Assembly: GCA_016209685.1 (NCBI GenBank)
Contig: JACQVQ010000008.1
Span: forward strand, 129,778-193,777
Direction of reading: 5' to 3'
From: Planctomycetota bacterium
GTDB taxonomy: Bacteria; Planctomycetota; Brocadiia; Brocadiales; Bathyanammoxibiaceae
Length of the DNA: 64,000 nt
Shown: positions 1 to 64,000 of the stretch, piece by piece
Position numbering within the stretch: the first letter of the stretch is position 1
Layout: each line of letters starts with the position of its first letter
Program-made: the position numbers and the translations under genes
Notes under the pieces: model-generated
Databases searched by the model: none
Told to the model about the DNA's origin: nothing
The model's input: the letters and a program-made list of their open reading frames with translations, nothing else

Positions 1-1280
1 GGTTGGTACTGGGACTGTTTGAGGATTTCTACGAGCCTTTGTCCTCTGGCTAGCTGTTCCTTAGTGGTCTTATCAAGTTCTGAGCCAAACTGGGCAAAGG
101 CGGCCAGCTCCCTGTACTGTGCAAGAGTGAGCCTCAGCATCCCCGCCACCTTTTTCATGGCAGGCGTCTGGGCATTACCTCCCACCCTTGATACAGACAG
201 GCCCACGTGTACGGCGGGCCTTATGCCAGAGTAAAAGAGGTCGCTTTCAAGGTATATCTGGCCATCGGTTATAGAGATTACGTTGGTAGGGATATAAGCG
301 GAGTAATCCCCCGCCTGGGTCTCTACCACTGGCAGTGCGGTTAGTGAACCACTTCCAAGCTTTTCGTTGAGTTTAGATGCCCTTTCCAGCAGTCTTGAGT
401 GGAGATTGAAAATATCCCCAGGGAATGCCTCCCTGCCAGGGGGCCGTCTGAGTAAGAGTGAGACCTGGCGGTAGGCAATGGCATGCTTATAAAGGTCGTC
501 ATACATCACCACTGCGTGCTGACCGTTATCCCTGAAGTACTCACCCATGGCACAGCCCGCATAAGGGGCGATGTATTGCAGGGGCGCAGGGTCACTGGCC
601 GAGGCCACCACTACGGTGGTGTACTCCATGGCCTTATACTTCTCAAGGGTGCTTACCAGGTCTGCTATTGTAGAAAGCTTCTGGCCAATAGCTACGTATA
701 TGCACTTTACGCCCGTATCCCTCTGGTTGATGATGGTGTCTACAAGGATGGCCGTCTTCCCCGTCTGCCTATCGCCGATGATTAGCTCCCTCTGCCCACG
801 GCCTATGGGTATCATAGAGTCTATGGCCTTGAGGCCGGTCTGCAATGGCTCCTTTACTGGCATCCTCTCCACGACGCTGGGGGCGCGGCTCTCAATGGGC
901 CTGAAGGTTTCTGAGATTGCCGTTCCTTTACCGTCTATGGGCTGACCGAGGGCATTAACTACCCTCCCTAGAAGCCCCTCCCCTACCGGAACCTGGACAA
1001 TCTTGCCCGTGTTTTTTACTGTGTCCCCTTCCTTTATGCCCTTATCTGAACCAAGCAAGATAGCCCCCACGTTGTCTTCCTCCAGGTTCAGCACAATACC
1101 GTATACACCGGTAGGGAATTCCACTAACTCCCCTGCCATGCAATCATCAAGACCGTAGATTCTTGCCACTCCATCACCTACCTGGAGGACGGTACCTACG
1201 GTCTCCATTTTCAGCTTTTCTTCATAGCCCTCTATCTCTTTCCGGATGATAGAGGCCACTTCATCGGGTCTTAAGACCAT
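1..1280 (-). CDS. atpA: F-type ATP synthase alpha subunit (3' end of gene lies beyond the window edge)
   Basis: Absent from the ORF track because there is no stop in the window. My translation from the ATG at 1280 (minus) gives [21 protein letters not shown]...[24 protein letters not shown] (Walker A). It follows atpH in the canonical order. Confidence 0.93.
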
Positions 1281-1313
1281 AGTTAATCACTCCTGTAAAT
1301 AAAGACTTAAAAG

Positions 1314-1862
1314 CTAGGCCGCCCTGCCTTCCATTAGCCTTCTTCTCAGGTTCACAAGGTGGCCGCGAACACTACCGTCAATTACCGTATTGCCCATACG
1401 TATGACCAAACCGCCCAGTATTTCCGGGTTAATCTCCGTTTTTATCTCCACCCTCTTACCAGAGAGCCTCTTCAGGATTTCTTCAATCCTTGCCAGCCTC
1501 TCCTCCATAAGGGGAATTACCGTTTGTACGGTTGCACGTGCGACCCCGCCAATGAGGTCTGCTACAGACTTGTAGCCGTCCAATATAAATTCCAATATCC
1601 CCTCTCGTCTTTTATCTATAATCAGGCGGAGGAAGTTTCTTACCAGGGGGTCCAGGTGGGGCGCCAGCAGGCTGTCTATCATTGCTGACTTCCTTTCCCT
1701 GGGTATTGCCGGGTGGAGCAGTATTCTCTTCAGTTCCGGGTTCTCGCGGAGGAGTTGCGCCACTTTCTCCAGGTCTTTCACGGTCTCCGGGAAGCGGCCC
1801 CTAGCCTTGGCCGTCTCAAAAAGGGCCTGGACATAACCCACGGCTACGGACTTGTCTAGCAC
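1314..1862 (-). CDS. atpH: ATP synthase delta (OSCP) subunit
   Basis: 182-aa ORF between atpF and atpA with OSCP-like size; 7-nt overlap with atpF. Confidence 0.85.
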   Translation of the reverse strand: MLDKSVAVGYVQALFETAKARGRFPETVKDLEKVAQLLRENPELKRILLHPAIPRERKSAMIDSLLAPHLDPLVRNFLRLIIDKRREGILEFILDGYKSVADLIGGVARATVQTVIPLMEERLARIEEILKRLSGKRVEIKTEINPEILGGLVIRMGNTVIDGSVRGHLVNLRRRLMEGRAA

Positions 1863-2362
1863 CTCAGACCCTCCATCTCCTTTATGAATCCATCCACCAG
1901 TCTTTCTGCCGCTTCCTTGTTCAAAGACTGCTGAATCAATCTCTGCGAGGTAAGCAGAGACAATGCTATCACCTGGTCTCTGATTTCCTGAGCTACTTTT
2001 TTCCTCTCCAGTTCCAGGCTTTCCTTCGCTTTTAGCTTTATTGCCTCGGCCTCCTCTCTGCTCCTCTCTACTATCTCAGAGCCGAGCTTCTTTGCCTCTT
2101 TCACCGCCTCGGTAAGCTTCTTCTCAGCCTCGGCCTCTGTCTCGTAAACCTTCTTCTCGTAGCCTGCCTTTAACCTGGCGGCCTCCTGCCTGTCCCCCTC
2201 TGTCTTTTCGTAGGTATCCCTGATTTCCTCCCTCCTTGCCTTCAGGAGGGCAAATATTTTGTCAAAGAGGAACCTCCTGAGCAGGTAAAGCAGGATTAAG
2301 AAGCCAAGGGCCTGGACAATTACCAGCTTAAAGTCTACTCCTAAGGTTTTTAAGAGTTCCAT
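1856..2362 (-). CDS. atpF: ATP synthase Fo subunit b
   Basis: 168 aa with one N-terminal TM helix followed by a long charged coiled coil (EAEAEKKLTEAVKEAKK). Position is between atpE and atpH. Confidence 0.85.
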   Translation of the reverse strand: MELLKTLGVDFKLVIVQALGFLILLYLLRRFLFDKIFALLKARREEIRDTYEKTEGDRQEAARLKAGYEKKVYETEAEAEKKLTEAVKEAKKLGSEIVERSREEAEAIKLKAKESLELERKKVAQEIRDQVIALSLLTSQRLIQQSLNKEAAERLVDGFIKEMEGLRC

Positions 2363-2371
2363 GGCCCTCTC

Positions 2372-2644
2372 CTATTTAATTGATTGCTTAACCAGCTCAA
2401 GCAGTACGTCAGGGGTGGGAAGTTTTCCCATCAGGATGAAGGTTACCACAAGAGAATAAATGGTGAAGGTCTCAACAAATGCCAGACCAATAAACATCAC
2501 CATCTGGAATCGGTTGTAGAGTTCAGGCTGTCTGGCCATGGCACTAAGGGCACCTGAGATGGTTAGACCTGCACCTACACCGCAACCACCCGCCGCTATT
2601 GCCACAAAGGCAATGGCCAGTACTAGTCCAGCATAATAAATCAT
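2372..2644 (-). CDS. atpE: ATP synthase Fo subunit c
   Basis: 90-aa two-helix hairpin with an ARQPE loop and a conserved carboxylate in LAFVETFTIY. Confidence 0.92.
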   Translation of the reverse strand: MIYYAGLVLAIAFVAIAAGGCGVGAGLTISGALSAMARQPELYNRFQMVMFIGLAFVETFTIYSLVVTFILMGKLPTPDVLLELVKQSIK

Positions 2645-2659
2645 TTAGATTCCTCCTTT

Positions 2660-3400
2660 CTAATGTTTTTCCTCCTCTGTGCCAATGGCACTAGAGATAT
2701 ACACGGTGGCAAGAATAGCGAAGATTGCCGCCTGAAGGGTAGCGCACAAGAGGTCAAGTGCTACCATGGGGAGCTGTACAGGGATGGGGATAAAACCCAG
2801 AAGGAATGGGGAGAATCCCACGAATATAGTCAGTACGGTGTCCTCCCCTGTGAGGTTCCCGAATAATCGCATGGAAAGGGAGAGGGGCCTGGATATGAAC
2901 TCCTGCACCAGGTGCAAGGGGAACATCAGGGGCGCCATCCACCTGGGCTGGCCCATCAGGTGTTTAAGATAGCCCAGGGGGCCGTTATGTTTGAGGCCGT
3001 AGTAATGGGTAAGTAAGAAGACAAAAAGGGTCAGCGCAAGGGTGGTATTATAATTGGCCGTAGGAGAGCGAAAGAGCGGCACCTGCCCTATTATATTCAT
3101 TACCCATATATAGATGAACAAAGTGCCTATAAAGGGTACAAAGGCCGCCCCCACCTTCCCCATGTTGGCCTTCACAAGGTCATCAAGAAACTCCACCACC
3201 AGCTCCAGAAGGGCCTGTACGCTCCCAGGAACCCTCTCAAGCCGGCGGGTGTAAAGGTGGCAGAACGACACCAGGGAGACAATTATCAACATAGACATCA
3301 TCACCGGCAACCACTGGTGCAGTGTCAGCCCAAGGAAGTGTCGGTGCATGTCCAGGAAGAGGTCTAAAAAAGTGGGCAGTTCCTTAATCCCTGTTTCCAT
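2660..3400 (-). CDS. atpB: ATP synthase Fo subunit a
   Basis: 246-aa polytopic protein with the conserved Arg motif SLSMRLFGN. Confidence 0.9.
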   Translation of the reverse strand: METGIKELPTFLDLFLDMHRHFLGLTLHQWLPVMMSMLIIVSLVSFCHLYTRRLERVPGSVQALLELVVEFLDDLVKANMGKVGAAFVPFIGTLFIYIWVMNIIGQVPLFRSPTANYNTTLALTLFVFLLTHYYGLKHNGPLGYLKHLMGQPRWMAPLMFPLHLVQEFISRPLSLSMRLFGNLTGEDTVLTIFVGFSPFLLGFIPIPVQLPMVALDLLCATLQAAIFAILATVYISSAIGTEEEKH

Positions 3401-3403
3401 ACC

Positions 3404-3850
3404 TTAATTCCTTACACCCTTAGTTTGCGACCCCTGCGAGCTGTCTAGATAATTCACAAACACTATCCCTAGCATCTTTGAACTTAGCACCATCGGTACA
3501 AGGCTTAGCCCCACCAGAAAGGCAATTACATGCACCTGCAGGTAACTAAACATGATATAGAAAATTACGCATAACACAAAATACTTCAGGAGGTTTATCA
3601 AGGCAAAGAACTGCTTTCCAGACGGATTTCCCCTCTGGAAAAACTGCTGCACTGTCCACCACTGGAGTCTGCATAGCCCCAGGCTAATGGCACAACCTAT
3701 AAGTACACTATAAGAGATTTGAAAGGACCGGAAGGAGGTGGAACAAAGGGCTATCATGGCCATGAAAAAGAGGCTCGTGTTAAAGACCCTCTTTGGAAAA
3801 CCCTCGTCAAGGACTAACATATCGGTCTTTGTTTCCTGAGACCCCATCAT
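3404..3850 (-). CDS. ATP synthase protein I-like membrane protein
   Basis: 148-aa, 4-TM ORF immediately upstream of atpB, overlapping the next ORF by 4 nt. Assigned by position and topology only. Confidence 0.5.
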   Translation of the reverse strand: MMGSQETKTDMLVLDEGFPKRVFNTSLFFMAMIALCSTSFRSFQISYSVLIGCAISLGLCRLQWWTVQQFFQRGNPSGKQFFALINLLKYFVLCVIFYIMFSYLQVHVIAFLVGLSLVPMVLSSKMLGIVFVNYLDSSQGSQTKGVRN

Positions 3851-4116
3851 CTCTTCTTCCCGGCCTTTTCTTCTTCCTCCTGAAGCTTTTTCGCTACCCT
3901 ATAAAATTCCAGGAACCCCGAGGCAATCCCCAAAAATAGGAATATCAGCATTAACCGCGGGGCAGTACCAAAGCGAGAATCTAAATAGCTGCCTACAAGG
4001 TAACCCCCCACGATTGAACCTACCATAAAAAACCCAAGGCCCAGCGCCCTTTGAAGGGCTGGTCGCGGAGTACCGTCATTTCTGCCAAATATACCTAACA
4101 CCAATACACTCGTCAT
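3847..4116 (-). CDS. AtpZ/ATPase_gene1-like small membrane protein
   Basis: 89 aa with two TM helices (GLGFFMVGSIVGGYLVGSYLD...LIFLFLGIASGF). This is the first gene position in many atp operons. Confidence 0.55.
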   Translation of the reverse strand: MTSVLVLGIFGRNDGTPRPALQRALGLGFFMVGSIVGGYLVGSYLDSRFGTAPRLMLIFLFLGIASGFLEFYRVAKKLQEEEEKAGKKR

Positions 4117-4137
4117 TACGGATTGAAGGGCTACAGC

Positions 4138-4773
4138 TCACTCTTCCCTGAGGAAAAAGAATTTCTTGAGGGCCATCATTGTGTACCAGTTGAGCCTGAC
4201 TATGCACTCAAGCATGTTCAGAAATACTGGCGAGGCCTTAGGCATACAGACCCCTGCTATAAGCCTTTCCTCATGTTCAAGGGCGTAGCTGTCGGCAATC
4301 TCATTCAGATGAGACCCCTTTTCTAATGCATGCCCCAGGAGAAACTGGTTCTTGGTCAAAAAGGCATCTCCGGCATTTTTAATGACTTCGCGGGTATTCT
4401 CAGAGAGGTACTTTAACTCCCCAATGGCCTTATCGCTGAAAAGGAGGTCCTCATTCACTTTAATCTTCACCGGAGGAAACATCCCCCTGACGGCATCTAC
4501 CGCCCTTTGAAGGTGAGTGGCCGCCGAGACTACTCCCTTTAATTGCTCTTTTTCTTCTTTAGTCTTGACGGATACATCACTGAGCGAGGCTATTATCTCC
4601 TCTCCTAACTTATGAATCTCATTAGCTGGTACCTCAGCCTCCTCTAACTTCTTTACGTTATGCTGTACAAAAGCATCCATAGTAGTATCAAACGTCCTCT
4701 CAAGCTTAGTACACATCAGGCTAAGTTTTTGAGAGATTTCCCTCAGTAGTTTGTCATCCTCTTCCATGTCCAT
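4138..4773 (-). CDS. Hypothetical helical cytoplasmic protein upstream of the atp genes
   Basis: 211-aa ORF, acidic and helical. I could not recognise a family confidently. Confidence 0.4.
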   Translation of the reverse strand: MDMEEDDKLLREISQKLSLMCTKLERTFDTTMDAFVQHNVKKLEEAEVPANEIHKLGEEIIASLSDVSVKTKEEKEQLKGVVSAATHLQRAVDAVRGMFPPVKIKVNEDLLFSDKAIGELKYLSENTREVIKNAGDAFLTKNQFLLGHALEKGSHLNEIADSYALEHEERLIAGVCMPKASPVFLNMLECIVRLNWYTMMALKKFFFLREE

Positions 4774-4905
4774 CCACGAAGGCTAGAGATTTCTCACTGC
4801 TTAACGACCTGCCGCATAAGCCTCTACCGTGAGCCTTTTAAGGTCTAGAACAGTTAAATCTCTTTATCCCCACGACCTAAGAAAGGGTTCTCTAGTAAAA
4901 AATGC

Positions 4906-4933
4906 ATTTTACTAAATTGAAAGGCTTTGTCAA
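4906..4933 (-). promoter_or_regulatory. Sigma70-like promoter (TTGACA-N16-TAAAAT on the minus strand) facing the 4773 ORF and atp genes
   Basis: Reverse complement of 4906-4933 reads TTGACAAAGCCTTTCAATTTAGTAAAAT. Confidence 0.4.
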
Positions 4934-4986
4934 GGTGCATAACTGCTGGGCCTGGGACATGAGCCCGCACATTGCATTGGCAGTTT

Positions 4987-5177
4987 GAGACCTCTGCGAA
5001 AGTCTACACAGCACTACCTGTCATTCTGACCCTGAACGAAGTGAAGGGGAAGAATCTCTAGACCCTTCGCTTTCGCTCAGGGTGACACTTCGTGCCAGAT
5101 TCTTCGGTCGCTTCCCCTTCGCTCCGCTCAGGGCTTCGGCTCGGAATGACATGTGAGTAGGGTTTTGCAGGGGTCTC
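4987..5177. mobile_element. MITE, composite 191-bp copy, TSD AGTTT
   Basis: Ends are GAGACCTCTGCGAAAG...TTTTGCAGGGGTCTC. Flanked by AGTTT at 4982-4986 and 5178-5182. Internal GTCATTCTGA.../...GGAATGAC hairpin modules. Confidence 0.85.
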
Positions 5178-5275
5178 AGTTTGTGACAAAAGCGTTTTAT
5201 TCCCATTGTCCTGGAGATAGGTCCGCCTCAGGCGGATGAGACCTGCCCTGAACCGTGCTGGTTCAGGGCCTGCCC

Positions 5276-6013
5276 CTATATTTTCTCCTCCACCTCTGGC
5301 CTCCTGAGATAGAGGGGTTGGAGTTGGAAGGGGTCGCTAATCTCGTCCTTCTCGTAGAGTTGAACCCCCAACCTGGCCACGACCCTTGCCCTTGCCGTCC
5401 CCAGTCCACCATCTTTAATTATAATCCCATCCACGTGAAAGAGTTCCTTGTAAGGGGGTACACCATCTCCAAAGATTAGGACGGGTCTTGGGAGGAGGGG
5501 TAGCAGGGAATGGGGCTCAATGGCCATGCAGTCGGTCTGTCTCTGCCATACGCCATTTACTGGTCTGTAAATACAGGCATAGACCGCCCTCCTCTTGGCA
5601 TCCAGGATTGGGCAGATGGGTGTATCACCGGGGGTAACGTTCTCCGCCAGGACGTCCAGTGTGGGTACTGCTACCAGGGGTTTCCTTAGTACATAGGCCA
5701 GGGTCTTGGCACACGTTATCCCTACCCTGAGACCGGTAAAGGAACCTGGCCCGTGGCTTACTGCAATAAGGTCGGTATCCTCTGGCCGCCAGCCCAGGTC
5801 CCTGAAGATTTCCTCTATGGAAGGGAGTAGTGCCTGGCCGTGTCTCTTGACGCCAGGCCCACCTGGGCCTGCCCTTGAGCGGAGCGAAGGGGTAGATACC
5901 GCCCCCCTCTCAAAAGACCTCTCCCCCAGGGTGGTAAGGCCCCCCCCAACGCTACCCTCGCACACGGCCACACTACCCACCATTCCAGAGGTCTCTATAG
6001 CTACCACCCTCAA
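5276..6013 (-). CDS. tsaB: tRNA threonylcarbamoyladenosine (t6A) biosynthesis protein TsaB, carrying a repeat-derived in-frame insertion
   Basis: MRVVAIETSG...AVSHGPGSFTGLRVGI motifs with a TTG start. The segment VSTPSLRSRAGPGGPG (about 5851-5900) is encoded by a repeat module also present at 43796-43845. Confidence 0.85.
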   Translation of the reverse strand: MRVVAIETSGMVGSVAVCEGSVGGGLTTLGERSFERGAVSTPSLRSRAGPGGPGVKRHGQALLPSIEEIFRDLGWRPEDTDLIAVSHGPGSFTGLRVGITCAKTLAYVLRKPLVAVPTLDVLAENVTPGDTPICPILDAKRRAVYACIYRPVNGVWQRQTDCMAIEPHSLLPLLPRPVLIFGDGVPPYKELFHVDGIIIKDGGLGTARARVVARLGVQLYEKDEISDPFQLQPLYLRRPEVEEKI

Positions 6014-6149
6014 GTGTATACCTCCTAAAGGGATTGTAGACAGAAGATTGGAAATTGGAAATTTTAAATTTTAAAATTTCCAATCTTCAATTTCTAATTA
6101 TTCTACTCCCTACTCCCTACTCCCTAGTCTTTACCCCCTTACAATTTAC

Positions 6150-6178
6150 TTGACACAGGGGTTGGGTTTCCATAATAA
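6150..6178 (+). promoter_or_regulatory. Sigma70-like promoter TTGACA-N17-TAATAA upstream of the histidine kinase
   Basis: Sequence read directly: ttgacacaggggttgggtttccataataa. Confidence 0.4.
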
Positions 6179-6290
6179 TAAATTTATAATTTCTGTGCAC
6201 ATACCAGTTTGCCGCCTGGCCTTGTAACAGCTTGTAATAGTTAAGGTATAGCTGGCGAATCAATATTTTCCTCCTGAGAGGGGTAGTCTG

Positions 6291-8012
6291 GTGAATCCAT
6301 CAAGAGACCTTTTCCAAGAAGAACTTATAGAGCGACTCTACTGGTTTATCCGCTTGAGGTGGTTTGCGGTGGCCGGGGTGCTTGGGGTAGTGTGGGTTGC
6401 TTATGATTGGGGGATTGTGGACTCCCCCACCCCGTTTGTTGTTATTTCTTTAATCCTATTGGTCTTAAACGTCCTTTTTTCCATCCATGCAGACCGTGCC
6501 AAGGAACATCCACAGTGGGCAACTATTAATGCCAGGGTACAGATTATATGTGACCTGTTGGGTCTCCTAGCGCTCCTCCACTTCGCAGGGGGCGCAGAGA
6601 ACCCCTTCCTGTTCTATTTTGTCTTCCATACCATACTGGCCAGCATCCTGTTAGAGCGTAGAGAGAGCTACTTCTTTGCCTTCACGACCATACTACTATT
6701 TGGGGTGCTCGTGTCTCTGGAATATACGGGGGTTCTACCCCACCATCCTCTTTTAAAATATAAAAATCCTTTTGTGAGTCTGGCTGGCCCGGCGTGGTGG
6801 AAGGAACCTGTTTATCTGACGGGCATACTATTTGTGTTTGCTACCACGGTGCTTTTTTCCACCTACTTTACCGTCTCCGTGGCTACGAAGCTCAGGGAGC
6901 GGAGCCGCAGGCTGAAGGCCCTGCAGGAAGAACTCCTGAGGACGGAGAAGGATAAGTGGAAGGCCATAATTGAATGCATGAAGGAGGGGGTCATCTACGT
7001 GGATAATGGAGGAAAGATAGACTTTTATAACGCCTCCGCCGCAGACGTTAAGGAGTTAACCCTCTCTGCATGTTATCCTGCCTATAGTCATGAGGCCCTT
7101 GGGGAGCAGGTGGAAGACCCCTCCAGTTCCAACAGGATACTCCAGGCAGGGGGAAGGGTGTACGAGAGTACCTGTTCCCCGATAAGAGATTCCGAGGGCA
7201 AGCATCTGGGTACGGTGCTGGTGAATCGTGACATAACGGAGCGGAGGGAGATGGAAAAGAGGCTCATGCACCAGGAAAAGATGACGGTTATTGGTAAACT
7301 GGCCGCAGGGATAGCCCATGAACTGAATAACCCCCTTGGGGTCATCTCCATGTTCACTCAAATGGCCCTTAAGAAGGTCCCAAGCGATAATCCCCTGCAG
7401 GAGTACCTGGATACTATAAAGAGGAACACAGACGTATGCAAGAAGGTTATCCAGAGCCTCCTTTCCTATGCCAGGATGGTGCCCGTCCATCCCAGGGATA
7501 TAAACCTTAACGACTGCGTAACGGACGTCCTATTTATGTGCCGTCCCTTAGTGGAGAAGCAGGGGATAAGACTGGAGACCGAGCTTTACAAGGGGCTTCC
7601 CCTCTTTAAGGGAGACCCTGACCTCCTTCGGCAGGTGTTTATGAACATAGTAGTTAATGCTATCCAGGCACTGGAGGAAGGCGGCAGGTTAAGGGTAGCC
7701 TCTGATGTCCTCCAAGAAGATAGTACCCTGGAAGCCGTGAGACTGGTCTTTGAGGACAATGGCCCGGGGATAGCCCCTGAGCATATGGCCAGGCTCTTTG
7801 AGCCCTTCTTTACTACGAAGCCAGAGGGCGCGGGGACCGGGCTGGGACTTTCCACCTGTAAGAACATTGTGGAGAGGCACGGTGGTTTCATGCAGGTGGA
7901 GAGTGAGGTGGGCAAGGGTAGCCGCTTTACGGTGGTCTTGCCCGTTAAGGGAGAATTTGCCAGGGAAGGGGATTCTATGGTAAGGGCTGAAAGTCTCTGG
8001 AGTTGGAAATAG
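6291..8012 (+). CDS. Membrane sensor histidine kinase (multi-TM, PAS, HisKA, HATPase)
   Basis: H-box AAGIAHELNNPLG, N-box NIVVNAIQA, G-boxes EDNGPGI and GTGLGLS, and about 6 N-terminal TM helices. Confidence 0.88.
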   Translation: MNPSRDLFQEELIERLYWFIRLRWFAVAGVLGVVWVAYDWGIVDSPTPFVVISLILLVLNVLFSIHADRAKEHPQWATINARVQIICDLLGLLALLHFAGGAENPFLFYFVFHTILASILLERRESYFFAFTTILLFGVLVSLEYTGVLPHHPLLKYKNPFVSLAGPAWWKEPVYLTGILFVFATTVLFSTYFTVSVATKLRERSRRLKALQEELLRTEKDKWKAIIECMKEGVIYVDNGGKIDFYNASAADVKELTLSACYPAYSHEALGEQVEDPSSSNRILQAGGRVYESTCSPIRDSEGKHLGTVLVNRDITERREMEKRLMHQEKMTVIGKLAAGIAHELNNPLGVISMFTQMALKKVPSDNPLQEYLDTIKRNTDVCKKVIQSLLSYARMVPVHPRDINLNDCVTDVLFMCRPLVEKQGIRLETELYKGLPLFKGDPDLLRQVFMNIVVNAIQALEEGGRLRVASDVLQEDSTLEAVRLVFEDNGPGIAPEHMARLFEPFFTTKPEGAGTGLGLSTCKNIVERHGGFMQVESEVGKGSRFTVVLPVKGEFAREGDSMVRAESLWSWK

Positions 8013-8084
8013 TGGCGTGCGAATAGTGCCTGAGGTACCTGCCCGGAGTAGGGGGTAGGCCCTGCACCACCCTTGTACCACAAG

Positions 8085-8164
8085 GGTACAGGGCAAGGGT
8101 GTAGGACAAAGCCCTGTACCTAATTATTGGTACGGGGCAAGGGTGCAGGGTAAAGCCCTGTACC
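8085..8164. repeat. Two tandem copies of a hairpin unit (GGTACAGGGC-N16-GCCCTGTACC) between the kinase and regulator genes
   Basis: 8085-8120 has a perfect 10-bp stem. 8129-8164 is the same unit with one G/T mismatch. A partial third unit follows. Confidence 0.8.
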
Positions 8165-8201
8165 TGATTGGTACAGGGGAGTAGGGTGTAGGGAGAAGAG
8201 G

Positions 8202-9614
8202 ATGTACAACCCTTCTATTTTCGTAGTGGATGATGATCCAGATATGGTGAAAGGCCTCGTCCTTGTGCTGAGGGAGATAGGGGAGGTAGGTACTGCCCCT
8301 ACGGCGGAAGAGGCCCTGGAGTATATAAAGAGAAACCCGGTGGACGTACTGGTAACAGACGTCCGCATGCCGGGGATTGGTGGAATCTCCCTCCTGGAAA
8401 AGGTAAAGGAGTTTCGTCCCAAGATAGAGGTTATAGTCCTTACGGCGTATGGTTCTATAGAGTCTGCCATAGATGCCATGAAGAAGGGGGCCTATCATTA
8501 CGTTACGAAGCCATTTAATAATGATGAGCTATTGATAGTGGTACAGAGGGCCCTCCAGGATAAGCGCTTCCATGAGGAGTTAGAATATCTCAGGGAGAAG
8601 GTGAACAAGGCCCATGTCTTTGAGAATATCATTGGGCGTGACTGGAAGATACAGGAAATCTTTGAGACCATCAAGAAGGTCTCGCCCTCTAAAGTACCCA
8701 TACTCATCCAGGGGGAGAGCGGTACCGGCAAGGAGCTTATTGCCAGGGCCATACACCAGCACAGCCCCCGCTCCAAGAACCGCTTCCTTGGGATTAATAC
8801 CGCCGCCTTACCAGAGAACCTGCTGGAGGCCGAACTCTTTGGATACAAGAAGGGGGCATTTACCGGGGCAGATTACGACAAAAAAGGCCTCTTAGTCCAG
8901 GCCACACAGGGGACTTTCTTCCTGGATGAGATAGGTAGCATGTCCCTGGCCTTCCAGAGTAAGCTACTGCGGGTGATACAGGAGATGGAGGTTATCCCTG
9001 TGGGTGCTACCGAGCCGTTAAAGATAGACGTCCGTTTTATCTCTGCAACCCACACCGACCTGGAGAAGGCCGTTAAAGACGGCGCGTTCAGGGAGGACCT
9101 CTACTACAGACTCAACGTGGTGAGGATTAACGTCCCCCCACTGAGGGAGAGGAAAGAGGATATACCCCTCCTGGCAGGTCATTTCCTGGAGAAATGGGCA
9201 GAAGGGGAAGAAAAGAAGGGTCTTACCCCAGGCGCCCTCAGGCGTTTAATGGAGTATGACTGGCCAGGTAACGTCAGGGAACTGGAGAACGTTATCCAGA
9301 GGGCCATGCTAGTTGCAGAAGGAGTGGATATACAGCCTTCAGACATCCTGCTCAGGCAGGAACCGCTCCCATGGTTAGTAGAGGCCGAGGGTTATAGCAG
9401 TGTCACTTACGATAAGGCTAAGGAGGAGGTCTTCCGCCACTTCCAGCGAGAATACTTTACCAACCTCCTCAAGAGGTGTAACGGTAATATTACCCTTGCG
9501 GCCGAAAAGAGCGGTATAACCAGGACTGCCTTGCACCGCATCATAAAGAAACTGAACCTTTCCGAAGAAGTCCTGACCATGCGAGACTCCCTACCTCAGG
9601 TTACCTCAAAATAG
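8202..9614 (+). CDS. Sigma54-dependent response regulator (NtrC family enhancer-binding protein)
   Basis: Receiver domain (DVLVTDVRMPG), Walker A GESGTGKE, GAFTGA loop (KKGAFTGA) and a C-terminal HTH. Confidence 0.93.
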   Translation: MYNPSIFVVDDDPDMVKGLVLVLREIGEVGTAPTAEEALEYIKRNPVDVLVTDVRMPGIGGISLLEKVKEFRPKIEVIVLTAYGSIESAIDAMKKGAYHYVTKPFNNDELLIVVQRALQDKRFHEELEYLREKVNKAHVFENIIGRDWKIQEIFETIKKVSPSKVPILIQGESGTGKELIARAIHQHSPRSKNRFLGINTAALPENLLEAELFGYKKGAFTGADYDKKGLLVQATQGTFFLDEIGSMSLAFQSKLLRVIQEMEVIPVGATEPLKIDVRFISATHTDLEKAVKDGAFREDLYYRLNVVRINVPPLRERKEDIPLLAGHFLEKWAEGEEKKGLTPGALRRLMEYDWPGNVRELENVIQRAMLVAEGVDIQPSDILLRQEPLPWLVEAEGYSSVTYDKAKEEVFRHFQREYFTNLLKRCNGNITLAAEKSGITRTALHRIIKKLNLSEEVLTMRDSLPQVTSK

Positions 9615-9861
9615 AAATACACATTTATGATTATTCCAGCCGCACAGTGGCTGGACTCCACACAGAACGCACACTCTAGTACACAGGCATGTATACTAGA
9701 GTATACCCACCCAGGTCTTTTATTATTAAGCACTTACACCTGTCGCCCCACGGCTTGCCAACGGGGTTGTAACAGGGCCGTCCTCATTTGCACTCACAGA
9801 AGTTGTACCAACCCCTTTACTCTCAAGAAGTTAAGAAAAGGCTTGAGGCATGGTTACTAAA

Positions 9862-9877
9862 TGGTATGTCAATTGCT
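9862..9877 (+). promoter_or_regulatory. Sigma54 (-24/-12) promoter TGGTATGTCAATTGCT
   Basis: GG (9863-9864), N10, then GC (9875-9876), matching TGGCAC-N5-TTGC at 9 of the 10 specified positions (only the C>T change in the -24 hexamer). Lies about 50 nt upstream of the 9928 ORF and downstream of a sigma54 activator gene. Confidence 0.6.
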
Positions 9878-9927
9878 ACCGTGTCTAGGGCGAGGTGGAA
9901 AACTTATATATATTTGGGTGAGATTGC

Positions 9928-10374
9928 ATGGGGGAAAAGATATTAGTGTTGGATAGTGACAGGGATCACCAGGAGAGGATTAAGTCCCTATTGAACAAGG
10001 CAGGTTACGAGACCATGACCGTGGAGGATAGATTTTCTGGACTCCAGGCCCTCAGGGAAGGTGGCAGGGATTCTTGCCTCAGGCGGGTGGGATCAGCCGA
10101 ATCGGCCACTCTCAACAGGGGAGGTTTTTCTGCAGTACTGATGAGAGAAGAGGCCAACGGCACAATCAGTGTCCATGACACGCTCCAGGATATAAAGGCC
10201 ATCTCCCCGGAGATGCCAGTGGTCGTAAGTGCTGATTCCTGGACGCCCCAGTCTCTTCAATATTGTACCGAGGTCGGGGCCTTCTTCTGTATGGATGGGG
10301 AGGCCGAAGGCGACCTCCTTGTGCAGGTGTTAAGCAAGGCGATTGAAGAATATAAACTGTCCTCAAAGTTGTAG
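9928..10374 (+). CDS. Receiver-domain-like protein lacking an obvious phospho-acceptor Asp (pseudo-receiver), with a repeat-derived insertion
   Basis: KILVLDSDRDHQERI...AGYETMTV resembles a CheY-like fold. An LMREE segment sits where DLVLLD is expected. DNA at 10066-10105 matches the GATTCTT-GCCTCAGGCGGG-...GAATC hairpin module. Confidence 0.55.
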   Translation: MGEKILVLDSDRDHQERIKSLLNKAGYETMTVEDRFSGLQALREGGRDSCLRRVGSAESATLNRGGFSAVLMREEANGTISVHDTLQDIKAISPEMPVVVSADSWTPQSLQYCTEVGAFFCMDGEAEGDLLVQVLSKAIEEYKLSSKL

Positions 10375-10398
10375 GGGCAATTCACTAGTTGCCCCTGC
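10371..10398. repeat. GTAG-headed REP-like hairpin (GTAGGGGCAA...TTGCCCCTGC)
   Basis: 7-bp stem at 10374-10380 / 10389-10395. The TAG stop of the 9928 ORF is the TAG of the GTAG head. Confidence 0.8.
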
Positions 10399-10420
10399 TT
10401 AGGTAAAAGGAGAGGGAGTT

Positions 10421-11983
10421 ATGGGATATGCGAGATGGGCAGTCGTCTTTCTGATTAGTTTAGGGTTAATAGCCCTCAGCCATACCCCTGTTTTTGCTAA
10501 GGGAGATGCAGGTGCAGGGAAGGGGGTCTTTGAAAAGAGGTGTCAGGGCTGTCACGGAGAAAAGGGAGATGGCAAGGGTCTAGCCTCCGTCTTCTTGTAC
10601 CCCAAACCTGCAGATTTTACGAGCGGCAAGTTCAAACTCCGCTCCACCCCATCCGGAGAGATGCCCACCGATGACGACCTCTTTAAGACCGTTGCTGATG
10701 GTGTCCAGGGGAGCGCCATGCCCTCCTTTGCCTATATCGCAGACGATGAGCGCTGGAACGTCATACAACACATAAAGACCCTCGCATTATATTTTGATGA
10801 GGAAGAGGGAAAGACCTACAATCTCTTTGAACTCAGGGGAGCCCCACACCCGTTAACCGTCGCCCCCGAACCGCCCATGGCCGCCGAGACCCTTGCAAAG
10901 GCGAAGGCCGTTTATGAGCAGGAAAAGCTGGGATGCGTAAAGTGCCACGGCAGGCTTGGGAAAGGGGACGGCCCATCGGCTCAGGAGCAGGTGGACGACT
11001 GGGGCAGGCCCATAAAGGTGAGAGATTTTACCACAGGCGTATTCAAGGGTGGTAATACCAACAGAGACGTTTATTTGAGGTTTGCCACCGGGATGAGCGG
11101 CACCCCAATGCCTGCCTTCTCCGGTGAACAGCTTTCGGATGCGGACCGCTGGTCATTAGTCCAATACGTCCAGTCCCTGAAGAACCCGGACGTAAGGTTG
11201 GCTACCCCACCGGCCGACGCCACCATAGTGGCCACCCAGACTAACGAGGATATCCCGGACGATAACCCCGAGGCTACGGTCTGGCAGTCAGCCAAGGAAT
11301 ACGAGATACCACTTAACAGGCTCTGGCAGCCAGAGATTCTACCCATGCACGTACGGGTCCGCGCCCTCTACAACGGCAAGGATGTGGCCATACACCTGGA
11401 GTGGGACGACGCTACCCAGAACATGGGCTATTCCCAACCGCAGACCTTTAGAGACGGCGCAGCCGTACAGTTCTCCCCCAGCGGTGAGTTTCCCTTTATA
11501 GGGATGGGTAATGGCAAGACCATGACAGGGCTGGAGATTCCTGTCAACATCTGGCACTGGAAGGGAGACTGGCAGGCAGATGCTGGCACCTATACCGACA
11601 TAAAGCACGTCTACCCGAACATGCACGTGGATACCTATTATTTCCCCAAGGAGGTACAGGATAAGACTTACCTAGCTGGTCGTGCGGCAGGCAACTTGTT
11701 TTCCAGCGACCACCGTCCCTCCGTTGTAGAAGACCTGAATGCCGTAGGTTTTGGGAGTCTAGAGTCCCAGCCTGTCAGCTCGCAGGGTGTCCAGGGGAGA
11801 GGCGACTGGTCAGATAACAAGTGGCAGGTGGTCTTAAGGCGTCCTCTGGAGTCTCAGGAGACCAGGGACGTAAAGTTCTCAAAGGGTGCTACCATCCCCG
11901 TATCCTTTGCCGTATGGGATGGTGCCCGTCAGGACAGGGACGGTATAAAGTTTGTATCTACCTGGTTTAGATTAAAAATGTAG
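10421..11983 (+). CDS. Secreted diheme cytochrome c fused to an NxrC/EbdC-like (DMSO reductase family type II gamma, heme b) domain
   Basis: Signal peptide, CQGCH and CVKCH motifs in the N-terminal half. The C-terminal half (WQS..YEIPL...HLEWDD...GAAVQF...FAVWDG) resembles the ethylbenzene dehydrogenase gamma / NxrC fold. The gene sits directly upstream of nxrA-like. Confidence 0.7.
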   Translation: MGYARWAVVFLISLGLIALSHTPVFAKGDAGAGKGVFEKRCQGCHGEKGDGKGLASVFLYPKPADFTSGKFKLRSTPSGEMPTDDDLFKTVADGVQGSAMPSFAYIADDERWNVIQHIKTLALYFDEEEGKTYNLFELRGAPHPLTVAPEPPMAAETLAKAKAVYEQEKLGCVKCHGRLGKGDGPSAQEQVDDWGRPIKVRDFTTGVFKGGNTNRDVYLRFATGMSGTPMPAFSGEQLSDADRWSLVQYVQSLKNPDVRLATPPADATIVATQTNEDIPDDNPEATVWQSAKEYEIPLNRLWQPEILPMHVRVRALYNGKDVAIHLEWDDATQNMGYSQPQTFRDGAAVQFSPSGEFPFIGMGNGKTMTGLEIPVNIWHWKGDWQADAGTYTDIKHVYPNMHVDTYYFPKEVQDKTYLAGRAAGNLFSSDHRPSVVEDLNAVGFGSLESQPVSSQGVQGRGDWSDNKWQVVLRRPLESQETRDVKFSKGATIPVSFAVWDGARQDRDGIKFVSTWFRLKM

Positions 11984-12062
11984 CGTTACCGTTTATACCC
12001 GAGGACAGGAAGCTTCAGGCAGGATTTTGACCTGACCAACCATAGAGGGAGGATAAGAGATA

Positions 12063-15000
12063 ATGGAGATTTCCAGACGCGACTTCCTAAGATATACAGG
12101 GATGGCCACAGGAGGCGCCATGGCCACGGGCCTGAAGCTCCGCTTCCTGGAGGCCCAGACGGAGATTCCTAACCCCCTTGAACACTACCCCGATAGAAAC
12201 TGGGAGAAGGTCTACAGGGACCAGTATTCCTATGATAGGACCTTTACCTTCTGCTGTGTACCTAACGATACCCATAACTGCCGTCTAAAAGCCTTTGTGA
12301 GGAACGGCGTTGTAACAAGGATAGAGCAGAACTACGACAGCCACCTGGTGGAAGATCTCCATGGTAACAAATGCACCCCAATGTGGAACCCTCGTGGTTG
12401 CCTTAAGGGATATACATTGGTCAGGCGGGTATACGGCCCTTACAGGATAAAATATCCCATGGTACGGAAGGGCTGGATGGAGTGGGCAGAAAATGGCTTC
12501 CCTGACCCCAACACTCCAGAGAACCAGGAGAAATACTTCCAGAGGGACAGGGATACCTGGGTAAGGGCATCCTGGGACTACGCCTTCACCCTCGTGGCCA
12601 GGGGCCTGCTCCGCATAATGTCTACCTATGGAGGTGAGGAAGGGGCCAAACTCCTCAGGAAGCAGGGCTATCCGGAGGAGATGATTGAGGCCGCCCATGG
12701 TACAGGTGCCCGTTGCATAAAGATTCGCCCAGGGATGGGATTTCTGGGGATGACCCGTATTTACGGTTCAGTTGTGCGCTTCTGCAATATGCTGGGCCTT
12801 TATGACGGCAAGGGTGGTGCGCGTAACTGGTCTAACTATACGTGGCACGGAGATTTGGGTCCTGGGCATCCCATGGTCTCAGGCATACAGACCTTTGACT
12901 CAGACCTCAACGACTTCCGCCATGCCAAGCTCATGGTCTTCAGTGGAAAGAACATGGTGGAAAACAAGATGCCCGATGCCCACTGGTGGATAGAGATAAT
13001 GGAGAGGGGCGGGAAGATTGTAAATATTTCCCCCGAGTACAGCCCAGCCTCCCAAAAGGCCGATTATTGGGTACCAGTAAGGCCAGGTTCTGACGTGGCA
13101 CTCATGATGGGAGTGGTCCATCTACTGATAAAGAACAACTGGTACGAGGTGGACTTCGTAAAACAATACACCGACTTGCCACTACTGGTGAGGCTGGATA
13201 ATTTGAAAATCCTGCGGGCCGCAGACATTATTTCTGGCTATAAGAACAAGGAACTCACCGGTTACAGCAAGAAGGTGCAGATTATAGACCCTCAGATGAG
13301 AGAAGACTGGGGCGACTTTGTGGTCTGGGATACCAAGAGCAATGGCCCCAAGGTGATAACCAGGGAAGACGTTGGCAAACACTTTGCCGCTATAGGCATT
13401 GACCCCGCCCTGGAAGGGAGCTTCAAGGTCAAGACTGCGGATGGCAAGGAGATAGAGGTAAAACCCTCGTTCCAGCTCTACAAAGAACTCTGCGCCGAGT
13501 ACGACCCTGCCACCGTCCAGGAGATAACCAGCACCCCCAAGGAGATGATAGAACAGCTGGCCAAGGACTTTGCCACCATAAAGCCAGCCATGATTCATAC
13601 AGGCGAGGGTACCAACCACTACTTCCACTGCGACATAAAGGACAGGGTCAACTTCCTTATACTGGCGCTCACCGGCAACTTCGGCAAGCCAGGGGGAGGT
13701 CCCGGCCACTGGGCAGGAAATTACAAGATTTCCGTCTTCCCGGGGTCATACGTGATGATGGGAGAGGACCCCTTCCACGTTAACCTGGACCCCAATGCTA
13801 AGGTGGAGGACATCAAGGTAAAGAAGTACTTCAAACCAGAAGAAGTGTGCTACTGGAACTACCAGGACAACATCCTGAAGGTAAATGGGAAGTGTTTTAC
13901 CGGCCAAACCCACATGCCCACTCCCACCAAGGTTATATGGTTTGCCAACGTGAACCTCATCAATAACGCCAAGTGGGCCTATGAGATGATTTACAACACC
14001 AATAAGAGGGTGGAGATGATAGTGGCCCAGGACTGGGAGTGGACGGGTAGCTGTGAGGTCTCAGACATCGTCTTCCCTGTCCACAGCTGGATGGAACTGA
14101 CACAGCCAGATTTTACCGCCTCCTGTTCCAACCCCTTCCTCCAAGTCTGGAAGGGTGGGATAAAACCACTTTACGACACTAAGCAAGATAGCGAGATATA
14201 TGCGGGAGTGGCTTGCAAGCTGGCGGAGCTTACCGGGGACAACCGTTACAGGGATTACTGGAAGTTTATCCTGGAAGGGAAGACAGAGGTATACATACAG
14301 CGGATGTTTGACGCCTGTATTACTACCCAGGGTTATAAGGTAGATGAACTCCTCAAGCAAGACCGTGGCGCCCTACTGCTCTTCCGCACCTACCCGAGGA
14401 TAACGGGTTGGGAGCAGATTCAAGAATCCAAGCCCTTCTACAACAAGACCGGAAGGCTTGAGTTCTACAGGGACGAGGACGAGTTCATTGAATACGGAGA
14501 GAACCTCATAGTCTTCCGTGAACCAGTGGAGGCCACACCCTATCTGCCCAACGTCATAGTGGGCACCCATCCGGCCATAAGGCCCAATGATTACGGTATA
14601 CCTTTGACCGCCACCGGTGCAGATGAGCGGTCTGTAAGGAACGTGAAGATGTCCTGGAAAGAGGTTAAGAAGACCAAGAACTTCCTGTGGGAGAAGGGTT
14701 ATCGTTTCTACTGCCTCACCCCCAAGACCAGGCACAGGGTGCACTCCTCCTGGAGCAACTCAGACTGGAACCTTATATGGGACAGCAACTACGGAGACCC
14801 CTACCGTATGGACAAGAGAACCCCAGGGGTGGGCGAACACCAAATCCATCTGAACCCAGAAGATGCCAGAGAGTTGGGCATCAACGATGGCGACTATGTA
14901 TATGCGGACGCCAACCCTGATGACAGGCCCTACGTGGGTTGGAAGCCCACCGACCCCAATTACAAGGTGTCACGCCTGATGCTCAGGGTGAAATACAATC

Positions 15001-15416
15001 CAGCTTATCCAAGAGGGGTAACCATGATGAAGCATTCACCTTTCATGGCCCTCTGGAAGACGGTGAAGGCCCATGAGACTAGGCCAGACGGCAGGGCCGT
15101 TACGGCTGACACAGGCTACCAGGCCAACTTCCGTTACGGCTCCCAGCAGTCATTGACCAGGGGTTGGCTACAGCCTACCATGATGACTGACAGCCTGGTG
15201 AGGAAGAACATTCTGGGACAAGGGATTGGCAAGGGCTTTGAGATAGACGTTCATGCCCCCAACACCTGCCCCAAGGAGACCTTGATAAGGGTATACAAGG
15301 CCGAGGATGGAGGCATAGACAGTAGGGGGGCATGGGAGCCTGCCAGGACGGGCCTGACCCCGGCCCAGGAAAACGAGGCCATGAAGAATTACCTCGCCGG
15401 CAAGTTCATCGTCTAG
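12063..15416 (+). CDS. nxrA: Periplasmic molybdopterin oxidoreductase catalytic subunit, nitrite oxidoreductase/nitrate reductase-like (type II DMSO reductase family)
   Basis: Twin-arginine signal SRRDFLRY. N-terminal Fe-S motif FTFCCVPNDTHNCRLKAFVRNGV. 1117 aa. Followed by NxrB-like and TorD-like genes. The physiological direction of the reaction cannot be told from sequence. Confidence 0.75.
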   Translation: MEISRRDFLRYTGMATGGAMATGLKLRFLEAQTEIPNPLEHYPDRNWEKVYRDQYSYDRTFTFCCVPNDTHNCRLKAFVRNGVVTRIEQNYDSHLVEDLHGNKCTPMWNPRGCLKGYTLVRRVYGPYRIKYPMVRKGWMEWAENGFPDPNTPENQEKYFQRDRDTWVRASWDYAFTLVARGLLRIMSTYGGEEGAKLLRKQGYPEEMIEAAHGTGARCIKIRPGMGFLGMTRIYGSVVRFCNMLGLYDGKGGARNWSNYTWHGDLGPGHPMVSGIQTFDSDLNDFRHAKLMVFSGKNMVENKMPDAHWWIEIMERGGKIVNISPEYSPASQKADYWVPVRPGSDVALMMGVVHLLIKNNWYEVDFVKQYTDLPLLVRLDNLKILRAADIISGYKNKELTGYSKKVQIIDPQMREDWGDFVVWDTKSNGPKVITREDVGKHFAAIGIDPALEGSFKVKTADGKEIEVKPSFQLYKELCAEYDPATVQEITSTPKEMIEQLAKDFATIKPAMIHTGEGTNHYFHCDIKDRVNFLILALTGNFGKPGGGPGHWAGNYKISVFPGSYVMMGEDPFHVNLDPNAKVEDIKVKKYFKPEEVCYWNYQDNILKVNGKCFTGQTHMPTPTKVIWFANVNLINNAKWAYEMIYNTNKRVEMIVAQDWEWTGSCEVSDIVFPVHSWMELTQPDFTASCSNPFLQVWKGGIKPLYDTKQDSEIYAGVACKLAELTGDNRYRDYWKFILEGKTEVYIQRMFDACITTQGYKVDELLKQDRGALLLFRTYPRITGWEQIQESKPFYNKTGRLEFYRDEDEFIEYGENLIVFREPVEATPYLPNVIVGTHPAIRPNDYGIPLTATGADERSVRNVKMSWKEVKKTKNFLWEKGYRFYCLTPKTRHRVHSSWSNSDWNLIWDSNYGDPYRMDKRTPGVGEHQIHLNPEDARELGINDGDYVYADANPDDRPYVGWKPTDPNYKVSRLMLRVKYNPAYPRGVTMMKHSPFMALWKTVKAHETRPDGRAVTADTGYQANFRYGSQQSLTRGWLQPTMMTDSLVRKNILGQGIGKGFEIDVHAPNTCPKETLIRVYKAEDGGIDSRGAWEPARTGLTPAQENEAMKNYLAGKFIV

Positions 15417-15429
15417 AGGCAAATATTGT

Positions 15430-15458
15430 GTAGGGGCGACCCGGCGGGTCGCCCCTAC
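15430..15458. repeat. REP-like hairpin GTAGGGGCGACCCGGCGGGTCGCCCCTAC
   Basis: Near-perfect palindrome with GTAG/CTAC heads, intercistronic between nxrA and nxrB. Confidence 0.85.
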
Positions 15459-15478
15459 TTAGGATTAGGAGGAATCTA

Positions 15479-16648
15479 ATGACAAAGGTTTACAATTGGC
15501 AGCTGGGGCGGGAGATGGAATACCCGTACGAGGCCGCCCGCCCAAAGAGACAATTCGCTGCGGTCTTCAATATAAACCGTTGTATAGCCTGTCAGACCTG
15601 TACCATGGCCTGTAAGAGCACCTGGACCTTCTCTAAGGGGCAGGAGTTCATGTGGTGGAACAACGTGGAGACCAAGCCTTTTGGAGGCTTCCCGCAGTCC
15701 TGGGACTCCAAGGCCCTCCAGCTCCTTGGCCCGCAACCAGGTTGGGATGCCGGCAGTAAGGCACATGATTCTCCCCATGGAAAGTACAAAGGGGAGACCC
15801 TATTTGAGGCCGCCGGCAAGAGGATTGACGCCAGCGGACAACAGGCCCTGGGATACGTCCCTGAGGATAAGGAATGGCGCGCCCCTAACTTCTTTGAAGA
15901 TACCGCCAACCGTTCCCCCAAGACCGTTAATGGCGTACAGGAAGGGGCCATGCTCCCTGAACACCAGATATTCTTTTTCTACCTGCAGAGGATTTGTAAC
16001 CACTGCACCTACCCTGCCTGTCTGGCGGCCTGTCCCAGGAAGGCCATATATAAGAGGCCAGAGGACGGTATAGTCCTCATAGACCAGAGCCGCTGCCGGG
16101 GTTACAGGAAGTGCGTGGAACAGTGTCCCTATAAGAAACCTATGTTTAACGGGCAGACCAGGGTCTCTGAGAAGTGTATAGCCTGTTATCCCAGGGTGGA
16201 GGGGAAAGACCCCATGAGCGAGGGAGACCCCATGGTCACCCGTTGTATATCAGCCTGTGTGGGGAAGATAAGACTACAGGGCTGGGTGGATGACCCGGAT
16301 AGCCCTGTCCATTACCTGGTGAGGAAAGAGAAGGTGGCCTTGCCCTTGTATCCCCAGTTCGGGACTGAGCCTAACGTGTATTATATACCGCCCAGGTGGG
16401 CCCCGAGGGGCTATCTACATCAGATGTTTGGCCCTGGTGTGGACGAGGCTATTGCCAAGTACACTAAACCTTCCCACGAACTCCTGTCCGTACTGCAGCT
16501 CTTTGGTGTAACGCAGAAGCTCATCTACTGCTACGAGGTCACCGCAGACACCATCATTGCCTACGGCAGGGAGCATAAGGAGATTATGAGGGTACCCGTC
16601 AACGAGGCCGTGCTCGTCAGGGATGAGAAGTACCTGAACGTTACTTAA
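15479..16648 (+). CDS. nxrB: Fe-S beta subunit of NXR-like enzyme
   Basis: MTKVYNWQLGREMEYPYE..., ferredoxin-type motifs CIACQTCTMACK, CNHCTYPACLAACP and CRGYRKCVEQCP. RBS AGGAGG. Confidence 0.85.
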   Translation: MTKVYNWQLGREMEYPYEAARPKRQFAAVFNINRCIACQTCTMACKSTWTFSKGQEFMWWNNVETKPFGGFPQSWDSKALQLLGPQPGWDAGSKAHDSPHGKYKGETLFEAAGKRIDASGQQALGYVPEDKEWRAPNFFEDTANRSPKTVNGVQEGAMLPEHQIFFFYLQRICNHCTYPACLAACPRKAIYKRPEDGIVLIDQSRCRGYRKCVEQCPYKKPMFNGQTRVSEKCIACYPRVEGKDPMSEGDPMVTRCISACVGKIRLQGWVDDPDSPVHYLVRKEKVALPLYPQFGTEPNVYYIPPRWAPRGYLHQMFGPGVDEAIAKYTKPSHELLSVLQLFGVTQKLIYCYEVTADTIIAYGREHKEIMRVPVNEAVLVRDEKYLNVT

Positions 16649-16656
16649 AAATACCC

Positions 16657-16710
16657 GTAGTCGCAGGCTTTAGCCTGCGTGAAGTAACGCAACCTAAAGG
16701 TTGCGGCTAC
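16657..16710. repeat. Paired REP-like hairpins (GTAGTCGCAGGCTTTAGCCTGCG ... CGCAACCTAAAGGTTGCGGCTAC)
   Basis: Two hairpins in inverted orientation with GTAG/CTAC heads. Related single hairpins occur at 49444-49467 and 55036-55058. Confidence 0.8.
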
Positions 16711-16727
16711 TATACAAGGAGACGTTG

Positions 16728-17504
16728 ATGCAAGAAGCTGGGAAAGAGGTTGTGGTGAAAGAATCCCCTGACGAAGAGAGGGCCCAAAAGGCCCTGGCCA
16801 GGAGCAGTTTCTATGGCATCCTGTCCAGGGGCTTCGCCTATCCCACCGAAGAGGTTCTGGGGGAGATAAAGGCAGGTGCCACCTCCAACGAGCTAAAGGG
16901 TTCGGCCGCCTGCCTGGGGGAGGGACTCTTGCAATCCGTGGAGGCCCTCTGTGAGGCTATGGAGAGGGAGATAGCCCCCCTCGGACTGAGGGAGGTGGAG
17001 GGAGGCTATAACAGGATATTCTCCATGGGTCTCCTGTGTCCCCATCATGAGACGTTTTACACCTCTGCCCATGTCTTTATGAAAAGCCAGGATCTGGCAG
17101 ACATCCAGGGCTTTTACAATGCCTTCGGTTTCCGTCTCGCAGAGGAACAAAAGGAACTGGCGGACTTTATAGGGACTGAGCTGGAGTTCATGTACGTCCT
17201 TTGCTTTAAGGAGTACCATGCAATAAAAAAGGGTGAGAAAGATAAGGCCGACCTCTGCCGTGAGGCCCAGGCCAAGTTTGTGGAAGGACATATTGGCACA
17301 TGGACAGAGGCCTTCTCTATGACTCTCACGGTTAGTTCGCACATGGACTACTTTATAACCCTGGGGAGGTTGTTAGAAAAGTTTGTGGATTTTGATTGCC
17401 AGTATCTCGGAGTGGCTCCCAAGAAGGTATCGGCGCCGGAAGAGGGATGGAAAAGAGAGACGGAGCCGCTCAGTTGTGGAGAAGATATACAAGGACTGAA
17501 GTAA
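16728..17504 (+). CDS. TorD/NarJ-like redox enzyme maturation chaperone (NxrD-like)
   Basis: ARSSFYGILSRGFAYPTEE motif, typical of this chaperone family. I start it at ATG 16728 (RBS AAGGAGA) rather than the track's TTG at 16701, which lies inside the REP element. Confidence 0.65.
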   Translation: MQEAGKEVVVKESPDEERAQKALARSSFYGILSRGFAYPTEEVLGEIKAGATSNELKGSAACLGEGLLQSVEALCEAMEREIAPLGLREVEGGYNRIFSMGLLCPHHETFYTSAHVFMKSQDLADIQGFYNAFGFRLAEEQKELADFIGTELEFMYVLCFKEYHAIKKGEKDKADLCREAQAKFVEGHIGTWTEAFSMTLTVSSHMDYFITLGRLLEKFVDFDCQYLGVAPKKVSAPEEGWKRETEPLSCGEDIQGLK

Positions 17505-17576
17505 TGGATTCATTCAATAATCCAGCTCCTTCCTTTGATATAAAACTCTAAGGATAGACACTGAAGGAGATTGTTA

Positions 17577-18137
17577 GTGGAGACGAATACGGCGAAGGTG
17601 GACGAGAAAGCTGCAGTTGTGGAAGCTGGCCCCCTTAAAAAGGAAATTGGGCTGGGGATAGGGGGCCGGCGTTCCTTTCTTTTAAAGCTGGGTTGGGCAG
17701 GTTTTGCCCTCTTCCTATCTGCATGGATGGTCTCCTTTATGAGATTGTTCTTCCCGCGGTGCCTCTTTGAGCCTCCTATGACCTTTAAGGCAGGTTACCC
17801 GTGGGAGTATACGGTCGGCGTAGTAAGCACGAGGTTCCAGAAGGAGTACAGGGTATGGATAGTAAGAGAGGGCGAGGGTTTTTACGCCCTGTTTGGCCAG
17901 TGCACCCACCTGGGCTGTACGCCTGTATGGTGGGAGGGGGAGAATAAATTCAAGTGCCCCTGCCACGGGAGTGGTTTTACCAAGGAGGGGATAAACTACG
18001 AGGGCCCGGCGCCAAGACCCCTGGAAAGGGTGAAGGTGACCCTGGCGGCCGATGGGCAGTTGCTCGTAGATAAGTCCATTCGCTTCCGGCAGGAAAGGGG
18101 CGAATGGGAGAAACAAGGGGCCTTCCTCAAGGTATAA
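17577..18137 (+). CDS. Rieske [2Fe-2S] protein of a cytochrome bc/b6f-type complex
   Basis: CTHLGC...CPCHGS boxes and an N-terminal TM anchor. GTG 17577 has better spacing to the GAAGGAGA RBS than the track's TTG 17571. Confidence 0.85.
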
Positions 18138-18186
18138 AGTCCTCAATACTGTATCTGCCTGGGCGTTATCCTCAAGGGAAAGACTA

Positions 18187-18963
18187 ATGTTGACAGAACA
18201 AAGAGAAAAGATAAAGGAAATCATTACTGAATCGCAGGTATACAAGTCCATCTTCCGTAGAGGTTTTGAGGACACCACAAAGAACCGCGTCCTGGCCATC
18301 TTCGGCAACGTATTCCTCCATCTACATCCACCTTACGTAAAGAGACATGCGCTGAAATTCACCCATAGCTGGTGTATGGGTGGTATAACCTTCCTGCTCT
18401 TTTTAGTCCTCTGCTTTACCGGGGTGTTCCTGTGTTTCTATTATCATCCCGATAAGATTAATGCCTACAGGGACATGAAGTATTTTGAGTACGACGTCCC
18501 CTTCGGGGTGGTACTGAGGAACATGCACCGTTGGGCCGCCCACTTGATGGTCATCACCGTGTGGCTCCATATGACCAGGGTCTTTATGACCGGGTCTTAT
18601 AAACCTCCGAGGGAGTTTAACTGGGTAGTAGGGGTATTGTTGCTGGTCTTGACCCTGCTCCTTAGTTTTACGGGCTATTTACTGACGGATGACCAGTTGG
18701 GTTTCTGGGCCGTGACGGTGGGTACCAATATGGCCAGGGCTACGCCACTACTGGGCCACGAGGGACCTTTTGGGGAACAGTTGGGAGTTACGGCCTACAA
18801 CGACATACGCTTTGCCCTCCTCGGTGGTTCGGTGGTGGGTGGTAATGCCCTGCTCAGGGCCTATGTATGGCACTGCGTGGCCATGCCTGTAACTGCCATC
18901 CTCTTCCTGGCCGTACACTTCTGGAGGACTAGAAAAGACGGTGGCACGGCAGGGCCACTATAA
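18187..18963 (+). CDS. Cytochrome b, N-terminal (b6-like) half
   Basis: Helix B carries H-x13-H ([16 protein letters not shown]) and helix D carries H-x14-H ([17 protein letters not shown]). The 14-residue spacing is the b6-type signature. Confidence 0.85.
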
Positions 18964-19020
18964 AAATTTGGGTTCAAGGGTTCAATCCACCTCAGGCGGA
19001 AAAGGTTTAAGGTAAAGTCC

Positions 19021-19995
19021 ATGTGGCACAATATATTTAAGATAGCCAGTAAGCCGGATAACATCCCCATCGTGGGGATGCTCCTCCTCGTCTTCTTCTT
19101 TTGGTTCCTCTCCTTCTGGGCGGCCTTTAAAAATGACCGTATAAGAAGGGCCGCGGCCGGCAGGCCGAGACCGGAGGGTGGAAAGTCCAAAGGGGATGTG
19201 GTGGACGTAATAGATTTTATGTACCCGGAGGAAGAGCAAGGGCTACCCAAAAAGGTCAGTTGCTGGCCCCATCTGGTGAAGCTGGAGTTTGTATGTGCCA
19301 TAGCCGTTATGGCACTGCTCATGTTCTGGTCTATCCCTATAGACGCACCCCTGGAGGAGCCTTCAGACTCCACCCTTACCCCCAACCCCTCCAAGGCGCC
19401 CTGGTACTTCCTGGGATTACAAGACATGCTGGTGTACTTTGACCCATGGATTGCAGGGGTACTGCTCCCCACTTTTATTATAGTGGGGCTGATGGTCATA
19501 CCTTATGTGGACGTAAACCCCAAGGGTAATGGTTACTACACCTTTGCCGAGAGGCCCTTTGCCATACTGGTATACTGGTTCGGTTTCTTTGTGTTATGGG
19601 TCTTGGAGATAGTCATTGGCACGTTCTGCCGTGGGCCGGGGTGGATGTTCTTCTGGCCGGGCCAGGAATGGGACCCCCACAGGGTAGTGGCAGAGGTGAA
19701 CATTAACTGGAACGAGTTCCTGGCAAACATTAGCGGTATTACGGCCCTGAAGACGGAGACGGCGGGCCTCCTTTTGGGGATAGTTACAATCCTGGCCTAT
19801 TTCGGGCTGGGGACGGCATTGCCCTATCTCTGGCTCAAGAGGCAGGAGGCACCCATAATACACCGTCTGGGACTCATCCGCTACGGCGTGGTGGGCTTCT
19901 TCTTCTGGACTATGATGGCCTTGCCCATCAAGATAGTCCTCAGGCTCATGTTTTCTATCAAGTATATCCTGGTTACACCCTGGTTTAACATATGA
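19021..19995 (+). CDS. Cytochrome b C-terminal (subunit IV-like) half with extra TM helices
   Basis: PNPSKAPWYFLGLQ motif (the PEWY-equivalent region), polytopic, directly after the b6-like gene. Confidence 0.75.
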   Translation: MWHNIFKIASKPDNIPIVGMLLLVFFFWFLSFWAAFKNDRIRRAAAGRPRPEGGKSKGDVVDVIDFMYPEEEQGLPKKVSCWPHLVKLEFVCAIAVMALLMFWSIPIDAPLEEPSDSTLTPNPSKAPWYFLGLQDMLVYFDPWIAGVLLPTFIIVGLMVIPYVDVNPKGNGYYTFAERPFAILVYWFGFFVLWVLEIVIGTFCRGPGWMFFWPGQEWDPHRVVAEVNINWNEFLANISGITALKTETAGLLLGIVTILAYFGLGTALPYLWLKRQEAPIIHRLGLIRYGVVGFFFWTMMALPIKIVLRLMFSIKYILVTPWFNI

Positions 19996-22850
19996 GTAAA
20001 AGAGATCCCATAGAAGAAAAATCTTTTGCGTGGCTGTTTGCCCTGACCATCTCTCTGCTCCTTATCAGTACCCTGTGGGCGATGTACGATGAGGTAATAG
20101 GGAGGAGGCCCTGGAAGCACTATCAGCGGGAATTCCTGGCCGTGGCCGATGGGAAATCCCAGCAGGAGCTGAAGGTGGCCACCGAGGCCCAGGCTACTGA
20201 ACAGTACAAGGGGCTCAGACAGGAGTACGATAGGGTTATTAAGGCCCTGGAGGCCAATCCGGAGAGGAATAAAAATATAGCCGAACTGAAAAGGCTGGAT
20301 AAAGAACTGGCCGAGCATATCCACGAATTACAGCTCCATAGGGGTGAGTATCAGGCCACCGTGTACGTGATGGAAAAGGCCGAGGAGGCGAGTAAAAGCA
20401 AACTCCTCCACGATGCCCAGGGGCTAGAGCCGTGCATTGAAGAACTCTCTACCAAGATGGCCACCATGCAAAGACGCAAGAAAGAGCTTCGGGCGGAACT
20501 AAAGGAGATGTCCAGAGAAAAAGAGGCCCTGGAGGAGAAACTACTGGCCTACGAGGACCGCCTAAAGGGTATACAGCGCTTCAGGGAGGCGTTAAAAAAG
20601 AAGAAGGTAGAGATAAAACAGATAGTGAATGACGAGTTGGGGGTCATAGACCGCTGTCATAGCTGTCACGCCGGTGTGGCCACAAAGGGCTTTGAGGAGA
20701 TCCAACAACCCCTCAAGACCCACTCCATGGTGGTAGGCCTACCAGCCCTTGCCCCTGGGCTGCCAGAAAGGGGCATACTGGACGCCCATCCCATAGAGAC
20801 CTTTGGCTGTACCCCGTGTCATAGAGGGCAGGGTTACGCCACCACCACTGCCCAAAAGGCCCATGGAGAACTGGAGTATGTCCTCACCCCCCTCCTCAGG
20901 GGCAAATACAACCAGGCTACCTGCTTCAAGTGCCATGACTACGAGATAGACATCCCCGGGGGTGAGGTGGTGTCATTGGGGAGGAAACTGTTCCATGAAT
21001 ATGGTTGTATTGGGTGTCACTCAGTAGGGGCCCTGGAGAGGGAGGACAAGACCCGTTACATAGGCCCGACCCTTGACGAGATTGGCAGTAAGGTATACCC
21101 AGAGTGGATTACCCCCTGGATAAATAACCCTAAAGAATTCAGGGCTGACACCAAGATGCCACGCTTCTTCCTAAGCCCGGAGGAGATAAGAAACGTAGCC
21201 TCCTACCTCTGGCAGATAGCTCAGAAGACCTCCGAGCCCTTAAATGTGCCCAAATTTGAGGCGGAGATGGTGCAATCAGGCAAGAACCGCTTTGAGAAGA
21301 CGGGGTGTCTGGGTTGTCACAAGATAGGAGACAGGGGGGGACAGTTTGCCCCCAACCTTACCAATATAGGAGAGAAGGCCCGCTACGACTACCTGGTGGA
21401 CTGGATAGCCGACCCGAAGAAACACCAGCCCCAGGGCCGTATGCCCAGCCTCCGCCTGGGTAAGGAAGAGGCAGGAGAGATAGCGGCCTACCTCACCACC
21501 CTCAGGACAAAAGAGCCAGGCGGTAAACATGAGGACTTCGGTGACCCCAGTAAGGCCGAGGCAGGTTTTGCCCTGGTGGCCAGATACGGATGCTTTGGCT
21601 GTCACAGGATAAAGGGTATGGAAGATAGGGGTAAGATTGGGGCAGACCTTTCAGACGAGGGCGTCAAGCCCATAGAGCGGTTTGATTTTGCCTTGCTTGA
21701 ACATGAGATTATGCACAAGATAGGGCTGGAAACCCCCAGGGACGAGGTGGCAAAGGCAAGGATGGCCTGGCTCACTACTAAACTTAAAGACCCCAGGATA
21801 TATGATACGGGTAAATACAAGAAACCAGAGGATAAGCTCCGTATGCCCAACGGCGGGTTGAACGACCAGGAGGCACAGGCCCTTGTTACGTTTATCATGG
21901 GGCTTACGGGCGAGAAGGTCTCTCCTAAATTTAAACGCAATCTCTCAGAGCAGGACAAGGCCGTCGTGGATGGCACCTTCCTCATCAGGAGATATAACTG
22001 TGTAGGATGCCATCCCTTCACACTGGAGAGGCTAACCCTGGCCGACGGCACCAAGGTGGAGGGTATGACCAAGATGGAGGAGGAGGGCACCCTGTTCTTC
22101 CAGCTCTGGCGGGATTACCCGGAGATGGGGAAGAAACTGGGAGAGAACATTGCAGTAGAGCTGACGGAGGTAAAGGGGCGTGTCCCTACCATGGGAGGGG
22201 AGATAGTCCCACTGATTATAGGGAAGATGGAAGAAGAGGAGGGTCTGGTGCCTGAGGAGGCCAGGGCCTTTGCCCCCCCCTTCCTTTATGGAGAGGGAAA
22301 GAGGGTACAGGCCGACTGGCTGTACAGGTTCGTCCAGGCCCCCATACCTCTGAGACCCTGGCTAAACGTAAAGATGCCCACCTTTGGTCTTAGTAAAGAG
22401 GAGGCTAACACACTGGCCAAATATTTTGCCCTTCTTGAACATCAGGAGTATCCTTATGAACGACTACAGGAGAGAGAGAGGGCCTACGTGGACTCAAGGT
22501 GCTCCAAGGATGCAGACTATTATATGAAGGCCAAACACCTCATGGACTCCAAGGACGTGAACTGCGGCTCCTGCCATGTCCGTGGGGAATTGAAGCCCTC
22601 CGGAGACCCCTCTGGTTGGGCGCCTGATTTGTCCCTGGCCAGGGAACGCCTGAGACCCAACTGGATAAAGGAGTGGCTTACCGACCCCCAGAGGATACAG
22701 GTAGGCACAAAGATGCCCAAGTTTCCATGGGGAGAGTTCCAGGACACATTCCCAGGCAGCGCCGGAGACCAGGTGGAGGCCCTGAAGGATTTGATTATGA
22801 GCCCTGGGGATTTATTGACCAAGTCACCTGCGGAATTGGCTAAGAGGTGA
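19992..22850 (+). CDS. Membrane-anchored octaheme cytochrome c
   Basis: Eight CxxCH motifs (CHSCH, CTPCH, CFKCH, CIGCH, CLGCH, CFGCH, CVGCH, CGSCH). N-terminal TM helix plus coiled coil. ATGA overlap with the preceding gene. Confidence 0.85.
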   Translation: MSKRDPIEEKSFAWLFALTISLLLISTLWAMYDEVIGRRPWKHYQREFLAVADGKSQQELKVATEAQATEQYKGLRQEYDRVIKALEANPERNKNIAELKRLDKELAEHIHELQLHRGEYQATVYVMEKAEEASKSKLLHDAQGLEPCIEELSTKMATMQRRKKELRAELKEMSREKEALEEKLLAYEDRLKGIQRFREALKKKKVEIKQIVNDELGVIDRCHSCHAGVATKGFEEIQQPLKTHSMVVGLPALAPGLPERGILDAHPIETFGCTPCHRGQGYATTTAQKAHGELEYVLTPLLRGKYNQATCFKCHDYEIDIPGGEVVSLGRKLFHEYGCIGCHSVGALEREDKTRYIGPTLDEIGSKVYPEWITPWINNPKEFRADTKMPRFFLSPEEIRNVASYLWQIAQKTSEPLNVPKFEAEMVQSGKNRFEKTGCLGCHKIGDRGGQFAPNLTNIGEKARYDYLVDWIADPKKHQPQGRMPSLRLGKEEAGEIAAYLTTLRTKEPGGKHEDFGDPSKAEAGFALVARYGCFGCHRIKGMEDRGKIGADLSDEGVKPIERFDFALLEHEIMHKIGLETPRDEVAKARMAWLTTKLKDPRIYDTGKYKKPEDKLRMPNGGLNDQEAQALVTFIMGLTGEKVSPKFKRNLSEQDKAVVDGTFLIRRYNCVGCHPFTLERLTLADGTKVEGMTKMEEEGTLFFQLWRDYPEMGKKLGENIAVELTEVKGRVPTMGGEIVPLIIGKMEEEEGLVPEEARAFAPPFLYGEGKRVQADWLYRFVQAPIPLRPWLNVKMPTFGLSKEEANTLAKYFALLEHQEYPYERLQERERAYVDSRCSKDADYYMKAKHLMDSKDVNCGSCHVRGELKPSGDPSGWAPDLSLARERLRPNWIKEWLTDPQRIQVGTKMPKFPWGEFQDTFPGSAGDQVEALKDLIMSPGDLLTKSPAELAKR

Positions 22851-22860
22851 GAAAATAGCT

Positions 22861-22901
22861 GTAGGGGCATCCGCCGTAGGGGCGAACGGCCGTTCGCCCC
22901 T
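22861..22901. repeat. Double GTAG REP-like element ending the long operon
   Basis: GTAGGGGCATCCGCC followed by GTAGGGGCGAACGGCCGTTCGCCCCT (22-nt perfect palindrome at 22879-22900). Confidence 0.8.
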
Positions 22902-23130
22902 CCCCCCCCAACTGTCTCAGGTAGTACACTCTAGCATGTAAATAAGGCGTATAAGGGTGTATCTCAGTAACATATGTGTTATCAGAGACTTATATCTTTA
23001 AGGCGATTATAGCCCTGTACAAAGTGTGACCAGGACTACACATGGCCTTTTCTTGCCTGTTTATAGATGTATAGTCCTAACCATTTTGTCTCCAATATAT
23101 TATGATAATTACCAGTTACTTATCAAGAAT

Positions 23131-23145
23131 TGGTACGCTAATTGT
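23131..23145 (+). promoter_or_regulatory. Possible second sigma54-type promoter TGGTACGCTAATTGT
   Basis: Same spacing as, and high similarity to, the 9862 element, but -12 is TTGT rather than TTGC. Lies about 65 nt upstream of the ferredoxin gene. Confidence 0.35.
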
Positions 23146-23208
23146 GGATAGTTCCCCGACTAGAGCTGTATAGCTGGATATCCAGACTAACTGCTAAGGA
23201 GGACAAAT

Positions 23209-23676
23209 ATGGCATATATGATTAAGGATACCTGTATAGGTTGTACCCTTTGTGCGAAGAAGTGCCCTGTAGGGGCTATTACCGGGGAGGCAAAGAAGCT
23301 TCATTATATTCATTCCAGACTGTGCATAGATTGTGGCGTATGCGGCAGTTATTGCCCATCAAATAGTATTTATGATAATGAGGGAAGGCAGACCTTTAAG
23401 ATAAAAGAGAGACCGATAGCGGTAGTAGACCCAGAGCGGTGCAGTGGGTGTAACCGTTGTGTGGATGTGTGCCCCGCTGGCTGCCTGGAGATGATGGATG
23501 AGGAACCTGGGACTATTTACAAGGTTGCCAGGAACGTACGGACAAAGGATTGTGTGGCCTGTAGGATGTGTGAGATGGTCTGTGGAGATAAGGAGGCCAT
23601 CAGGGTCCTCTGGCCTGACGGAGGGCGTTGCCATTCCCTTAACAGGGCAACCCCCCAAGAGGTTGTTGCTGCCTAG
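23209..23676 (+). CDS. Ferredoxin with four [4Fe-4S]-type cysteine motifs
   Basis: CIGCTLCAKKCP, CIDCGVCGSYCP, CSGCNRCVDVCP and CVACRMCEMVCG. RBS AAGGAGG. Confidence 0.85.
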   Translation: MAYMIKDTCIGCTLCAKKCPVGAITGEAKKLHYIHSRLCIDCGVCGSYCPSNSIYDNEGRQTFKIKERPIAVVDPERCSGCNRCVDVCPAGCLEMMDEEPGTIYKVARNVRTKDCVACRMCEMVCGDKEAIRVLWPDGGRCHSLNRATPQEVVAA

Positions 23677-23735
23677 GATTTGTTGAAAATCCGCCTCAGG
23701 CGGGCTACAGTGATTCTGCACCCGGAGGGAAACCG

Positions 23736-24542
23736 ATGCTAGCAAGGGTTTTGACAGGTATGGCGCTTGGGATGTGGGTTGTTACTTATGCCTGCCTCGC
23801 CCAGGCCTATGAAGTTATAGACGTAAAGGATGGGGGTGTCATTAGTGGAGTGGTGAAGTTGTCCGGGGATGCACCGGCACCAGAGGAGTTGCTTATTGAT
23901 AAAGACCCGGAGGTGTGCGGTAAGCACTTGCCCAGGCTCTCTGAGAAGATAATAGTGGACAAGGGCACTAAGGGTGTAAAGAACGCCGTGGTGTATCTGG
24001 TAGGCGTAGCCAAGGGGAAGGCCTTTGCAGGCCCCAATGCTGGGGCGGCTGACCCCCATGGCCATGGCGGTGCAGGGGAAGCGCCGGTCTCAAGTGGAGG
24101 AGAATATACCCTGGACCAGAAGGAGTGCGGTTTCATACCTCACGTGCAGGTCATCCCCGCTGGGGGCGAAGTGGAGCTGAGGAACGGTGACCCTTTAATG
24201 CACAACCTGCACTCTTACTCTATGAAGAATAGCAGTTTTAATGAGAGCATACCGGGTGATGGGAAACCAGTGCACAAGAAATTTGATTACCCTGAGGTGA
24301 TAAAGGTAGGGTGTGACGTCCACAAGTGGATGAACGCATGGATAGTGGTGAGGGATAACCCTTACTGCGCAGTAACTGCGGCGGATGGGAGCTTCACAAT
24401 TGCGGATGTCCCCGCCGGGGCCTACAAGCTGAACGTCTGGCATGAGGCGGCCAGCAAAGAGGATTTGAAGAAACTGACCAAGGACGTTACCATAGAGGCC
24501 AAGAAGGAGGTCAAAGTAGACCTGGAAGTTGCCTTGAAATAA
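23736..24542 (+). CDS. Secreted cupredoxin-like (type 1 copper motif) protein with a C-terminal carboxypeptidase-regulatory-like beta domain
   Basis: Signal peptide. Candidate copper ligands MHNLH ... GCDVHKWM (C-x2-H-x2-M). C-terminal GSFTIADVPAGAYKLNVWHE. Confidence 0.45.
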   Translation: MLARVLTGMALGMWVVTYACLAQAYEVIDVKDGGVISGVVKLSGDAPAPEELLIDKDPEVCGKHLPRLSEKIIVDKGTKGVKNAVVYLVGVAKGKAFAGPNAGAADPHGHGGAGEAPVSSGGEYTLDQKECGFIPHVQVIPAGGEVELRNGDPLMHNLHSYSMKNSSFNESIPGDGKPVHKKFDYPEVIKVGCDVHKWMNAWIVVRDNPYCAVTAADGSFTIADVPAGAYKLNVWHEAASKEDLKKLTKDVTIEAKKEVKVDLEVALK

Positions 24543-24762
24543 TCCGCCTGCGGCGGATAAAGAATTATCCAGCCCGTTTTGCGTCTTCACCGAGGTTCTG
24601 CCCGCTTAAGGACTGCAACGAAGACGCCTGTAGGGCTGGCTTGAAGGGCCTTCTGTAAAGGAGGCCTTTTTTGTTTCCAGGGGTTACCGTAACAGTAGAC
24701 AGAATATAGAACTGGGGCTCTGTCCCTAGCTAACTCACACCATAAAAGTTCAGGATTAACAG

Positions 24763-24792
24763 TTGTTTCCCTTGCCTTTTAACGGGTATAAT
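24763..24792 (+). promoter_or_regulatory. Possible promoter TTGTTT-N18-TATAAT upstream of tRNA-Ala
   Basis: Read directly; the -10 hexamer is at 24787-24792. Confidence 0.3.
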
Positions 24793-24855
24793 TAGTATCA
24801 TTTTATTTGTTTTTGCTAATCCCTGTTCCCTGACCCCTAATCCCTGATTTAAGGT

Positions 24856-24931
24856 GGGGACGTAGCTCAGTTGGGAGAGCGCAGCGCTCGCATCGCTGAG
24901 GTCGGGGGTTCAAATCCCCTCGTCTCCACCA
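24856..24931 (+). tRNA. tRNA-Ala (anticodon CGC), CCA encoded
   Basis: Hand-folded cloverleaf: acceptor GGGGACG/CGTCTCC with the G3:U70 alanine identity pair, D arm GCTC-AGTTGGGA-GAGC, anticodon loop CTCGCAT, T arm GGGGG-TTCAAAT-CCCCT. Confidence 0.95.
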
Positions 24932-25015
24932 GTCTTATTTTTATCTTAAAAGTTTTACCCTTACTCTCTAGTACCAAAAAGTTCAGTTAAAAATCGTTGG
25001 AAATAAATCAGGATT

Positions 25016-25339
25016 GTGGTAAATAGGGGATGTATACCCGTGGGAATTGAGCAAAAATATCTCCTCAGGCTAAAAGAGCTGGTGATAAACTTCCTGAAGG
25101 ATAGAGAAGTAAAGATAATCCTCTTTGGTTCAAGGGCAAGAGGACAGGGCTCCCCTTTTTCTGATGTAGATATTGGTATTGTACCTTCTGGGGAGTTGAG
25201 CGATAGGGAACTGGCCATTTTGAGAGAGAGGATTGAGGATTCCAATATCCCTTACAAGGTAGAAGTAGTAAACTTTTCTGAGGTCTCAGAAGGGTTTAAG
25301 AAAAGTGCCTTAAAAGGGGCGATAGTTTGGAAAGACTAA
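25016..25339 (+). CDS. Minimal nucleotidyltransferase (MNT) of an MNT/HEPN pair
   Basis: GSRARGQGSPFSDVDIGI (GSx10DxD). 13-nt overlap with the HEPN gene. Confidence 0.8.
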   Translation: MVNRGCIPVGIEQKYLLRLKELVINFLKDREVKIILFGSRARGQGSPFSDVDIGIVPSGELSDRELAILRERIEDSNIPYKVEVVNFSEVSEGFKKSALKGAIVWKD

Positions 25340-25716
25340 GACAGAGATACGAAGACGCCAAGAGGGCCTTAAAAACTCTCGAAGAGGTGATTAACGAGCC
25401 ATATTCTCTTGTCGTGAGAGATGCCACTATCCAGAGGTTTGAGTACACCTTTGAGGCCGTATGGAAATTCTTGAGGGAATACCTGGGGAATAAAGAGGGT
25501 ATCATCTGCAACTCTCCCAAGTCCTGCTTTAGAGAGGCCTTTAGCTTAGGGTTCTTAAAAGAGGAAGAGGCGGCAGAATTCCTGGAAATGACAGACAGGA
25601 GGAATGAGACCGCACATACCTATAAGGAAGAGGTTGCCCAACTCATCTATAGTAAGACCAAAGGCTATTTCTTCTTGATGCAAAACCTTGTGAACAAGCT
25701 TGTGGATAAGATGTGA
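25327..25716 (+). CDS. HEPN-domain protein (HI0074-type nucleotidyltransferase substrate-binding family)
   Basis: IQRFEYTFEAVWKFLREYL and the Rx4H motif RRNETAH. Confidence 0.8.
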   Translation: MERLRQRYEDAKRALKTLEEVINEPYSLVVRDATIQRFEYTFEAVWKFLREYLGNKEGIICNSPKSCFREAFSLGFLKEEEAAEFLEMTDRRNETAHTYKEEVAQLIYSKTKGYFFLMQNLVNKLVDKM

Positions 25717-25731
25717 ATCTGGCTCAGAAAT

Positions 25732-25796
25732 GTAGGGTGGGCTATGCCCACCAATTAAAGGTGCAAAAGGTGTAGGGTGGGCATAGCCCATCCTAC
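25732..25796. repeat. Two GTAG-headed hairpins (GTAGGGTGGGCTATGCCCACC; GTAGGGTGGGCATAGCCCATCCTAC)
   Basis: Located at 25732-25752 and 25772-25796, directly upstream of the helicase start. Confidence 0.8.
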
Positions 25797-25802
25797 TGTT
25801 AT

Positions 25803-27602
25803 ATGATTCAATCTCAGTCGCTATCAATATTGAAGACGGGTGCAAATGTTTTTTTGACTGGTGAGCCCGGGTCAGGCAAGACGCATACGATCAACGAGTA
25901 TGTAGCGTATTTGCGGGCGCGAGGTATAGAGCCGGCAATCACGGCCTCAACGGGCATCTCCGCAACGCACATCGGCGGGATGACCATTCATTCGTGGAGC
26001 GGTATAGGAATTAAAACGAAATTGGACAAAGGCGATCTTGATAAAATCTCATCCAATCCATACATAGTAAATCGCATCAATCGCACCAAAGTCCTTATCA
26101 TAGATGAAGTGTCCATGCTTCCTCCTGAGACCCTCTCCATGATCGATGCTATTTGTAGCAAAATCAAACAGAGTTCAGGGCCGTTCGGGGGTATTCAAGT
26201 CGTCCTGGTCGGCGACTTTTTCCAATTGCCGCCGATTGTAAAAACAGGAGTGGGGAACGACTCGCAAACAATGTTCATTGAAGAGTTGCCGGCCCGTTTC
26301 GTTTACGACTCTCTTGCGTGGGGACGGGCAAACTTGGTCGTCTGCTATCTCACCGAGCAGTACCGGCAGGACGACAGCGATTTTCTTACTTTGCTCTCAG
26401 CAATTCGGCGCAACGCCTTCGGTGAAGACCACTTGTGCCACATTAAAAGCAGAAGAATTGGTCATCGTGCCGCACCGAATGGCGCACCGAAACTCTTTTC
26501 GCATAATGTAGATGTGGACCGTGTCAATGACGGAATACTCGCTAATCTTCCTGGCGAGTCAAAAGTATTTACCATGTCTTCGCAAGGTCCGGACGTGCTC
26601 GCCTCCGCACTTAAGAGAGGATGCCTTTCGCCAGAGACGCTTTACCTCAAAGTCGGAGCGGCCGTGATGTTCACAAAAAATAATCCGAAAGAAGGATTCG
26701 TGAATGGCACGCTTGGTGCGATTGAAGAATTTGATAAGCACAGTGGCTATCCAATCGTGAAGACACGGAGCGGAAGACGGATTGAGGTTGAGCCGATGGA
26801 CTGGGCAGTGGAAGAGAATGGAAAAATTCGGGCGCAGATTACGCAATTGCCACTTCGTCTTGCCTGGGCAATCACTGTGCATAAGAGCCAGGGGATGAGT
26901 TTGGACGAAGCGGTGATGGATTTAAGCAATGTCTTTGAATTCGGGCAAGGGTATGTCGCACTCTCGCGCGTCAGGCGGCTTTCGGGTCTGTATCTTCTTG
27001 GCTGGAATGAGCGTGCGTTTCAGGTGCACCCCGAAGTATCGGAAAAGGATGCGGAGTTCCGCACTCAGTCGGAGCAGACGGCGCGCACGTTCAGCAAGGT
27101 TGCGGGAGACGAGATTACAGCAATGCACGAGCGGTTCATTCACCTGTGCGGGGGGGAAATTATCCCAGAAAGCCGCGTTAGTGCGACGATAGCGTCTCGC
27201 CCTCTACACACGGCCCACGAGGACGGAAACACCCGAGGCGAGCGGCGCTGGGAACGCACCCTTGCCCTTATTCGGTCTGGAAAGACGATCGCTGAGGTTG
27301 CGAAGATGCGCGGCCGGACTGAAGGAACAATCCTGGAACATCTGGAGGCGCTTCGGGCACTCAATAAACTATCGGTACAAGATATTGCGCATCTAGCGCG
27401 CGGGTCTGAGGAGGCAATCGCCAAAATCCATAGGGCGTTTTGCGAACTCGGCACTAATAAACTCTCGCCTATTTTTAAAAAACTTGGCGGCGCATATTCA
27501 TACGACAAGTTGCGAATAGCCCGACTAATGCTCAACGAACAATTCCCACAGGAAACTTCTGTGTCATCTGGTTTTGAGAAAACAAGAGAAAGAGACCTCT
27601 GA
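25803..27602 (+). CDS. PIF1/RecD-family ATP-dependent DNA helicase with a C-terminal HTH-like extension
   Basis: Walker A GEPGSGKTH, LIIDEVSM, GDFFQLPPI, TVHKSQGMS. Arg codons are mostly CGN, unlike the neighbouring genes (AGR). The last codons and the stop lie inside a MITE. Confidence 0.85.
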   Translation: MIQSQSLSILKTGANVFLTGEPGSGKTHTINEYVAYLRARGIEPAITASTGISATHIGGMTIHSWSGIGIKTKLDKGDLDKISSNPYIVNRINRTKVLIIDEVSMLPPETLSMIDAICSKIKQSSGPFGGIQVVLVGDFFQLPPIVKTGVGNDSQTMFIEELPARFVYDSLAWGRANLVVCYLTEQYRQDDSDFLTLLSAIRRNAFGEDHLCHIKSRRIGHRAAPNGAPKLFSHNVDVDRVNDGILANLPGESKVFTMSSQGPDVLASALKRGCLSPETLYLKVGAAVMFTKNNPKEGFVNGTLGAIEEFDKHSGYPIVKTRSGRRIEVEPMDWAVEENGKIRAQITQLPLRLAWAITVHKSQGMSLDEAVMDLSNVFEFGQGYVALSRVRRLSGLYLLGWNERAFQVHPEVSEKDAEFRTQSEQTARTFSKVAGDEITAMHERFIHLCGGEIIPESRVSATIASRPLHTAHEDGNTRGERRWERTLALIRSGKTIAEVAKMRGRTEGTILEHLEALRALNKLSVQDIAHLARGSEEAIAKIHRAFCELGTNKLSPIFKKLGGAYSYDKLRIARLMLNEQFPQETSVSSGFEKTRERDL

Positions 27603-27722
27603 AAAAGTCACTCCAACAGCATGTGTCATTCTGAGCGAAGCGAAGAATCTGGTCGTTTAGGAGATTCTTCGGTCGCTTCGCTCCCTCAGAATGACATGTG
27701 AGCAGAGTTTTTCAGAGGTCTC
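27592..27722. mobile_element. MITE, 131-bp copy, TSD AGAAA
   Basis: Perfect 15-nt TIR GAGACCTCTGAAAAA / TTTTTCAGAGGTCTC. AGAAA flanks it at 27587-27591 and 27723-27727. Confidence 0.9.
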
Positions 27723-27806
27723 AGAAAAACATTCAAATGCCTACTAATTTAAAATGGGGACACATCCCCTATTTTCTTATACTATTTTAATTATCTCGCC
27801 AGTACG

Positions 27807-28205
27807 TTATTCTAGCGCCACCTCAGCAAAGGTGTCGGGGTCTTGAGGGTCAAAAGGGGTGTCCGTACAGTAGACCAGGTACATGTCCCCCTCTCCAGTA
27901 TTCTTGAATCCATGGATGACCCTGGGGGGTATCTTGACTATCCTTAGCTTGTCATCCCCCAGGGTTATCTCTGACACCTTTCCGCTGTCCATATCCTTAA
28001 GTACCAGTCTCATCCTGCCCTTTATTACGCAGTACCACTCTGTCTTGTGGAGGTGGTAGTGGTTGCCCTTAACCATCCCAGGGGCGGCTACCGTAAGGTT
28101 TATCTGAGCCATCTTTTCTATCCCGAACTCCTTACGGAACAGCTCTACGAACCATCCCCTGTGGTCTTTGAGCACCTTGAGGTCTTTAATCTCTATGTCC
28201 TTCAT
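27807..28205 (-). CDS. Cupin-fold sugar-nucleotide epimerase/isomerase-like protein (RmlC/WxcM-like)
   Basis: 132 aa with KDHRGWFVELF and GNHYH..TEWYCV cupin motifs. Confidence 0.55.
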   Translation of the reverse strand: MKDIEIKDLKVLKDHRGWFVELFRKEFGIEKMAQINLTVAAPGMVKGNHYHLHKTEWYCVIKGRMRLVLKDMDSGKVSEITLGDDKLRIVKIPPRVIHGFKNTGEGDMYLVYCTDTPFDPQDPDTFAEVALE

Positions 28206-28288
28206 CCTCTGGTCCGTCCTGTGTTGGATAGATTTTAGATGGGAGACGTCCTAAAGTAAAGGCGGTTGTCAATTGTCCAATTGCATGA

Positions 28289-28317
28289 TTGACAGGGCTG
28301 GCCTCCTTTGATAATCT
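28289..28317 (+). promoter_or_regulatory. Sigma70-like promoter TTGACA-N17-TAATCT (TG-extended -10)
   Basis: Read directly. It is followed by about 280 nt of stacked repeats before the 28599 ORF. Confidence 0.35.
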
Positions 28318-28328
28318 AATAGCCCAGG

Positions 28329-28520
28329 CCATGAACCAGAAGCGGTTCATGGCAGTCCCTGAACCGCTTCTGGTTTAGGGCAGGCCCTGAACCGTCCCTT
28401 CGCTCCGCTCTAGGGCAGGTCTGGTTCAGGGCAGGTGAGGGTTTGCGGAAACTAGTAGTCAGAAGACAGGAGACGGAATACTAATTACTGAATTCTGACT
28501 ACCGACTACAGTCTTCTGTC
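28329..28520. repeat. Cluster of four stacked hairpin repeats
   Basis: CCATGAACC-N6-GGTTCATGG (28329-28352). CCCTGAACC..GGTTTAGGG (28357-28380). GCCCTGAACC...GGTTCAGGGC enclosing the CCCTTCGCTCCGCTCTAGGGCAGG module (28384-28432). GTAGTCAGAAGAC...GTCTTCTG (28453-28520). Confidence 0.8.
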
Positions 28521-28598
28521 ATTAGGAGGTCTGATATCTACGTTGCCCTGGCAGTATGGCTCATAGCCATCATTTTCCTGAGCTTCGGGATAAAGGCC

Positions 28599-29279
28599 TT
28601 GTGGTCAAAGTACTTCAAATGGCTCAATCTATTCCTCTACCCCGGCACCGTAGTACATGAACTCAGCCACGCCGTCCTCTGCCTGATTACAGGGGCCACC
28701 ATCACGGAGTTTAACCTCCTGAGGCTGAAAGACGTGGAGATAAAGTACGATACGCCCAAGGTACCCGTCTTTGGTGACTTCCTCATAGTCTTTGCCCCCA
28801 TTGTGGCATGTACCGCAGTATGGATGGGCATCTCTATTGCCCTGGGTAGCCCGGTGAACGTCAATGCCTCCTTGCCCAAAGACATAGCATTCACGGGGCA
28901 GGGCTTCTTTGAATTTGCAAAGGACCTTGTTGACACCATAAAGTTTACCACCCTGGGGATCTGGCAGACGGCAGATGCCCGGGACCCTAAGTGGGTAGGT
29001 TTTATCATCGCTACCATTATCTTTACGGTTTCCATGGCCCCACAGGCGAAGGACCTTAAATACCTCATCCCAGGGATAATTGTCCTTGCGGCCATATTCT
29101 TCTTCCTGGCAGAGTTTAAGATAGCGATAGGCCCATGGATTACGGGAAAACTCTCCTACTTCTGGGTGGCCGTGAACCTTGCGGGTTGTATGCTCCTGAG
29201 TATCCTGTCCCTGACGGCCATTGCCCTGGGGGTATATTCGGCCGTCAGGCTGATGACGAGCAAGAAGAGGGGCGAGTGA
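28599..29279 (+). CDS. Polytopic membrane protein with HExxH motif (putative membrane metalloprotease-like)
   Basis: VVHELSHAV lies within the first TM segment; about 6 TM helices. Confidence 0.45.
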   Translation: MWSKYFKWLNLFLYPGTVVHELSHAVLCLITGATITEFNLLRLKDVEIKYDTPKVPVFGDFLIVFAPIVACTAVWMGISIALGSPVNVNASLPKDIAFTGQGFFEFAKDLVDTIKFTTLGIWQTADARDPKWVGFIIATIIFTVSMAPQAKDLKYLIPGIIVLAAIFFFLAEFKIAIGPWITGKLSYFWVAVNLAGCMLLSILSLTAIALGVYSAVRLMTSKKRGE

Positions 29280-29293
29280 GGGCTAAGTGAGGA

Positions 29294-29887
29294 ATGATAA
29301 ATGCGGAGTACGGAATGCGGGATAAAGAAACTCCGAATGCCGAATTTAACATTCCGCATTCTTCAGGAGGGTTATTTTATACCAGTTTTAGGACGGCAAT
29401 AGGTCTGGTACACGTCGTATGGGGTACCAGGGGGTTACTCTTGACCTCTTTTCCTGATACGGGGGAGAGGTCCTTCTTGAAGGGGGTGGGGGAGAGGTTT
29501 GGGGTGATACCTATAAAGGGAGGAATCCCTCCAGGTGGGACAAAAGGACTCCTGGAGAGGTACTTCTACGGAGAGAAAGTCAGTTTCTCCAACGTGCCAT
29601 TAGATTTAGTTTGTGGTACTGCCTTTCAGCAGGACGTGTGGAGAAAACTGATGGAGATACCCTATGGGGAGGTCAGGAGTTACGGTTGGGTGGCCAGGGA
29701 GGTAGGGCGTCCTGCGGCTGTCAGGGCGGTAGGGGGGGCCTGCGGACAGAATCCATTACCGCCCATTGTCCCCTGCCACAGGGTAGTCGGCTCAAGGGGA
29801 GAGTTGACGGGGTACTCAGGTACTGGGGGGATAAGTTTAAAGAAGAGACTGTTGGAGTTAGAAAGGGCTACAATCTGTGCACGCTAG
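29294..29887 (+). CDS. ogt: Methylated-DNA--protein-cysteine methyltransferase
   Basis: Active site IVPCHRVVG; YGEVRSYGWVA. The first ~20 codons overlap a GGAATGCGG hairpin repeat, so the true start is uncertain. Confidence 0.85.
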   Translation: MINAEYGMRDKETPNAEFNIPHSSGGLFYTSFRTAIGLVHVVWGTRGLLLTSFPDTGERSFLKGVGERFGVIPIKGGIPPGGTKGLLERYFYGEKVSFSNVPLDLVCGTAFQQDVWRKLMEIPYGEVRSYGWVAREVGRPAAVRAVGGACGQNPLPPIVPCHRVVGSRGELTGYSGTGGISLKKRLLELERATICAR

Positions 29888-29995
29888 GTGGGAAAGGGGG
29901 GTTGATGTCCCTATCCATTTTTTGGGACTGGGGAGGGTGTAGGGCTGGAGGATGCCAGCAGGTAATACGTGGGCAAGAGTAAGATGCTGGACTAG

Positions 29996-30118
29996 ATGGC
30001 CAAGGAGAAGCTGAACCTGAAGAGTCAGGAGGAGGCCGGGGAAAAGGCCCTGGAGATATTCAACAAGCGGGTAGATGATTTCTGGATAGCGAGATTAAAA
30101 GATAGGTTCAAAAGATGA
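29996..30118 (+). CDS. Possible 40-aa ORF translationally coupled (ATGA) to the nuclease gene
   Basis: MAKEKLNLKSQEEAGEKALEIFNKRVDDFWIARLKDRFKR. Its stop, TGA 30116-30118, overlaps ATG 30115. No family recognised. Confidence 0.25.
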   Translation: MAKEKLNLKSQEEAGEKALEIFNKRVDDFWIARLKDRFKR

Positions 30119-30816
30119 TAGATAAAAATTTTGTGGTAACTATCTTTTTGTTACTAGCTAAACCAATTGCGGCTTGGAATACAAAAATGAAGCGCCGCAG
30201 TTCAACAGACAAAGAATATTTTGTACAGGACTGGGTTGAGGAACAGTTACATGGGCATTTCCAAATTTACAGGCAAGGCAGAAATTCACATCCTGACTAT
30301 ATTCTTACATCAAACAGTATATCTCAAGGATTGGAGGTTAAATCCCTTGAGTGTCGTCGAAAAGATAAGGATTTGAAGATAGCACCTTGTAGGACAGACG
30401 TAGACTTTAACAGTTGCATCCCCTGTGGCTTTATAAAGTTTAGAGAGAAAAAGCTAAAATGTTATTATGCCTTCATTTTATATGAATCTGACGCTAAATC
30501 CTCACTTCATGTGAAAGGTGTTTCTATTGCCTTTGTAGATGGAGATTTCTTGAATAGAGATTTTGACTTAGCCGTGGGGCACCGCAATGTATCAGAAGGA
30601 GGGTTTGGAAGTTATGGAGATGCCTTTATTCGTACCCGTAAGATGTATAGATTCCCAAATCCGCTTACACATCCTCAGTTCAGATACCAGAATGTTTTAG
30701 TCACAGAATTCTGTTTGGAGAATCCATCTAGGTTTGGACTAAGACTACTATCCACTGTTCAAAAGAAGGATAAAACAGGTAAGGTGTGGCCTTTCAGTGT
30801 GTATACACCTGCCTAA
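30115..30816 (+). CDS. Putative PD-(D/E)xK restriction endonuclease
   Basis: HPDYILTSNSISQGLEVKS (PD...E-x-K). AT-rich. Convergent with the methylase gene, and the stop codons overlap (CTAA). Confidence 0.55.
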   Translation: MIDKNFVVTIFLLLAKPIAAWNTKMKRRSSTDKEYFVQDWVEEQLHGHFQIYRQGRNSHPDYILTSNSISQGLEVKSLECRRKDKDLKIAPCRTDVDFNSCIPCGFIKFREKKLKCYYAFILYESDAKSSLHVKGVSIAFVDGDFLNRDFDLAVGHRNVSEGGFGSYGDAFIRTRKMYRFPNPLTHPQFRYQNVLVTEFCLENPSRFGLRLLSTVQKKDKTGKVWPFSVYTPA

Positions 30817-33287
30817 AATAGGCCCAATTGATATTGTCTCTGTCTTTTCACAAACACTTTTTGTCCCTTAAAAATTTCCTCACTCACGGCATCAACAGAT
30901 ACCTCATTCGCTCTTAAAAACTTCTCCATAACTAATGCACTTTGCAGTCGAGAGAGTGGGGTTAAAATCTTTGCCATTAAAATTACTCTAATATCGTTTC
31001 GGCTTAGCCTCCTACCTCTTTGATTGAACATTTCCACGGTTGTTTGAGTCTTTTCTTTTGCCTCTTCTATCAAATCAGGCTGTAGTTTATGAAACGGTGT
31101 AATTGGCTCTTGCTTACGACACACAAAAATTATATCCAAATTAATAGGTTCTTTTGCCTGTTGCTTTGGCACTGCAACCGACATTTCTGATTTGACAGGA
31201 TGACTTGCTTCAATGTAGAAACCAGCTTGGTTCAGGGCTTTCAGTACAGAAATCCATCCCTCCTGCCTAGAGTGATGATACGTGAAAACCAGGAGTCCCC
31301 ACTTTTTCAATACCCTATGACAATCCTTGTAAACATAGGCAAGGTTTGTTGCAAATTTTTCAGGGTCGGTTTGTTGGACTTCTCTATCTGAACGTGTAGT
31401 TTCACAACGAAACACCTCTTTTGTGCCTAGTATATACCTTTGCCAAACGTAGAAAAAGTCTGCCAGTTGAGAGTAATGAACATTATCAAAAAAAGGTGGA
31501 TCAGTAACTACAACATCAACCGAATTATCCGCAATATCTGTCTTACACGAGCTACCACATGAAAGATATGTATCCAGGTTTTTCGTAGCAAATTCATTAT
31601 ATGTTCTGGCTATACGAGTTCCTATGGTTTGACTAAGGCCAAATATCTTTTTTGAGACGATTCTTCCATTTCTTTGAGACAGCTCAAGCTCAAAAGGCTT
31701 TTCACGGTATTGGACTGCACGAGTGAGTCTGCCCGCATAAAGGGTTGAAAAGGCACCAGAACTTTTGGGCGTCCCCCAAATATTTGCCTCAAGTGGTACT
31801 CTTTCTGGTTTTAAAATGTGGTGAGAAAACATGTGCCTAACTGCTCCAGTCCCTTCTCCTTTAAATGAACAAAACATATTGTTAAATTCTAGACACCCTG
31901 AAAACAGACAAGTAAAAAGACCTCGCAACCTTTCATCACTAATTTTTTTAATCCGTTCAGCTAAGATATGCAGGCAGAGAAGCTGACGATCGTTAAACAT
32001 TTGATGCCAATGGGTATATCCGTAATTTATAACCTGGTCTGTATTATACCCTGGCTTTATGGCTACTATGGGGTAAGGATTCTTATAATCCTTGAGTTCC
32101 TTCCTCACCCTTTCAAAAAGTTTTATATCAAAATCATTTATGGGAACATATTCCTTCACGCCATTGGGAAGCAAGACCATCTTTGCGTACATCCTGTGAG
32201 TTGGTGGACGTCCCGATAGTTGGTAAGTCTTAGCAATTGAGAGTTCGTGGTTGCAATTTGGGCAGGCAGCCTTACTACCTCTGGTTGGTCCCACATGGGG
32301 GTTGTACTGGAAGTAACATTTACTACAACAAGCAGTAAGGTCTTGAAAGTTAATAGTATTAACTTCACCACAATTGGGGCATAGTGATTTGGCCTTGGGG
32401 AATTGGGTAGGATAGGCATGTTGTGCAAAAACACGAGAAGAAAACAAATCCACTACATGCTCGCATTCTGGACAAGTAGTGGTCTTGACCCAAAAATAGT
32501 AAAGAACGTCTACTATACTGTCATTTTGAAGTCTCGTTTTATAGAATGCCTTTATCTTATCTGCAACATCCACCTCAATAGCACTGAATGTTGTTTGAAC
32601 TTCTTCCAAGGAATAATTTTCTAGCGAGTTACGAACCATAAAAAAGGAAACAGGATTTATATCCCTGCCAATCACCCGACAACCCAGCTTAAGTGCTTCT
32701 CCAAGGGTTGTTCCGCTTCCCATAAATGGGTCATAAATAACAAACCCCGGGTAACGCACTGGCTTATAGAAGAGATTTAGAATATTATTGCCCTCTGGTG
32801 TACATGCCCCGATGATTAGCGCACGAAATACAGTGCCAAGCCTCTGTGCCCACCACTTATGGACATGATAGATTGGACGATATATCTCCTTCCGCCAGCT
32901 TTCGTGCTCGGCAATCTCGCTTATTTCTTCAAAAGGAAACGAATCCTCAATTGCCTTGCGGAATTCTGTAGGTGCAGTATACGAGGCAAGTTCTTCAGCT
33001 ACCTTTTCAGGAGAAAAAGCTCTCCGCAGCCTCTTAATTGTTTCCGCTGGCTTTTTCTCTATAGCAGCCAACCATGCGGGAGGAACTCGTCCTGCAAGCA
33101 GAGTAAGCTCATCTGTATCCCAGCGTAAGACCCTTGCCAACTTTTTAACAAGAGCTACCGAAGGTGGGACTTTTTCGTTTTCTATTCTAGATAAATAGGC
33201 AAAATTGACGTCTAGTCTTTTGGCTAGAGATTTTAGGGAGACCCCTTTTCTTTTTCGTATCTTTCTTAAGTATGCCCCAAAAGACAT
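30813..33287 (-). CDS. DNA methyltransferase: N-terminal XRE-type HTH, DUF1156-like region and Zn-ribbon-containing N6/N4 methylase
   Basis: HTH LKSLAKRLDVNFAYLSRIENEK. HKWWAQRLG (DUF1156-like). Motif I DPFMGSGTT. Four CxxC pairs. Motif IV VVTDPPFFDNVHYSQLADFFYVW. Confidence 0.8.
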   Translation of the reverse strand: MSFGAYLRKIRKRKGVSLKSLAKRLDVNFAYLSRIENEKVPPSVALVKKLARVLRWDTDELTLLAGRVPPAWLAAIEKKPAETIKRLRRAFSPEKVAEELASYTAPTEFRKAIEDSFPFEEISEIAEHESWRKEIYRPIYHVHKWWAQRLGTVFRALIIGACTPEGNNILNLFYKPVRYPGFVIYDPFMGSGTTLGEALKLGCRVIGRDINPVSFFMVRNSLENYSLEEVQTTFSAIEVDVADKIKAFYKTRLQNDSIVDVLYYFWVKTTTCPECEHVVDLFSSRVFAQHAYPTQFPKAKSLCPNCGEVNTINFQDLTACCSKCYFQYNPHVGPTRGSKAACPNCNHELSIAKTYQLSGRPPTHRMYAKMVLLPNGVKEYVPINDFDIKLFERVRKELKDYKNPYPIVAIKPGYNTDQVINYGYTHWHQMFNDRQLLCLHILAERIKKISDERLRGLFTCLFSGCLEFNNMFCSFKGEGTGAVRHMFSHHILKPERVPLEANIWGTPKSSGAFSTLYAGRLTRAVQYREKPFELELSQRNGRIVSKKIFGLSQTIGTRIARTYNEFATKNLDTYLSCGSSCKTDIADNSVDVVVTDPPFFDNVHYSQLADFFYVWQRYILGTKEVFRCETTRSDREVQQTDPEKFATNLAYVYKDCHRVLKKWGLLVFTYHHSRQEGWISVLKALNQAGFYIEASHPVKSEMSVAVPKQQAKEPINLDIIFVCRKQEPITPFHKLQPDLIEEAKEKTQTTVEMFNQRGRRLSRNDIRVILMAKILTPLSRLQSALVMEKFLRANEVSVDAVSEEIFKGQKVFVKRQRQYQLGLF

Positions 33288-33403
33288 GACGGTATTATAA
33301 ATTGGTTGACAATATTGTCAACCAATTTGTAAAAGAAACTTTAGTGAAAAGATTCGTTCAATACGCAATTAAGAGCAAATGAAATACACGAAGTGGCTGA
33401 TAT

Positions 33404-33565
33404 CTACTTCCCATCCTCCATTACTTTATACTTTACTTCCTCTATTGCTTTGAAATCCAGATAACCCCTTTTCCAGGCCAGGAAGAGAGCTACTGCCGCC
33501 CCCATGAAGAAGAGTCCGCTTACAAAGAGCATCAGCCAGCTGGTGAAGAGGGGTGTGTCCTTCAC
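33404..33565 (-). CDS. ccoS: CcoS/FixS-like cbb3 oxidase maturation peptide
   Basis: A TM helix followed by LAWKRGYLDFKAIEEVKYKVMEDG (compare the RSGQ[FY]DD motif). The track ORF (to 33697) runs into repeat DNA. Start taken as GTG 33565 or ATG 33532; uncertain. Confidence 0.5.
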   Translation of the reverse strand: MKDTPLFTSWLMLFVSGLFFMGAAVALFLAWKRGYLDFKAIEEVKYKVMEDGK

Positions 33566-33596
33566 GGAGTCCAGGAGACAGGCGCAGGGAAAGACA

Positions 33597-33644
33597 GGGG
33601 TCAGGGGGTAGGGATTAGGGGCCAGGGGGTTGGGGGGGCGGGGG
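33597..33644 (+). repeat. G-run array (GGGG TCA GGGGG TA GGG ATTA GGGG CCA GGGGG TT GGGGGGG C GGGGG)
   Basis: Read directly. Adjacent to the AT-rich repeat at 33654-33693. Confidence 0.8.
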
Positions 33645-33725
33645 TAAGACCCCATTGGAAATTGGAAATTGGAAATTTTAAATTTTAAAATTTTCATTTT
33701 ACAATTTACAATCTCTCAGTTTTCC

Positions 33726-34277
33726 TTACCTCAAACTCTGTAGATACGTTACAAGGGCCTCTGTCTCTTCTCTAGACAGATAGGAAAAAGGGGGCATTAC
33801 TGAGCCTTTAACCTTTCCAGCCATCCCTTCCTCCTCAGGTGTCTTTGGCCTGGGGTTCATCAGGTGATTCCTGTGCCAATCGTCCTCGTACTTTCCCCCC
33901 AGGTGGGAGAGGTCTGGCCCGGTGCGTTCTGTACCCAGGACGTGGGGGTAGTCATACTGATAGTCCCCGGGTTGGGAGACGTTCCCCAGACCCGCATCCG
34001 TCCTTATGGGCCTTACCTGCTGGGTGTGACAGTACCAGCATCCCTCCCTTACGTAAATCTGGCGTCCCAGGAGTGCCCTTTCTGAGTAGGGTACCCCCTT
34101 GTCCGTGGCAGGAATCTTTTCCATGTACGGTAGCACGGCCGTGGAGAGGAAGGCAATGATTATAAGGAGCATCGCCCCTGGTACCAGTATACCCAGGACA
34201 ATGCTCCTTTTATAATATATCCCTCCCAGGCATATAATGCTACCGGCCAGGATAAATAATATAAGGGCTGTGTACAT
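33726..34277 (-). CDS. ccoO: cbb3-type cytochrome c oxidase subunit II (monoheme)
   Basis: N-terminal TM helix; EGCWYCHTQQVRP motif. Directly follows ccoN. Confidence 0.85.
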   Translation of the reverse strand: MYTALILFILAGSIICLGGIYYKRSIVLGILVPGAMLLIIIAFLSTAVLPYMEKIPATDKGVPYSERALLGRQIYVREGCWYCHTQQVRPIRTDAGLGNVSQPGDYQYDYPHVLGTERTGPDLSHLGGKYEDDWHRNHLMNPRPKTPEEEGMAGKVKGSVMPPFSYLSREETEALVTYLQSLR

Positions 34278-34278
34278 G

Positions 34279-35871
34279 CTATGCCCCTTTACTCCTTAGG
34301 CGGCCCCCTGGTGAATCTGCCTTGTAAAAGGTTAAGAGGACGTTCACCACAAATAACATTACCCCTGTCGCCATTAGTCCTGCCCCTAGCCAGAGGGTGA
34401 AGTAAAAGGGATGTAAGAGTCTAACAATATCAATAAACTCCACTGCAGGTTTAAAGAGGGCACTGCCGGTGACAAAATCGTATTCCTCCAGCTTGACCAG
34501 CCACATGGCCCCCTGGACTATCCCCGCCGTGTGCAATATGCCCAGGAAGATAATTAGGCCCAGGCATAACAGCCAGAAGTGCCAGTGGGCCAGCCTCAAG
34601 TTGATACTGGTATTAAGGAGTCTTGGGAGGACGTAGTAAATGGAGGCCATGCTTATGAAGGAGAAGGTGGCCAGGAAGGCCAGGTGGGCATGGGCTACTA
34701 CCCAGTAAGAGAGGTGGAGGTTGGAGTTGACGGCCTTGAGGGCCTGGAACGGACCCTGGGTGCACGTGAGGAAATAGGCCAGCCCGCCTATCATGAAAAA
34801 CCTTACTGGCAGATGCTCTGGAGAGTTGTCAAACATGAGGTGCCAGCTCCCCTGGGCCGTCTTAAAGAAGTTATATACTACGGCAAAGACCGGGATGAGC
34901 ATGAGAACGCTGAAGGTTATGGCCACGTCCTCCAGCCAGTCGGGGCCTGGGCCATAGATGAGATGGTGTTGGCCGTTCCAGACGTAAAAGAAGGCCAGTG
35001 TCCAGAAGCCTATGAGGGAGAGCCTGTGACTGTATAAGGGGTTTTTGGTGAGTACTGGTAGGAAGTAATAGAATATACCCAGCCCCAAAGTGCTGAACCA
35101 CATGCCTATGATGTTATGTCCGTACCACCAGTTTAGCATGGCATCGTTCACCCCGGGTACGGGGCCCCTGCCGCCCAGGCCCGTCGTATCCATGAGGAAG
35201 TTGTTACCCACCATGTAGGTGAAGGGCATCCATACCAGCGAGCCCAGGAAATACCACAGGCTGACGTACATAGCCTTGTCCTTCATACGGGCTACGGTCT
35301 TGAACACGTTGTAGCCCAGCAGTGCAAGGATGGACATAAAGAGGTAGTCCAGGGGCAGTATAAACTCTGCGTATTCCCTTCCCTGCGTGTATCCTAAAGG
35401 CAGGGTGATAGAAGCCCCGATGAGGAGCAGGTTCCATAACAGGCAGGTCAGGTTGCCCAGCCTCTCGCTGTAGAGTCTTACCCCCGTGAGCCTGGGAAGG
35501 ATGTAGAGCATTATCCCCGTGCTGGACATGGAAAGCCAGCCGAATAGGGCGCCATTAACGTGGAGGGGCCTGAGCCTGCCGAAGGAAAGCCAGGCCGTCC
35601 CACCCAGGAAATCGGGCCAGACAAACTTGGTGGCAAGGATAAGGGCCAGGGAGACTACGAAGGCAAGCCATAATACGGAGGAGAGGATAAAACTCCTGGC
35701 CGCAGAGTTTTCCTCATCGTTATTGTTCCATCTACACAGGCCGCTTAGGAGGGACAAAAGACCCATATCTTGACGGGAGCGGCCCTGCCACCTGCCGGGC
35801 CTCTTAGCCTCCACCCCTTCTATGTCACCGAGTTTCTTTCCCTTTACCGTACTTCGCCTGGAAAGAGGCAA
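34279..35871 (-). CDS. ccoN: cbb3-type cytochrome c oxidase subunit I
   Basis: NWWYGHNIIGMWF motif and 12+ TM helices. The start is uncertain: the track uses TTG 35871, which overlaps the upstream cytochrome c gene, and ATG 35766 is an alternative. Confidence 0.85.
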   Translation of the reverse strand: MPLSRRSTVKGKKLGDIEGVEAKRPGRWQGRSRQDMGLLSLLSGLCRWNNNDEENSAARSFILSSVLWLAFVVSLALILATKFVWPDFLGGTAWLSFGRLRPLHVNGALFGWLSMSSTGIMLYILPRLTGVRLYSERLGNLTCLLWNLLLIGASITLPLGYTQGREYAEFILPLDYLFMSILALLGYNVFKTVARMKDKAMYVSLWYFLGSLVWMPFTYMVGNNFLMDTTGLGGRGPVPGVNDAMLNWWYGHNIIGMWFSTLGLGIFYYFLPVLTKNPLYSHRLSLIGFWTLAFFYVWNGQHHLIYGPGPDWLEDVAITFSVLMLIPVFAVVYNFFKTAQGSWHLMFDNSPEHLPVRFFMIGGLAYFLTCTQGPFQALKAVNSNLHLSYWVVAHAHLAFLATFSFISMASIYYVLPRLLNTSINLRLAHWHFWLLCLGLIIFLGILHTAGIVQGAMWLVKLEEYDFVTGSALFKPAVEFIDIVRLLHPFYFTLWLGAGLMATGVMLFVVNVLLTFYKADSPGGRLRSKGA

Positions 35872-36286
35872 GGAGTTGGTCTATGTGTTTGTTCCAGGCC
35901 TCCGGGTTAGAAAGCTTTCTGACCCTGGAGTCGTGTACCAGGAAGTCAAATACCTGCTTACCCTCATTCGGGGTTATCCCTGAGCCTGGTTTGCGCATCA
36001 TCTTGTTTACGTAGGTATTCCATTCCTCGGCCGTAGCGAAGGGGGCGTTGAGGGGACGGGCCAGGCCGTGACACCTGCCACATTTAACGGCAAAGACCTT
36101 GTATGCCTCCTGTACGGGAGGGGGATAATTTGAGATGTCTACTGTCTCAGGGCCCAGGTCCCAGGCCATAGGGTTCCTGGCGGCCTCTATCTCTTTTTCC
36201 AGTGCGGAAGGGCTCCCCTCGGCATAAATAGCAGTAGGCAGTAGGCAGTAAGCAGTAAGCAGTAAGCGGTAGAGGGCTGATTTCAT
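35825..36286 (-). CDS. Secreted monoheme cytochrome c
   Basis: CGRCH motif. Start taken at ATG 36286 (MKSALYRLLLTAYCLLPTAIYA/EG). The signal peptide is encoded by a heptamer array. Confidence 0.7.
   Translation of the reverse strand: MKSALYRLLLTAYCLLPTAIYAEGSPSALEKEIEAARNPMAWDLGPETVDISNYPPPVQEAYKVFAVKCGRCHGLARPLNAPFATAEEWNTYVNKMMRKPGSGITPNEGKQVFDFLVHDSRVRKLSNPEAWNKHIDQLLASFQAKYGKGKETR
36231..36272. repeat. Six tandem heptamers (GCAGTAG x2, GCAGTAA x3, GCGGTAG) inside the cytochrome c signal-peptide coding region
   Basis: Read directly. Same CTACTNN family as the arrays at 6103-6127 and 38965-38988. Confidence 0.85.
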
Positions 36287-36419
36287 AAAGGTTAATCCCT
36301 GCTCCTGGTTCCATATCTTATTGGTCCAGGGCCAGGCCAATATTAGCAGACCAGGAATCTAAAGTCAAAGGGTTTAAAGGGCGGGACCTGCCTTCTATGC
36401 ATGATGACCCTGGCGGGAG

Positions 36420-37172
36420 TTACGGAAGTTCTGTACTGATAGACCCCTGTGTAAGGGAAAAGAGGATTACGTTTGCCTGTTGTTTTGCTAGTGAAAGATT
36501 ATTTCGCATCGCATCTGCTAGATCCATCATAAGGGGGGAGACTGCACTTTCTCCTATGCCCATATAATCATCGCCCGCTTCTACGTCCAGGTAATCATTG
36601 CCCAGGGAAGGTAGTTTCTTTATAGCTACAAGGGTTTCATTATAGGACGCCTTGAGGTCTCCTTTTTCTGCATAAATCCACGCCAGGATGGCGTGTATCA
36701 TGGGGTTGGGACGTCTTTCGTCCTTCAGGAGTTTCTTGAGTCCTTCTATAAATTCATTGGCCGTTTGTTTGTTCTCCTCCCGTGATAAGGTAGAAGTAGG
36801 GGGGACATTGGTCAGGCCTGGGTTTATCTCAAATATGGTATTATATTCTTTTACGGCCCTTTGGAGTCGCAATTTTAAGGAATAGGCTATGACCAGGTAC
36901 CTATGTCCATCTATCACTTTGGGTTGAAGCTTTGTTGCCTCCTCTAACTCTTTAACAGCGGCATCGGGGTCCCCGGTCTTTAAGCAGTCCAATCCCTTTT
37001 CAAAGCGGGCCTTTGCATCGCCAGTGTATTCTGTCTGGATAGGCGCGTCGGGAAAAAGAACTTGGAAGTCAGTTGGGACGTCAGGTGGAACGTCAGGTTT
37101 AGGACGTTCTGCCTGGATAGGCGTAGCGAGAAGAAGCACTCCCAAGACCAATAGTAGGGGTATCCTTATCAT
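36420..37172 (-). CDS. Secreted TPR-like repeat protein
   Basis: Signal peptide MIRIPLLLVLGVLLLATPIQA followed by helical repeat segments. Confidence 0.5.
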   Translation of the reverse strand: MIRIPLLLVLGVLLLATPIQAERPKPDVPPDVPTDFQVLFPDAPIQTEYTGDAKARFEKGLDCLKTGDPDAAVKELEEATKLQPKVIDGHRYLVIAYSLKLRLQRAVKEYNTIFEINPGLTNVPPTSTLSREENKQTANEFIEGLKKLLKDERRPNPMIHAILAWIYAEKGDLKASYNETLVAIKKLPSLGNDYLDVEAGDDYMGIGESAVSPLMMDLADAMRNNLSLAKQQANVILFSLTQGSISTELP

Positions 37173-37218
37173 GCGGGCATTTTACAGCATTTACTAATGG
37201 AGTCAAGGCCGAAAAAGG

Positions 37219-37614
37219 CTATGGCAGGAATCTTCTTAACGCAAGTTTCAGGGGGGCTGTATCGGCGGATTTGGTGACGAAGTCGTCGGCTACCCAGCAC
37301 AGATAATTGTCTCTATAACCAGGATGGCTACTGTGTAAGATTACGGGGAGTGTGGGATAGCAAGATTTGACCCTGGAAAGGGTCTGGATACCATCCATCC
37401 CCGGCATGACTACGTCCATTATCACCACCCCTGGCTTCTCTTCAGCTATCTCCTTCAACGCCTCTCGTCCATCTCCTGCTGAGCGTACCTGATAGCCTTC
37501 TCTCTCCAGTTCCTCCCGGAAATAGAACCTCTGGAGGTCATCATCCTCTACAAGAAGGACATTTTTTGAATCAGGATTGGGGGCACACATGGCGGCCTTC
37601 CTTTTTACTGGCAT
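37219..37614 (-). CDS. Stand-alone response regulator receiver domain
   Basis: LLVEDDD...VVIMDVVMPGMDG...ILHSS...K: canonical CheY-like residues. Confidence 0.85.
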   Translation of the reverse strand: MPVKRKAAMCAPNPDSKNVLLVEDDDLQRFYFREELEREGYQVRSAGDGREALKEIAEEKPGVVIMDVVMPGMDGIQTLSRVKSCYPTLPVILHSSHPGYRDNYLCWVADDFVTKSADTAPLKLALRRFLP

Positions 37615-37799
37615 CTTATCCTTTTGGTAGGGCAGACCAGTACCGCACTTTTTATCTGCTCAATGTGCGGGCCAAATTTCTCTCTTATCTTGAGCTGGAC
37701 TCCGGTGGACGGATGAAAGGAGAAGACCTCTCTGGCCTCTTCGGCGCACATGGCACAGTTTACACACTTGCCCTCAAACCAGATGGTTTTAATCTCCAT
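37605..37799 (-). CDS. Small single-cluster ferredoxin-like protein
   Basis: 64 aa with CVNCAMC...CP. Overlaps the receiver gene by 10 nt. Confidence 0.55.
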   Translation of the reverse strand: MEIKTIWFEGKCVNCAMCAEEAREVFSFHPSTGVQLKIREKFGPHIEQIKSAVLVCPTKRIRCQ

Positions 37800-37824
37800 G
37801 GGGTTTCTCTCCTTTACAGTAGTA

Positions 37825-37853
37825 GTAGGGGCGGGTTTTAAACCCGCCCCTAC
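37825..37853. repeat. REP-like hairpin GTAGGGGCGGGTTTTAAACCCGCCCCTAC
   Basis: Perfect palindrome with GTAG/CTAC heads, between the protoglobin and ferredoxin genes. Confidence 0.85.
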
Positions 37854-37872
37854 ATGCAGAGATTAAATACAC

Positions 37873-38583
37873 CTACACCCAGGGGGCAAAGTAGTCAATG
37901 TGATAGACGTCTATTATCAACCAGAACAGCTTCGTCCAGGCTGCGACTATCCTGCGCATCTTCTCAGGCTCATCCTTGAGTTGCTCGTGGAGGTAATTAA
38001 AGAGGTACTGGTGGATGTACCCCCAGAGGGCCAGGTTCAGCCTTACCGGGACGTATATGTCCTCATTCCCAAAGACAGGCACATGGACCGCACCTACCCA
38101 GCGTACAAAGTTCCAGAAGTCCTCATCCCACTTGCACTCCAGTATCTTCAGCATGAACCTCCTCTGGCGTGCCCTCCTGATAGTTACGTACTCCTCGGCG
38201 ATGTTTCCTTCTTCGTCCCTGAACCACCTGGAAAGCCACGGGTCGGTGACCAGTTTCTCCCAGTATATATGGTCAAGGATTTTATCCAGGGCAGGTGCTA
38301 TGACCTCCTTAGATTCCTTGATAGCCTTCTTGTCATCCTCGGTGAAGTTCAGACATTGAGACATGTACTCCACACGTTTCGTTATGTCCAGACTGGTTTC
38401 TCTGTAGAGGTTCCAGGCCCTCTGGAACTCGGGGACTTCCAGCACTGCGTTGCGCTTCCCGCCCGGGACTTTTGGTTCTGCCTCCATAGGGAACGTCTTC
38501 ATATAAGCCGTTGCCATTGCTGAAGTCATACCTGTCTTTCCTGTCTTTGGATACTCAGTTGCCATTACTGAAGTCATGCCCAT
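37873..38583 (-). CDS. Protoglobin-like single-domain globin
   Basis: Architecture parallels archaeal protoglobin (F.EDDKKAIKE..., ILDHIYWEKL, candidate proximal His in WVGAVHVP, AAWTKLFWL...Y). The N-terminus contains a 48-nt tandem duplication, so the start is ambiguous. Confidence 0.6.
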   Translation of the reverse strand: MGMTSVMATEYPKTGKTGMTSAMATAYMKTFPMEAEPKVPGGKRNAVLEVPEFQRAWNLYRETSLDITKRVEYMSQCLNFTEDDKKAIKESKEVIAPALDKILDHIYWEKLVTDPWLSRWFRDEEGNIAEEYVTIRRARQRRFMLKILECKWDEDFWNFVRWVGAVHVPVFGNEDIYVPVRLNLALWGYIHQYLFNYLHEQLKDEPEKMRRIVAAWTKLFWLIIDVYHIDYFAPWV

Positions 38584-38730
38584 CTCCTTTTCAGAAATTT
38601 GTCATAGAAGGTTAAGACGGCGGACCGTCTCTCTTTTCCCGTGGTAGTAAAAAGTGGACAGTGGACGGCATGCAGGGACAAAGCCTTCTCTGTATACCGT
38701 TTGCCGTCTACTCCTCCTTGTCCTGCGGCC

Positions 38731-38913
38731 TCAAGGCATCATGACTTGAAAGAGGGCCTGTGCTGAGAGTACCCATATCGTGGCTATGCCTAGTAGGACT
38801 GTGCCTATTCCCAGACCGATTCCTGAGGCCAACGCAAGGGTCCTCCTCCGGTTCTTAGCCCTTATCAACGCTTCCACCGGCATGTCTAGGTTCCTTTTCT
38901 TTCCCCACCCCAT
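38731..38913 (-). CDS. Small single-TM membrane protein
   Basis: 60 aa with a strong RBS (AAGGAGG, 8 nt upstream of the ATG). Confidence 0.45.
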   Translation of the reverse strand: MGWGKKRNLDMPVEALIRAKNRRRTLALASGIGLGIGTVLLGIATIWVLSAQALFQVMMP

Positions 38914-38992
38914 GTCTTTGTCCTCCTTTTTAACCAGTAGTCAGAGATAAATCTTTTCCCTGGCTACTAGCTACTGACTACTGTCTACTTTT

Positions 38993-39226
38993 TTATAGTC
39001 TATCCAGTGAGTCTAAAAACTGGCGATGTTCTACCGAGTAGGTAGAAGGCTCGTAATAGGTGCCCTCCCTTGCATGGTCCAGGAGATAATTACATCTGGG
39101 ACACCTGCGGTTATGAGGCCCTTCGCTCTTAAAACTCCTACCACACATCAAACAGTCCCTCGTTTTTCTCTGGAGTTTTACCCTCTTCCTTATTATTGGT
39201 GTTAGAGTTAATTGTCTATCCACCAC
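38993..39226 (-). CDS. Small zinc-ribbon protein
   Basis: CLMCGRSF...CPRCN, preceded by AGGAGG. Confidence 0.45.
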   Translation of the reverse strand: MVDRQLTLTPIIRKRVKLQRKTRDCLMCGRSFKSEGPHNRRCPRCNYLLDHAREGTYYEPSTYSVEHRQFLDSLDRL

Positions 39227-39777
39227 ACCCTCCTTTCCAGGTCGCCCTTTACCAACAAGGTGCGGGGCTTACTGCCCAGAAGAATTTGAAATAGCGTGTT
39301 ATGTAACACCATTAAGCATACCCTGTGCCAAAAGGGCATCTTTTTCCCCATAAAGACTCTAATTTCTTAAGTTTTTTATTTTCAAGATCTTACGGGGTGG
39401 TCTGGAAGATGGGGGTCTGTAGTAATCTGTTACAAACTAGTTACACTACAAAACCTGTAGGAATATTTTCCAAAACCCATGTGGAATTGGCTAGATACCA
39501 TGAAAAATTTTCAATAGGTACTTTTCATTAGGCCTGTCTGCCTGAGATGGATCTCTCTTCCTGAGATGAACTGCTGCCGAGGTGTCCCTCGCCCTGAACC
39601 AGAACGGTTCAGGGCAGGCTACCTTCTTGCAATCCCCCGCATTATCTGATATTTTACTGAGAGGATGCACGTTTGGGGAAATCCACCTCAGGCTAAAGGG
39701 GTAATTCATGGACTGCCCCTACAAACTATTTCAGTCTTTATTCATACGCCTCTAGTGCCACCACCAAAGGAGAGTTT

Positions 39778-40794
39778 ATGAGCACCTTTGCCCCAGAGAC
39801 CGAAAGCCCCGATATTAAGGCCATAGAAAGGATTGCCGAGGGGCGGCAAAAGATAAGGGAAGAGATATCAAAGGTAATAGTGGGACAGGAGGAAGTGATA
39901 GAGCATATGCTTATCGCCCTCTTTTGTAAGGGCCACTGCCTGTTTGTGGGTGTACCGGGTCTGGCCAAGACCCTGCTGGTGAGCACCCTGGCCGAGGTGC
40001 TCCATTTGCGCTTTAGCCGTATACAATTCACACCCGACCTTATGCCGGCTGACATAACCGGTACCGACGTCCTGGAGCAGGACCATACCACAGGCAGGCG
40101 TTTCTTTAGGTTCATAAAGGGCCCCATCTTTGCCAATATCCTCCTGGCCGATGAAATCAACCGTACACCCCCAAAGACCCAGGCCGCCCTCCTCCAGTCC
40201 ATGCAGGAGTATAAGGTTACTGCCGGGGGGAATACGTATCCACTGGAACTCCCATTCCTGGTCTTCGCCACACAAAACCCCATAGAGCAGGAAGGTACCT
40301 ATCCCCTCCCCGAGGCCCAGCTGGACAGGTTTATGTTCCAGATAGACATAGACTACCCCTCCCAGGCAGAAGAGATGGAGATAGTCAGGACTACTACGGG
40401 TGCCTTCAGGCCCACGCTTACCAGGGTCTTTGGTCCAGAGGAGATTCGGGCGTTCCAGGAAATCGTCCTGAAGGTGCCTGTATCGGACCACGTCCTCTCC
40501 TACGCCGTAAGGTTAGTGAGGGCCTCAAGACCTACGGCTAAAGATGCCCCGGATTTTGTTAAGAAGTGGATAAGCTGGGGTGCAGGCCCAAGGGCCTCCC
40601 AGTACCTCATCTTAGGGGGTAAGACCAGGGCCCTCCTCCAGGGGCGCTATGCCGTTAACACGGAAGACATCCGCCGCCTCTGTCGTCCTATCCTACAGCA
40701 TAGGGTCATTACCAACTTCCATGCCGAGGCAGAGGGCATCTCCTCCAGGGAGATCATTGACAAGCTCCTGGAGACAGTGAAAGAACACGAATAA
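39778..40794 (+). CDS. MoxR-family AAA+ ATPase
   Basis: Walker A GVPGLAKT, Walker B LLADEINR. RBS AAAGGAG. Confidence 0.92.
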   Translation: MSTFAPETESPDIKAIERIAEGRQKIREEISKVIVGQEEVIEHMLIALFCKGHCLFVGVPGLAKTLLVSTLAEVLHLRFSRIQFTPDLMPADITGTDVLEQDHTTGRRFFRFIKGPIFANILLADEINRTPPKTQAALLQSMQEYKVTAGGNTYPLELPFLVFATQNPIEQEGTYPLPEAQLDRFMFQIDIDYPSQAEEMEIVRTTTGAFRPTLTRVFGPEEIRAFQEIVLKVPVSDHVLSYAVRLVRASRPTAKDAPDFVKKWISWGAGPRASQYLILGGKTRALLQGRYAVNTEDIRRLCRPILQHRVITNFHAEAEGISSREIIDKLLETVKEHE

Positions 40795-40798
40795 AATC

Positions 40799-40900
40799 GT
40801 AGGGGCAGACCTGCGTGTCTGCCCATTAGGTTATAGACACTTACGTAGCGTGCGAGTCATGCCTTAGGCAGATCCGCCTCTGGCGGACTTGCCTCGCACG
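40799..40900. repeat. REP-like hairpin plus nested hairpin containing a TCCGCCTCTGGCGGA variant
   Basis: GTAGGGGCAGACCTGCGTGTCTGCCC (40799-40826). CGTGCGAG...CTCGCACG (40849-40900) encloses the palindrome at 40873-40887. Confidence 0.75.
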
Positions 40901-40912
40901 TCCTCTGGAATA

Positions 40913-41830
40913 ATGAAGAAACCAGAAGTCAAGACCTTTGACCCAGCCACCCTAAGCAAGATATCCGACCTTAGCCTCAGGGCACGCTATGTGGTAGAGG
41001 GAACCCTTGCGGGTATACATAAGAGTCCCCACAAGGGCTCAAGCATAGAGTTCCTGGAACATAAGGAATACTCCCCTGGGGATGAGATAAAACATATAGA
41101 CTGGAAGGTGCTGGGGAGGTCAGATAAATACTATCTGAAACAGTTTGAGGATGAGACCAATCTAAGGGCCTACCTCCTCCTGGATACCAGTGGTTCCATG
41201 GGTTATGGCTCAGGGGCAATGACTAAACTAGAGTACGCTACCACCCTGGCCGCTTGCCTGTGCTACCTGTTACTTATGCAATCGGATGCCGTGGGCCTCC
41301 TCCTCTTTGGGGAAGGGGTACCAGCCTCAGGCGGATACATACCCCCGAGGGCCAAATCCAACCACCTCCAGGTACTACTGGGCGCCCTTCATGGACTCAA
41401 GGCCCAGGGGAAGTCCAGGCTTGTCCAGGTGCTGGGGGATTTTGCCGAAAGGGACCCAAGACGTTCCCTGATAGTCCTGCTCTCAGACCTGTTTGATGAC
41501 GTAAAGGAGGTATCCAAACGACTCAATCAGCTCAGACAGCGCAACAACGAGGTAGTGCTGTTCCAGATACTGGACAGCTATGAACTAGAATTCCCCTTCG
41601 GAGAGCTAACCCTGTTCCAGTCCATGGAAGATACTACCCAAGTGCTGGCCGAACCCAGGGCCATCAGGGGGGCCTATCAGGCTGAACTGGCCCGCTTCCT
41701 GGAGGAGATACGCCAGGGCTGTCTGGAGAACCAGATTGACTATTGGCTCGTTAACACCTCTACCCCCATAGACCGTGCCCTCCTCGGGTATCTAGCCACA
41801 AGGGAAAGGTTCCATCAGAGGTCCAAATAA
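40913..41830 (+). CDS. DUF58 (vWA-like) protein, MoxR partner
   Basis: HKGSSIEFLEHKEYSPGDEIKHIDWK. I use ATG 40913 because the track's TTG 40889 lies inside the hairpin repeat. Confidence 0.85.
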   Translation: MKKPEVKTFDPATLSKISDLSLRARYVVEGTLAGIHKSPHKGSSIEFLEHKEYSPGDEIKHIDWKVLGRSDKYYLKQFEDETNLRAYLLLDTSGSMGYGSGAMTKLEYATTLAACLCYLLLMQSDAVGLLLFGEGVPASGGYIPPRAKSNHLQVLLGALHGLKAQGKSRLVQVLGDFAERDPRRSLIVLLSDLFDDVKEVSKRLNQLRQRNNEVVLFQILDSYELEFPFGELTLFQSMEDTTQVLAEPRAIRGAYQAELARFLEEIRQGCLENQIDYWLVNTSTPIDRALLGYLATRERFHQRSK

Positions 41831-41896
41831 CTAGGGGGTAGGGAGTAGGGAGTAGGGAAGAAGATTGCTATCCCCTGCTCCCTACACCCTAGCCCC
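41831..41896. repeat. Inverted heptamer arrays (GGGGGTA GGGAGTA GGGAGTA GGG ... CCCCTGCTCCCTACACCCTAGCCCCT)
   Basis: Four G-runs at 41834-41857 form a canonical G4 motif, followed by a C-rich imperfect complement. Confidence 0.8.
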
Positions 41897-41906
41897 TATT
41901 TTAGCT

Positions 41907-44099
41907 ATGCATCTACTTAACCCATTATTTCTACTAGGGATACTGGGGGTCGCCCTCCCCGTCCTCATCCATCTCATGGGCAGACGCAGGGCCCCCCTGT
42001 ACCACTTTGCGGCCATAGATTTTATCCTCCGTTCCCAGAAAAGGATAGAGGCCCGTCTCAAACTCCAGCACCTCCTCCTGCTCCTCCTCAGGGCAGGAGT
42101 AATCTTCCTTATAGTCCTTGCCCTGGCCAAACCGCTACTCCAGGAAAGGGGACTAGCCCTGGCACCCATAGGGGCCTCCTCTAGCAACGTCTTTATAATT
42201 GACAACTCTTTCAGCATGAACTACCAGACTGGAGAATCCACCCTCCTGGCTCAGGCCAAGGCACGGGCCAGGGAGCTTGTCGCCAGTCTCTCGCCCTCTG
42301 ACGAGGGATACGTCCTGGCTACCCACTCCGCCTCAGGCGGACTGTCTGCCGCTGGCGGGCTAACCCCTGATAGGGCTAGACTCCTGGAGTCGTTAGAGGG
42401 CATTGTGCCCTCTTTTTACTCTACTCCGATTAACCCCTCCCTTGAGAAGGCCCTTTCACTACTTAATGGCTCAAAAAAGGAATTAAAGAGGGTCTTCCTC
42501 TTTACAGACCTGACCCAGAATAGCTGGAGAGAACCCCAAGACCTGAGCGATTCCTTTAAGAAAGCGACGGCGTTTCTCTACATAATTGATACCGCCAGGG
42601 GACAGCCCCTCTCCAACCTGGCCATCACAGCCCTGGAATCCAGTTATGATTGGACCAGAAAGGACGGTAAGGTACACCTTAAGGCCACTATCCAGAACTT
42701 CTCTGATGCACACGTGAAGGACCTCCTGGTCAGGGTTGGATGGGGTGGCAGGCCCGCTACTACCAATGGAAAAGGCACAGCCCAGGGGTTCCTGGACCTC
42801 CCACCACACTCCCAGGCGGTCAAGGAATTCTTCCTGGATGCCCCTGGAGAGGCCGTCCTCTGGGGTTGTGTAGAGATAGTGGAATCTGCTGACGGTGGAT
42901 TGGTTGCTGACAACCAGCGTTATTTCGCACTCCCTTCAGTAAAGGATATGTCGGTGCTGGTCATAGACGGTGCGCCCAGCATCTACCTTTATCAATGCGA
43001 GAGCTTTTACCTGGAGAGGGCCCTTAACCCTGCCCGACTCCATCACTCTTATATAAAACCTACGGTCATAATACCCAGGGAGATACCATCGGTGAGGTTT
43101 AAGGACTTTGACCTGGTTATCCTGGCCAACGTGGAGGAGATGCCATCTCAGAAAGTAGCAGAATTGACCAGTTACGTGAAAGAGGGGGGGAAGGTCTTAT
43201 TTAGTCTGGGCAATAATGTGCGGACAGAATATTACAATACCTCCCTGGGAGAATTAGTACCCAAACTCCGTATGGCAGTGGAGTCCCCCAAGGAATCAGG
43301 CGGGTTAAGCCTCGGCTCCCTTGATACCTCACACCCTATCTTGAGGGTCTTTGCCGGGGAGCGTTCAGCCCTGCTTGGGGCATCCAATTTTTACAAGGTC
43401 TTTCTCATTGAACCGCAGGTTACGGGGAGCGTTAGCACCGTATTAAGCTATTCCAATGGCGCCCCGGCCCTGCTGGAGATGTCGTGTGGGAAGGGGCGTT
43501 CCATGCTCTTTACTTCTACTTTTGACAGGGATTGGACTGACCTGCCGGTGAAGCCTATCTTTCTGCCTCTAATACAACAGATATGTCTGTATCTTACGGG
43601 CAATTTAATAGAGGTAGGGCCTGGGGAGGTTATCGTGGGCCAGGAGTGGGAGATGCCCCTCTCCCAGGAGGACGCCTCTATGGAGGTGTTAGACCCAGGG
43701 GGCAATCTCTTCAGCCCCTCTATAAAGAGCCATCCCTCCAGGGCCGTAGTGGTCTCACAAACTGATTATCCTGGCATCTACCGTATCAAGAAGGTGGTAT
43801 CCGCCCCTTCGCTCCGCTCAAGGGCAGGCTCAGGCGGGCCTGTCGCAGAGAGGCAGTCCCCGGTCCCCTGGGCGGTCTTCGCCGTGAACGTGGACCCAAG
43901 GGAGAGCGACCTTTCCAGGATAGACCCCGCCCAGTTGAGGTCATCCCTGGGAGAAGAGAGGGTGGGCCTGGGCCTTCCTGGGGCCGTAGGAGGGCATGAG
44001 GGTCTTGTCGCCGGTCTAAGGCTCTGGCCTATACTGCTCATTACCGCCCTGGGGCTACTGACGATGGAATCCTTCGTAGTTGGACGCAGGCCATCATGA
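41907..44099 (+). CDS. BatA-like (aerotolerance regulator N-terminal domain) large membrane protein, with repeat-derived in-frame insertions
   Basis: MHLLNPLFLLGILGVALPVLIHLMGRRR start. Contains TCCGCCTCAGGCGGA in-frame at 42327-42341 and the 50-nt module at 43796-43845 (SAPSLRSRAGSGGP). Confidence 0.75.
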   Translation: MHLLNPLFLLGILGVALPVLIHLMGRRRAPLYHFAAIDFILRSQKRIEARLKLQHLLLLLLRAGVIFLIVLALAKPLLQERGLALAPIGASSSNVFIIDNSFSMNYQTGESTLLAQAKARARELVASLSPSDEGYVLATHSASGGLSAAGGLTPDRARLLESLEGIVPSFYSTPINPSLEKALSLLNGSKKELKRVFLFTDLTQNSWREPQDLSDSFKKATAFLYIIDTARGQPLSNLAITALESSYDWTRKDGKVHLKATIQNFSDAHVKDLLVRVGWGGRPATTNGKGTAQGFLDLPPHSQAVKEFFLDAPGEAVLWGCVEIVESADGGLVADNQRYFALPSVKDMSVLVIDGAPSIYLYQCESFYLERALNPARLHHSYIKPTVIIPREIPSVRFKDFDLVILANVEEMPSQKVAELTSYVKEGGKVLFSLGNNVRTEYYNTSLGELVPKLRMAVESPKESGGLSLGSLDTSHPILRVFAGERSALLGASNFYKVFLIEPQVTGSVSTVLSYSNGAPALLEMSCGKGRSMLFTSTFDRDWTDLPVKPIFLPLIQQICLYLTGNLIEVGPGEVIVGQEWEMPLSQEDASMEVLDPGGNLFSPSIKSHPSRAVVVSQTDYPGIYRIKKVVSAPSLRSRAGSGGPVAERQSPVPWAVFAVNVDPRESDLSRIDPAQLRSSLGEERVGLGLPGAVGGHEGLVAGLRLWPILLITALGLLTMESFVVGRRPS

Positions 44100-44761
44100 A
44101 GGGAAGGGTAGGATTGTATATGGACGACATATGCCTTTTTTTTGTATTGTGGCTATTGCCTTTTGCCTTGCTGGTAGGGGTTTCCAATGGCAATGAGGAG
44201 GACCGCAGCCGCTGGGAGGAGCGTTACGCCACGCCTGAGTACGTCTATGGAAAGGAGCCTGTAGAGTTCCTTAAGGAGAACGTAGAATTCCTTCCCAAAG
44301 GCAGGGCCATTGTCCTTGCCATGGGCGAGGGGAGAAACGCCGTTTTCCTGGCCCAGAGGGGTTTTGAGGTGGAGGGGGTAGACATCTCTACCAATGCCCT
44401 GGAGAAGGCAAGACGCCTTGCCCTGGAAAAGGGAGTGGACGTGAGGGCCTTCCAGGCCGATTTAGATAGTTATCAACTCCCCAGTCAGGGCTACGACGTG
44501 GTGGCCTGCTTCTACTACCTCCAGAGGGGTCTCATACCACAGATGAAGGCGGCCCTCAAGCCGGGGGGGATGATTATTATGGAGACTTATACCAAGGATA
44601 ACCTCAAACATGGTTTCAGCGGCCCCCAAAACCAGGACTACCTCCTGGACACCAACGAACTCCTGCACCTCTTCAGTGATTTGAAGGTGGTTCTTTATAG
44701 GGAGATGGTGGTGGAGGGACGCAAGGCCGTTGCAGGCATTATAGCCCAGAGGGTGGAATAA
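44096..44761 (+). CDS. Class I SAM-dependent methyltransferase with an N-terminal TM segment
   Basis: VLAMGEGRNAVFLAQRGFEVEGVDIS (motif I). ATGA overlap with the upstream gene. Confidence 0.75.
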   Translation: MKGRVGLYMDDICLFFVLWLLPFALLVGVSNGNEEDRSRWEERYATPEYVYGKEPVEFLKENVEFLPKGRAIVLAMGEGRNAVFLAQRGFEVEGVDISTNALEKARRLALEKGVDVRAFQADLDSYQLPSQGYDVVACFYYLQRGLIPQMKAALKPGGMIIMETYTKDNLKHGFSGPQNQDYLLDTNELLHLFSDLKVVLYREMVVEGRKAVAGIIAQRVE

Positions 44762-44865
44762 CACGCCCCAGGCCCTCCTCTTTTTAGAGGAGGCATTACG
44801 AGGAGATAACAATGTGTAAGACCTGTGCCAGACACAATCCTAAAAAGAAGAAATAGTTGGCCTCA

Positions 44866-45408
44866 TCATCTTTTGTAAAGCCCCACCAGTTCAGCCTGGG
44901 CGAGGATATGGCCCTTCATGGCCTTTTCTACGTCCTTTTTGGTGGCCCTGGGGGGTAGACCGAGCTTTGCGTCAAGGGCGTAGAGTTTGAAGAAGTAGCG
45001 GTGAGCTGGGCCAGGGGGTGGACATGGTCCCCCGTAACCTACCTTCCTAAAATCGTTTACACCTTGTCTTGCCCCGTTCTCAAGGACCTCTTCCGGGGCC
45101 ATTCCTTCAGGGAGTTCCCTCGTCTCAGGGGGGAGGTCGTATATTACCCAGTGTACCCATGTGCCCACGGGTGCGTCTGGGTCATCGCAGATAAGGGCGA
45201 GGCCCTGGGTCTTCTCTGGGACATCTGTCCAGCTTAGCGGTGGGGAGACGTCTGCCCCGTCACAGGTATACTTAACAGGGATTTTTTCCTGGGCCTTGAA
45301 GGCCGAACTCTTTATCTCCATGGCCATAGCCTCCTCCGCCCCCATAACACAGGTGATTATTGAGAATGTGCCTATTATAACAAAGGCTATAACGGATTTG
45401 ATACGCAT
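44866..45408 (-). CDS. Secreted YbhB/YbcL (PEBP/Raf-kinase-inhibitor-like) family protein
   Basis: CDDPDAP...WVHWVIYDL...GYGGPCPPPG..HRYFFKLYALD. Start taken at ATG 45408 (RBS GGGGTGAG). The track start at 45459 lies inside the MITE. Confidence 0.88.
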   Translation of the reverse strand: MRIKSVIAFVIIGTFSIITCVMGAEEAMAMEIKSSAFKAQEKIPVKYTCDGADVSPPLSWTDVPEKTQGLALICDDPDAPVGTWVHWVIYDLPPETRELPEGMAPEEVLENGARQGVNDFRKVGYGGPCPPPGPAHRYFFKLYALDAKLGLPPRATKKDVEKAMKGHILAQAELVGLYKR

Positions 45409-45431
45409 CTTCTCACCCCTTTTCATTAAAT

Positions 45432-45673
45432 GAGACCTTTGCAAAAGTCTCAACCACACTACTTGTCATTCTGAGTGAGCCAAAGCCCTGAGCGGAGCGA
45501 AGGGGAAGCGAAGAATCTAGACCCTTCGCTCCGCTCAGGGTGACATTTCGGATTAGAGATTCTTTCCGCCTCAGGCGGGCTTTGCTCCCTCAGACGCCGT
45601 CAGATTCGCTTCGCTCACTACAAGCCTGAGCGAAGCCGAAGGAATGACATTTAAGGTGTCTTTCAGAGGTCTC
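45432..45673. mobile_element. MITE, composite 242-bp copy, TSD TAAAT
   Basis: GAGACCTTTGCAAAAG...CTTTCAGAGGTCTC. TAAAT flanks it at 45427-45431 and 45674-45678. Sits between the stop of the type IIG gene and the PEBP start. Confidence 0.88.
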
Positions 45674-48600
45674 TAAATATCCTTCTCTACGCCTGGATAG
45701 ACATCGTCAATAGCCTTCTGGACTTTAATGGTTTTCTGGAGTGTGGTGATAATCTTACAGTAATACTTTATATCATTAAGGGATAACCTTCTTCCTTTTC
45801 TAGCCTTTTTCCTATCCTTTAGCCATTTATCGCAGACTTGGTAGCCCCCGATTTGATATTGCCAGACTCCTTCTTCTAGCCCTTCAAAATATTGGTTTGG
45901 GTTTATATAGACCTTGTCTTTATCATATCTAACCTTTTCAACCACGTTATCCCCCTTACCTTGAAACTTGGCAACGGGTGGGTCAAGCTCAGGGGACTTT
46001 AATAGGTGTAAATCAACCAGTTTTTTCCCATATTCTCCCATCTTGCAGAAAAGCTTATAATCTTTCGTGAAGGGGATCCTTGGAAAATCAATCTTTAGAA
46101 ACTCGGCGTACTTTGTGCGGTAGGTATTGGAGTAGAGGACGGCATAGATGTAATGGAAGATTTGCTCAGGAGAAGGTGTCTTCTTAAAGGCTTTTGTTAG
46201 TTGTTCCATAAGTGCAGGGGAGAGGTTCGGCCTCTTTGCCCCATACTCTGCCTGTGACTCAAAGAGCATCATAATACCACCTGAAGATTTCTTTTTAGGG
46301 TTGTCCTTCTCTGGGTAGAGGTAGAGGGGGGCTTGTTGAATAATTCCTCTACTACTTAGGAATGTCCTATTGTCGACTATGTGTTCACTCACAAGAAAAT
46401 GGGTGTAATCTTCCTCTAATGAGACCTGTCTCATGAAGCAAATTGACAAGTTCTCCTGTACCATATGACGCATGACCTCTGGACGTGGTCTACAATGAAA
46501 CCCCCCTGAATTGCCAGTATAGTAGGTGTATCTTACGTCAAATGGTCTGTATAGAATTGGGACCATCTTTTTCCTGTCTAGGCCGCTTTCTTTCAAATCT
46601 TTTTGGGCTGTCTCTATGCTCCAGTCTTTTGAATCCTTGCCTAGATTATAAGCCCTTCGTGCTAACTCTTTATCAATCTTAGAAAAGTTTAATACTGTAG
46701 ACCAGACCTCATCAGGCGTCCACCTTATGGTCAGACTATCCCTTGCCGTAACTATTCCTACACTGTTTACGGGGAAGATGTCGGTTATCTTTAGATACTT
46801 CTCATAATTTTTTAAAAGTTTTTCGTCTCTCGGAATAAAGAGATAGAATTCAGATTTGGGTGACAGCGTTCGCCACTTGGTCGTTTCTATATCATGCTTC
46901 AGGAGCCAATTGTATTTCTTCTCCCACAACCCCCAAACCTCTGAATGATAAACCTTACACCCTTTCTTCGTACCCTGCCTCTTTATGAAAAGGGCAATAG
47001 CTACTCCCTGCTGTATATCAAAGACGTTCTCGTCTTTAGAACCATCAGGACATTTCTCCTTTTTCCGGGTGTTGCCGTGCAAATCAAGTAAATAAATCTC
47101 ATTAAAACTGTCCATCAGGGACTTTCGCATACCCCTAAAGGTGGGGTTATCAAGATAGCTATGGTTGGTGATGAATCCTAAAACCCCTTCCCCGGCCGTA
47201 TCTATCTTCCACTGGGCGAAACGGATAAACTTTACGTAATCGTCCTGAAGCCACTTGGGATTCTTTTCCCCTAAAGGCTTTCCATCAACCTGATAGTAAG
47301 CCCTACTCTCCTTTGATATCCATTCTCCCAGATTGTAGGAATGGCCTGAATAGGGCGGATTACCTAGTATGGCTAGTATAGGCTGTTCCTTTTTGATCTT
47401 TCCTGCCGAATGGGATTCCTCAGAGAGAGAGGCCATGCCGGGGAGTTCTGTCTGGGCCAGTTCTTCCATTTCTAACGTATTGGTTAGGTAGAGTTTGAAC
47501 CTGTCATCTTTCTGTAGTCTGTAGCCAAGTTCTTCCAGGAGGAAGGACATCTTCAGGTGGCCCACTGCGTAAGGGGCCATCATCAATTCAAAGGCATAGA
47601 AATTTTTGAGGATGTGCTCTTTTATGAGATTCTCTCTTCCGCCTTCACCATATTTGGAGCAGAATTCCTCCACTGCCAATTTGCTTGCCTCGGCCAGGAA
47701 GGTGAGGGTGCCGGCGGCTGGGTCTAGAACGGTAACCGAGGTACTCGCAAATCCGTTCTGCCTATCAAAACCCTCTTTCAAGACCTTATGCAAGGAGCGG
47801 ACGATATAGGAAACAACAGGTTCAGGCGTATAGTATACGCCCCTCTTCTCTCTAGTTGCCGGGTCGTATTCAGCCAGAAAGGTCTCATAGAAGTGGATGA
47901 TAGGGTCTTTGCCCATCCCTTCGTGAAAATATTTATGGAGGATATTTTTTACATCGGTAATTGCTAAGACCTCTGAGATGTCATCAGTAATCCACTCCAT
48001 CTGCTGGGGTAGTTCGCCAAGTGAAATGAATTGGAAAACATCCCTTAAAATGCCTATAGTAGGTGGAATTTTGTTGTATGCGAGTTTTCTATTGAACCCA
48101 TTCTCAGAGCGGGTACGTGCGGCAAAGAGTCCGTATGTAACGGTCTGTGAGTAGAGGTCGGCAAAGTCCTCCCCAGAGAGGTCGCTTATAAGATATTGTT
48201 TGAATGCCTGATAGAACCCCAGGATAAACCCTTTCCCTGCCTTTTCTTCTTCCTTCAGTTCCTGTGCAACGACCTCGTCCTTCAAGAAGCGTGTCCGCTT
48301 TGCCAGTTCTACCGCCAGGGTCTTTGCGTCGTAGACCCTGGGCAGGGAGAAGGAAAAGAATTTTTCTAGTAGTTTAAGAAAATTTGACTCTTTTTCTGCC
48401 GGCGGGACGGTTTTAAGCTGATGGGCAATAAAAGGTCTACCAACAAGGACTTTATCTATTAATATGCCGTTGCGATAAAGCCTGAATTCAAAGAAGTTGG
48501 TCAGTATCAGGTTGGGGAAGGTGTGCAGGTAGCGTTTCAGCTGGCCCGTAGTTTCTATCTGGTCTAAATACTCTGTGGTGGGGCTTTTGGCCTCAACATA

Positions 48601-48810
48601 GCCAACTATATGCTGTTTCCCGTCCCACACCCTGAAATCGGGGTTACCTGCCTCTGTCTTCTTTGGGAGGGTGGTTACATGTATGTCTTGTTTGTTTACT
48701 GATTTTGCATATTCTTCCAACAGTTCTTTGAGAATGGGGTAATAACTTTCCTCCCTGGCATCCCCCTGGCTGGCAACCTCAGATATTTCTTTTAGATATG
48801 GTTTTAACAC
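45673..48810 (-). CDS. Single-polypeptide type IIG-like restriction-modification enzyme (PD-ExK nuclease, gamma-class N6-adenine methylase, specificity region)
   Basis: N-terminal PDFRVW...GYVEAKSP (PD...ExK). Motif I VLDPAAGTLTF. Motif IV GNPPYSG. C-terminal FHYIYAVLYSNTYRTKYAEFLKIDFPRIP. AT-rich. Confidence 0.75.
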   Translation of the reverse strand: MLKPYLKEISEVASQGDAREESYYPILKELLEEYAKSVNKQDIHVTTLPKKTEAGNPDFRVWDGKQHIVGYVEAKSPTTEYLDQIETTGQLKRYLHTFPNLILTNFFEFRLYRNGILIDKVLVGRPFIAHQLKTVPPAEKESNFLKLLEKFFSFSLPRVYDAKTLAVELAKRTRFLKDEVVAQELKEEEKAGKGFILGFYQAFKQYLISDLSGEDFADLYSQTVTYGLFAARTRSENGFNRKLAYNKIPPTIGILRDVFQFISLGELPQQMEWITDDISEVLAITDVKNILHKYFHEGMGKDPIIHFYETFLAEYDPATREKRGVYYTPEPVVSYIVRSLHKVLKEGFDRQNGFASTSVTVLDPAAGTLTFLAEASKLAVEEFCSKYGEGGRENLIKEHILKNFYAFELMMAPYAVGHLKMSFLLEELGYRLQKDDRFKLYLTNTLEMEELAQTELPGMASLSEESHSAGKIKKEQPILAILGNPPYSGHSYNLGEWISKESRAYYQVDGKPLGEKNPKWLQDDYVKFIRFAQWKIDTAGEGVLGFITNHSYLDNPTFRGMRKSLMDSFNEIYLLDLHGNTRKKEKCPDGSKDENVFDIQQGVAIALFIKRQGTKKGCKVYHSEVWGLWEKKYNWLLKHDIETTKWRTLSPKSEFYLFIPRDEKLLKNYEKYLKITDIFPVNSVGIVTARDSLTIRWTPDEVWSTVLNFSKIDKELARRAYNLGKDSKDWSIETAQKDLKESGLDRKKMVPILYRPFDVRYTYYTGNSGGFHCRPRPEVMRHMVQENLSICFMRQVSLEEDYTHFLVSEHIVDNRTFLSSRGIIQQAPLYLYPEKDNPKKKSSGGIMMLFESQAEYGAKRPNLSPALMEQLTKAFKKTPSPEQIFHYIYAVLYSNTYRTKYAEFLKIDFPRIPFTKDYKLFCKMGEYGKKLVDLHLLKSPELDPPVAKFQGKGDNVVEKVRYDKDKVYINPNQYFEGLEEGVWQYQIGGYQVCDKWLKDRKKARKGRRLSLNDIKYYCKIITTLQKTIKVQKAIDDVYPGVEKDI

Positions 48811-48991
48811 TGCCTAACCTGAGAATTTCATCACCCTTTCCGCTTGACCTTTATATATCAGATTCTATAGCTTTTTTCTACAGCCCAATTTGCCCACCCT
48901 TGACGGCTGGTAACATTTTTGTTAAACTTTTTGTGTGTCTAAAAACAGTTGCTCATCTTACTGGAAGCCTTCCACGCCAAAGCCGCTAGAG

Positions 48992-49096
48992 GTGAAGTGT
49001 CCTAAGTGTGGCAAGGTGGAAGAGATATGGAGCGATGAGGAGGCCACCTGTCAGTGTGGCACTACCCTTAATAGAACGCTCGTCCAGGAAGATTAA
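48992..49096 (+). CDS. Possible 34-aa zinc-ribbon ORF paralogous to the N-terminus of the next gene
   Basis: (V)KCPKCGKVEEIWSDEEATCQCGTTL versus RCPKCGRTVEMFGDEEKTECKCGNTV in the 49128 ORF. GTG start; an upstream GTG at 48935 is also possible. Confidence 0.3.
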   Translation: MKCPKCGKVEEIWSDEEATCQCGTTLNRTLVQED

Positions 49097-49127
49097 CAAG
49101 AAAATCCCGTAGACCAGAGGATATATT

Positions 49128-49442
49128 ATGGGAAAGGTCAGATGCCCAGGCAGTCTTAAAACCACTGCTCCCACCATTGTGGAGAGGAGATGCCCCAAGT
49201 GTGGCAGGACGGTGGAGATGTTTGGCGATGAGGAGAAGACCGAATGCAAGTGCGGTAACACCGTCTTCAAGGACAGGATACCCACCTGTGTGGAATGGTG
49301 CAAGGCCGCCGAGGAGTGCCTGGGGGACGTTATAGACGTAAAGAAGATTAAAGAAGAGGCCAAAAAGAGGGCCGAAAAGGAAGGGGACCCCCAGTTTGTC
49401 TCCAAGCTGGGAGAACTCTTTAAGAAGAAACAACAGGATTGA
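49128..49442 (+). CDS. Zinc-ribbon protein with a lysine-rich C-terminal tail
   Basis: CPKC...CKC plus CVEWC. 104 aa. Confidence 0.5.
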   Translation: MGKVRCPGSLKTTAPTIVERRCPKCGRTVEMFGDEEKTECKCGNTVFKDRIPTCVEWCKAAEECLGDVIDVKKIKEEAKKRAEKEGDPQFVSKLGELFKKKQQD

Positions 49443-50532
49443 TGTAGCCGCAGGCTTTAGCCTGCGTATAGAGGATACAATAGGCCCCCCAATACCTCAA
49501 CAAATAAGTAATATATTAGTAATTCGCCCGGGTGCCCTGGGCGATTTCGTTCTGACCCTGCCCGTCTTTGCCTATCTCAGGAGGAAGTTCCCACAGGCCC
49601 GCATAGAAGTCATGGGCTATCCCTCCATTGCCGAGATGATAGTGGGAAGATATTATGCAGACGGGTTCGCCCGTTTCGACCAGCCTGAGGTGTCCTATCT
49701 CTTTCTGAACGACCTCCCACTGCCTGAATGCCTTGAAAAATATCTCTCCAGGTTTGATATGATTATCTCTTTCCTGCATGAAAGGGTCTTTATGGAAAAT
49801 CTCAGACGGGTAACCACTGGCTGCGTGCTGTCTCAGAACCCCCTGCCCAAGCCCAACGGGACTACCCATGCCGTTGAACACCTCTTGTCCGCCGTGGGCG
49901 GATGGGGAGAGGCAACTGCTGAAGAAAAGACCCCAAGGGTCTTCCTTAAGGGAGAGGATAGAGGATGGGCCTCGGATTTTTTGGACAAACACCTTAACCA
50001 TTCCGCCCCAATAGTGGCCATGCACCTGGGCAGCGGTGGACGCAAGAAGTGCTGGCCGGTAGAGGGTTTCATCTGTCTGGCCTTCTACCTCAGGAAAGAG
50101 TTAGGGGCCCAACTGCTCCTGGTCTCTGGCCCTGCCGACGAGGAGGTAACGGGCTACTTCTTAAATTATACTCAACCAAGACCTCCACTACTCCATAACC
50201 TCCCCCTACCCAAACTAGCGGCCGTACTGGAGAGGTGCGACCTCTTCATAGGAAACGATTCTGGCGTAACACACCTTGCGGCGGCCACGGGTGTGGCTAC
50301 CCTGGCCCTCTTCGGCCCCACAAGTCCAGCAGTCTGGGGGCCCAGGGGTGAGAGGGTAAGGATCGTTCAAGGTAATCCACCTCAGGCGGATTGTTCTCCC
50401 TGCAGTCCGGAGGAGCGGGGTCGCTGTCAGCGGCCTGCTTGTATGGAGGTTATCACTGTAGGGCAGATAATCAGGACGGCAGAGGAGGTCTTGGGGACTG
50501 CCTGCCCTAACAGTCCGTGTCATTCTGAGTGA
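49396..50532 (+). CDS. Glycosyltransferase family 9 (heptosyltransferase-like)
   Basis: ILVIRPGALGDFVLTLP and GNDSGVTHLAAA. The true start is probably downstream of the REP hairpin at 49444-49467. The last 6 codons and the stop lie in a MITE fragment. Confidence 0.8.
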   Translation: MSPSWENSLRRNNRIDVAAGFSLRIEDTIGPPIPQQISNILVIRPGALGDFVLTLPVFAYLRRKFPQARIEVMGYPSIAEMIVGRYYADGFARFDQPEVSYLFLNDLPLPECLEKYLSRFDMIISFLHERVFMENLRRVTTGCVLSQNPLPKPNGTTHAVEHLLSAVGGWGEATAEEKTPRVFLKGEDRGWASDFLDKHLNHSAPIVAMHLGSGGRKKCWPVEGFICLAFYLRKELGAQLLLVSGPADEEVTGYFLNYTQPRPPLLHNLPLPKLAAVLERCDLFIGNDSGVTHLAAATGVATLALFGPTSPAVWGPRGERVRIVQGNPPQADCSPCSPEERGRCQRPACMEVITVGQIIRTAEEVLGTACPNSPCHSE

Positions 50533-50639
50533 GCCGAAGCCCTGAGCGTAGCGAAGGGGTAGCGAAGAATCTAGTTAGAGATTCTTAGGTCGTTTCACTC
50601 ACTCGGAATGACATCTGTTCGGAATTCTTCAGAGGTTTC
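50518..50639. mobile_element. MITE fragment lacking the left TIR
   Basis: TGTCATTCTGAGTGAGCCGAAGC...GGAATGACATCTG...TTCTTCAGAGGTTTC. Confidence 0.7.
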
Positions 50640-50817
50640 AAAATGAACGTAGATACTAGTTTATAAACCATCCCCACCGCTAGTCCCAATAGGACGCTAT
50701 CCGCTACGATGAGGGAGACGTTCTGCTCAGGTATGTACCTGGAATAAAACACCGCCGCCAGGGCGTAAGAGACAAGGGCTAGGGCAAGGAGGATGAGTGG
50801 CACGGGGTGAGCCTAAA

Positions 50818-51289
50818 TCAGATTTCATCTAAGATTTTCTTAATCAAAGGTTTTAATTGGGGTATCCTTTCTTTAATAGCTGTCCAGACTAATCTATAAT
50901 TTACTCCGAAGTAGATGTGAATCAGCTTGTCTCTCATCCCTGCCATTTCCTTCCAGGGGATTTGTGTGTATTTTTGTTTTATACCTTCTGGAACGTTCTT
51001 TGAGGCCTCCCCGATAATCTCAAATTTCTTTACGACTGCGCTTGAGGTCTTATCGTCTTCTTTAAATTTTTCAAAACTCGAGACCTCTGAAAAAGTCTAC
51101 ACAACACTACTTGTCATTCTGAGCGAAGCGAAGAATCTGGTCTTTTAGGAGATTCTTCGGTCGCTTCGCTCCCTCAGAATGACATGGGAGCAGGGTTTTT
51201 CAGAGGTCTCAACTCATATCTTCCACAAATTTTTCTATTCTCTCCATAGCATCCAGGATGTCTTTTAGATAAAGTTTGTAGTCTCTCAT
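50818..51289 (-). pseudogene. hepT: HepT (DUF86 HEPN toxin) gene interrupted by a MITE
   Basis: Own translation: MRDYKLYLKDILDAMERIEKFVEDMS, then the MITE (creating a TGA), then, after removal of the MITE and one TSD copy, an in-frame FEKFKEDDKTSSAVVKKFEIIGEASKN...MRDKLIHIYFGVNY...ILDEI* (Rx4HxY motif). ATGA overlap with mntA. Confidence 0.85.
51080..51210. mobile_element. MITE, 131-bp copy, TSD AACTC, inserted in hepT
   Basis: GAGACCTCTGAAAAAGTC...GGTTTTTCAGAGGTCTC. AACTC flanks it at 51075-51079 and 51211-51215. Confidence 0.9.
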
Positions 51290-51579
51290 AGATAGACTAC
51301 CTCTTTTAATACAGATTCTTTAATTTCTTTTCTCAAATCCTCTTTTGGCACTACGTCTACCTTTTGATTAAACCTTTCCTCTAAGAATAGGGCCAACCCC
51401 ACAAGGTCAAAAATGTCAGCACCATCTTCAAAGTCCACAAGAATATCTATGTCACTCGTTTCCTTTTGTTCCTTTCTTATGACAGAACCAAAAATGCCTA
51501 TCTCTTTCGCCTTAAAGCTGGCTTTAATTTCCTTTTTTAACTGCTCTAGCGTTCTTAATATCTCTTCCTTTGTCTTCAT
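51286..51579 (-). CDS. mntA: MntA-type minimal nucleotidyltransferase antitoxin
   Basis: GIFGSVIRKEQKETSDIDILVDF (GSx10DxD). 97 aa. Confidence 0.85.
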   Translation of the reverse strand: MKTKEEILRTLEQLKKEIKASFKAKEIGIFGSVIRKEQKETSDIDILVDFEDGADIFDLVGLALFLEERFNQKVDVVPKEDLRKEIKESVLKEVVYL

Positions 51580-51633
51580 GGCTCATTTGTCCTTAACTTG
51601 TCATTTTTAAAGGCGTCCAGAAGGATAAGCCAA

Positions 51634-51706
51634 GTAGGGTGCGTGGTAACGCACCATTTTCATTCATTTCCTATTTTTCAAGACGGTGCGTAAAAACGCA
51701 CCCTAC
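51634..51706. mobile_element. Second small palindromic element family (73 bp): GTAGGGTGCGTGGTAACGCACC ... GGTGCGTAAAAACGCACCCTAC
   Basis: Each end is itself a GTAG-headed hairpin. A 114-bp relative lies at 63373-63486. Confidence 0.75.
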
Positions 51707-51752
51707 ATTTTCTTATAAATCTCAAATGGCAACTGGTAATAGTCAATACGAT

Positions 51753-51922
51753 GAGATCTCTGAAAAATTCCACTCGCTTGTCATTCCTTCGGCTTCGCTC
51801 AGGACGGCGTCTGAGAGAGTGAAACGACCGAAAATCTCTTAAAAGACTAGATTCTTCGCTTCCCCTTCGCTGCGCTCAGGGCTTTGGCTTACTCAGAATG
51901 ACAGGCACTACGAAAGAGGCCC
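51753..51922. mobile_element. Degenerate composite MITE copy
   Basis: GAGATCTCTGAAAAATTCC...GTCATTCC...CAGAATGACAGG...AAAGAGGCCC. The right end is diverged and no clear TSD remains. Confidence 0.6.
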
Positions 51923-51942
51923 TTGGTGAGCCTTCAACATTA

Positions 51943-52692
51943 CTATCCACTGAATAGCTCCCCTTCTATAAGTTTCATACATTTATTAACATAGAACATA
52001 TCGGGTTCGTGCTTATGAGGTCGGACTCTAATTTCAAATTGGGGATCATCTGCATTAGTATTGTCAAATAAAACCAATCCTATCCCAAAAATTAGACTTA
52101 AGGGGTCCAGTCTTGAAATGTCTTCCTGGGACGAATCTTTTGGAACTACTATATAGGATTTATGGCTGAACAGCTTATACGAGCAAGCTTGTCCAAATGC
52201 CGTAATTAAGTCTCTCGAATCTGCTTTTATTTCCGCTGAAACAATTTCAGTAGGTGTTTTAACAATGTCGCTCCTGAGTGGTTCTCGCTTTCCAATAACG
52301 TCAGGGGTTCCCCATTTGTCTTTAAATTTATTTCCTCCTAAAGGGATGGCCTTAGTGCATTCTTCTAAGTCGTTGACAAGCCAATCTGCGAAAGGTTTGT
52401 AAAAATCTTCTTCCCTTATTATTTTCTTGGTCTTTGTAGGAGGTTCAAGTCCCTCTTCGCCGATTCTCTCTTCCTTAAATGACGGGTGCCGGGAAAGCCC
52501 CCGTGCAGGCCTATAAACCTCGCCAGGTACACGTGTCTCTAAATTCCAAACTGTTCCATTAATAGTATTGACAGGAATCTCTGGAAGTTCCGTGTGTATT
52601 TTTCTTACAAAGTCTGAGTAACGGAGGCCGGTAGGGCTAGATTTAAGTAATTCTATCGCCTTTGATATAATTTTCTCTCTACTCGTTGACAT
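51943..52692 (-). CDS. Orphan winged-helix plus PD-(D/E)xK nuclease-fold protein (Mrr-like architecture)
   Basis: N-terminal KAIELLKSSPTGLRYSDFVRKI (wHTH-like). C-terminal GTPDVIG...VSAEIKA...FGQACSY. AT-rich and flanked by MITE copies. Confidence 0.5.
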   Translation of the reverse strand: MSTSREKIISKAIELLKSSPTGLRYSDFVRKIHTELPEIPVNTINGTVWNLETRVPGEVYRPARGLSRHPSFKEERIGEEGLEPPTKTKKIIREEDFYKPFADWLVNDLEECTKAIPLGGNKFKDKWGTPDVIGKREPLRSDIVKTPTEIVSAEIKADSRDLITAFGQACSYKLFSHKSYIVVPKDSSQEDISRLDPLSLIFGIGLVLFDNTNADDPQFEIRVRPHKHEPDMFYVNKCMKLIEGELFSG

Positions 52693-52772
52693 ATGTTTAT
52701 TTCAATTGACCCAGTCTTTATAATAGTTGAGACTTAGTATATTTAAGCCAAAGGGCTTAATCAAGCCTATTC

Positions 52773-53522
52773 TCAACCCCTCCACAGGAAATCTACCCCT
52801 GTCAAAAACAACGCCACCAGAACGACCTTACGGAAGCTCTCCTGTGGGATGCTCTGGGCGATGCGGCGGCCTAGTAACGTGCCACTGTAGGCAATGACTA
52901 TCAATAGGGGGATGAGCCAGATGTCTTCACTGTGGGGGTTCACCACGCCCAGTGCAAGATAAGTGGGGATCCTGGTCAAATCGGCCATCAGGGCCAGTGA
53001 GGCGTTGGTGGCTATGTAGGCATCCCTGGGGAGGTTGAATGCCTGGAGGAACATCGTCCTGGGGGCGCCGCCTACGCCCAGGAGTCCAGAGATAAACCCC
53101 GTGCATGTCCCTCCCACCACCGCCACCCAGTCTTTGGCCTCCAGCGTCACCTTGGGGCTGAGGAAGGAACTCGCCGCAAACCCAATGAGAAATAGCCCGA
53201 AGAGGGACTTAAGGGTCTCGGAAGGTAGATACACCACCAACCATGCCCCTGCAAAGCAGGTAACTATCATAGGAAGGCCGTAGAGTGGTATGAGCCTCCA
53301 GGAGATGTCTCCCTTGAATATACTCACCCTGGAGAGGTTAGAGAAGAAGTGGAAGAAGGCCACCAGTACAATGGCCTGTTTTATGTCCAGGAAGTAGGCC
53401 GCCACAGGGGTAAGCAGTGTGGCCGAGCCGAAGCCCAGCACCGTTGCCATGGCCGCCACAAGAAAGGCAGAGATTAAGAACAGTGTCATCATAAAATTTA
53501 TCCTTTGGACATGATAAATCAT
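52773..53522 (-). CDS. TauE/SafE-family anion exporter-like membrane protein
   Basis: Two internally repeated 4-TM halves with GFGSATLLTPV and GVGGAPR motifs. The start may be Met11/12 (53492/53489). Confidence 0.7.
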   Translation of the reverse strand: MIYHVQRINFMMTLFLISAFLVAAMATVLGFGSATLLTPVAAYFLDIKQAIVLVAFFHFFSNLSRVSIFKGDISWRLIPLYGLPMIVTCFAGAWLVVYLPSETLKSLFGLFLIGFAASSFLSPKVTLEAKDWVAVVGGTCTGFISGLLGVGGAPRTMFLQAFNLPRDAYIATNASLALMADLTRIPTYLALGVVNPHSEDIWLIPLLIVIAYSGTLLGRRIAQSIPQESFRKVVLVALFLTGVDFLWRG

Positions 53523-53588
53523 GCCCCAATATTGGTACTCTTTTATTATAAGAAATAATCTGTTATTATCCTACTGCAGAACCAGATG

Positions 53589-53719
53589 GAGACTTCTGCA
53601 AAACCCCACGCACTTGTCATTCTGAGGGAGCGAAGCGACCGAAGAATCTCTTAAAGGAATAGATTCTTCGCTTCGCTCAGAATGACAGATAGTGTCATTA
53701 CGACTTTTTCAGAGTTCTC
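53589..53719. mobile_element. MITE, 131-bp copy, TSD AGATG
   Basis: GAGACTTCTGCAAAA...CTTTTTCAGAGTTCTC. AGATG flanks it at 53584-53588 and 53720-53724. Confidence 0.88.
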
Positions 53720-53757
53720 AGATGGGATAGTTCAGGAAAGTCGGGCATTTCCATACA

Positions 53758-54264
53758 ATGACTATAATACCTTCAAGAATCGGGTGGCTCCCGCTTCCCC
53801 CCTTCCTGGTAGGTGGCGTCTTCCCCTACCTTGCAACCTACTTAGACGTACTCCTGCCCACCCCCCCTTTTGGGCAGTGGCGGTGGCTGGGGGTGGCCCC
53901 TTTCCTTATGGGTTTTACGCTGGCCTTCGTTAGTGCACGTCTAATTTATGCCTCCCAACAGTGGAACAAACAACCCACCCCTCTGGGCGTACCAAAGAGA
54001 CTGGTACTTGTGGGGCCTTACCGCCATGTCCGTAACCCTATGTTTTTGGGTATGTTACAAATAGTGCTGGGCGAAGGGTTATACTTCCAATCCCTTGCCA
54101 TCCTTGTCTACCTGGGTACCCTCTGCCTCTTTGGCCACTTTTTTATCATACTGGGAGAGGAAAGGAGGCTGGAGGGGCAGTTCGGAGAGGAATATGAGAG
54201 GTACAAACGAGAGGTGGGACGCTGGCTGCCGAGGTGGACGCCGTATAAAGGTGATTTATCTTGA
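53758..54264 (+). CDS. Isoprenylcysteine carboxyl / phospholipid methyltransferase-like membrane protein
   Basis: LVLVGPYRHVRNPMFLGMLQ...EERRLEGQFGEEYERYKREV. Confidence 0.75.
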   Translation: MTIIPSRIGWLPLPPFLVGGVFPYLATYLDVLLPTPPFGQWRWLGVAPFLMGFTLAFVSARLIYASQQWNKQPTPLGVPKRLVLVGPYRHVRNPMFLGMLQIVLGEGLYFQSLAILVYLGTLCLFGHFFIILGEERRLEGQFGEEYERYKREVGRWLPRWTPYKGDLS

Positions 54265-54366
54265 CTTGAATCTTGACTCAGTACATCATACTGAGGGTTT
54301 TTGTACTTTGATTCTTGTGCGTTGTGTTGTATGAACGATATTAAGACCTCTGCTGAAAAAGTAGGC

Positions 54367-54627
54367 ATGCCAGAGATAAGCAGATTTTATGGAATTATTA
54401 TCGCCATGTTTTACGACGACCACAATCCACCACACTTTCACGCACGATATGGAAGTTACAAGGTGGCAATAAAAATAAGGGATTTTGCGGTCTTAGAGGG
54501 ATATTTGCCACCCAAGGCCATGGGGCTTGTTATGGAATGGGCGGCTATCCACAAGGACGATCTCTTGCTAGATTGGGAAGCAGCGAAGGAGAAAAAACCC
54601 ATGCTTCCAATTGAACCGCTCAAATAG
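54367..54627 (+). CDS. DUF4160-family protein
   Basis: MPEISRFYGIIIAMFYDDHNPPHFHARYG. Start taken at ATG 54367 rather than the track's 54301. Confidence 0.75.
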   Translation: MPEISRFYGIIIAMFYDDHNPPHFHARYGSYKVAIKIRDFAVLEGYLPPKAMGLVMEWAAIHKDDLLLDWEAAKEKKPMLPIEPLK

Positions 54628-54635
54628 GGAGGTCA

Positions 54636-54953
54636 ATGATGTACTATGATGTTGTTGGAGTGAGATATATAGAAGGGTATAAGTTAGAGGTGGTATTTGA
54701 AAATGGGAAGAGGGGAATCGTTGATTTACAGAGCTATGTAAAAGAGGGTGGAATCTTCAGTCGTTTTTCTGATAGGGAATATTTTAGGCAAGTTTGTGTT
54801 AATAAAGAGTTGGGTGTACTATGTTGGCCGGATGGATTAGACATTGCTCCAGAGACCCTTTACAGTAAGGCAACCGGAGAACCACTTCCTACCTGGGTGT
54901 CACCGGAAACAAATAGACCTCAAAGGAAAGTTGTTAAAAAGGCACTCAGGTAA
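54636..54953 (+). CDS. DUF2442-family protein
   Basis: VVGVRYIEGYKLEVVFENGKRGIVDL. Follows the DUF4160 gene after 8 nt. Confidence 0.7.
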   Translation: MMYYDVVGVRYIEGYKLEVVFENGKRGIVDLQSYVKEGGIFSRFSDREYFRQVCVNKELGVLCWPDGLDIAPETLYSKATGEPLPTWVSPETNRPQRKVVKKALR

Positions 54954-55067
54954 ATGTCTTGTCTTGAGGCCTTTCTTTTAAATCAATTCACTGATTGACA
55001 CACACTGCGGTTGCCCTTATAGTAAAGTAAAGTTTCGCAGGCTAAAGCCTGCGGCTACGGGTTTAGC

Positions 55068-55715
55068 ATGAAAGAAAATCCAGAAGGCCTTATAGTTGCC
55101 CTCACCGGGGCCAGTGGGATGCCCTATGCCAGGAGGCTCCTCCAGGTACTCTGCGAGAAGGGGATACAGGTACACCTCAGCATCTCTGAGGCCGCATTCC
55201 TGGTAATAAGGGAGGAACTGGGACTAAGGCTTGATATAAATAACCCGGATTTGGAGGCCCTGGTAGGCCGGGACGTCCGCCCCATCTGGTACCATAAGGT
55301 TACCCAGCTTGATGCCCCCATTGCCTCAGGTAGCTTTCCCATCAGGGGTATGGTGATAATCCCATGCAGTATGAACACCCTGGGTGCGGTGGCCAATGGC
55401 CTTGCCTCCAATCTCATCCAGCGGGCGGCCAGTGTCGCCCTCAAGGAGAACCGCAGACTAATTCTTGTCCCTAGAGAAACCCCGCTGAACACCATAAACC
55501 TTGAGAATATGTTGAAGGTGGCCAGGGCGGGGGCACATCTGATACCTGCCATGCCAGGCTTCTACCACCATCCCAAAACGGTGGAAGACCTGGTAGATTT
55601 CATGGTGGCCAGGGTGCTGGACTCCCTCCAGATAGGACATGACCTCCTTGTCCCTTACGAGGGACCCTTCCAGGAAACAGGGGGCAGGGGACAGGGGACA
55701 GGGGACAGGGGATAG
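55068..55715 (+). CDS. ubiX: Flavin prenyltransferase UbiX, with a C-terminal tail encoded by a heptamer array
   Basis: ALTGASGMPYARRLLQVL...IIPCSMNTLGAVANG. The tail ETGGRGQGTGDRG is encoded by the GGGGACA repeats. Confidence 0.9.
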   Translation: MKENPEGLIVALTGASGMPYARRLLQVLCEKGIQVHLSISEAAFLVIREELGLRLDINNPDLEALVGRDVRPIWYHKVTQLDAPIASGSFPIRGMVIIPCSMNTLGAVANGLASNLIQRAASVALKENRRLILVPRETPLNTINLENMLKVARAGAHLIPAMPGFYHHPKTVEDLVDFMVARVLDSLQIGHDLLVPYEGPFQETGGRGQGTGDRG

Positions 55716-55760
55716 AATTCTATCCTGTTACCTGTCGCCTGTAACCTGTAACCTGTTCCC
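55680..55760. repeat. Inverted heptamer arrays around the palindrome GATAGAATTCTATC
   Basis: Left arm has five G4/G5 runs (55680-55711, GGGGACA x4). Right arm reads CTGTTAC CTGTCGC CTGTAAC CTGTAAC CTGTTCC. Confidence 0.85.
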
Positions 55761-55816
55761 TTGCTTAAATGGGGGATTTCATTATAATTTGGGCATGACA
55801 CATCCGAGGGCGGTCA

Positions 55817-56956
55817 ATGGACAATCCTGAAGTAAAGAAAGGCAGTGGCGTCCGCCCCAGGCAGACTGGCGACAAGGGCAGGGGCTACGGTTACTGGATC
55901 CTGGCCTCTGTGGCCTTCTTCTTCTTCCTATCCACGGTGATGCTGGCAACCGTGCTCTTTGGAGGACTTGCCCTTATGCGTGCCTTCTCCCTGGAGGACG
56001 AGTCCCTTAGGGAGGCCTATATAGAAGAGACCGTGGAGGGTATCGGCGAGAAGAAGATTGCAGTCATACCCATAGAGGGGATAATCCGTAGTGGTCCATC
56101 AGCCTTTGGTCCAGATGAGGCGGGCCTGGTGGAGGCCTTCAAGAAGCGGATGGAGAAGGCCGGAGAGGATGCCCACGTGGAGGCCATCCTCTTGAGGATA
56201 GACAGCCCAGGGGGTGGGATAACTGCCAGTGACGTCATCTACAACGAACTCATTAAATATAAAGAAGAAAAGAAAAAGAAGGTAGTCGCCTGTCTGGAGG
56301 ACGTGGCCGCCTCGGGGGCCTACTATGTCGCAGTGGCCTCAGATAAGATTGTGGCCCACCCTACTACAATAACGGGCAGTATAGGCGTAATCCTGCCCCT
56401 GATAAACGTCTCGGAACTTATAAAAAGATACGGCATAGAAGACAAGTCCATAACCTCCGGCCCTTTCAAGGAGATAGGCTCTCCGCTCAAGCCAATGAGC
56501 CCTGAGGAGGAGGCGGTCTTGAAGGGCATCGTTGAGGAGATGTACACCAGGTTCATTACGGTAGTCTCTAAAGGCAGGAACATCCAGCTGGAGGACGTCA
56601 GGAAGCTGGCCGACGGGAGGATTTACACCGCACAGCAGGCCCAGGCCCTTGGCCTTATAGACCAGACGGGATACCTCTCCGATGCCATAAAACTGACAAA
56701 AGAACTGGCAGGGCTGAAGGAGGCGAAGGTAGTCAGGTACAAGAAGAAATGGGGCATCAAAGACCTCCTCAGCCTCAAGACAAATGTGCCTTCAATTACC
56801 CTCATCGGGGGTGGCCCTGCTAATGATAATAGTGCCTCCCCGGACGTCTCCAGGCTTATGTACCTATGGCCTGGCTTCCATGCCGCAGGTGTACCGCTCG
56901 ATAACTATTTCTATGCGCCCTTTGGCGGTGGACACCTATTGAAGACAGGCAATTAG
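55817..56956 (+). CDS. sppA: Signal peptide peptidase SppA (36K type)
   Basis: N-terminal TM helix; IDSPGGG and DVAASGAYYVA motifs. Confidence 0.88.
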   Translation: MDNPEVKKGSGVRPRQTGDKGRGYGYWILASVAFFFFLSTVMLATVLFGGLALMRAFSLEDESLREAYIEETVEGIGEKKIAVIPIEGIIRSGPSAFGPDEAGLVEAFKKRMEKAGEDAHVEAILLRIDSPGGGITASDVIYNELIKYKEEKKKKVVACLEDVAASGAYYVAVASDKIVAHPTTITGSIGVILPLINVSELIKRYGIEDKSITSGPFKEIGSPLKPMSPEEEAVLKGIVEEMYTRFITVVSKGRNIQLEDVRKLADGRIYTAQQAQALGLIDQTGYLSDAIKLTKELAGLKEAKVVRYKKKWGIKDLLSLKTNVPSITLIGGGPANDNSASPDVSRLMYLWPGFHAAGVPLDNYFYAPFGGGHLLKTGN

Positions 56957-56968
56957 GCCTACAGCAAG

Positions 56969-58438
56969 ATGATACGGGTACGTTTTGCCCCCTCCCCGAC
57001 AGGCCCCATACACCTGGGTAATGCCAGGACGGCCCTCTTTAACTGGCTCTTCGCCAGGCATAATGGCGGAGTCTTCATACTCAGGATTGAGGATACAGAC
57101 GTTACCCGCTCAGACCCCCGTTACACCCAACTAATTATGGACGACCTCCGGTGGTTAGGGATGGACTGGCAGGAGGGGCCGGATGCGGGAGGGCCTTACG
57201 GGCCTTACGTCCAGTCTCAGAGGCTCTCCACATACCAGGATTTTGCAGAGAAGTTACTGGAGGAAGGGAAGGCCTATCCCTGTTACTGTACCCAGTCGGA
57301 ACTGGAGGAGCGACGGAAGGCGGCCCTGGCCAGGGGCAGACCCCCACGCTATGACAATCGCTGCAGAAACCTATCTGAGGCGGAGAAGAAGGCCCTTGAG
57401 TCGCAGGGCAGAAGACCTTCCCTGCGGTTCCTCATACCGCCTGGCGAGAAATTGGCCTTTGAGGACATGATTAGGGGTAGATGCGAATTCAACCTGTCCG
57501 TGTTAGGGGATTTTGTGATTATGAAGGCAGACGGTACACCCTCTTTCCACATGGCAGTGGTGGTGGACGATGCCCTGATGAGAATAACCCACGTAATACG
57601 TGGTGAAGACCACCTGAGTAATACACCCTTGCATATCCTCCTCTTTGAGGCCCTGGGTTTCCCCAGGCCGCACTACGCCCACCTGCCCATGATAGCAGGG
57701 GAGGAGGGAGACCCGCTCAGTAAGAGGGCTGGTGCCTTTTCCATCCAGGATTACAAGGGGTGGGGCTATCTACCCGAGGCCCTGGTCAACTATATGCTGT
57801 TACTGGGCTGGAGTCCAGGACAGAAGCAGGAAAAACTTACCCTGGCGGAGGCGGTGGAGAGATTTGACGTGAGGCACGTAAGTAAATCCCCCGCCCATTT
57901 TGACCCAAAGAAACTAGACTGGCTGGCAGAAAAGTATCTTCGTCAGGCAGACTCAGAGAGGCTGATAGAACTAATTGTTCCCCTCCTGCCAGAGGAGGCC
58001 AAGAAGGTGGAACGACCAAGGCTAAAGGCCCTCGTAGAGGCTGTCAGGCCGGGGCTTGCCAACCTGTCCCAGGTAGTAAAAGAGTCTGAATGGTTCTTCA
58101 AGGAACCCGTCTTGGACGAAGGCCAGATAACGGCCTTGTCCAGCGACAAACCCCGGGCCGTCCTTGCCCAGGTACTTGAGGCACTTGAAGGGCAGGAAGA
58201 AAGTTTTATTAAAGAGTATAATAAATTTATAAAACAGTTGGCCGAAAAGGGTGGCCTCGCCCCAAAGGAGGTAATGATGCCCCTGAGGCTGGCCCTGACG
58301 GGGAGTACCCATGGCCCCGAACTGGTTGCCGTCATCTCCCTCCTCGGCCATGAGGGATGCAAAAGGAGACTAAAGAAACTACTCACACAGATTGGGCAGT
58401 TGAATAAGAATGAAATCAATCTACTTAAAGAGACATGA
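56969..58438 (+). CDS. gltX: Glutamyl-tRNA synthetase
   Basis: RFAPSPTGPIHLGNARTAL (HIGH) and a PLSKR (KMSKS-like) motif. Confidence 0.95.
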   Translation: MIRVRFAPSPTGPIHLGNARTALFNWLFARHNGGVFILRIEDTDVTRSDPRYTQLIMDDLRWLGMDWQEGPDAGGPYGPYVQSQRLSTYQDFAEKLLEEGKAYPCYCTQSELEERRKAALARGRPPRYDNRCRNLSEAEKKALESQGRRPSLRFLIPPGEKLAFEDMIRGRCEFNLSVLGDFVIMKADGTPSFHMAVVVDDALMRITHVIRGEDHLSNTPLHILLFEALGFPRPHYAHLPMIAGEEGDPLSKRAGAFSIQDYKGWGYLPEALVNYMLLLGWSPGQKQEKLTLAEAVERFDVRHVSKSPAHFDPKKLDWLAEKYLRQADSERLIELIVPLLPEEAKKVERPRLKALVEAVRPGLANLSQVVKESEWFFKEPVLDEGQITALSSDKPRAVLAQVLEALEGQEESFIKEYNKFIKQLAEKGGLAPKEVMMPLRLALTGSTHGPELVAVISLLGHEGCKRRLKKLLTQIGQLNKNEINLLKET

Positions 58439-60128
58439 GCTTTTTAAAGAGCTAAGTCTGCTGGCTAGTAAGGCGATAGACGCCTGCATCCTGAGTACCT
58501 CTACGCTGAATGAAGAGCTGTCCAGGCAGTGCCTAAATGAGTGTGTCAGAATCACGCGGGACGATGGTCTAATCTTTGTCCATGGACTACCGCATACCCT
58601 ACCCTCTTTGCTAGAACCTTTAATGGAGAGTCTTACGTTTAAATACTGGATTGCGATAGAATCTACTCCTGTAAAAGAAGGAAGATGCCTTCCTACTACT
58701 CACTCTGCGGTGGTGCTCTTCGCAAAACAAAAAAAGTACTTCCAAATAAATAAGGCACGATTCCCTCATAGGTACTGTGCCTTTTGCAATAAGACCCTGA
58801 AAGACTGGGGAGGTAAGGCCCACTTGATGCATCCAGACGGATTTGCCGTATCAGATGTCTGGAGACATTTTCCGAAGGCAGATAATTACACCAAGATTTC
58901 CTTACCTGTATTGCAGGCCCTCTTTTCTCTGGCTAATGTGGGGGAGAAAGCAATCTGTGCCGTAGGACCATTAGAAGCCCTCTCTTTTAGAGAGCCTGAT
59001 TACTCCGAGACGACGAAGAGACTAAAATCAATTAATGCACACATTGCGGAGGAACTATTTGATAAATTATACAGCCAGTACGCCTTATCCTTAGAATCCT
59101 CTAGTAAACATACTAAAAAACAATTACCTGGCGAAGTCAAAGTAAATACTCTTGATGAGACTTTACTGGACAAAGTACATCAAGGGGATATAGTAGAAAT
59201 ACTAAAGAGGTATCCTCCAAACTCAGTGGATCTGGTCTTTGCCGACCCTCCGTATAATCTTGACAAAATGTACAACTCTTACGATGACAAAAAGAAAGAA
59301 GGCCTCTACCTGGAGTGGTGTAACTCATGGCTAAAAGAATATATCAGGGTATTGAAGCCCACAGGCTCACTCTTCCTTCTAAACCTTCCCAAATGGGCAA
59401 TCTACCACGCACGTTTCTTGAACCAGTATCTGTTCTTTCAGAACTGGATTGTCTGGGATGCCGTGTCTGAACCACGTGGCAAACTAATGCCTTCTCATTA
59501 CGCACTGCTTTTTTATACAAAACATCCTACTGACTTTACTTTTAACTATGATAGAGTTTCAGAGATTGATGCTCCAACCTTTTGCATTAGGGCTGGCTGT
59601 ATAAAGGAGAGAAAAAAACAGGGCATTGACCAAAAAGTTCCTCTCACAGATATCTGGTGGGATATTCATAGGATAAAGCATAAAAAGGAACGAGACCCCC
59701 ATCCATGCCAGTTGCCTGAAAAATTAATGGAAAGGATAATCCTCCTCACCACAAATGAGGGGGACGTTGTGCTAGATGGTCTTTGTGGAACAGGCACTAC
59801 ACCCCTCGTGGCCACCAGGTTGAAGAGACGATACATTGCTATAGATTTGGATAGAAACTATGTAGAGATAACCAGAAGAAAACTGCAAGAGATAAAGAGC
59901 AAGGGTTACATCTGGAGAGAACCTATCAAAAGATACAAAAAACCAATTACTAAAAAACAATTACAACTTGAGCTAAGAGGGCTAACGAAGACCCTGGGTA
60001 GATTGCCCACAGAAGGAGATATAAGGTCAATGAGCAAATACAGCCTGGAGACATTTAAGGAGAACTTCCCCTCATTAGGAAAGGCCCTTAAGGCGGCTAA
60101 ACTGGAGGTGATGAGTGAAGCCACCTGA
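58410..60128 (+). CDS. Beta-class N6/N4 DNA methyltransferase with an N-terminal degenerate half-domain and a C-terminal homing-endonuclease-associated-repeat-like segment
   Basis: Motif IV VDLVFADPPYNL and motif I VVLDGLCGTGTT. aa ~50-160 parallel aa ~310-420 but lack DPPY. C-terminal GRLPTEGDIRSMSKYSLETFKENFPSLGKALKAAKL. The start overlaps the end of gltX by 29 nt. Confidence 0.8.
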   Translation: MKSIYLKRHELFKELSLLASKAIDACILSTSTLNEELSRQCLNECVRITRDDGLIFVHGLPHTLPSLLEPLMESLTFKYWIAIESTPVKEGRCLPTTHSAVVLFAKQKKYFQINKARFPHRYCAFCNKTLKDWGGKAHLMHPDGFAVSDVWRHFPKADNYTKISLPVLQALFSLANVGEKAICAVGPLEALSFREPDYSETTKRLKSINAHIAEELFDKLYSQYALSLESSSKHTKKQLPGEVKVNTLDETLLDKVHQGDIVEILKRYPPNSVDLVFADPPYNLDKMYNSYDDKKKEGLYLEWCNSWLKEYIRVLKPTGSLFLLNLPKWAIYHARFLNQYLFFQNWIVWDAVSEPRGKLMPSHYALLFYTKHPTDFTFNYDRVSEIDAPTFCIRAGCIKERKKQGIDQKVPLTDIWWDIHRIKHKKERDPHPCQLPEKLMERIILLTTNEGDVVLDGLCGTGTTPLVATRLKRRYIAIDLDRNYVEITRRKLQEIKSKGYIWREPIKRYKKPITKKQLQLELRGLTKTLGRLPTEGDIRSMSKYSLETFKENFPSLGKALKAAKLEVMSEAT

Positions 60129-61029
60129 ACCAAGAAAGCTGTCCTTTGAGGAGGCATGGGAAAGTACAACTGAATTCTTTGTTGATGATAGTGTAGAAGA
60201 AGAGGTTGACAAGAAGATTGAAAATATATACACGGCGACCCGTGGGGTTCATAAGTTTGAAAATATAGACGAGTTTGCCCAGTTTTTAAAAGATGAAGAA
60301 GGTGCGTTAGACTCCGTTTTGGCAGACGTTGGCCTTCCACAAGAGAGATTCAAAAGAATAATAACTTTGTTAAGGAGAAAAGGTAGGATACCAGGAGGTT
60401 TTGACCAGGAATGGGGTATTGGAAGGATAAGAAGACTACTCGTGGACAACGCATTCGCCCATACAATTGCAAACGTCCTTTTCCATGGTAAGGAAGACCC
60501 TTTCCTGAAGAGATACCTCCCGAAATATTACCGAGAAAAGTTAAATTGGGAAGAAATTAGCGACTACGAAGGGAGAAAATTAAAAATAAAAGAAACTATT
60601 TATCGTAGAGAATACGCAAATATCAGGGGCAGAAAGATAGAAGAAATTATAGGGAAAAAACTTGAGGCCATTAAACGCAAATATGGAATAGATTACGGAC
60701 GAGGGCGTTCAAGGCTAGTAGATGTTGACGTTGACTGGGCAGTTCCTGGGGTAGAGGCCCCCTGGGTAGTTATAATGGTTTCCTATCAGGAGACTACATC
60801 CAGTGGACAGACAACGAAGGCACGTGATATGTTGAATGCCTATAATCGCATACGCACTTCAAACAGCCGGAATAGAGAGAACAGGGCTTTTGTTAATTTT
60901 ATTGATGGAGTGGGTTGGCTGGCAAGAAAGGCTGACTTTAAAAGACTTATAGGTGAATGCCATTACTTCTTAAATCTGAAAAATCTGGACATACTGGAAG
61001 GGATCGTGCTAAAACACGTAACTAAGTGA
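60115..61029 (+). CDS. Putative restriction endonuclease partner of the 58410 methylase (assigned by context only)
   Basis: GTG start 4 nt after GGAGGTG, 14-nt overlap with the methylase gene, AT-rich. I could not pin down a catalytic motif. Confidence 0.4.
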   Translation: MKPPEPRKLSFEEAWESTTEFFVDDSVEEEVDKKIENIYTATRGVHKFENIDEFAQFLKDEEGALDSVLADVGLPQERFKRIITLLRRKGRIPGGFDQEWGIGRIRRLLVDNAFAHTIANVLFHGKEDPFLKRYLPKYYREKLNWEEISDYEGRKLKIKETIYRREYANIRGRKIEEIIGKKLEAIKRKYGIDYGRGRSRLVDVDVDWAVPGVEAPWVVIMVSYQETTSSGQTTKARDMLNAYNRIRTSNSRNRENRAFVNFIDGVGWLARKADFKRLIGECHYFLNLKNLDILEGIVLKHVTK

Positions 61030-61035
61030 TTAACC

Positions 61036-62493
61036 ATGAGCCTGAAGATATATAACACACTCACCAGAAATAAAGAAGAGTTTAAGCCCTTACATGAGGG
61101 CATGGTGGGTATGTATGTCTGCGGCCCTACGGTGTATGACCACCCCCACCTGGGCCATGCCAAGAGCTACGTCAGCTTTGACGTGGTGGTACGCTACCTC
61201 CGCTACCGGGGTTATAAAGTTCGCTACGTGCAGAACATCACCGACGTGGGCCACCTGACGGATAATGCCGACGCAGGGGAGGATAAGATAGAACTGCGGG
61301 CACGCCTGGAGCGTCTTGAGCCTATGGAACTGGTGGAGAAGTACATGAGGAGCTACTTTGAGGATATGGACGCCCTGAACGTCTTAAGGGCAGACATATC
61401 CCCCAGGGCCACGGGACACATACCTGAGCAGATTGGACTCGTAGAGAAACTCCTTGAGAAGGGGCAGGCCTACGAGGCGGGAGGTTCGGTGTATTTTGAC
61501 GTTAGGAGATTTGAGGGCTACGGAAAGCTGTCTGGACGAAGACTGGAGGAGTTACAATCCTCCGTAAGGATAGAGCCTAACCCTGAGAAGCGTTACCCAC
61601 TGGACTTTGCCCTCTGGAAGAAGGCACTGCCTGGACACATCCTCAGGTGGAGAAGCCCCTGGGGGGAGGGTTTCCCTGGCTGGCACCTGGAGTGCTCGGC
61701 CATGTCCATGAGGTATCTTGGAGAGACCTTTGATATACATGGAGGCGGTCTGGAGAACGTCTTCCCCCACCACGAGTGCGAGGTTGCCCAGAGCGAGGCC
61801 GCCAATGAAAGGCCGTTTGTGAGGTATTGGATGCACAACAACATGGTAACCGTGGGCGGGCAGAAGATGGGGAAGTCTCTGGGTAACTTCGTCACCCTCA
61901 AACAGGCCTTTGAGAGACATCTACCTATGGTGGTGCGGTTCTTCATCCTGAATTCCCACTACCGCAGTCCACTGGATTACACGGAGGAGGCCCTGGGGGC
62001 GGCCGCCAATGGACTGGAACACCTCCTTATAGCCGTAAAGACGGTAAAAGAGAGGTTGAGATACTCTAAGGAGTTAGCCCCGGAAAAGGCCATCCTGGAC
62101 CAGATTGAGGCCCACAGGAGACTCTTCCTGGGGGCCATGGACGATGATTTTAACACCGCAGAGGCACTGGCCGCCCTCTTCCAGTTCTCAAGGGGAGCCA
62201 ACCTTATCCTGGGTTCCGGTCAGGAAATAAGTCACCAGGCCCTCCTGGAGATGGATAATTTCTATCGCACCCTTGGGGGAGATATACTGGGTATAATTAC
62301 TGAGGCCCCGCAGTTAACAACGGGTAGAGATGAAAAAGAGGAGGCCTTAGTCCAACTCCTGATAGAGACCCGTAACCGTTTGCGTCAGGCCAAGCAGTGG
62401 CAACTGGCCGATGAGTTGCGTAGCCAACTGGACAAGTTGGGGATACTCCTGGAAGATAAACCTGAAGGGACTCAATGGAGGAGGAAGTTGTAA
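61036..62493 (+). CDS. cysS: Cysteinyl-tRNA synthetase
   Basis: HLGHAKSY (HIGH), KMGKSLGN (KMSKS), WHLECSAM. Confidence 0.95.
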   Translation: MSLKIYNTLTRNKEEFKPLHEGMVGMYVCGPTVYDHPHLGHAKSYVSFDVVVRYLRYRGYKVRYVQNITDVGHLTDNADAGEDKIELRARLERLEPMELVEKYMRSYFEDMDALNVLRADISPRATGHIPEQIGLVEKLLEKGQAYEAGGSVYFDVRRFEGYGKLSGRRLEELQSSVRIEPNPEKRYPLDFALWKKALPGHILRWRSPWGEGFPGWHLECSAMSMRYLGETFDIHGGGLENVFPHHECEVAQSEAANERPFVRYWMHNNMVTVGGQKMGKSLGNFVTLKQAFERHLPMVVRFFILNSHYRSPLDYTEEALGAAANGLEHLLIAVKTVKERLRYSKELAPEKAILDQIEAHRRLFLGAMDDDFNTAEALAALFQFSRGANLILGSGQEISHQALLEMDNFYRTLGGDILGIITEAPQLTTGRDEKEEALVQLLIETRNRLRQAKQWQLADELRSQLDKLGILLEDKPEGTQWRRKL

Positions 62494-62569
62494 TATATGG
62501 AGTCCAGTCCGCCTGAGGCGGATGTCGCTGGTATAAATCCATTGACTTTAAAGAAAGTAAGGAGTTGCG

Positions 62570-63256
62570 GTGAAGTTAAAGACAGCTAATAGCCCCCTGG
62601 TTACGCTACAGATGGTGAAGGACCACCCGGACGTGCAGGTCTACATAGACAAGGCGGACGAGTTTTTGGGCAACATTGGTTATACGGAGCATGGCAGGCG
62701 TCATGCCAACTACGTAGCCCATAACGCCGGCAGGATTCTCAGGGAGCTTGGCTACGAAGAAAAGTCCTGCGAACTGGCGGCCATTGCGGGCTACATCCAC
62801 GATATAGGGAACGTGGTCAACAGGCCCTCTCATCCCGCAACCGGGGCCTACCTGGCCCATCAATTCCTCAGGGAACTTGGTATGCCACTGGAAGACGTCC
62901 TTGCCGTGATGGGGGCGATAGGTAGTCACGACGAGGACTGCTGTGAACCCGTAAACGTGGTAGGTGCGGCACTGATAATTGCAGATAAATCAGACGTCCA
63001 CCGCAGTCGTGTCCGCTCCCCCAAGGAGATAAGGTTTGATATACACGATAGGGTTAATTATGCAGTAAGGAGGGCCGAGCTTAAATTAGATACAAACAGA
63101 AGGCTTATCAGCCTGGAGCTGGACATAGACAGGGACATCTCTGACATGGTGGAGTACTTTGAGATATTCACCACAAGGATGGTCGCCTGCCGCCGAGCCG
63201 CCAAACTCCTGGGCTGTACCTTTGAGGTACAGGTGGTGCAGGAGAATGGGAAATAG
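62570..63256 (+). CDS. HD-domain phosphohydrolase-like protein
   Basis: HGRRHANYVA...GYIHDIGN (H...HD). GTG start after AAGGAG. Confidence 0.75.
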   Translation: MKLKTANSPLVTLQMVKDHPDVQVYIDKADEFLGNIGYTEHGRRHANYVAHNAGRILRELGYEEKSCELAAIAGYIHDIGNVVNRPSHPATGAYLAHQFLRELGMPLEDVLAVMGAIGSHDEDCCEPVNVVGAALIIADKSDVHRSRVRSPKEIRFDIHDRVNYAVRRAELKLDTNRRLISLELDIDRDISDMVEYFEIFTTRMVACRRAAKLLGCTFEVQVVQENGK

Positions 63257-63260
63257 GAGT

Positions 63261-63372
63261 GAGAACTCTGCAAAACGCCCAAAATGTCATTCTGAGTTGC
63301 CGAAGGCAACGAAGAATCCCAGCCAAAACACGAGATTCTTCGCTTTGCTCAGAATGACAAGGGGTGGAGTTT
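63261..63372. mobile_element. MITE copy whose right end is replaced by the 63373-63486 element
   Basis: GAGAACTCTGCAAAACG...GTCATTCTGAG...CAGAATGACAAGGGGTGGAGTTT, then GTAGGGTGCG begins. Confidence 0.7.
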
Positions 63373-63486
63373 GTAGGGTGCGTGGTAACGCACCATTCAT
63401 TATTCGTTCCCCTATCTTTCCACCTTCAACACATATACACCTGTAATCAGGCATTTTTAAAAACGGTGCGTTAAAACGCACCCTAC
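63373..63486. mobile_element. 114-bp copy of the GTAGGGTGCGTGGTAACGCACC...GGTGCGTTAAAACGCACCCTAC element
   Basis: Termini are near-identical to those of 51634-51706 (left hairpins identical, right hairpins differ at one loop base). Its CTAC head provides the TAG stop of cca on the minus strand. Confidence 0.75.
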
Positions 63487-64000
63487 TTCTTAATCCCACC
63501 ACCCAAGATTTCAGCCACCATCTCCCTGGCCCTATTGAGGGCCTCTTCTCTGGTCTGGAGTTTGCCTTCCAGTTGTTCATCGTAGAGCTTGTCTAGGATT
63601 TCTGAAAAGGACGGGCCGGGTTTTAGCCCAAGGGCTATGAGGTCGTGTCCATTGACCAACCTCTGAGGTTTTATCTCCTCTTCCTTCAGCCTCCCCCGCA
63701 TCTCCTGGCAATAATTATAATCAGAGAGGTCGCCAGTGCTGGCCAGGGCGTCCACCCGACAGACCTCGGCCAGGAGGGGGTAGTCCGGGTGCGAGAGGAG
63801 TCTCTTAAGGGTGCTCATCTTCATCTTCCGGGCGTCCTTAAAGGCCATGTGTCTCTTTACCAGCCAGGCAATCCGTTCCTTCTCTTCTCTGGAGGTGCGG
63901 AGGCGGTCGCAGATATTCCCGGCCATCTCCGCCCCAATGCCCTCGTGGTATGGGAAGCGGATACGGCCGTCTCTCAACTCCCAGGTAACGGGCTTGGCCA
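63483..64000 (-). CDS. cca: CCA-adding enzyme / poly(A) polymerase family protein, C-terminal part (5' end beyond the window)
   Basis: The reading frame is open to the window edge. Sequence ...FPYHEGIGAEMAGNICDRLR.S.EEKERIAWLVKRHM...LVNGHDLIALGLKPGP.F..IL. Confidence 0.7.
   Translation of the reverse strand, partial: AKPVTWELRDGRIRFPYHEGIGAEMAGNICDRLRTSREEKERIAWLVKRHMAFKDARKMKMSTLKRLLSHPDYPLLAEVCRVDALASTGDLSDYNYCQEMRGRLKEEEIKPQRLVNGHDLIALGLKPGPSFSEILDKLYDEQLEGKLQTREEALNRAREMVAEILGGGIKK

What the first reader, a model, noticed from the sequence alone, without database searches (positions are those of the whole stretch)
29996..33287. Compact HTH-DUF1156-type Zn-ribbon methylase paired with a small PD-(D/E)xK nuclease: a minimal version of a usually multi-gene defence module?
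The 824-aa methylase combines four parts:
- an XRE-type HTH (a controller-protein-like function fused to the enzyme);
- a DUF1156-like segment (HKWWAQRLG);
- motif I, followed by ~400 aa containing four CxxC pairs;
- motif IV, DPPFFDNVHYSQLADFFYVW.

To my knowledge, DUF1156-type methylases are usually reported in defence islands with large ATPase or helicase partners (DUF499, DUF3780 and similar). None is present here.

The only partner is a convergent 233-aa ORF with PD...EVK whose stop codon overlaps the methylase stop (CTAA). A 40-codon ORF is coupled to its start by ATGA.
Basis: partly seen in the sequence, partly recalled or inferred. Interest (0 to 1): 0.65.

Follow-up and report, generated by a model that had tools for sequence, protein, structure and literature searches.

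The report
Self-regulating two-gene restriction-modification cassette
A 3.4-kb imported cassette encodes a DNA methylase with a built-in repressor domain and a small unclassified nuclease; the pair recurs across many bacterial phyla, so it looks like a widespread, unannotated restriction-modification family and not a cut-down multi-gene defence system.

Summary
The three ORFs, the ATGA and CTAA overlaps, the HTH, motifs I and IV and four CxxC pairs are all present, in a low-G+C insert between housekeeping genes.

The methylase is a distant relative of DUF1156-type methylases but fails the Pfam and NCBIfam thresholds. It belongs to a separate, very large clade. In 79 of 85 sampled loci from many phyla, the only conserved neighbour is a relative of the 233-aa protein. 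No ATPase or helicase recurs.

The partner family matches no Pfam, NCBIfam, PADLOC or PHROG model. E34, P60-D61, E74 and K76 are conserved. A confident AlphaFold model hits only PD-(D/E)xK enzymes, weakly, with EcoRV and HincII on top.

New finding: a palindrome, GTTGAC-N6-GTCAAC (33305-33322), overlaps the -35 of a perfect sigma-70 promoter whose -10 ends 6 nt before the methylase ATG. This site is present in all 23 HTH-fused loci and at no methylase promoter in 70 HTH-less loci. HTH-fused methylases are always convergent with the nuclease gene.

Best reading: a Type II restriction-modification pair whose methylase represses its own leaderless promoter. The 40-codon ORF is not conserved and is probably not a component. 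No activity, recognition site or regulation was tested.

The parts
30080..33450 (.). Low-G+C insert (about 3.4 kb) carrying the two-gene cassette and its promoter. It sits between an Ogt-type gene and a cbb3 oxidase operon.
   Evidence: G+C is 0.33-0.45 inside against about 0.52-0.60 outside. The flanks are housekeeping genes. No convincing flanking direct repeats were found.
30115..30816 (+). 233-aa predicted PD-(D/E)xK restriction endonuclease. It belongs to a family that no profile library recognises.
   Evidence: No Pfam, NCBIfam, PADLOC or PHROG match. AlphaFold2 model has pLDDT 87.7 and pTM 0.87. The listed PDB fold hits are nearly all PD-(D/E)xK enzymes, led by EcoRV (E 5e-3) and HincII, but are weak. 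322 cluster representatives at E<=1e-3 among 1.84 billion proteins. A family member lies next to the methylase in 79 of 85 loci.
30292..30342 (+). Catalytic signature P60-D61 ... E74-V-K76. The conserved upstream acidic residue E34 is at 30214-30216.
   Evidence: Invariant in 24 close homologues and 93-96% conserved across 72 sequences in three sub-families. In the model, D61 sits just before strand 62-66 and E74/K76 lie within strand 69-79, after helix 35-45 and strand 49-53. This is the canonical core order.
30813..33287 (-). 824-aa DNA amino-methyltransferase, probably N6-adenine. Order of parts: HTH, linker, DUF1156-like helices, motif I half, about 360-aa insert with two Cys4 zinc ribbons, motif IV half, C-terminal helical domain.
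33093..33287 (-). N-terminal XRE-type helix-turn-helix domain (residues 1-65), the predicted operator-binding autorepressor module.
   Evidence: HTH_3 E 3e-12. pLDDT is 87-92. It superposes on SinR, ImmR and DdrO DNA-binding domains (TM normalised to target 0.85-0.87, rmsd about 1 A) and on the R-M controller C.BclI (0.73).
32763..32954 (-). DUF1156-like helical segment (residues 112-175, includes HKWWAQRLG).
   Evidence: PF06634 gives 18.2 bits, below the cut-off of 24. 9 of 19 family members match at E<=0.01, best 1.8e-6. Residues H143, K144, W145, W146, A147, R149 and L150 are invariant.
32706..32732 (-). Motif I, DPFMGSGTT (AdoMet binding), residues 186-194.
   Evidence: Invariant. It aligns to positions 181-213 of the 221-position N6_N4_Mtase profile, so the motif order is permuted relative to that family.
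32253..32474 (-). Two predicted Cys4 zinc ribbons (C272/C275/C303/C306 and C321/C324/C342/C345) within the insert.
   Evidence: All eight cysteines are invariant in 84 homologues. Weak zinc-ribbon Pfam matches appear in several members. The model is poor here, with pLDDT below 50 for 282-339.
31482..31502 (-). Motif IV, DPPFFDN (catalytic), residues 596-602.
   Evidence: Invariant. Matched by the N6_N4_Mtase profile and the PADLOC methylase profiles.
33294..33321 (-). Methylase promoter: TTGACA, 16-nt spacer, TATAAT (12 of 12 consensus positions). The -10 ends 6 nt before the ATG at 33287 and there is no Shine-Dalgarno sequence, which predicts a leaderless mRNA.
   Evidence: The same geometry (5-9 nt, mode 7, no Shine-Dalgarno-like sequence) holds in 20 of 22 HTH loci.
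33305..33322 (.). Predicted operator GTTGACAATATTGTCAAC (GTTGAC-N6-GTCAAC), overlapping the -35 box. It is the core of a 38-nt near-perfect palindrome at 33295-33332.
   Evidence: It is the only match in the window, with 0.10 expected by chance. The strict form occurs in 15 of 23 HTH loci: about 36 nt upstream of the called ATG in 14 of them and 108 nt upstream in L035. It occurs in 0 of 70 HTH-less loci (818 kb). The relaxed regular expression matches somewhere in 23 of 23 against 2 of 70. In L007 that match is not at the promoter, but the promoter there carries a close variant seen by eye and. The 19-nt arms are 95% complementary.
29996..30118 (+). 40-codon ORF overlapping the nuclease start (ATGA). 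Probably not a component of the system.
   Evidence: No family match. Absent upstream of the nuclease gene in L089 (79% identical nuclease) and in L091/L092 (65%). It lies mostly in DNA of G+C 0.57 outside the insert. The other assemblies that contain it are identical in sequence to the window and so add no information.

Best explanation
This is a horizontally acquired Type II restriction-modification cassette made of two genes.

The methylase. The 824-aa enzyme is an amino-methyltransferase, most likely N6-adenine. This is inferred from the DPPF motif IV and from its nearest profiles. It is expected to protect host DNA at a recognition sequence that remains unknown.

The nuclease. The convergent 233-aa protein is the cognate PD-(D/E)xK endonuclease, expected to cut unmethylated DNA. 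This is inferred from the conserved motif, the predicted fold and the conserved gene linkage.

Regulation. The methylase's N-terminal HTH is predicted to bind, as a dimer, the palindrome GTTGAC-N6-GTCAAC. That palindrome overlaps the -35 box of the methylase's own consensus promoter. The predicted sequence of events is this. On entering a new cell, the unrepressed promoter drives a burst of leaderless methylase mRNA. As the enzyme accumulates it excludes RNA polymerase and shuts its own gene down.

More speculative step. The two genes converge with a 4-nt overlap and no terminator was detected between them. Early methylase transcription should therefore run antisense through the nuclease gene and hold it back. 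Autorepression would then release the nuclease, giving the order 'methylase first, nuclease later'.

The 40-codon ORF is not part of the system.
For: Shown by computation:
- Both catalytic signatures are present and conserved.
- The nuclease model is confident (pLDDT 87.7). Its structural neighbours are PD-(D/E)xK enzymes, led by EcoRV, HincII and SfiI.
- The pair is conserved in 79 of 85 loci from Nitrospirota, Chloroflexota, Planctomycetota, Acidobacteriota, Cyanobacteria, Alpha- and Gammaproteobacteria, Actinomycetota and others. It occurs in three gene orders with unrelated flanking genes, and no third family recurs.
- It travels on mobile DNA, including an 8.2-kb MOBQ plasmid. In the window it forms a low-G+C insert.
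- Operator: there is one site in the window, at the promoter. Operator and HTH co-occur across loci, including G+C-rich genomes. The spacing of operator, -10 and ATG is fixed and no Shine-Dalgarno sequence is present.
- All 20 HTH-fused methylases are convergent with the partner (21 of 21). HTH-less ones are 6 convergent and 51 co-directional, Fisher p = 1.6e-13. An NJ tree suggests at least three independent transitions.

Precedent: M.Ecl18kI and M.SsoII repress their own promoter through a separate N-terminal DNA-binding domain by steric exclusion, and that indirectly controls the nuclease promoter (PMC2760811; PMC3978073).
Against: - No enzymatic activity, methylation motif, DNA binding or transcript was tested.
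- The fold matches are weak (best E 5e-3, TM at most 0.38). No solved relative exists by sequence.
- The methylated base, m6A or m4C, is not determined.
- No promoter was detected for the nuclease gene in the window. The insert boundary lies only about 35 nt upstream of its ATG, so the nuclease may be poorly expressed or silent here.
- The antisense-interference step rests only on gene geometry and the lack of a predicted terminator.
- Six HTH-less convergent loci show that convergence does not require the HTH.
- The Fisher test is not corrected for phylogeny, and the NJ tree has no support values.
- The 80 genome loci are the best-scoring of at least 585 matches, not a random sample.
Confidence: 0.75

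Rival explanations
1. One reading: the pair is a reduced form of the multi-gene DUF1156 defence systems (Hma: DUF3883 helicase, DUF1156 methylase, DUF499 ATPase; or BREX-related systems). In this view a small nuclease has taken over the effector role.
For: The methylase is homologous over residues 113-806 (about 31% identity, E 9e-87) to plasmid proteins annotated as DUF1156. One of these lies in a DUF3883-DUF1156-DUF499 locus. The best PADLOC and NCBIfam methylase matches are DUF1156_MTase, PglXI, HmaB and DUF1156_antiphage. BREX-related methylases are described as carrying the DUF1156 helical domain and an insert after the second core strand (bioRxiv 10.1101/2025.10.09.681413).
Against: It scores 119 bits against an NCBIfam cut-off of 1000, and 18.2 against a Pfam cut-off of 24. 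The clade is large and is a two-gene unit throughout, with no recurrent ATPase or helicase and no intermediate architectures among 85 loci. In plasmids, the nuclease partner tracks only the methylases that are 39% or more identical, not the DUF1156-annotated ones.
Confidence: 0.07
2. The methylase is an orphan or epigenetic-regulatory methylase that uses its HTH to control other genes. The 233-aa protein is then an unrelated PD-(D/E)xK enzyme, such as a resolvase or repair nuclease, or an inactive DNA-binding partner, and not a restriction enzyme.
For: Holliday-junction resolvases and a homing endonuclease are also among the weak fold hits. Some loci have the methylase alone or with a decayed partner (L016, L020, L057, L080, L086). 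The methylase family also matches a phage methyltransferase family (phrog_10183, E 1e-110), and phage methylases are often solitary.
Against: The gene pair is tightly linked in 79 of 85 loci despite three different gene orders and unrelated flanks. The catalytic residues are conserved. The only operator in the window lies at the methylase's own promoter. In L078 the partner position is taken by a different ORF with an HNH-like motif, which I judged by eye. That kind of effector swapping is typical of restriction-modification systems.
Confidence: 0.08
3. The cassette is a restriction-modification pair, but the HTH is not an autorepressor. Either the palindrome is simply a strong promoter with fortuitous symmetry, or the HTH helps recognise the methylation target.
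For: TTGACA is the -35 consensus, so part of the conservation could be promoter conservation. Binding was not tested.
Against: The second half-site, GTCAAC, has no promoter role yet is conserved at fixed spacing even in G+C-rich genomes. The palindrome is absent from all 70 HTH-less loci, whose methylases also need promoters. In the window the symmetry extends to 38 nt.
Confidence: 0.08

Closest known systems
SsoII / Ecl18kI / EcoRII / MspI-type systems, in which the methyltransferase carries an N-terminal DNA-binding domain that autoregulates the system (PMC2760811, PMC3978073)
   Same: An HTH-containing N-terminal region is fused to the methylase through a flexible linker. An operator lies in the methylase's own promoter. 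The predicted repression is by steric exclusion of RNA polymerase, with an indirect effect on the nuclease gene.
   Different: Those enzymes are C5-cytosine methyltransferases of about 380-480 aa (the EcoRII and MspI details are from my own knowledge). Their R and M genes are divergent or face-to-face around one shared control region. Here the enzyme is an 824-aa amino-methyltransferase with permuted motif order and zinc ribbons. The genes converge with overlapping stops, about 3.2 kb from the operator. The promoter is predicted to be leaderless.
C-protein (controller) regulated Type II systems such as PvuII and BclI (PMC2175313; C.BclI structure 2b5a)
   Same: An XRE-type HTH regulator is dedicated to timing a restriction-modification system. 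The HTH domain here superposes on C.BclI (TM 0.73). From my own knowledge, not checked here: leaderless transcripts have been reported for C genes such as pvuIIC.
   Different: C proteins are separate small genes, usually co-transcribed with the nuclease gene, that act as activator-repressors on paired C-boxes. Here the HTH is part of the methylase, there is one palindromic site, and only repression is predicted.
DUF1156 methylases of Hma (HmaB) and BREX-related or type 3 BREX (PglXI) systems
   Same: Homologous over nearly the whole catalytic region (about 31% identity). Both have the N-terminal HKWWA-type helical segment and a large insert between motif I and motif IV.
   Different: This protein falls below the family thresholds. 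Its only partner is a small nuclease, with no DUF499 ATPase or DUF3883 helicase. It carries an added N-terminal HTH. The eight invariant cysteines were shown only within this clade; whether Hma or BREX methylases share them was not checked.
EcoRV / HincII-type Type IIP restriction endonucleases (PD-(D/E)xK fold)
   Same: Similar size (about 230-250 aa), stand-alone proteins, with the same core order and the same signature of an acidic residue followed by ExK. They are the top structural neighbours.
   Different: There is no detectable sequence similarity. The fold match is weak (TM 0.2-0.38). The family has further conserved motifs of its own (R93, D97-x-N99, P103-C-G105, R173-x-R175-x-M177). 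Its cleavage specificity is unknown.

Membership tests
Type II restriction-modification system | A DNA methyltransferase with an AdoMet-binding motif and a catalytic motif | tested here: met
   N6_N4_Mtase E 6e-14. DPFMGSGTT and DPPFFDN are invariant.
Type II restriction-modification system | A separate endonuclease gene next to the methylase gene, with the linkage conserved | tested here: met
   A PD...ExK protein lies adjacent in 79 of 85 loci, in three gene orders, with no third conserved gene.
Type II restriction-modification system | Sequence-specific cleavage that is blocked by the cognate methylation, giving a restriction phenotype | not testable with these tools
   This needs enzyme assays, a methylome, or phage and plasmid restriction tests.
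PD-(D/E)xK nuclease superfamily | Conserved acidic and lysine catalytic residues on the alpha-beta-beta-beta core | tested here: met
   E34, D61, E74 and K76 are conserved. Their positions in the model match helix 35-45 and strands 49-53, 62-66 and 69-79.
PD-(D/E)xK nuclease superfamily | Significant structural similarity to solved members | tested here: inconclusive
   Nearly all top hits are PD-(D/E)xK enzymes, but the best E is 5e-3 and TM is at most 0.38. A profile search of PDB sequences found nothing.
DUF1156 (Pfam PF06634) / NCBIfam NF042963 anti-phage-associated DUF1156 protein | A score at or above the curated family cut-off | tested here: not met
   PF06634 gives 18.2 bits against 24. 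NF042963 gives 119 bits against 1000. 9 of 19 relatives reach E<=0.01 for PF06634.
Hma / BREX-related multi-gene defence systems | A DUF499 ATPase and a DUF3883 or other helicase (or the BREX core genes) encoded beside the methylase | tested here: not met
   None is in the insert. None recurs in 85 loci. In contrast, the Halosimplex locus has DUF3883, DUF1156 and DUF499 genes together.
SsoII-like autoregulating methyltransferases | An N-terminal HTH domain fused to the methylase | tested here: met
   HTH_3 at residues 7-61. It superposes on SinR and ImmR-type domains.
SsoII-like autoregulating methyltransferases | An operator for that domain within the methylase promoter | tested here: met
   This is comparative evidence only. 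The palindrome overlaps the -35 box and co-occurs with the HTH (strict form in 15 of 23 HTH loci against 0 of 70 HTH-less loci; relaxed form in 23 of 23 against 2 of 70). Binding itself was not tested.
SsoII-like autoregulating methyltransferases | A C5-cytosine methyltransferase catalytic domain, with R and M genes arranged around one shared control region | tested here: not met
   The catalytic domain is an amino-methyltransferase (DPPF; N6_N4_Mtase). The genes are convergent, and the operator is about 3.2 kb from the nuclease start.
C-protein-controlled restriction-modification systems | A separate small controller gene with C-boxes | tested here: not met
   There is no separate HTH gene in the insert. 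The 40-aa ORF has no family match and is not conserved.

The most novel reading that the evidence does not exclude
The pair represents a restriction-modification family that spans many phyla and whose endonuclease belongs to a PD-(D/E)xK family unknown to Pfam, NCBIfam, PADLOC and PHROGs. Current defence-system finders would then score it as a lone methylase. In one recurrent sub-type, the whole establishment timer is built into the methylase. The parts are a consensus, operator-gated, leaderless promoter plus convergent read-through into the nuclease gene. The regulatory HTH has been gained or lost several times in step with changes of gene order.
Probability: 0.4. Interest if true: 0.55.

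Novelty: new variant of a known kind. Interest (0 to 1): 0.45.

Why it matters
If confirmed, three things follow.

1. It would add a widespread and so far unclassified endonuclease family to the restriction-enzyme repertoire: 322 clusters at 50% identity, with the cognate methylase family in at least 585 stretches of a one-genome-per-species collection. It would also flag a blind spot in automated defence annotation.

2. It would extend the "methylase as its own repressor" principle. As far as I know that principle has been described only for C5-cytosine methylases with divergent genes. Here it would apply to an amino-methyltransferase in a convergent layout.

3. It offers a natural comparative series for asking how gene order and regulation of toxic gene pairs co-evolve: the same two proteins occur as convergent with HTH, convergent without HTH, and co-directional in either order. 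Cultured carriers exist, so the questions are directly testable.

Tried and rejected
- Profile searches of the 233-aa protein and five diverse relatives against Pfam, NCBIfam, PADLOC and PHROGs found nothing.
- Sequence and profile searches of the PDB found no nuclease relative. For the methylase they found only HTH domains.
- The word-indexed homology search returned only 37 nuclease relatives and badly understated the family. Translated searches of the methylase loci and the exhaustive profile search were needed to see it.
- The methylase structure model was only moderate (pLDDT 67.8, with the insert poorly modelled). Its fold search gave domain-level hits only, so it cannot define the target-recognition domain.
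- I looked for a second operator near the nuclease gene and found none.
- I looked for a nuclease promoter and for a terminator between the genes. Neither was convincing.
- I looked for flanking direct repeats or a tRNA integration site for the insert and found none.
- I looked for the 40-aa ORF in relatives and found none. Assemblies with the identical locus are uninformative.
- I noticed that the operator half-sites GTTGAC and GTCAAC fit the HincII site as I recall it (GTYRAC), and that HincII is among the fold hits. I judge this probably a coincidence of the -35 consensus plus symmetry. Testing it needs a methylome, so it is not claimed.
- No Rfam family lies in the region.
- REBASE could not be consulted, so I cannot exclude that members are already listed there as putative enzymes.

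Full report

Yes. The ORF scan gives a 40-codon ORF at 29996-30118 (+), a 233-aa ORF at 30115-30816 (+) and an 824-aa ORF at 30813-33287 (-). The junctions are as described. ATGA lies at 30115-30118. CTAA lies at 30813-30816, so the two stop codons overlap.

The three ORFs sit in a patch of low G+C: 0.33-0.45 from about 30080 to 33450, against about 0.52 around it. On one side is an O6-methylguanine-DNA methyltransferase gene. On the other are cbb3 oxidase genes (FixO, COX1). This is therefore an isolated imported insert, not a defence island. I found no flanking repeats and no adjacent tRNA.

**2. The methylase**

Pfam finds HTH_3 at residues 7-61 (E 3e-12) and N6_N4_Mtase (E 6e-14). Motif I aligns to the end of that profile, so the motif order is permuted relative to the profile: motif I, then a long insert, then motif IV.

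DUF1156 is detected only below threshold: 18.2 bits against a gathering score of 24, E 0.0028. The NCBIfam "anti-phage-associated DUF1156" model gives 119 bits against a cut-off of 1000. The best PADLOC profiles are DUF1156_MTase, PglXI and HmaB at about 1e-23 to 1e-26, covering only part of the protein.

In an alignment of 19 homologues, DPFMGSGTT and DPPFFDN are invariant. In 84 homologues all eight cysteines of the four CxxC pairs are invariant. The insert between the motifs is about as conserved as the catalytic halves. Its most conserved stretch is residues 471-520 (mean majority-residue frequency 0.90). The C-terminal domain is the most variable part (0.45).

The AlphaFold2 model is moderate (pLDDT 67.8). 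The HTH is confident. It superposes on SinR, ImmR and DdrO DNA-binding domains (TM about 0.85, rmsd about 1 A) and on the restriction-modification controller C.BclI. The catalytic core matches M.PvuII and CcrM only weakly. No solved full-length relative exists.

The family is very large: more than 5000 hits in the protein database. It has HTH-fused forms (about 828 aa) and HTH-less forms (about 746 aa). A phage family is also related (phrog_10183, E 1e-110).

**3. The 233-aa protein**

It matches nothing in Pfam, NCBIfam, PADLOC or PHROGs, and neither do five diverse relatives.

In 24 close homologues E34, P60, D61, E74 and K76 are invariant. Across 72 sequences in three visibly different sub-families, P/D are 93-94% conserved and E/K 96% conserved. 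Further motifs specific to the family are also conserved.

The AlphaFold2 model is confident (pLDDT 87.7, pTM 0.87). The conserved residues fall on a helix-strand-strand-strand core in the canonical order.

Foldseek against the PDB returns essentially only PD-(D/E)xK enzymes: EcoRV (E 5e-3), HincII, SfiI, MvaI, Hjc resolvases and I-Ssp6803I. Scores are weak, with TM at most 0.38. The viral library gives PD-(D/E)xK domain proteins and resolvases, equally weakly. A profile search of PDB sequences finds nothing.

The exhaustive profile search finds 322 cluster representatives at E<=1e-3 among 1.84 billion. Almost all are short proteins of up to about 440 aa, many of them fragments.

**4. Are the two genes a unit, and is anything else part of it?**

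I used the methylase alignment to collect 80 loci from a collection holding one genome per species. At least 585 stretches matched.

A translated search with the 233-aa protein found a relative (27-47% identical) directly beside the methylase in 72 of the 80 loci, and in all loci fetched through nuclease homologues. A family profile rescued one more (L040) and showed a frameshifted remnant in L080.

Clustering all neighbouring ORFs across 85 non-redundant loci gave only two recurrent protein families: the methylase (85 loci) and the partner (79 loci). The other clusters have median lengths of about 85-140 aa. The examples I checked lie inside the two genes on other frames or strands, so I read them as shadow ORFs.

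Three arrangements occur among all 86 loci then held, which include six from two near-identical sets: partner downstream on the same strand (40), convergent (27), and partner upstream on the same strand (11). Flanking genes are unrelated from locus to locus.

In the plasmid collection, the four closest methylase homologues (39-46% identical) all have the partner beside them. They are annotated "DNA methyltransferase" (two of them "hypothetical protein"), with the partner "hypothetical protein" or, once, "DUF956 family protein". One pair sits on an 8.2-kb MOBQ plasmid next to a DUF262 / HEPN-like nuclease pair.

More distant methylases, annotated DUF1156 (about 31% identical), have no such partner.

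But this protein belongs to a different clade that is a two-gene unit throughout.

**5.

Read on the gene strand, the sequence upstream of the methylase ATG is:

ACAAATTGG**TTGACA**ATATTGTCAACCAATT**TATAAT**ACCGTC**ATG**

This is a 12-of-12 sigma-70 consensus promoter. Its -10 ends 6 nt before the ATG, and no Shine-Dalgarno sequence is present. That predicts a leaderless mRNA.

The -35 box lies inside a perfect palindrome, GTTGACAATATTGTCAAC (33305-33322). This is the core of a 38-nt near-perfect palindrome. It is the only match to GTTGAC-N6-GTCAAC in the 64-kb window, with 0.10 expected by chance.

The same palindrome sits at the same place in relatives whose flanking DNA is unrelated. Counts over all loci held:

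| Form of the palindrome | HTH-fused loci | HTH-less loci (818 kb) |
|---|---|---|
| Strict, GTTGAC-N6-GTCAAC | 15 of 23 | 0 of 70 |
| Relaxed regular expression | 23 of 23 | 2 of 70, at unrelated positions |

- Of the 15 strict sites, 14 lie about 36 nt before the called ATG. The one in L035 lies 108 nt upstream.
- In L007 the relaxed match is not at the promoter, but the promoter there carries a close variant.
- The HTH-fused loci with the palindrome include G+C-rich genomes.

In 20 of 22 HTH loci the start codon lies 5-9 nt (mode 7) after the predicted -10, and none has a Shine-Dalgarno-like sequence.

All 20 HTH-fused methylases with a detected partner are convergent with it, 21 of 21 after L040 was rescued. 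HTH-less ones are 6 convergent and 51 co-directional. Fisher p = 1.6e-13, not corrected for phylogeny.

An unsupported NJ tree of the methylase core places HTH-bearing enzymes in at least three or four clades, interleaved with HTH-less clades that have co-directional partners. The association therefore reflects several transitions, not one.

**6. Mechanism**

Inferred from conserved signatures, linkage and mobility:
- A methylase, probably m6A given DPPF and its nearest profiles, and a cognate PD-(D/E)xK endonuclease form a Type II restriction-modification pair.

Inferred from comparative evidence and precedent:
- The HTH binds the palindrome and excludes RNA polymerase from the -35 box. M.Ecl18kI and M.SsoII do this at their own promoters (PMC2760811; PMC3978073).
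- In a naive cell the consensus leaderless promoter would give an immediate burst of methylase, which then shuts itself off.

More speculative:
- The genes converge with a 4-nt overlap and no predicted terminator lies between them.
- Early methylase transcription would therefore run antisense through the nuclease gene and delay it. Autorepression would then relieve this.
- Reverse promoters and antisense RNA are known regulators in EcoRI (PMC3141266; PMC3874152).

One caveat applies to this window specifically. No promoter was found for the nuclease gene, and the insert boundary is only about 35 nt upstream of its ATG. Nuclease expression here may depend on read-through from the Ogt-type gene, or it may be low.

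**7. The 40-codon ORF**

It has no family match. It lies mostly in DNA of G+C 0.57 outside the insert. It is absent upstream of the nuclease gene in the nearest non-identical relatives, L089 (79% identical nuclease) and L091/L092 (65%). The other assemblies that contain it are identical in sequence to the window. It is most likely a local accident of the insertion site. Translational coupling to the nuclease start cannot be excluded.

**8. Comparison and novelty**

- In function the cassette is an ordinary Type II restriction-modification system.
- Its regulation works like SsoII and Ecl18kI. It is not a member of that group, because the catalytic domain is an amino-methyltransferase and the gene layout is convergent.
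- It is not a C-protein system, because there is no separate controller gene.
- It is not a member of the DUF1156 / Hma / BREX-related systems: the thresholds are not met and the partner genes are absent.
- The endonuclease family is unclassified in every library available here.
- I could not consult REBASE, so members may already be listed there as putative enzymes.

I rate it a new variant of a known kind, of moderate interest. The mechanism class is familiar. Three things are not described in anything I could search: the breadth of the unannotated nuclease family; the fused repressor on an amino-methyltransferase with a conserved operator and a leaderless promoter; and the coupling between HTH presence and gene order.

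**9. Limits**

- Nothing here is experimental.
- The fold evidence for the nuclease is consistent but weak.
- The recognition sequence and the methylated base are unknown.
- ORF calling in the loci was mechanical.
- The 80 genome loci are the top-scoring matches, not a random sample.
- The tree has no support values.

Noticed in passing
window 45673-48810 (-): A 1045-aa ORF with N6_Mtase plus a Type ISP C-terminal specificity domain (E 1e-92), in a low-G+C patch (0.42-0.46). It looks like a second, Type IIG/ISP-like modification or restriction-modification gene.
   Followed up: partly
window 58410-61029 (+): A 572-aa N6_N4_Mtase (E 7.5e-55) with an HNH-associated repeat. A 304-aa ORF with no Pfam match overlaps its end (60115-61029). 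G+C is about 0.41. This may be a third restriction-modification pair with an unclassified nuclease.
   Followed up: partly
window 25803-27602 (+): A 599-aa PIF1-like helicase with a C-terminal HTH_40 domain lies 2.4 kb from the cassette, in DNA of host-like G+C and separated from it by three unrelated genes. It is not part of the unit.
   Followed up: partly
L078 8572-9339 (-), Gammaproteobacteria MAG OZ241901.1: This locus has an HTH-fused methylase with the operator. In the convergent position it has a 255-aa ORF that the partner-family profile does not match. By eye the ORF carries an HNH-like motif (DHRTPH...CGRHQ). It looks like an effector swap.
   Followed up: partly
L080 8209-8619 (+); also L016, L020, L057, L086: In L080 the partner gene is a frameshifted remnant: its first 27 or so residues match the family and then the match is lost. 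Several other loci have the methylase alone. These suggest decay towards orphan methylases.
   Followed up: partly
L087 (Tabrizicola piscis plasmid NZ_CP034332.1) 1543-6936: An 8.2-kb MOBQ plasmid carries the partner-methylase pair directly followed by a DUF262 protein and a HEPN-like nuclease. That is two defence-type pairs on one tiny plasmid.
   Followed up: no
L092 228-2929 and L091 2603-4141: The same HTH-methylase/nuclease cassette (65% identical nuclease) lies beside a SIR2 plus DUF87 pair in one assembly and beside a reverse transcriptase gene in another. This shows the cassette moves between contexts.
   Followed up: no
L004 10929-11201 (-): In an HTH-less convergent locus, a 90-aa PhdYeFM-antitoxin-like gene abuts the methylase start on the same strand. 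It might serve as a separate regulator in place of the fused HTH.
   Followed up: no
window 33305-33322: Both operator half-sites (GTTGAC, GTCAAC) fit the HincII recognition pattern as I recall it (GTYRAC), and HincII is among the weak fold neighbours of the nuclease. This is probably a coincidence of the -35 consensus plus symmetry. If the system did recognise such sites, methylation could modulate its own operator.
   Followed up: no
window 33404-33697 (-): A 97-aa ORF with no Pfam match lies between the cassette and the cbb3 oxidase genes. Its N-terminal part is proline-rich and the region carries G-rich repeats (33596-33642).
   Followed up: no

Follow-up and report, generated by a model that had tools for sequence, protein, structure and literature searches.

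In the 64,000 nt stretch of planctomycete DNA that we analyzed (termed the window), a short gene on the minus strand lies in two pieces on either side of a 131 bp repeat, next to an upstream gene that is uninterrupted. The locus had been described in an earlier note, from the sequence letters, as an MntA-HepT toxin-antitoxin pair whose HEPN toxin gene had recently and precisely been split by a MITE, with the antitoxin left intact. This arrangement raises the questions of what the two genes encoded, whether the repeat is a genuine mobile element that inactivated one of them, and why the toxin gene was the one to be lost. The features of the region, in window coordinates, are as follows:

50509..50641, no strand: degenerate copy of the MITE family, between the cstA remnant and a GT9 gene
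50585..50803, minus strand: cstA remnant, 72 codons, in-frame, with an internal deletion of ~1.6 kb at CAGG microhomology; also present in the metagenome contig L020
50818..51074, minus strand: hepT 3′ fragment, codons 27-111 plus stop, with the catalytic R74-x4-H79 and the AMPylation tyrosine Y81
51075..51079, no strand: TSD copy 2, AACTC; relatives have a single GAGTT here
51080..51210, no strand: MITE, 131 bp, perfect 15 bp TIRs, a single long hairpin
51211..51215, no strand: TSD copy 1, AACTC on the plus strand and GAGTT on the minus strand
51209..51289, minus strand: hepT 5′ fragment, with 26 codons that cover HEPN helix 1, then the junction TGA
51286..51579, minus strand: mntA, 97-aa minimal nucleotidyltransferase antitoxin, ORF intact, G31-S32-x10-D43-x-D45
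51580..51629, minus strand: conserved cassette leader, with AAGGA ~10 nt ahead of the mntA ATG
51634..51706, no strand: 73 bp palindrome from a second repeat family, just 5′ of the cassette; neither the same-genus genome G002 nor L020 has it here
51752..51909, no strand: degenerate copy of the MITE family, upstream of mntA

Class I HepT/MntA modules are defined by a PF01934 protein with an RX4HXY motif encoded adjoining a PF01909 protein with a GSX10DXD motif (PMC7641770). In the system studied by Yao et al. (2020), MntA places three AMP on the tyrosine of RX4HXY and thereby blocks the RNase (PMC7641770). When the flanks of the insertion are joined with one AACTC kept, the hepT fragments yield a 336 nt ORF of 111 codons in which R74-x4-H79-x-Y81 reads RDKLIHIY. 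This joined ORF matches the DUF86/HepT-like profile PF01934 over its entire length (positions 1-120 of 120; 106.7 bits, E 7.9e-31), and the 3′ fragment by itself reaches 90.8 bits against a cut-off of 23.5. None of R74, H79 and Y81 varies among 55 homologues. MntA matches PF01909 (NTP_transf_2) with 51.4 bits, carries the motif G31-S32-VIRKEQKETS-D43-I-D45, and finds the minimal nucleotidyltransferase 1wot as its best sequence match in the PDB (E 6e-12).

A sequence search of the PDB with HepT gave no match, and the tie to solved HepT structures is seen only in a fold search. Specifically, the AlphaFold model of an intact HepT orthologue (pLDDT 93.6) returned chains of Shewanella oneidensis HepT as all of its top 10 matches (5YEP, 6M6U, 6M6W and 7BXO), with TM values of 0.69-0.71 and a probability of 1.00. 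The class I pair SO_3166/SO_3165 of S. oneidensis (PMC7641770) likewise has its MNT gene upstream of, and overlapping, the HEPN gene; it combines PF01909 with GSX10DXD and PF01934 with RX4HXY; and its toxin shares the fold of the intact orthologue at TM 0.70. In contrast with the Shewanella pair, identity to the solved HepT is only 15-18%, the toxin is shorter (111 aa rather than ~130), and the MITE-split toxin gene would leave the module non-functional as a pair. Both proteins also score below the cut-offs of 60 for the NCBIfam equivalogs HepT_toxin NF047751 and MntA_antitoxin NF047752 (35.8 and 38.2 bits, respectively), so a function like that of the Shewanella pair is suggested by the motifs and the fold.

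Family, motifs, gene order and predicted fold together support the assignment of the locus to the class I HepT/MntA (type VII) pairs, with the departure that the toxin gene, intact beside its antitoxin gene in class I, is here cut after codon 26. The ancestral HepT was presumably toxic and would have been AMPylated by MntA.

The anatomy of the cassette reveals how the gene was cut. The mntA stop codon TGA overlaps the hepT start codon ATG (51289..51287) in the sequence ATGA. From this start, hepT reads MRDYKLYLKDILDAMERIEKFVEDMS over 26 codons and then meets a TGA at 51211..51209, which combines the last T of the TSD (GAGTT) with the GA that opens the MITE. The insertion point lies just past helix 1, which spans residues 4-21 in the AlphaFold model of the intact orthologue. 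The 3′ fragment has no in-frame ATG, GTG or TTG ahead of M70 (50946), and judging from the same model a start there would yield 42 aa, with helices 1-3 missing from the bundle. From these features we infer, with good reason, that the hepT fragments have lost function. Scans for promoters and terminators returned no usable result for mntA.

In each of these particulars the reading of the earlier note was borne out. The identification as an MntA-HepT pair agrees with family, motifs, gene order and fold; the ATGA overlap of mntA (51286-51579) with the hepT start is exact in the sequence; the TGA made at the MITE junction after 26 codons is confirmed; and removing the MITE plus one AACTC reproduced the 111-codon DUF86 ORF with RDKLIHIY, for which a comparison with the DUF86 profiles had been proposed and gave the full-length match reported above. 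The split is also as clean as was claimed, with a bona fide MITE, perfect TIRs and TSD and no second lesion, and the antitoxin was indeed left intact, since the mntA ORF is open and its GSX10DXD motif is present.

The interrupting element is a genuine MITE: it is short and non-coding with TIRs, has a constant 5 bp TSD, is present in many copies, and is missing from the corresponding sites of relatives. Its TIRs (GAGACCTCTGAAAAA/TTTTTCAGAGGTCTC) are perfect over 15 bp, and with up to two mismatches this TIR occurs 14 times in the window versus 0.14 occurrences expected by chance. The predicted RNA fold of the hairpin has an energy of -65.3 kcal/mol (z = -8.5). Across the genome (2.02 Mb in 14 contigs), the family comprises 58 adjacent TIR pairs and 175 blocks, amounting to 0.73% of bases. 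The copy closest to the hepT MITE is 99.2% identical, differing by one base (G000:C13:201089-201219). Perfect 5 bp TSDs flank 20 of the 58 TIR pairs and are 77% A+T, and nine of these 20 copies reside in DNA with a GC content of 0.42 or less, which itself makes up 6.9% of the genome.

With its 131 bp of non-coding sequence, 15 bp TIRs, 5 bp TSD, long hairpin, dozens of copies and empty sites, the element resembles other bacterial MITEs. Unlike those, it could be assigned neither an autonomous partner nor an IS family; in this assembly, no TIR pair of 600-4000 bp and no match to the IS4/IS5-type DDE domains PF01609 and PF13586 was detected. The inner core of the MITE, GTCATTCTGAG...GAAGAATC, is common to hairpin repeats of more distant genomes of the order. 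Our literature search found no paper joining MITEs with anammox or Brocadia, and papers on MITEs and toxin-antitoxin systems were only tangential.

Among the 20 TSD-flanked copies, only the one in hepT splits a credible gene, and the rest lie at gene edges or in spurious frames. The latter include copies that appeared to split frames at C8:408730, 134764, 216741 and other positions, which were rejected as spurious and of low complexity. Several MITE copies are located directly 3′ of small toxin-antitoxin-type genes (HicB-like, UPF0150 and two DUF2283), at G000:C3:33344, C8:421801, C11:196304, C11:243690 and C11:352782. At C3:33344, a stub of 24 codons comes after a 60-aa ORF and continues into the MITE; this stub may be a cut toxin of the RelE/ParE type.

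The state of the locus before the insertion is preserved in relatives. Homology begins at the cassette leader, since the blastn blocks of the three relatives L009 (from G002), L020 and L021 all start at window position 51629. At ~95% DNA identity, each of the three shows the empty site, where GAGTT occurs once, and an intact 111-aa HepT is encoded in G002/L009 and L020. In G002, a MAG of the same genus that is labelled Candidatus Brocadiaceae bacterium (JASEHG010000144.1), mntA is followed by an uninterrupted 111-aa hepT whose product differs from that of the joined ORF by two conservative amino acid changes. The metagenome contig L020 is collinear with the window through TauE, a 249-aa gene, the cassette, the cstA remnant and GT9. 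A large protein collection contains seven intact 111-aa alleles with 96-100% identity to that of G002; one of the seven occurs on 18 contigs. The third empty site, on metagenome contig Ga0209641_10384832 (L021; positions 461-715), comes with an intact mntA and with a 5 bp deletion (AAAAC) that shifts the hepT frame before Rx4H. The frameshift may have inactivated this hepT independently, or the 1 kb contig may contain an error.

The filled site is found in other assemblies as well. An exact look-up of the MntA sequence retrieved two further NCBI assemblies with the insertion. GCA_052360745.1 (L073) has the identical MITE and TSD, with one mismatch between 51903 and 49519, and GCA_052361005.1 (L074) is 100% identical with the same left junction, its contig ending 40 bp into the MITE. 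The same insertion in two other assemblies argues that it is not a one-off assembly artefact, with the caveat that the three assemblies may come from related samples.

Sequence divergence at the locus suggests when the insertion took place. Between the joined hepT and its intact orthologues there are 12 synonymous and 2-3 non-synonymous differences (dN/dS 0.03-0.05), and mntA gives a dN/dS of 0.08-0.27 against its orthologues. The low ratio for the split gene implies strong purifying selection for nearly all of the ~5% divergence, and because its differences are almost only synonymous, the insertion is recent. The event is younger than the split from the ~95%-identity relatives and older than that from a strain of 99.9% identity. 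Furthermore, the cstA deletion is shared with L020, which is without the MITE, indicating that the deletion came first and the MITE later. The earlier note had called the inactivation recent and had proposed a check of related genomes for the uninterrupted allele. That allele is present in G002 and L020, and perfect TIRs and TSD, the lack of a second lesion, the dN/dS of 0.03-0.05 and the absence of the insertion at ~95% identity all speak for recency.

This genome holds nine mntA-hepT-type loci related to the focal one. The mntA ORF is open at nine of nine, and hepT is dead at four. The pair is intact at the other five, which have no MITE closer than 2 kb. The paralogous MntA proteins are 32-48% identical to the focal MntA. 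At two of the loci with a dead hepT, besides the focal one, a member of the MITE family now stands where hepT was, such that the association recurs at three pairs.

At the first of these (locus B, G000:C13:200792-201088; L041/L061), the mntA stop codon is followed directly by the MITE copy closest to the focal one (99.2% identity), and then by bioA; this copy is without TSD (TCTAA/TTACC). Exactly at this locus, the same-genus genome G001 (L043/L059) has an intact 115-aa hepT, and in G002 (L044) a longer MITE has taken the place of mntA-B and two-thirds of hepT-B. The orphan MntA-B keeps GSX10DXD and shows five synonymous versus three non-synonymous changes relative to G001.

At the second (locus C, C13:132898..132611, after leuS), a hepT stub reading MSKRRD runs into a MITE without TSD, and MntA has DS for GS in the catalytic motif. 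A duplicate of the leuS 3′ end follows in this region (G000:C13:132100-132900).

The fourth dead hepT (G000:C8:307176-307776) has a TAG just upstream of MAGLRDKLIHAY, before Rx4H. Other genomes of the family have hepT copies that lie beside an open mntA and were disrupted, without a MITE, through internal deletions, stop codons, truncation or frameshifts, in a survey that located broken copies via mntA and whose count is biased accordingly. The MITE is one of several routes by which hepT is lost.

These observations lead us to favor, with a probability of roughly 85%, the reading that the locus is a class I HepT/MntA operon in which hepT has been knocked out by a non-autonomous MITE, as the first step of the two-step decay that is usual for chromosomal toxin-antitoxin modules. 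Under this proposal, the 131 bp MITE would have transposed into hepT after codon 26 and duplicated 5 bp. The junction TGA limits the toxin product to helix 1, and the Rx4H part is without a start codon until M70. The mntA ORF persists intact; the role of MntA would normally be to AMPylate the RX4HXY tyrosine and switch HepT off. Loss of the toxin would be safe, and loss of the antitoxin would be barred while the toxin works. Loci B and C would represent later steps, in which a copy of the MITE family has replaced hepT. The toxin-antitoxin cassettes would reside in A+T-rich accessory DNA, where the MITE family also lands or survives. Ordinary toxin-first erosion of selfish class I HepT/MntA cassettes is the simplest account that fits. 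The earlier note had offered a choice between neutralization of the toxin by a mobile element and retention of an orphan antitoxin, and the wider pattern agrees with such erosion.

Erosion of this kind has been documented for the type II systems of Photorhabdus, where 185 toxin-only and 8 antitoxin-only pseudogenes were counted (PMC13617665). As in that two-step erosion, the toxin is inactivated here and the antitoxin ORF persists, and the later stages (toxin deleted, whole cassette deleted) are found at sister loci and in relatives. Unlike the Photorhabdus case, the locus belongs to the type VII family and to a Planctomycetota (class Brocadiia) lineage, and a MITE takes the place of a point mutation or truncation as the lesion at three loci.

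The same asymmetry might instead be adaptive. Loss of HepT could have been selected because the toxin is costly, or the orphan MntA could have been kept as protection against HepT proteins, whether they arrive with incoming elements or come from the five intact paralogous pairs. Such an explanation would accommodate the nine open mntA genes beside four dead hepT genes, the catalytic motif and the 5-to-3 ratio of synonymous to non-synonymous changes retained by the orphan mntA-B, and an insertion common to two strains. However, these counts are too small to carry it: the asymmetry of MITE hits (three in hepT, none in mntA) has P ~0.16 by a rough estimate, and survivorship predicts the same asymmetry because cells with a working hepT do not survive a hit in mntA. 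Moreover, the change from GS to DS in the orphan MntA-C suggests decay over retention, and at 32-48% identity between the paralogous and the focal MntA, cross-talk is not evident. We consider an adaptive cause unlikely, and toxin-first erosion remains the preferred reading.

A bolder version of the adaptive argument would make this one MITE family a recurrent eraser of HEPN toxin genes in a small-genome Brocadiia lineage, either through site preference or because the losses are favored, with orphan MntA proteins kept as immunity. We give this proposal little credence. If it were true, the genome would display a staged series, from a split gene through a deleted toxin to a decaying antitoxin motif.

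Less credible still is a simple preference of the MITE family, or of its transposase, for the 5′ part of hepT or the mntA-hepT junction. All three MITE lesions do fall within the first 26 codons of hepT (codon 26, ~3 and ~6), and the two most similar copies of the MITE in the genome (99.2%) are both at hepT loci. These coincidences are countered by the general preference of the family for A+T-rich DNA (the nine of 20 TSD-flanked copies at GC of 0.42 or less), which also covers the toxin-antitoxin cassettes, with their GC of 0.36-0.41. Given ~79 MITE blocks in ~140 kb of A+T-rich DNA, ~1.7 would be expected on the 3 kb of hepT versus three seen, which as a rough estimate corresponds to P ~0.24. 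An enrichment of MITEs on hepT was therefore rejected as non-significant once the A+T preference is allowed for. The target 5-mers also differ among the three loci (GAGTT, TCTAA and AGATA), relatives lose hepT by deletions, stops and frameshifts that involve no MITE, and members of the same family border HicB, UPF0150 and DUF2283 genes too.

It is very unlikely that repeat mis-assembly put the MITE into hepT, or that the MITE is confined to a minority of cells. The concern is a natural one for an element repeated more than 50 times in a 14-contig draft, but a mis-join would not keep the two gene halves ordered and oriented with a perfect 5 bp duplication between them, and the filled site recurs in a second assembly and its left junction in a third. 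Scarcely plausible at all is the notion that the gene is not dead, with the split toxin working or precise excision of the MITE acting as a reversible on/off switch: the 5 bp direct repeats could in principle allow a rare precise deletion that restores the frame, but excision of the MITE alone leaves +5 nt and a frameshift, the C-terminal part has no start before M70 and would give the 42 aa without helices 1-3, and the usual sequel, as seen at loci B and C, is that hepT is deleted and not restored.

The locus is a new and very clean case of phenomena already known (a MITE insertion, a class I HepT/MntA module and the decay of a toxin ahead of its antitoxin), and it leaves existing knowledge of HepT/MntA systems and of toxin-antitoxin erosion unchanged. 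As a natural knock-out it is unusually clean, in that relatives keep the exact ancestral state, one dated event caused the lesion, and later stages of decay are represented at sister loci. It could serve as a teaching case and as a system for studying the activity and cross-protection of orphan MntA, the rate of antitoxin decay, and MITE mobilization in Planctomycetota of the class Brocadiia.

The surroundings of the cassette are themselves variable. In G002, a 572-aa cstA starts 14 nt after hepT, at the position of the remnant in the window. Upstream of mntA, ~212 bp (51630-51841) that comprise the right half of the degenerate MITE, a spacer and the 73 bp palindrome are absent in L020. The second repeat family, to which the palindrome belongs, has few other copies in the genome, and an Rfam search of 50300-52100 gave only a sub-threshold miRNA match on the palindrome, which we regard as noise. 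The 249-aa gene upstream of the cassette (51943-52692, minus strand) is present in L020 and L074 and absent in G002, which has ~415 bp of other DNA there; this patchy distribution among relatives marks it as a variable insert in the neighborhood. Finally, the reading frame of the GT9 glycosyltransferase terminates within a fragment of the MITE family, in the window (50509-50541, ...SPCHSE*) as in G002 (L009:3167-3200, ...CHSERSEESS*), such that the repeat supplies the C-terminus of the protein in both lineages.

Follow-up and report, generated by a model that had tools for sequence, protein, structure and literature searches.

A predicted two-gene Type II restriction-modification module long resident between gltX and cysS in a small-genome Brocadiales lineage

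A methylase-endonuclease gene pair lies between gltX and cysS

The window analysed here is a 64,000-nucleotide stretch of a Brocadiales genome. It contains a co-directional string of genes comprising a flavoprotein gene (55068), sppA (55817), gltX, a methylase gene (M), an endonuclease gene (R), cysS and an HD gene (62570). The features of the locus, in window positions, are as follows.

54995-55023, + strand: best sigma-70-like promoter match upstream of the gene string (TTGACA-17-TATAGT, 11/12)
56969-58438, + strand: gltX, glutamyl-tRNA synthetase (Pfam tRNA-synt_1c, E 4.8e-103)
58400-61029, + strand: predicted restriction-modification (RM) cassette, 2,630 bp, edges set by comparison with relatives
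58410-60128, + strand: predicted DNA methyltransferase gene, 572 aa (dead N-terminal methyltransferase-like domain, linker, beta-class domain, HEAR tail)
58410-58994, + strand: N-terminal degenerate methyltransferase copy, about residues 1-195
59244-59255, + strand: catalytic motif IV, D-P-P-Y, residues 279-282, aligning with the DPPY of M.MboIIA
59775-59801, + strand: SAM-binding motif I, DGLCGTGTT, residues 456-464, aligning with the FxGxG loop of M.MboIIA
59946-60107, + strand: C-terminal helical tail ("homing endonuclease associated repeat", HEAR), residues 513-566, Pfam PF18780
60104-60108, + strand: GGAGG ribosome-binding site of the endonuclease gene, read from the sequence within the methylase 3' end
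60115-61029, + strand: predicted restriction endonuclease gene, 304 aa, GTG start
60150-60960, + strand: endonuclease "body", several alleles 72-78% identical, behind near-identical methylase genes
61036-62493, + strand: cysS, cysteinyl-tRNA synthetase (Pfam tRNA-synt_1e, E 3e-114)

The tight packing described in an earlier note on this DNA was exact on re-check. The methylase frame opens before the gltX stop and overlaps gltX by 29 nt, and the GTG-initiated frame overlaps the methylase by 14 nt and ends 6 nt (TTAACC) before the cysS ATG. The strong ribosome-binding site, GGAGG (60104-60108), is separated by 6 nt from the downstream GTG at 60115, a start confirmed by the N-termini of homologues (MKPPEPRKLSF...). 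Since this site and the first 14 nt of the endonuclease gene lie within the methylase gene, the endonuclease would be translated after the methylase and coupled to it. The insert is indeed AT-rich, with G+C falling from about 0.55 to 0.40-0.45 over 58350-61050 (about 0.42 in the cassette).

The edges were placed by comparison. On the left, the sequence of a relative of the same genus (G003) follows the window as far as ...GATTGGGCAG (58399) and is divergent beyond. The last 13 gltX codons (LNKNEINLLKET plus stop; 58400-58438) are cassette DNA, and the resulting gltX tail is unlike that of every cassette-free relative. On the right, the TTAACC before the cysS ATG is also present in cassette-free relatives. 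We found no flanking direct or inverted repeats around 58400-61029 and no long target duplication, and detected no promoter, terminator or terminal repeats of the cassette's own within 58400-61029, where promoter-like matches were weak.

The methylase combines a predicted active and a degenerate catalytic domain

The first reading frame, taken for a methylase in the earlier note, encodes a predicted beta-class N6/N4 DNA methyltransferase, with matches to Pfam N6_N4_Mtase (residues 273-488, E 7.5e-55) and PADLOC MTase_II (E 4.7e-75). Its sequence matches M.MboIIA, M.BceJIV and CcrM in the PDB, and the same three enzymes were the top Foldseek matches of its AlphaFold2 model (pLDDT 78, pTM 0.76). 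In an alignment of 47 homologues, DPPY is invariant, as are D456, G460, G462, T463 and T464 of the SAM loop, as in a SAM-dependent methyltransferase with intact motifs IV and I. Because the protein has one beta-class DPPY domain, its product is most likely N6-methyladenine.

The N-terminal part had been described as a half-domain parallel to the catalytic domain. The parallel held, but the region is nearly complete, a degenerate duplicate and not a half. Residues 1-240 match residues 241-572 by BLASTP (E 4e-6), and hhalign pairs residues 1-200 with 245-500 over 191 aligned columns (probability 98%, E 9.5e-13). Pfam N6_N4_Mtase matches the N-terminal part alone (model positions 32-145, 29.9 bits), and the methylase gene contains three internal direct repeats with a common spacing of 798-802 nt. 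Both key motifs are missing from this copy, as previously observed: S-T-S-T (58494-58505) stands at the position of DPPY, and DGLCGTGTT aligns to ICAVGPLEA. The copy nevertheless has 31 residues that are invariant across the 47 homologues, which argues for a retained non-catalytic role. It also has a conserved H-x2-C-x2-C...H cluster (residues 120-138) that might bind metal. CcrM-type beta-class methyltransferases act as dimers, and by analogy the dead copy could stand in for the second protomer, helping to hold or recognise DNA.

The C-terminal tail, likened earlier to a homing-endonuclease-associated repeat, matches Pfam PF18780 HNH_repeat (residues 513-566, E 1.4e-6; 29 bits, cut-off 26). 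It forms four helices in the AlphaFold2 model, is found in nearly all methylase homologues and, by analogy, may add DNA binding. The architecture, which had seemed odd at this locus, is common to the whole methylase family.

The partner is a predicted PD-(D/E)XK endonuclease

The 304-aa protein is predicted to have the PD-(D/E)XK restriction-endonuclease fold. Its AlphaFold2 model (pLDDT 90.3) matched BstEII (E 6.6e-6), BsoBI (E 4e-3) and EcoT38I in a Foldseek search of the PDB. Residues 181-292 match Pfam DpnII (PF04556; 24.6 bits, cut-off 23) at positions 170-272 of the 278-position profile, and the same stretch matches RE_BanI (PF24447) at 16 bits, under the cut-off of 28. The N-terminal 180 residues matched neither profile nor anything else. 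We identified 316 homologues, some of which NCBI labels "DpnII family type II restriction endonuclease", and all 45 family-invariant residues are present in the window's protein. The nuclease identity proposed earlier stands: no non-nuclease homologue of the 304-aa protein was found.

A separate nuclease-fold protein is thus encoded beside the methylase. In 58 of 76 loci of other phyla, the M gene is followed on the same strand by an abutting or overlapping R gene, and the module is found in many phyla, mostly Chloroflexota. The reading of the cassette as restriction-modification is supported by Pfam, by fold and by the paired occurrence of the methylase and its nuclease-fold partner. On sequence grounds, the pair is best read as a Type II RM module, a known kind of system.

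We considered whether the pair is a GATC-specific isoschizomer of DpnII/MboI that has purged GATC from the genome. In the 2.02-Mb genome GATC occurs 713 times where 5,572 would be expected (O/E 0.13), with the strongest depletion z-score of all 4-mer palindromes, but this shortage is seen throughout the family, also in relatives where no cassette was found (O/E 0.10-0.40). Contigs with close alleles are likewise GATC-poor, whereas at 53 carrier loci from other phyla the depletion is mild (pooled O/E 0.75; 2 of the 53 below 0.3). Our k-mer avoidance analysis of the genome, its relatives and the carrier loci of other phyla found no motif specific to carriers. The endonuclease frame is the only Pfam DpnII-family match in the genome, and some homologues bear that label at NCBI, but the match (24.6 against 23 bits) covers the C-terminal catalytic core only and RE_BanI matches the same stretch. 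DpnII-type systems pair with a D12 methylase; here the partner is of the beta-class N6_N4 type, and a single strong D12-class gene was identified in the genome, at a distance of 136 kb and next to a NotI-family gene. Several further methylases are encoded in the genome, this NotI-family/D12 pair included. In Kuenenia, GATC methylation is explained by a canonical dpnM/MboI pair and not by a distant homologue of the cassette system. We regard GATC specificity as possible, with the evidence leaning against it.

The cassette would borrow transcription from a housekeeping operon

The cassette occupies the exact spot where the gltX stop and the cysS start abut in relatives. In non-carriers 2-6 nt separate the gltX stop from the cysS start codon, which means that cysS ordinarily receives its transcription from upstream. 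The best promoter candidate upstream of the string (54995-55023) is a consensus match only, promoter rules for Planctomycetota not being established. The cassette would be transcribed by read-through from a housekeeping promoter, and cysS expression would now pass through the cassette.

Alternatively, the cassette could be transcriptionally autonomous, with one internal promoter serving M and R and a second one, within the 3' part of the endonuclease gene, serving cysS, in which case the tight packing would have no regulatory meaning. Four plus-strand promoter-like matches lie at 59068-60833 in the AT-rich cassette (e.g. 60804-60833), in a phylum whose promoter rules are poorly known, but all of them are weak (9-10 of 12) and of a kind expected in AT-rich DNA. 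In G003, a deletion derivative, and in the scar contig G010:C77 (both described below), cysS stands right behind gltX with that cassette DNA absent, and the spacing of 2-6 nt in non-carriers also speaks against autonomy, which we consider unlikely.

Endonuclease alleles are exchanged behind a conserved methylase

Near-identical methylase genes were found joined to four endonuclease alleles that are 72-78% identical. Compared with the window, loci L139, L141 and L145 are 95-99% identical in the methylase and flanks and 72-78% identical in the endonuclease body. Sliding-window identity to L139 and L141 was 0.90-1.00 over the methylase gene and 0.50-0.85 over 60160-60960. It was back to at least 0.90 by 60961 and remained so into cysS in L141 (L139 ends soon after the cassette). 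In these comparisons, dS was 1.1-1.6 in the endonuclease gene versus 0.13 in the methylase gene. L145 has the same mosaic pattern. Diverged endonuclease alleles behind near-identical methylases indicate that the alleles are swapped by recombination. Between the window and G002, dS was 0.10 in the cassette versus 0.21-0.34 in the flanks. Sequence mosaics show that relatives exchange either whole cassettes or the endonuclease body alone by recombination, and the conserved flanking genes double as homology arms.

Both cassette genes are under purifying selection (dN/dS ~0.1-0.15). This bears on whether the pair is domesticated or decaying, with a methylase retained in an epigenetic or orphan role beside an inactive or dispensable endonuclease. 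The endonuclease gene is the variable, replaced segment and the cassette has been deleted more than once, but every endonuclease allele seen has a full-length open frame (dN/dS ~0.14), the window's allele retains 45/45 family-invariant residues, and none of the loci examined had a methylase-only derivative. Such decay seems very doubtful.

The cassette is an old insert that leaves deletion scars

The order sppA-gltX-cysS-HD was found across the order Brocadiales. The gltX and cysS genes are adjacent, intact and cassette-free in G003, G005, G007, G017, G020, G024 and G036, and probably adjacent in G009, where, on a single short contig, the gltX tail extends to within 1 nt of the cysS start. The earlier note had named gltX and cysS never being adjacent in relatives as evidence that would count against its reading; they are adjacent in most, and the cassette is therefore an insert in the ancestral sppA-gltX-cysS string. 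It had also pictured the cassette as wedged in; its presence at the same junction in diverged lineages points to an old and inherited insert and not to a recent one. By sequence comparison, sppA-gltX-cysS is the ancestral order in this Brocadiales family and the cassette an old insert. The cassette occurs upstream of cysS in at least seven diverged lineages: it lies directly upstream in the window, G002, L139/L140, L141/L142, L144 and L147, and in L138 a DUF2283 gene lies between the cassette and cysS.

Contig G010:C77 carries, between gltX and cysS, the first 4 methylase codons and the last 26 endonuclease codons (tblastn E 1.7e-6), and retains a homologue of 58400-58421; its sequence reads as an unmistakable deletion scar. 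The contig is 2.2 kb long, its bin contains another, different cysS copy that overlaps the cysS fragment on this contig, and it probably comes from another population and not from G010 proper. In G003, gltX ends in ...GQ-HVAR*, i.e. it is fused to the last 4 endonuclease codons, and KHVP(K/R) is the native endonuclease C-terminus, Chloroflexota homologues included. This tail is a probable second deletion scar, resting on 15 nt (4 codons plus stop). Relatives lose the cassette by internal deletions that leave the operon intact. A recent horizontal arrival private to this genome, with the scars as chance similarity, would suit a cassette G+C 10 points under the flanks and a nearest large homologue pool in Chloroflexota, but is highly improbable given the same insert at the same junction in lineages with flanking-gene dS ~1 or more (L138, G010:C77), a scar that combines a tblastn E of 1.7e-6 with a kept methylase start, and cassette amino-acid identities between the window and G006 (81% and 72%) comparable to those of gltX (76%) and cysS (85%).

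Interpretation

Our preferred reading, to which we assign a probability of about 0.8, is that the cassette is a predicted functional two-gene Type II RM module long resident in the sppA-gltX-cysS operon of a small-genome, anammox-related Brocadiales (Planctomycetota) lineage. It would illustrate cleanly how a gene pair, selfish or defensive, lives for long periods in an essential operon and borrows that operon's transcription, exchangeable through conserved neighbour genes and lost only via deletions that keep the operon in frame. The analysis further draws attention to a large Type II family that is uncharacterised and has most of its members in Chloroflexota, Nitrospirota and Brocadiales, and the conserved dead copy in its methylase offers a testable model for second-protomer use by beta-class enzymes. 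Knowledge of the resident restriction systems is of practical value in anammox-type organisms, given how difficult their genetic manipulation is.

Bolder, and speculative, are two proposals: that the methylase is an obligate intramolecular pseudo-heterodimer, and that the endonuclease gene persists as an anciently diverged allele set. If the first is true, the methylase would be a single-chain METTL3-METTL14 counterpart in bacteria, with target recognition supplied by the dead half. If the second is true, alleles with dS >1 recombine behind one conserved methylase, a pattern expected under balancing selection, e.g. by phage anti-restriction proteins binding the endonuclease, and the essential-gene flanks would be permanent landing pads.

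Comparison with known systems

The cassette resembles orthodox Type IIP systems such as RsrI and PvuII in having separate M and R genes that share a strand and overlap at their ends, M preceding R. As in those with a beta-class methylase, DPPY precedes the SAM loop and the endonuclease has a predicted PD-(D/E)XK fold; the structural relatives of the methylase are M.MboIIA, CcrM and M.BceJIV. Unlike them, the methylase has a dead N-terminal self-copy and a HEAR tail, and the cassette has no controller protein.

The endonuclease catalytic core (~181-292) matches the profiles of the DpnII/MboI (PF04556) and BanI (PF24447) families, and BstEII and BsoBI give the best superpositions with the complete model. 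In contrast to DpnII/MboI, only ~100 of the 278 DpnII profile positions are matched, the cassette has no Dam-like (D12) partner methylase, and carrier genomes show no consistent GATC avoidance.

METTL3-METTL14 and ciliate MTA1c are active/inactive MT-A70 pairs related to beta-class enzymes. The cassette methylase appears analogous to these, and to the tandemly duplicated RNA methyltransferase RsmC (PMC1934991), in combining an active domain with a conserved degenerate paralogue that lacks catalytic and SAM motifs. It differs from the separate subunits of METTL3-METTL14 and MTA1c in that the pair is fused in one bacterial enzyme, and from RsmC in being a predicted DNA methyltransferase.

Insertion of Type II RM units into operon-like clusters at start/stop junctions has been described (Furuta, Abe and Kobayashi 2010, PMC2853133; review PMC2993543). 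As in those cases, an RM unit without a linked mobility gene sits at a stop/start junction, a placement by which both neighbour genes stay intact, and the locus has allelic substitution and deletion remnants. The locus differs from those cases in showing no detectable long target duplication, in having two essential aminoacyl-tRNA synthetase genes as neighbours, and in the persistence of the cassette across genus-level divergence.

At the pneumococcal DpnI/DpnII/DpnIII locus, alternative cassettes are exchanged at one site via flanking homology (PMC4471560). Exchange through conserved flanks at one chromosomal site is common to both, but the pneumococcal locus exchanges whole non-homologous cassettes, whereas here the methylase is constant and endonuclease bodies of the same family are swapped behind it.

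Layout and putative expression of the cassette

We mapped the open reading frames between gltX and cysS and found a methylase ORF followed by a second ORF with a GTG start.

Genes at the gltX-cysS junction, from the ORF map
56969-58438, plus strand, gltX
58410-60128, plus strand, methylase ORF, 572 aa
60115-61029, plus strand, GTG ORF (endonuclease), 304 aa
61036, plus strand, start of cysS

gltX overlaps the methylase ORF by 29 nt, the methylase ORF overlaps the endonuclease ORF by 14 nt, and a 6-nt gap (TTAACC) separates the latter from cysS. The endonuclease GTG is preceded by GGAGG 6 nt upstream, and G+C drops from about 0.55 to about 0.42 over both cassette ORFs. The ORF map and the G+C content reproduced exactly the gene positions, overlaps, 6-nt gap, and AT-richness reported in an earlier note made from the sequence alone. 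Its reading as a restriction-modification (RM) cassette between gltX and cysS was supported by profile and fold matches of both proteins. Terminal repeats and target duplications were looked for at the cassette ends, and none were found.

From sppA through the HD-domain gene located 3' of cysS, we found no plus-strand terminator-like site and no spacer between genes. The best promoter-like match (54995-55023) was located upstream of the gene string, with only weak matches inside the AT-rich cassette. In the scar-bearing genome G003 and contig G010:C77 (described below), gltX is followed directly by cysS. From these observations we infer that operon read-through would be the simplest reading of how the cassette is expressed.

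A methylase fused to a degenerate copy of its catalytic domain

The first ORF encodes a beta-class DNA methyltransferase. Pfam N6_N4_Mtase matched residues 273-488 (E 7.5e-55), PADLOC identified the protein as MTase_II (E 4.7e-75), and by sequence and by fold its matches among solved structures were M.MboIIA, M.BceJIV, CcrM, a rotifer N4-cytosine enzyme, and M.RsrI. The top NCBIfam models were adenine-specific enzymes, every one of them under its cut-off. The DPPY motif (279-282) and the SAM loop (456-464) were invariant across 47 homologues; a motif IV of D-P-P-Y is typical of N6-adenine enzymes. A C-terminal tail resembling a homing endonuclease associated repeat (HEAR) had been claimed for this protein and was borne out by a match of PF18780 (HNH_repeat) to residues 513-566, over the cut-off (E 1.4e-6).

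The N-terminal region had been described as a half-domain paralleling the catalytic domain. The parallel stands but its extent was underestimated, as the region is an almost complete degenerate duplicate. The two halves of the methylase matched each other by BLASTP (E 4e-6), and residues 1-200 aligned to residues 245-500 at the profile-profile level with a probability of 98% (E 9.5e-13) over 191 columns. The Pfam methylase model matched the N-terminal part on its own (29.9 bits), three direct repeats with a common offset of 798-802 nt were found at the DNA level in the methylase gene, and the secondary-structure elements of the model run parallel in both halves. The N-terminal copy has STST where DPPY stood and has lost the glycine-rich SAM loop, and therefore it cannot be catalytic. 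Across the 47 homologues, 31 positions of this dead copy were invariant, among them H120, C123, C126, and H138, which argues for a non-catalytic role that it would have retained. Beta-class enzymes such as CcrM (6PBD) act as dimers. By analogy, the dead copy may replace the second protomer of a dimer. We found no paper on this methylase architecture; the literature search was limited and is hence no proof of novelty.

The putative endonuclease and the module in other organisms

A sequence search with the second ORF against the PDB gave no match, and the informative result came only from the fold search. The best superpositions of the AlphaFold2 model (pLDDT 90.3) were with three restriction enzymes, BstEII (E 6.6e-6), BsoBI, and EcoT38I. 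Pfam DpnII matched residues 181-292 (24.6 bits, cut-off 23), and RE_BanI matched the same core under its cut-off. Based on these fold and core matches, the protein was treated as a predicted PD-(D/E)XK Type II endonuclease of an uncharacterised family, with only the catalytic core common to DpnII and BanI.

A database search uncovered 316 endonuclease homologues, and a search with methylase residues 1-250 uncovered 138 methylases, nearly all of 540-600 aa with the same N-terminal region and most with the HEAR tail. The homologues came mainly from Chloroflexota (Anaerolineae), and also from Nitrospirota, Thermodesulfovibrionales, Spirochaetota, and others. The methylase end and the endonuclease start were at most 30 nt apart on the same strand in 58 of the 76 loci fetched. 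Some endonuclease homologues are named "DpnII family type II restriction endonuclease" by NCBI. A distant relative of the module was observed in Kuenenia stuttgartiensis MBR1 (L020 2732-7622), with the order M1 (permuted N6_N4) - R - GmrSD - M2. The active domain of its M2 has a C-x2-C...KDYGGK insert, which the methylase in the window keeps only in the dead N-terminal copy.

Occupied sites and scars at the gltX-cysS junction

As the earlier note had proposed, the locus was compared in relatives. gltX and cysS were found to be neighbours across the order Brocadiales, in the conserved gene order sppA-gltX-cysS-HD, and the insertion boundaries could be placed. Family members that lack the cassette have 2-6 nt between the gltX stop and the cysS start codon, and the cassette therefore occupies precisely this former stop/start junction. 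In the window, cassette DNA supplies the final 13 gltX codons, and the stop of the endonuclease now stands where that of gltX was.

Cassette-bearing and scar-bearing loci (G, genomes of relatives; L, loci or contigs examined)
Window: occupied gltX-cysS site
G002, same genus: occupied site, 98% and 97% amino-acid identity
L139/L140, L141/L142, L144, and L147, metagenomic contigs: occupied sites
L138, metagenomic contig: occupied site, with a DUF2283 gene additionally between the endonuclease gene and cysS
G006 (L015 4812-7951): cassette elsewhere, directly 3' of a hicB-hicA pair, with a Type III mod gene nearby
L137, 11-kb contig: cassette elsewhere, in an island rich in toxin-antitoxin genes
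L143: cassette elsewhere
G010:C77 (L013 584-680): scar at gltX-cysS, methylase codons 1-4 followed immediately by the final 26 codons of the endonuclease gene (tblastn E 1.7e-6)
G003, same genus (L014 2020-2060): probable scar, gltX ending in ...IGQ-HVAR and a stop, cysS directly after

In G003, the last four endonuclease codons alone would remain, in frame with gltX: CAT GTG GCA AGA TAA aligns with the endonuclease ends CAC GTA CCA AGG TAA (G006) and CAC ATA CCA AGA TAA (C77). The gltX tails of non-carriers are unlike this HVAR end. G003 is thus quite probably an in-frame deletion derivative of the cassette, a reading we put no more firmly because just 15 nt are involved. The cysS fragment of G010:C77 overlaps another cysS copy of the same bin, and this contig may come from another population.

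We also considered whether the endonuclease had taken over HV(A/P/T)(R/K) from the original end of gltX. This was ruled out both by the conservation of KHVP(K/R) in other phyla and at unrelated loci and by the differing gltX tails of non-carriers. The endonuclease natively ends in KHVP(K/R), in the Chloroflexota homologues too.

Between the window and G006, amino-acid identity was 81% and 72% for the cassette, 76% for gltX, and 85% for cysS. Since the cassette has diverged to the same order as its two neighbours, these values would fit its long vertical residence. In G006, gltX lies on one contig and cysS on another, with about 20 nt upstream of cysS that resemble the endonuclease 3' end.

Other changes were observed at the same junction. 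In L138, the DUF2283 gene (994-1460) was inserted after the endonuclease stop, and ATGAGCC, with which cysS begins, recurs at the upstream junction; the gltX-cysS junction of this lineage has therefore been hit twice. A Uma2-family 'putative restriction endonuclease' (Pfam E 1.5e-37) fills the gltX-cysS gap in the Brocadiaceae genomes G016 (L019 2110-2667) and G030 (L034 2019-2582), and G032 has an insert of 3.2 kb there, carrying a gene on the opposite strand. Across the order, insertions seem to recur at this junction.

In genus g2 (L026, L023, L027, and L028), the gltX copy between sppA and cysS was lost, with a 56-codon remnant left in G013 (L026 1380-1547). A second GluRS paralogue, 40% identical, is present elsewhere in all family genomes (G000:C9:152778-153770 in the genome of the window). 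Contigs of several metagenome-assembled relatives break at the gltX/cysS junction (G007:C100, G008:C30/C82, G009:C87/C138, and G028:C1/C34), which is what strain-level presence/absence variation there would produce.

Exchange of endonuclease alleles

We compared the window with L139 and L141. Nucleotide identity was 0.90-1.00 in the methylase gene, 0.50-0.85 from about 60,150/60,160 to 60,960, and again at least 0.90 in the final 70 nt of the endonuclease gene, continuing into cysS in L141 and L142. The dS was 0.13-0.17 for the methylase gene and 0.09-0.37 for the flanks, versus 1.1-1.6 for the endonuclease gene. Contig L145 was likewise 97% identical at the methylase 3' end and 78% in the endonuclease body. 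The four endonuclease alleles (window/G002, L139, L141, and L145) share about 71-79% pairwise protein identity, and all four follow methylase sequence with at least 95% identity across the part that each contig covers. Overall, methylase genes and flanks are 95-99% identical, against 72-78% between the endonuclease alleles, with sharp changes of identity at about 60,150 and about 60,960. The same alleles recur in independent assemblies (L139/L140 and L141/L142), and assembly chimeras are therefore unlikely. The dN/dS was about 0.14 for all endonuclease alleles, so they are old functional variants, neither fast-evolving nor decaying.

Between the window and G002, the dS was 0.10-0.11 for the whole cassette, 0.34 for gltX, and 0.21 for cysS. 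The lower divergence of the cassette suggests that it was transferred whole.

Search for the recognition site

In the genome of the window, GATC was observed 713 times versus 5,572 expected (O/E 0.13) and TCGA 253 times versus 2,083 expected (O/E 0.12). GATC depletion was family-wide, including members that yielded no cassette, and GATC avoidance was merely mild among carriers of other phyla. TCGA depletion was restricted to genera g1 and g4, with normal levels in the family's remaining genera, and neither the 11-kb carrier contig L137 nor carriers of other phyla showed it. TCGA occurred 0 times in samples of G002, G003, and G006 (loci L039-L046). No TaqI-family gene or endonuclease was found in the genome of the window, and among pooled palindromes of 5 to 7 nt, none stood out in carriers specifically.

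This genome has several other methylases and restriction genes. Outside the window (G000:C8:328537-330406), a NotI-family endonuclease gene (Pfam E 1.2e-63) adjoins a D12-class adenine methyltransferase gene, which gives another intact-looking RM pair. Specificity could not be taken from the methylome of Kuenenia stuttgartiensis MBR1 (PMC5854607), as its endonuclease homologue is only 27% identical. A canonical dpnM/MboI pair, and not a relative of the cassette, accounts for GATC methylation in Kuenenia.

Comparison with known systems

The cassette is an ordinary kind of system, a Type II RM of an uncharacterised family, in an operon setting that is unusually tight and long-lived. Its noteworthy features are the fused dead/live methylase and the exchange of endonuclease alleles only. 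Furuta et al. 2010 (PMC2853133) described Type II systems that had inserted within operon-like gene clusters, often where one gene stops and the next starts, and RM loci showing allelic substitution or remnants of deletions; such insertions are also covered in a review (PMC2993543). Cassette exchange via conserved flanks is classic at the pneumococcal Dpn locus (PMC4471560).
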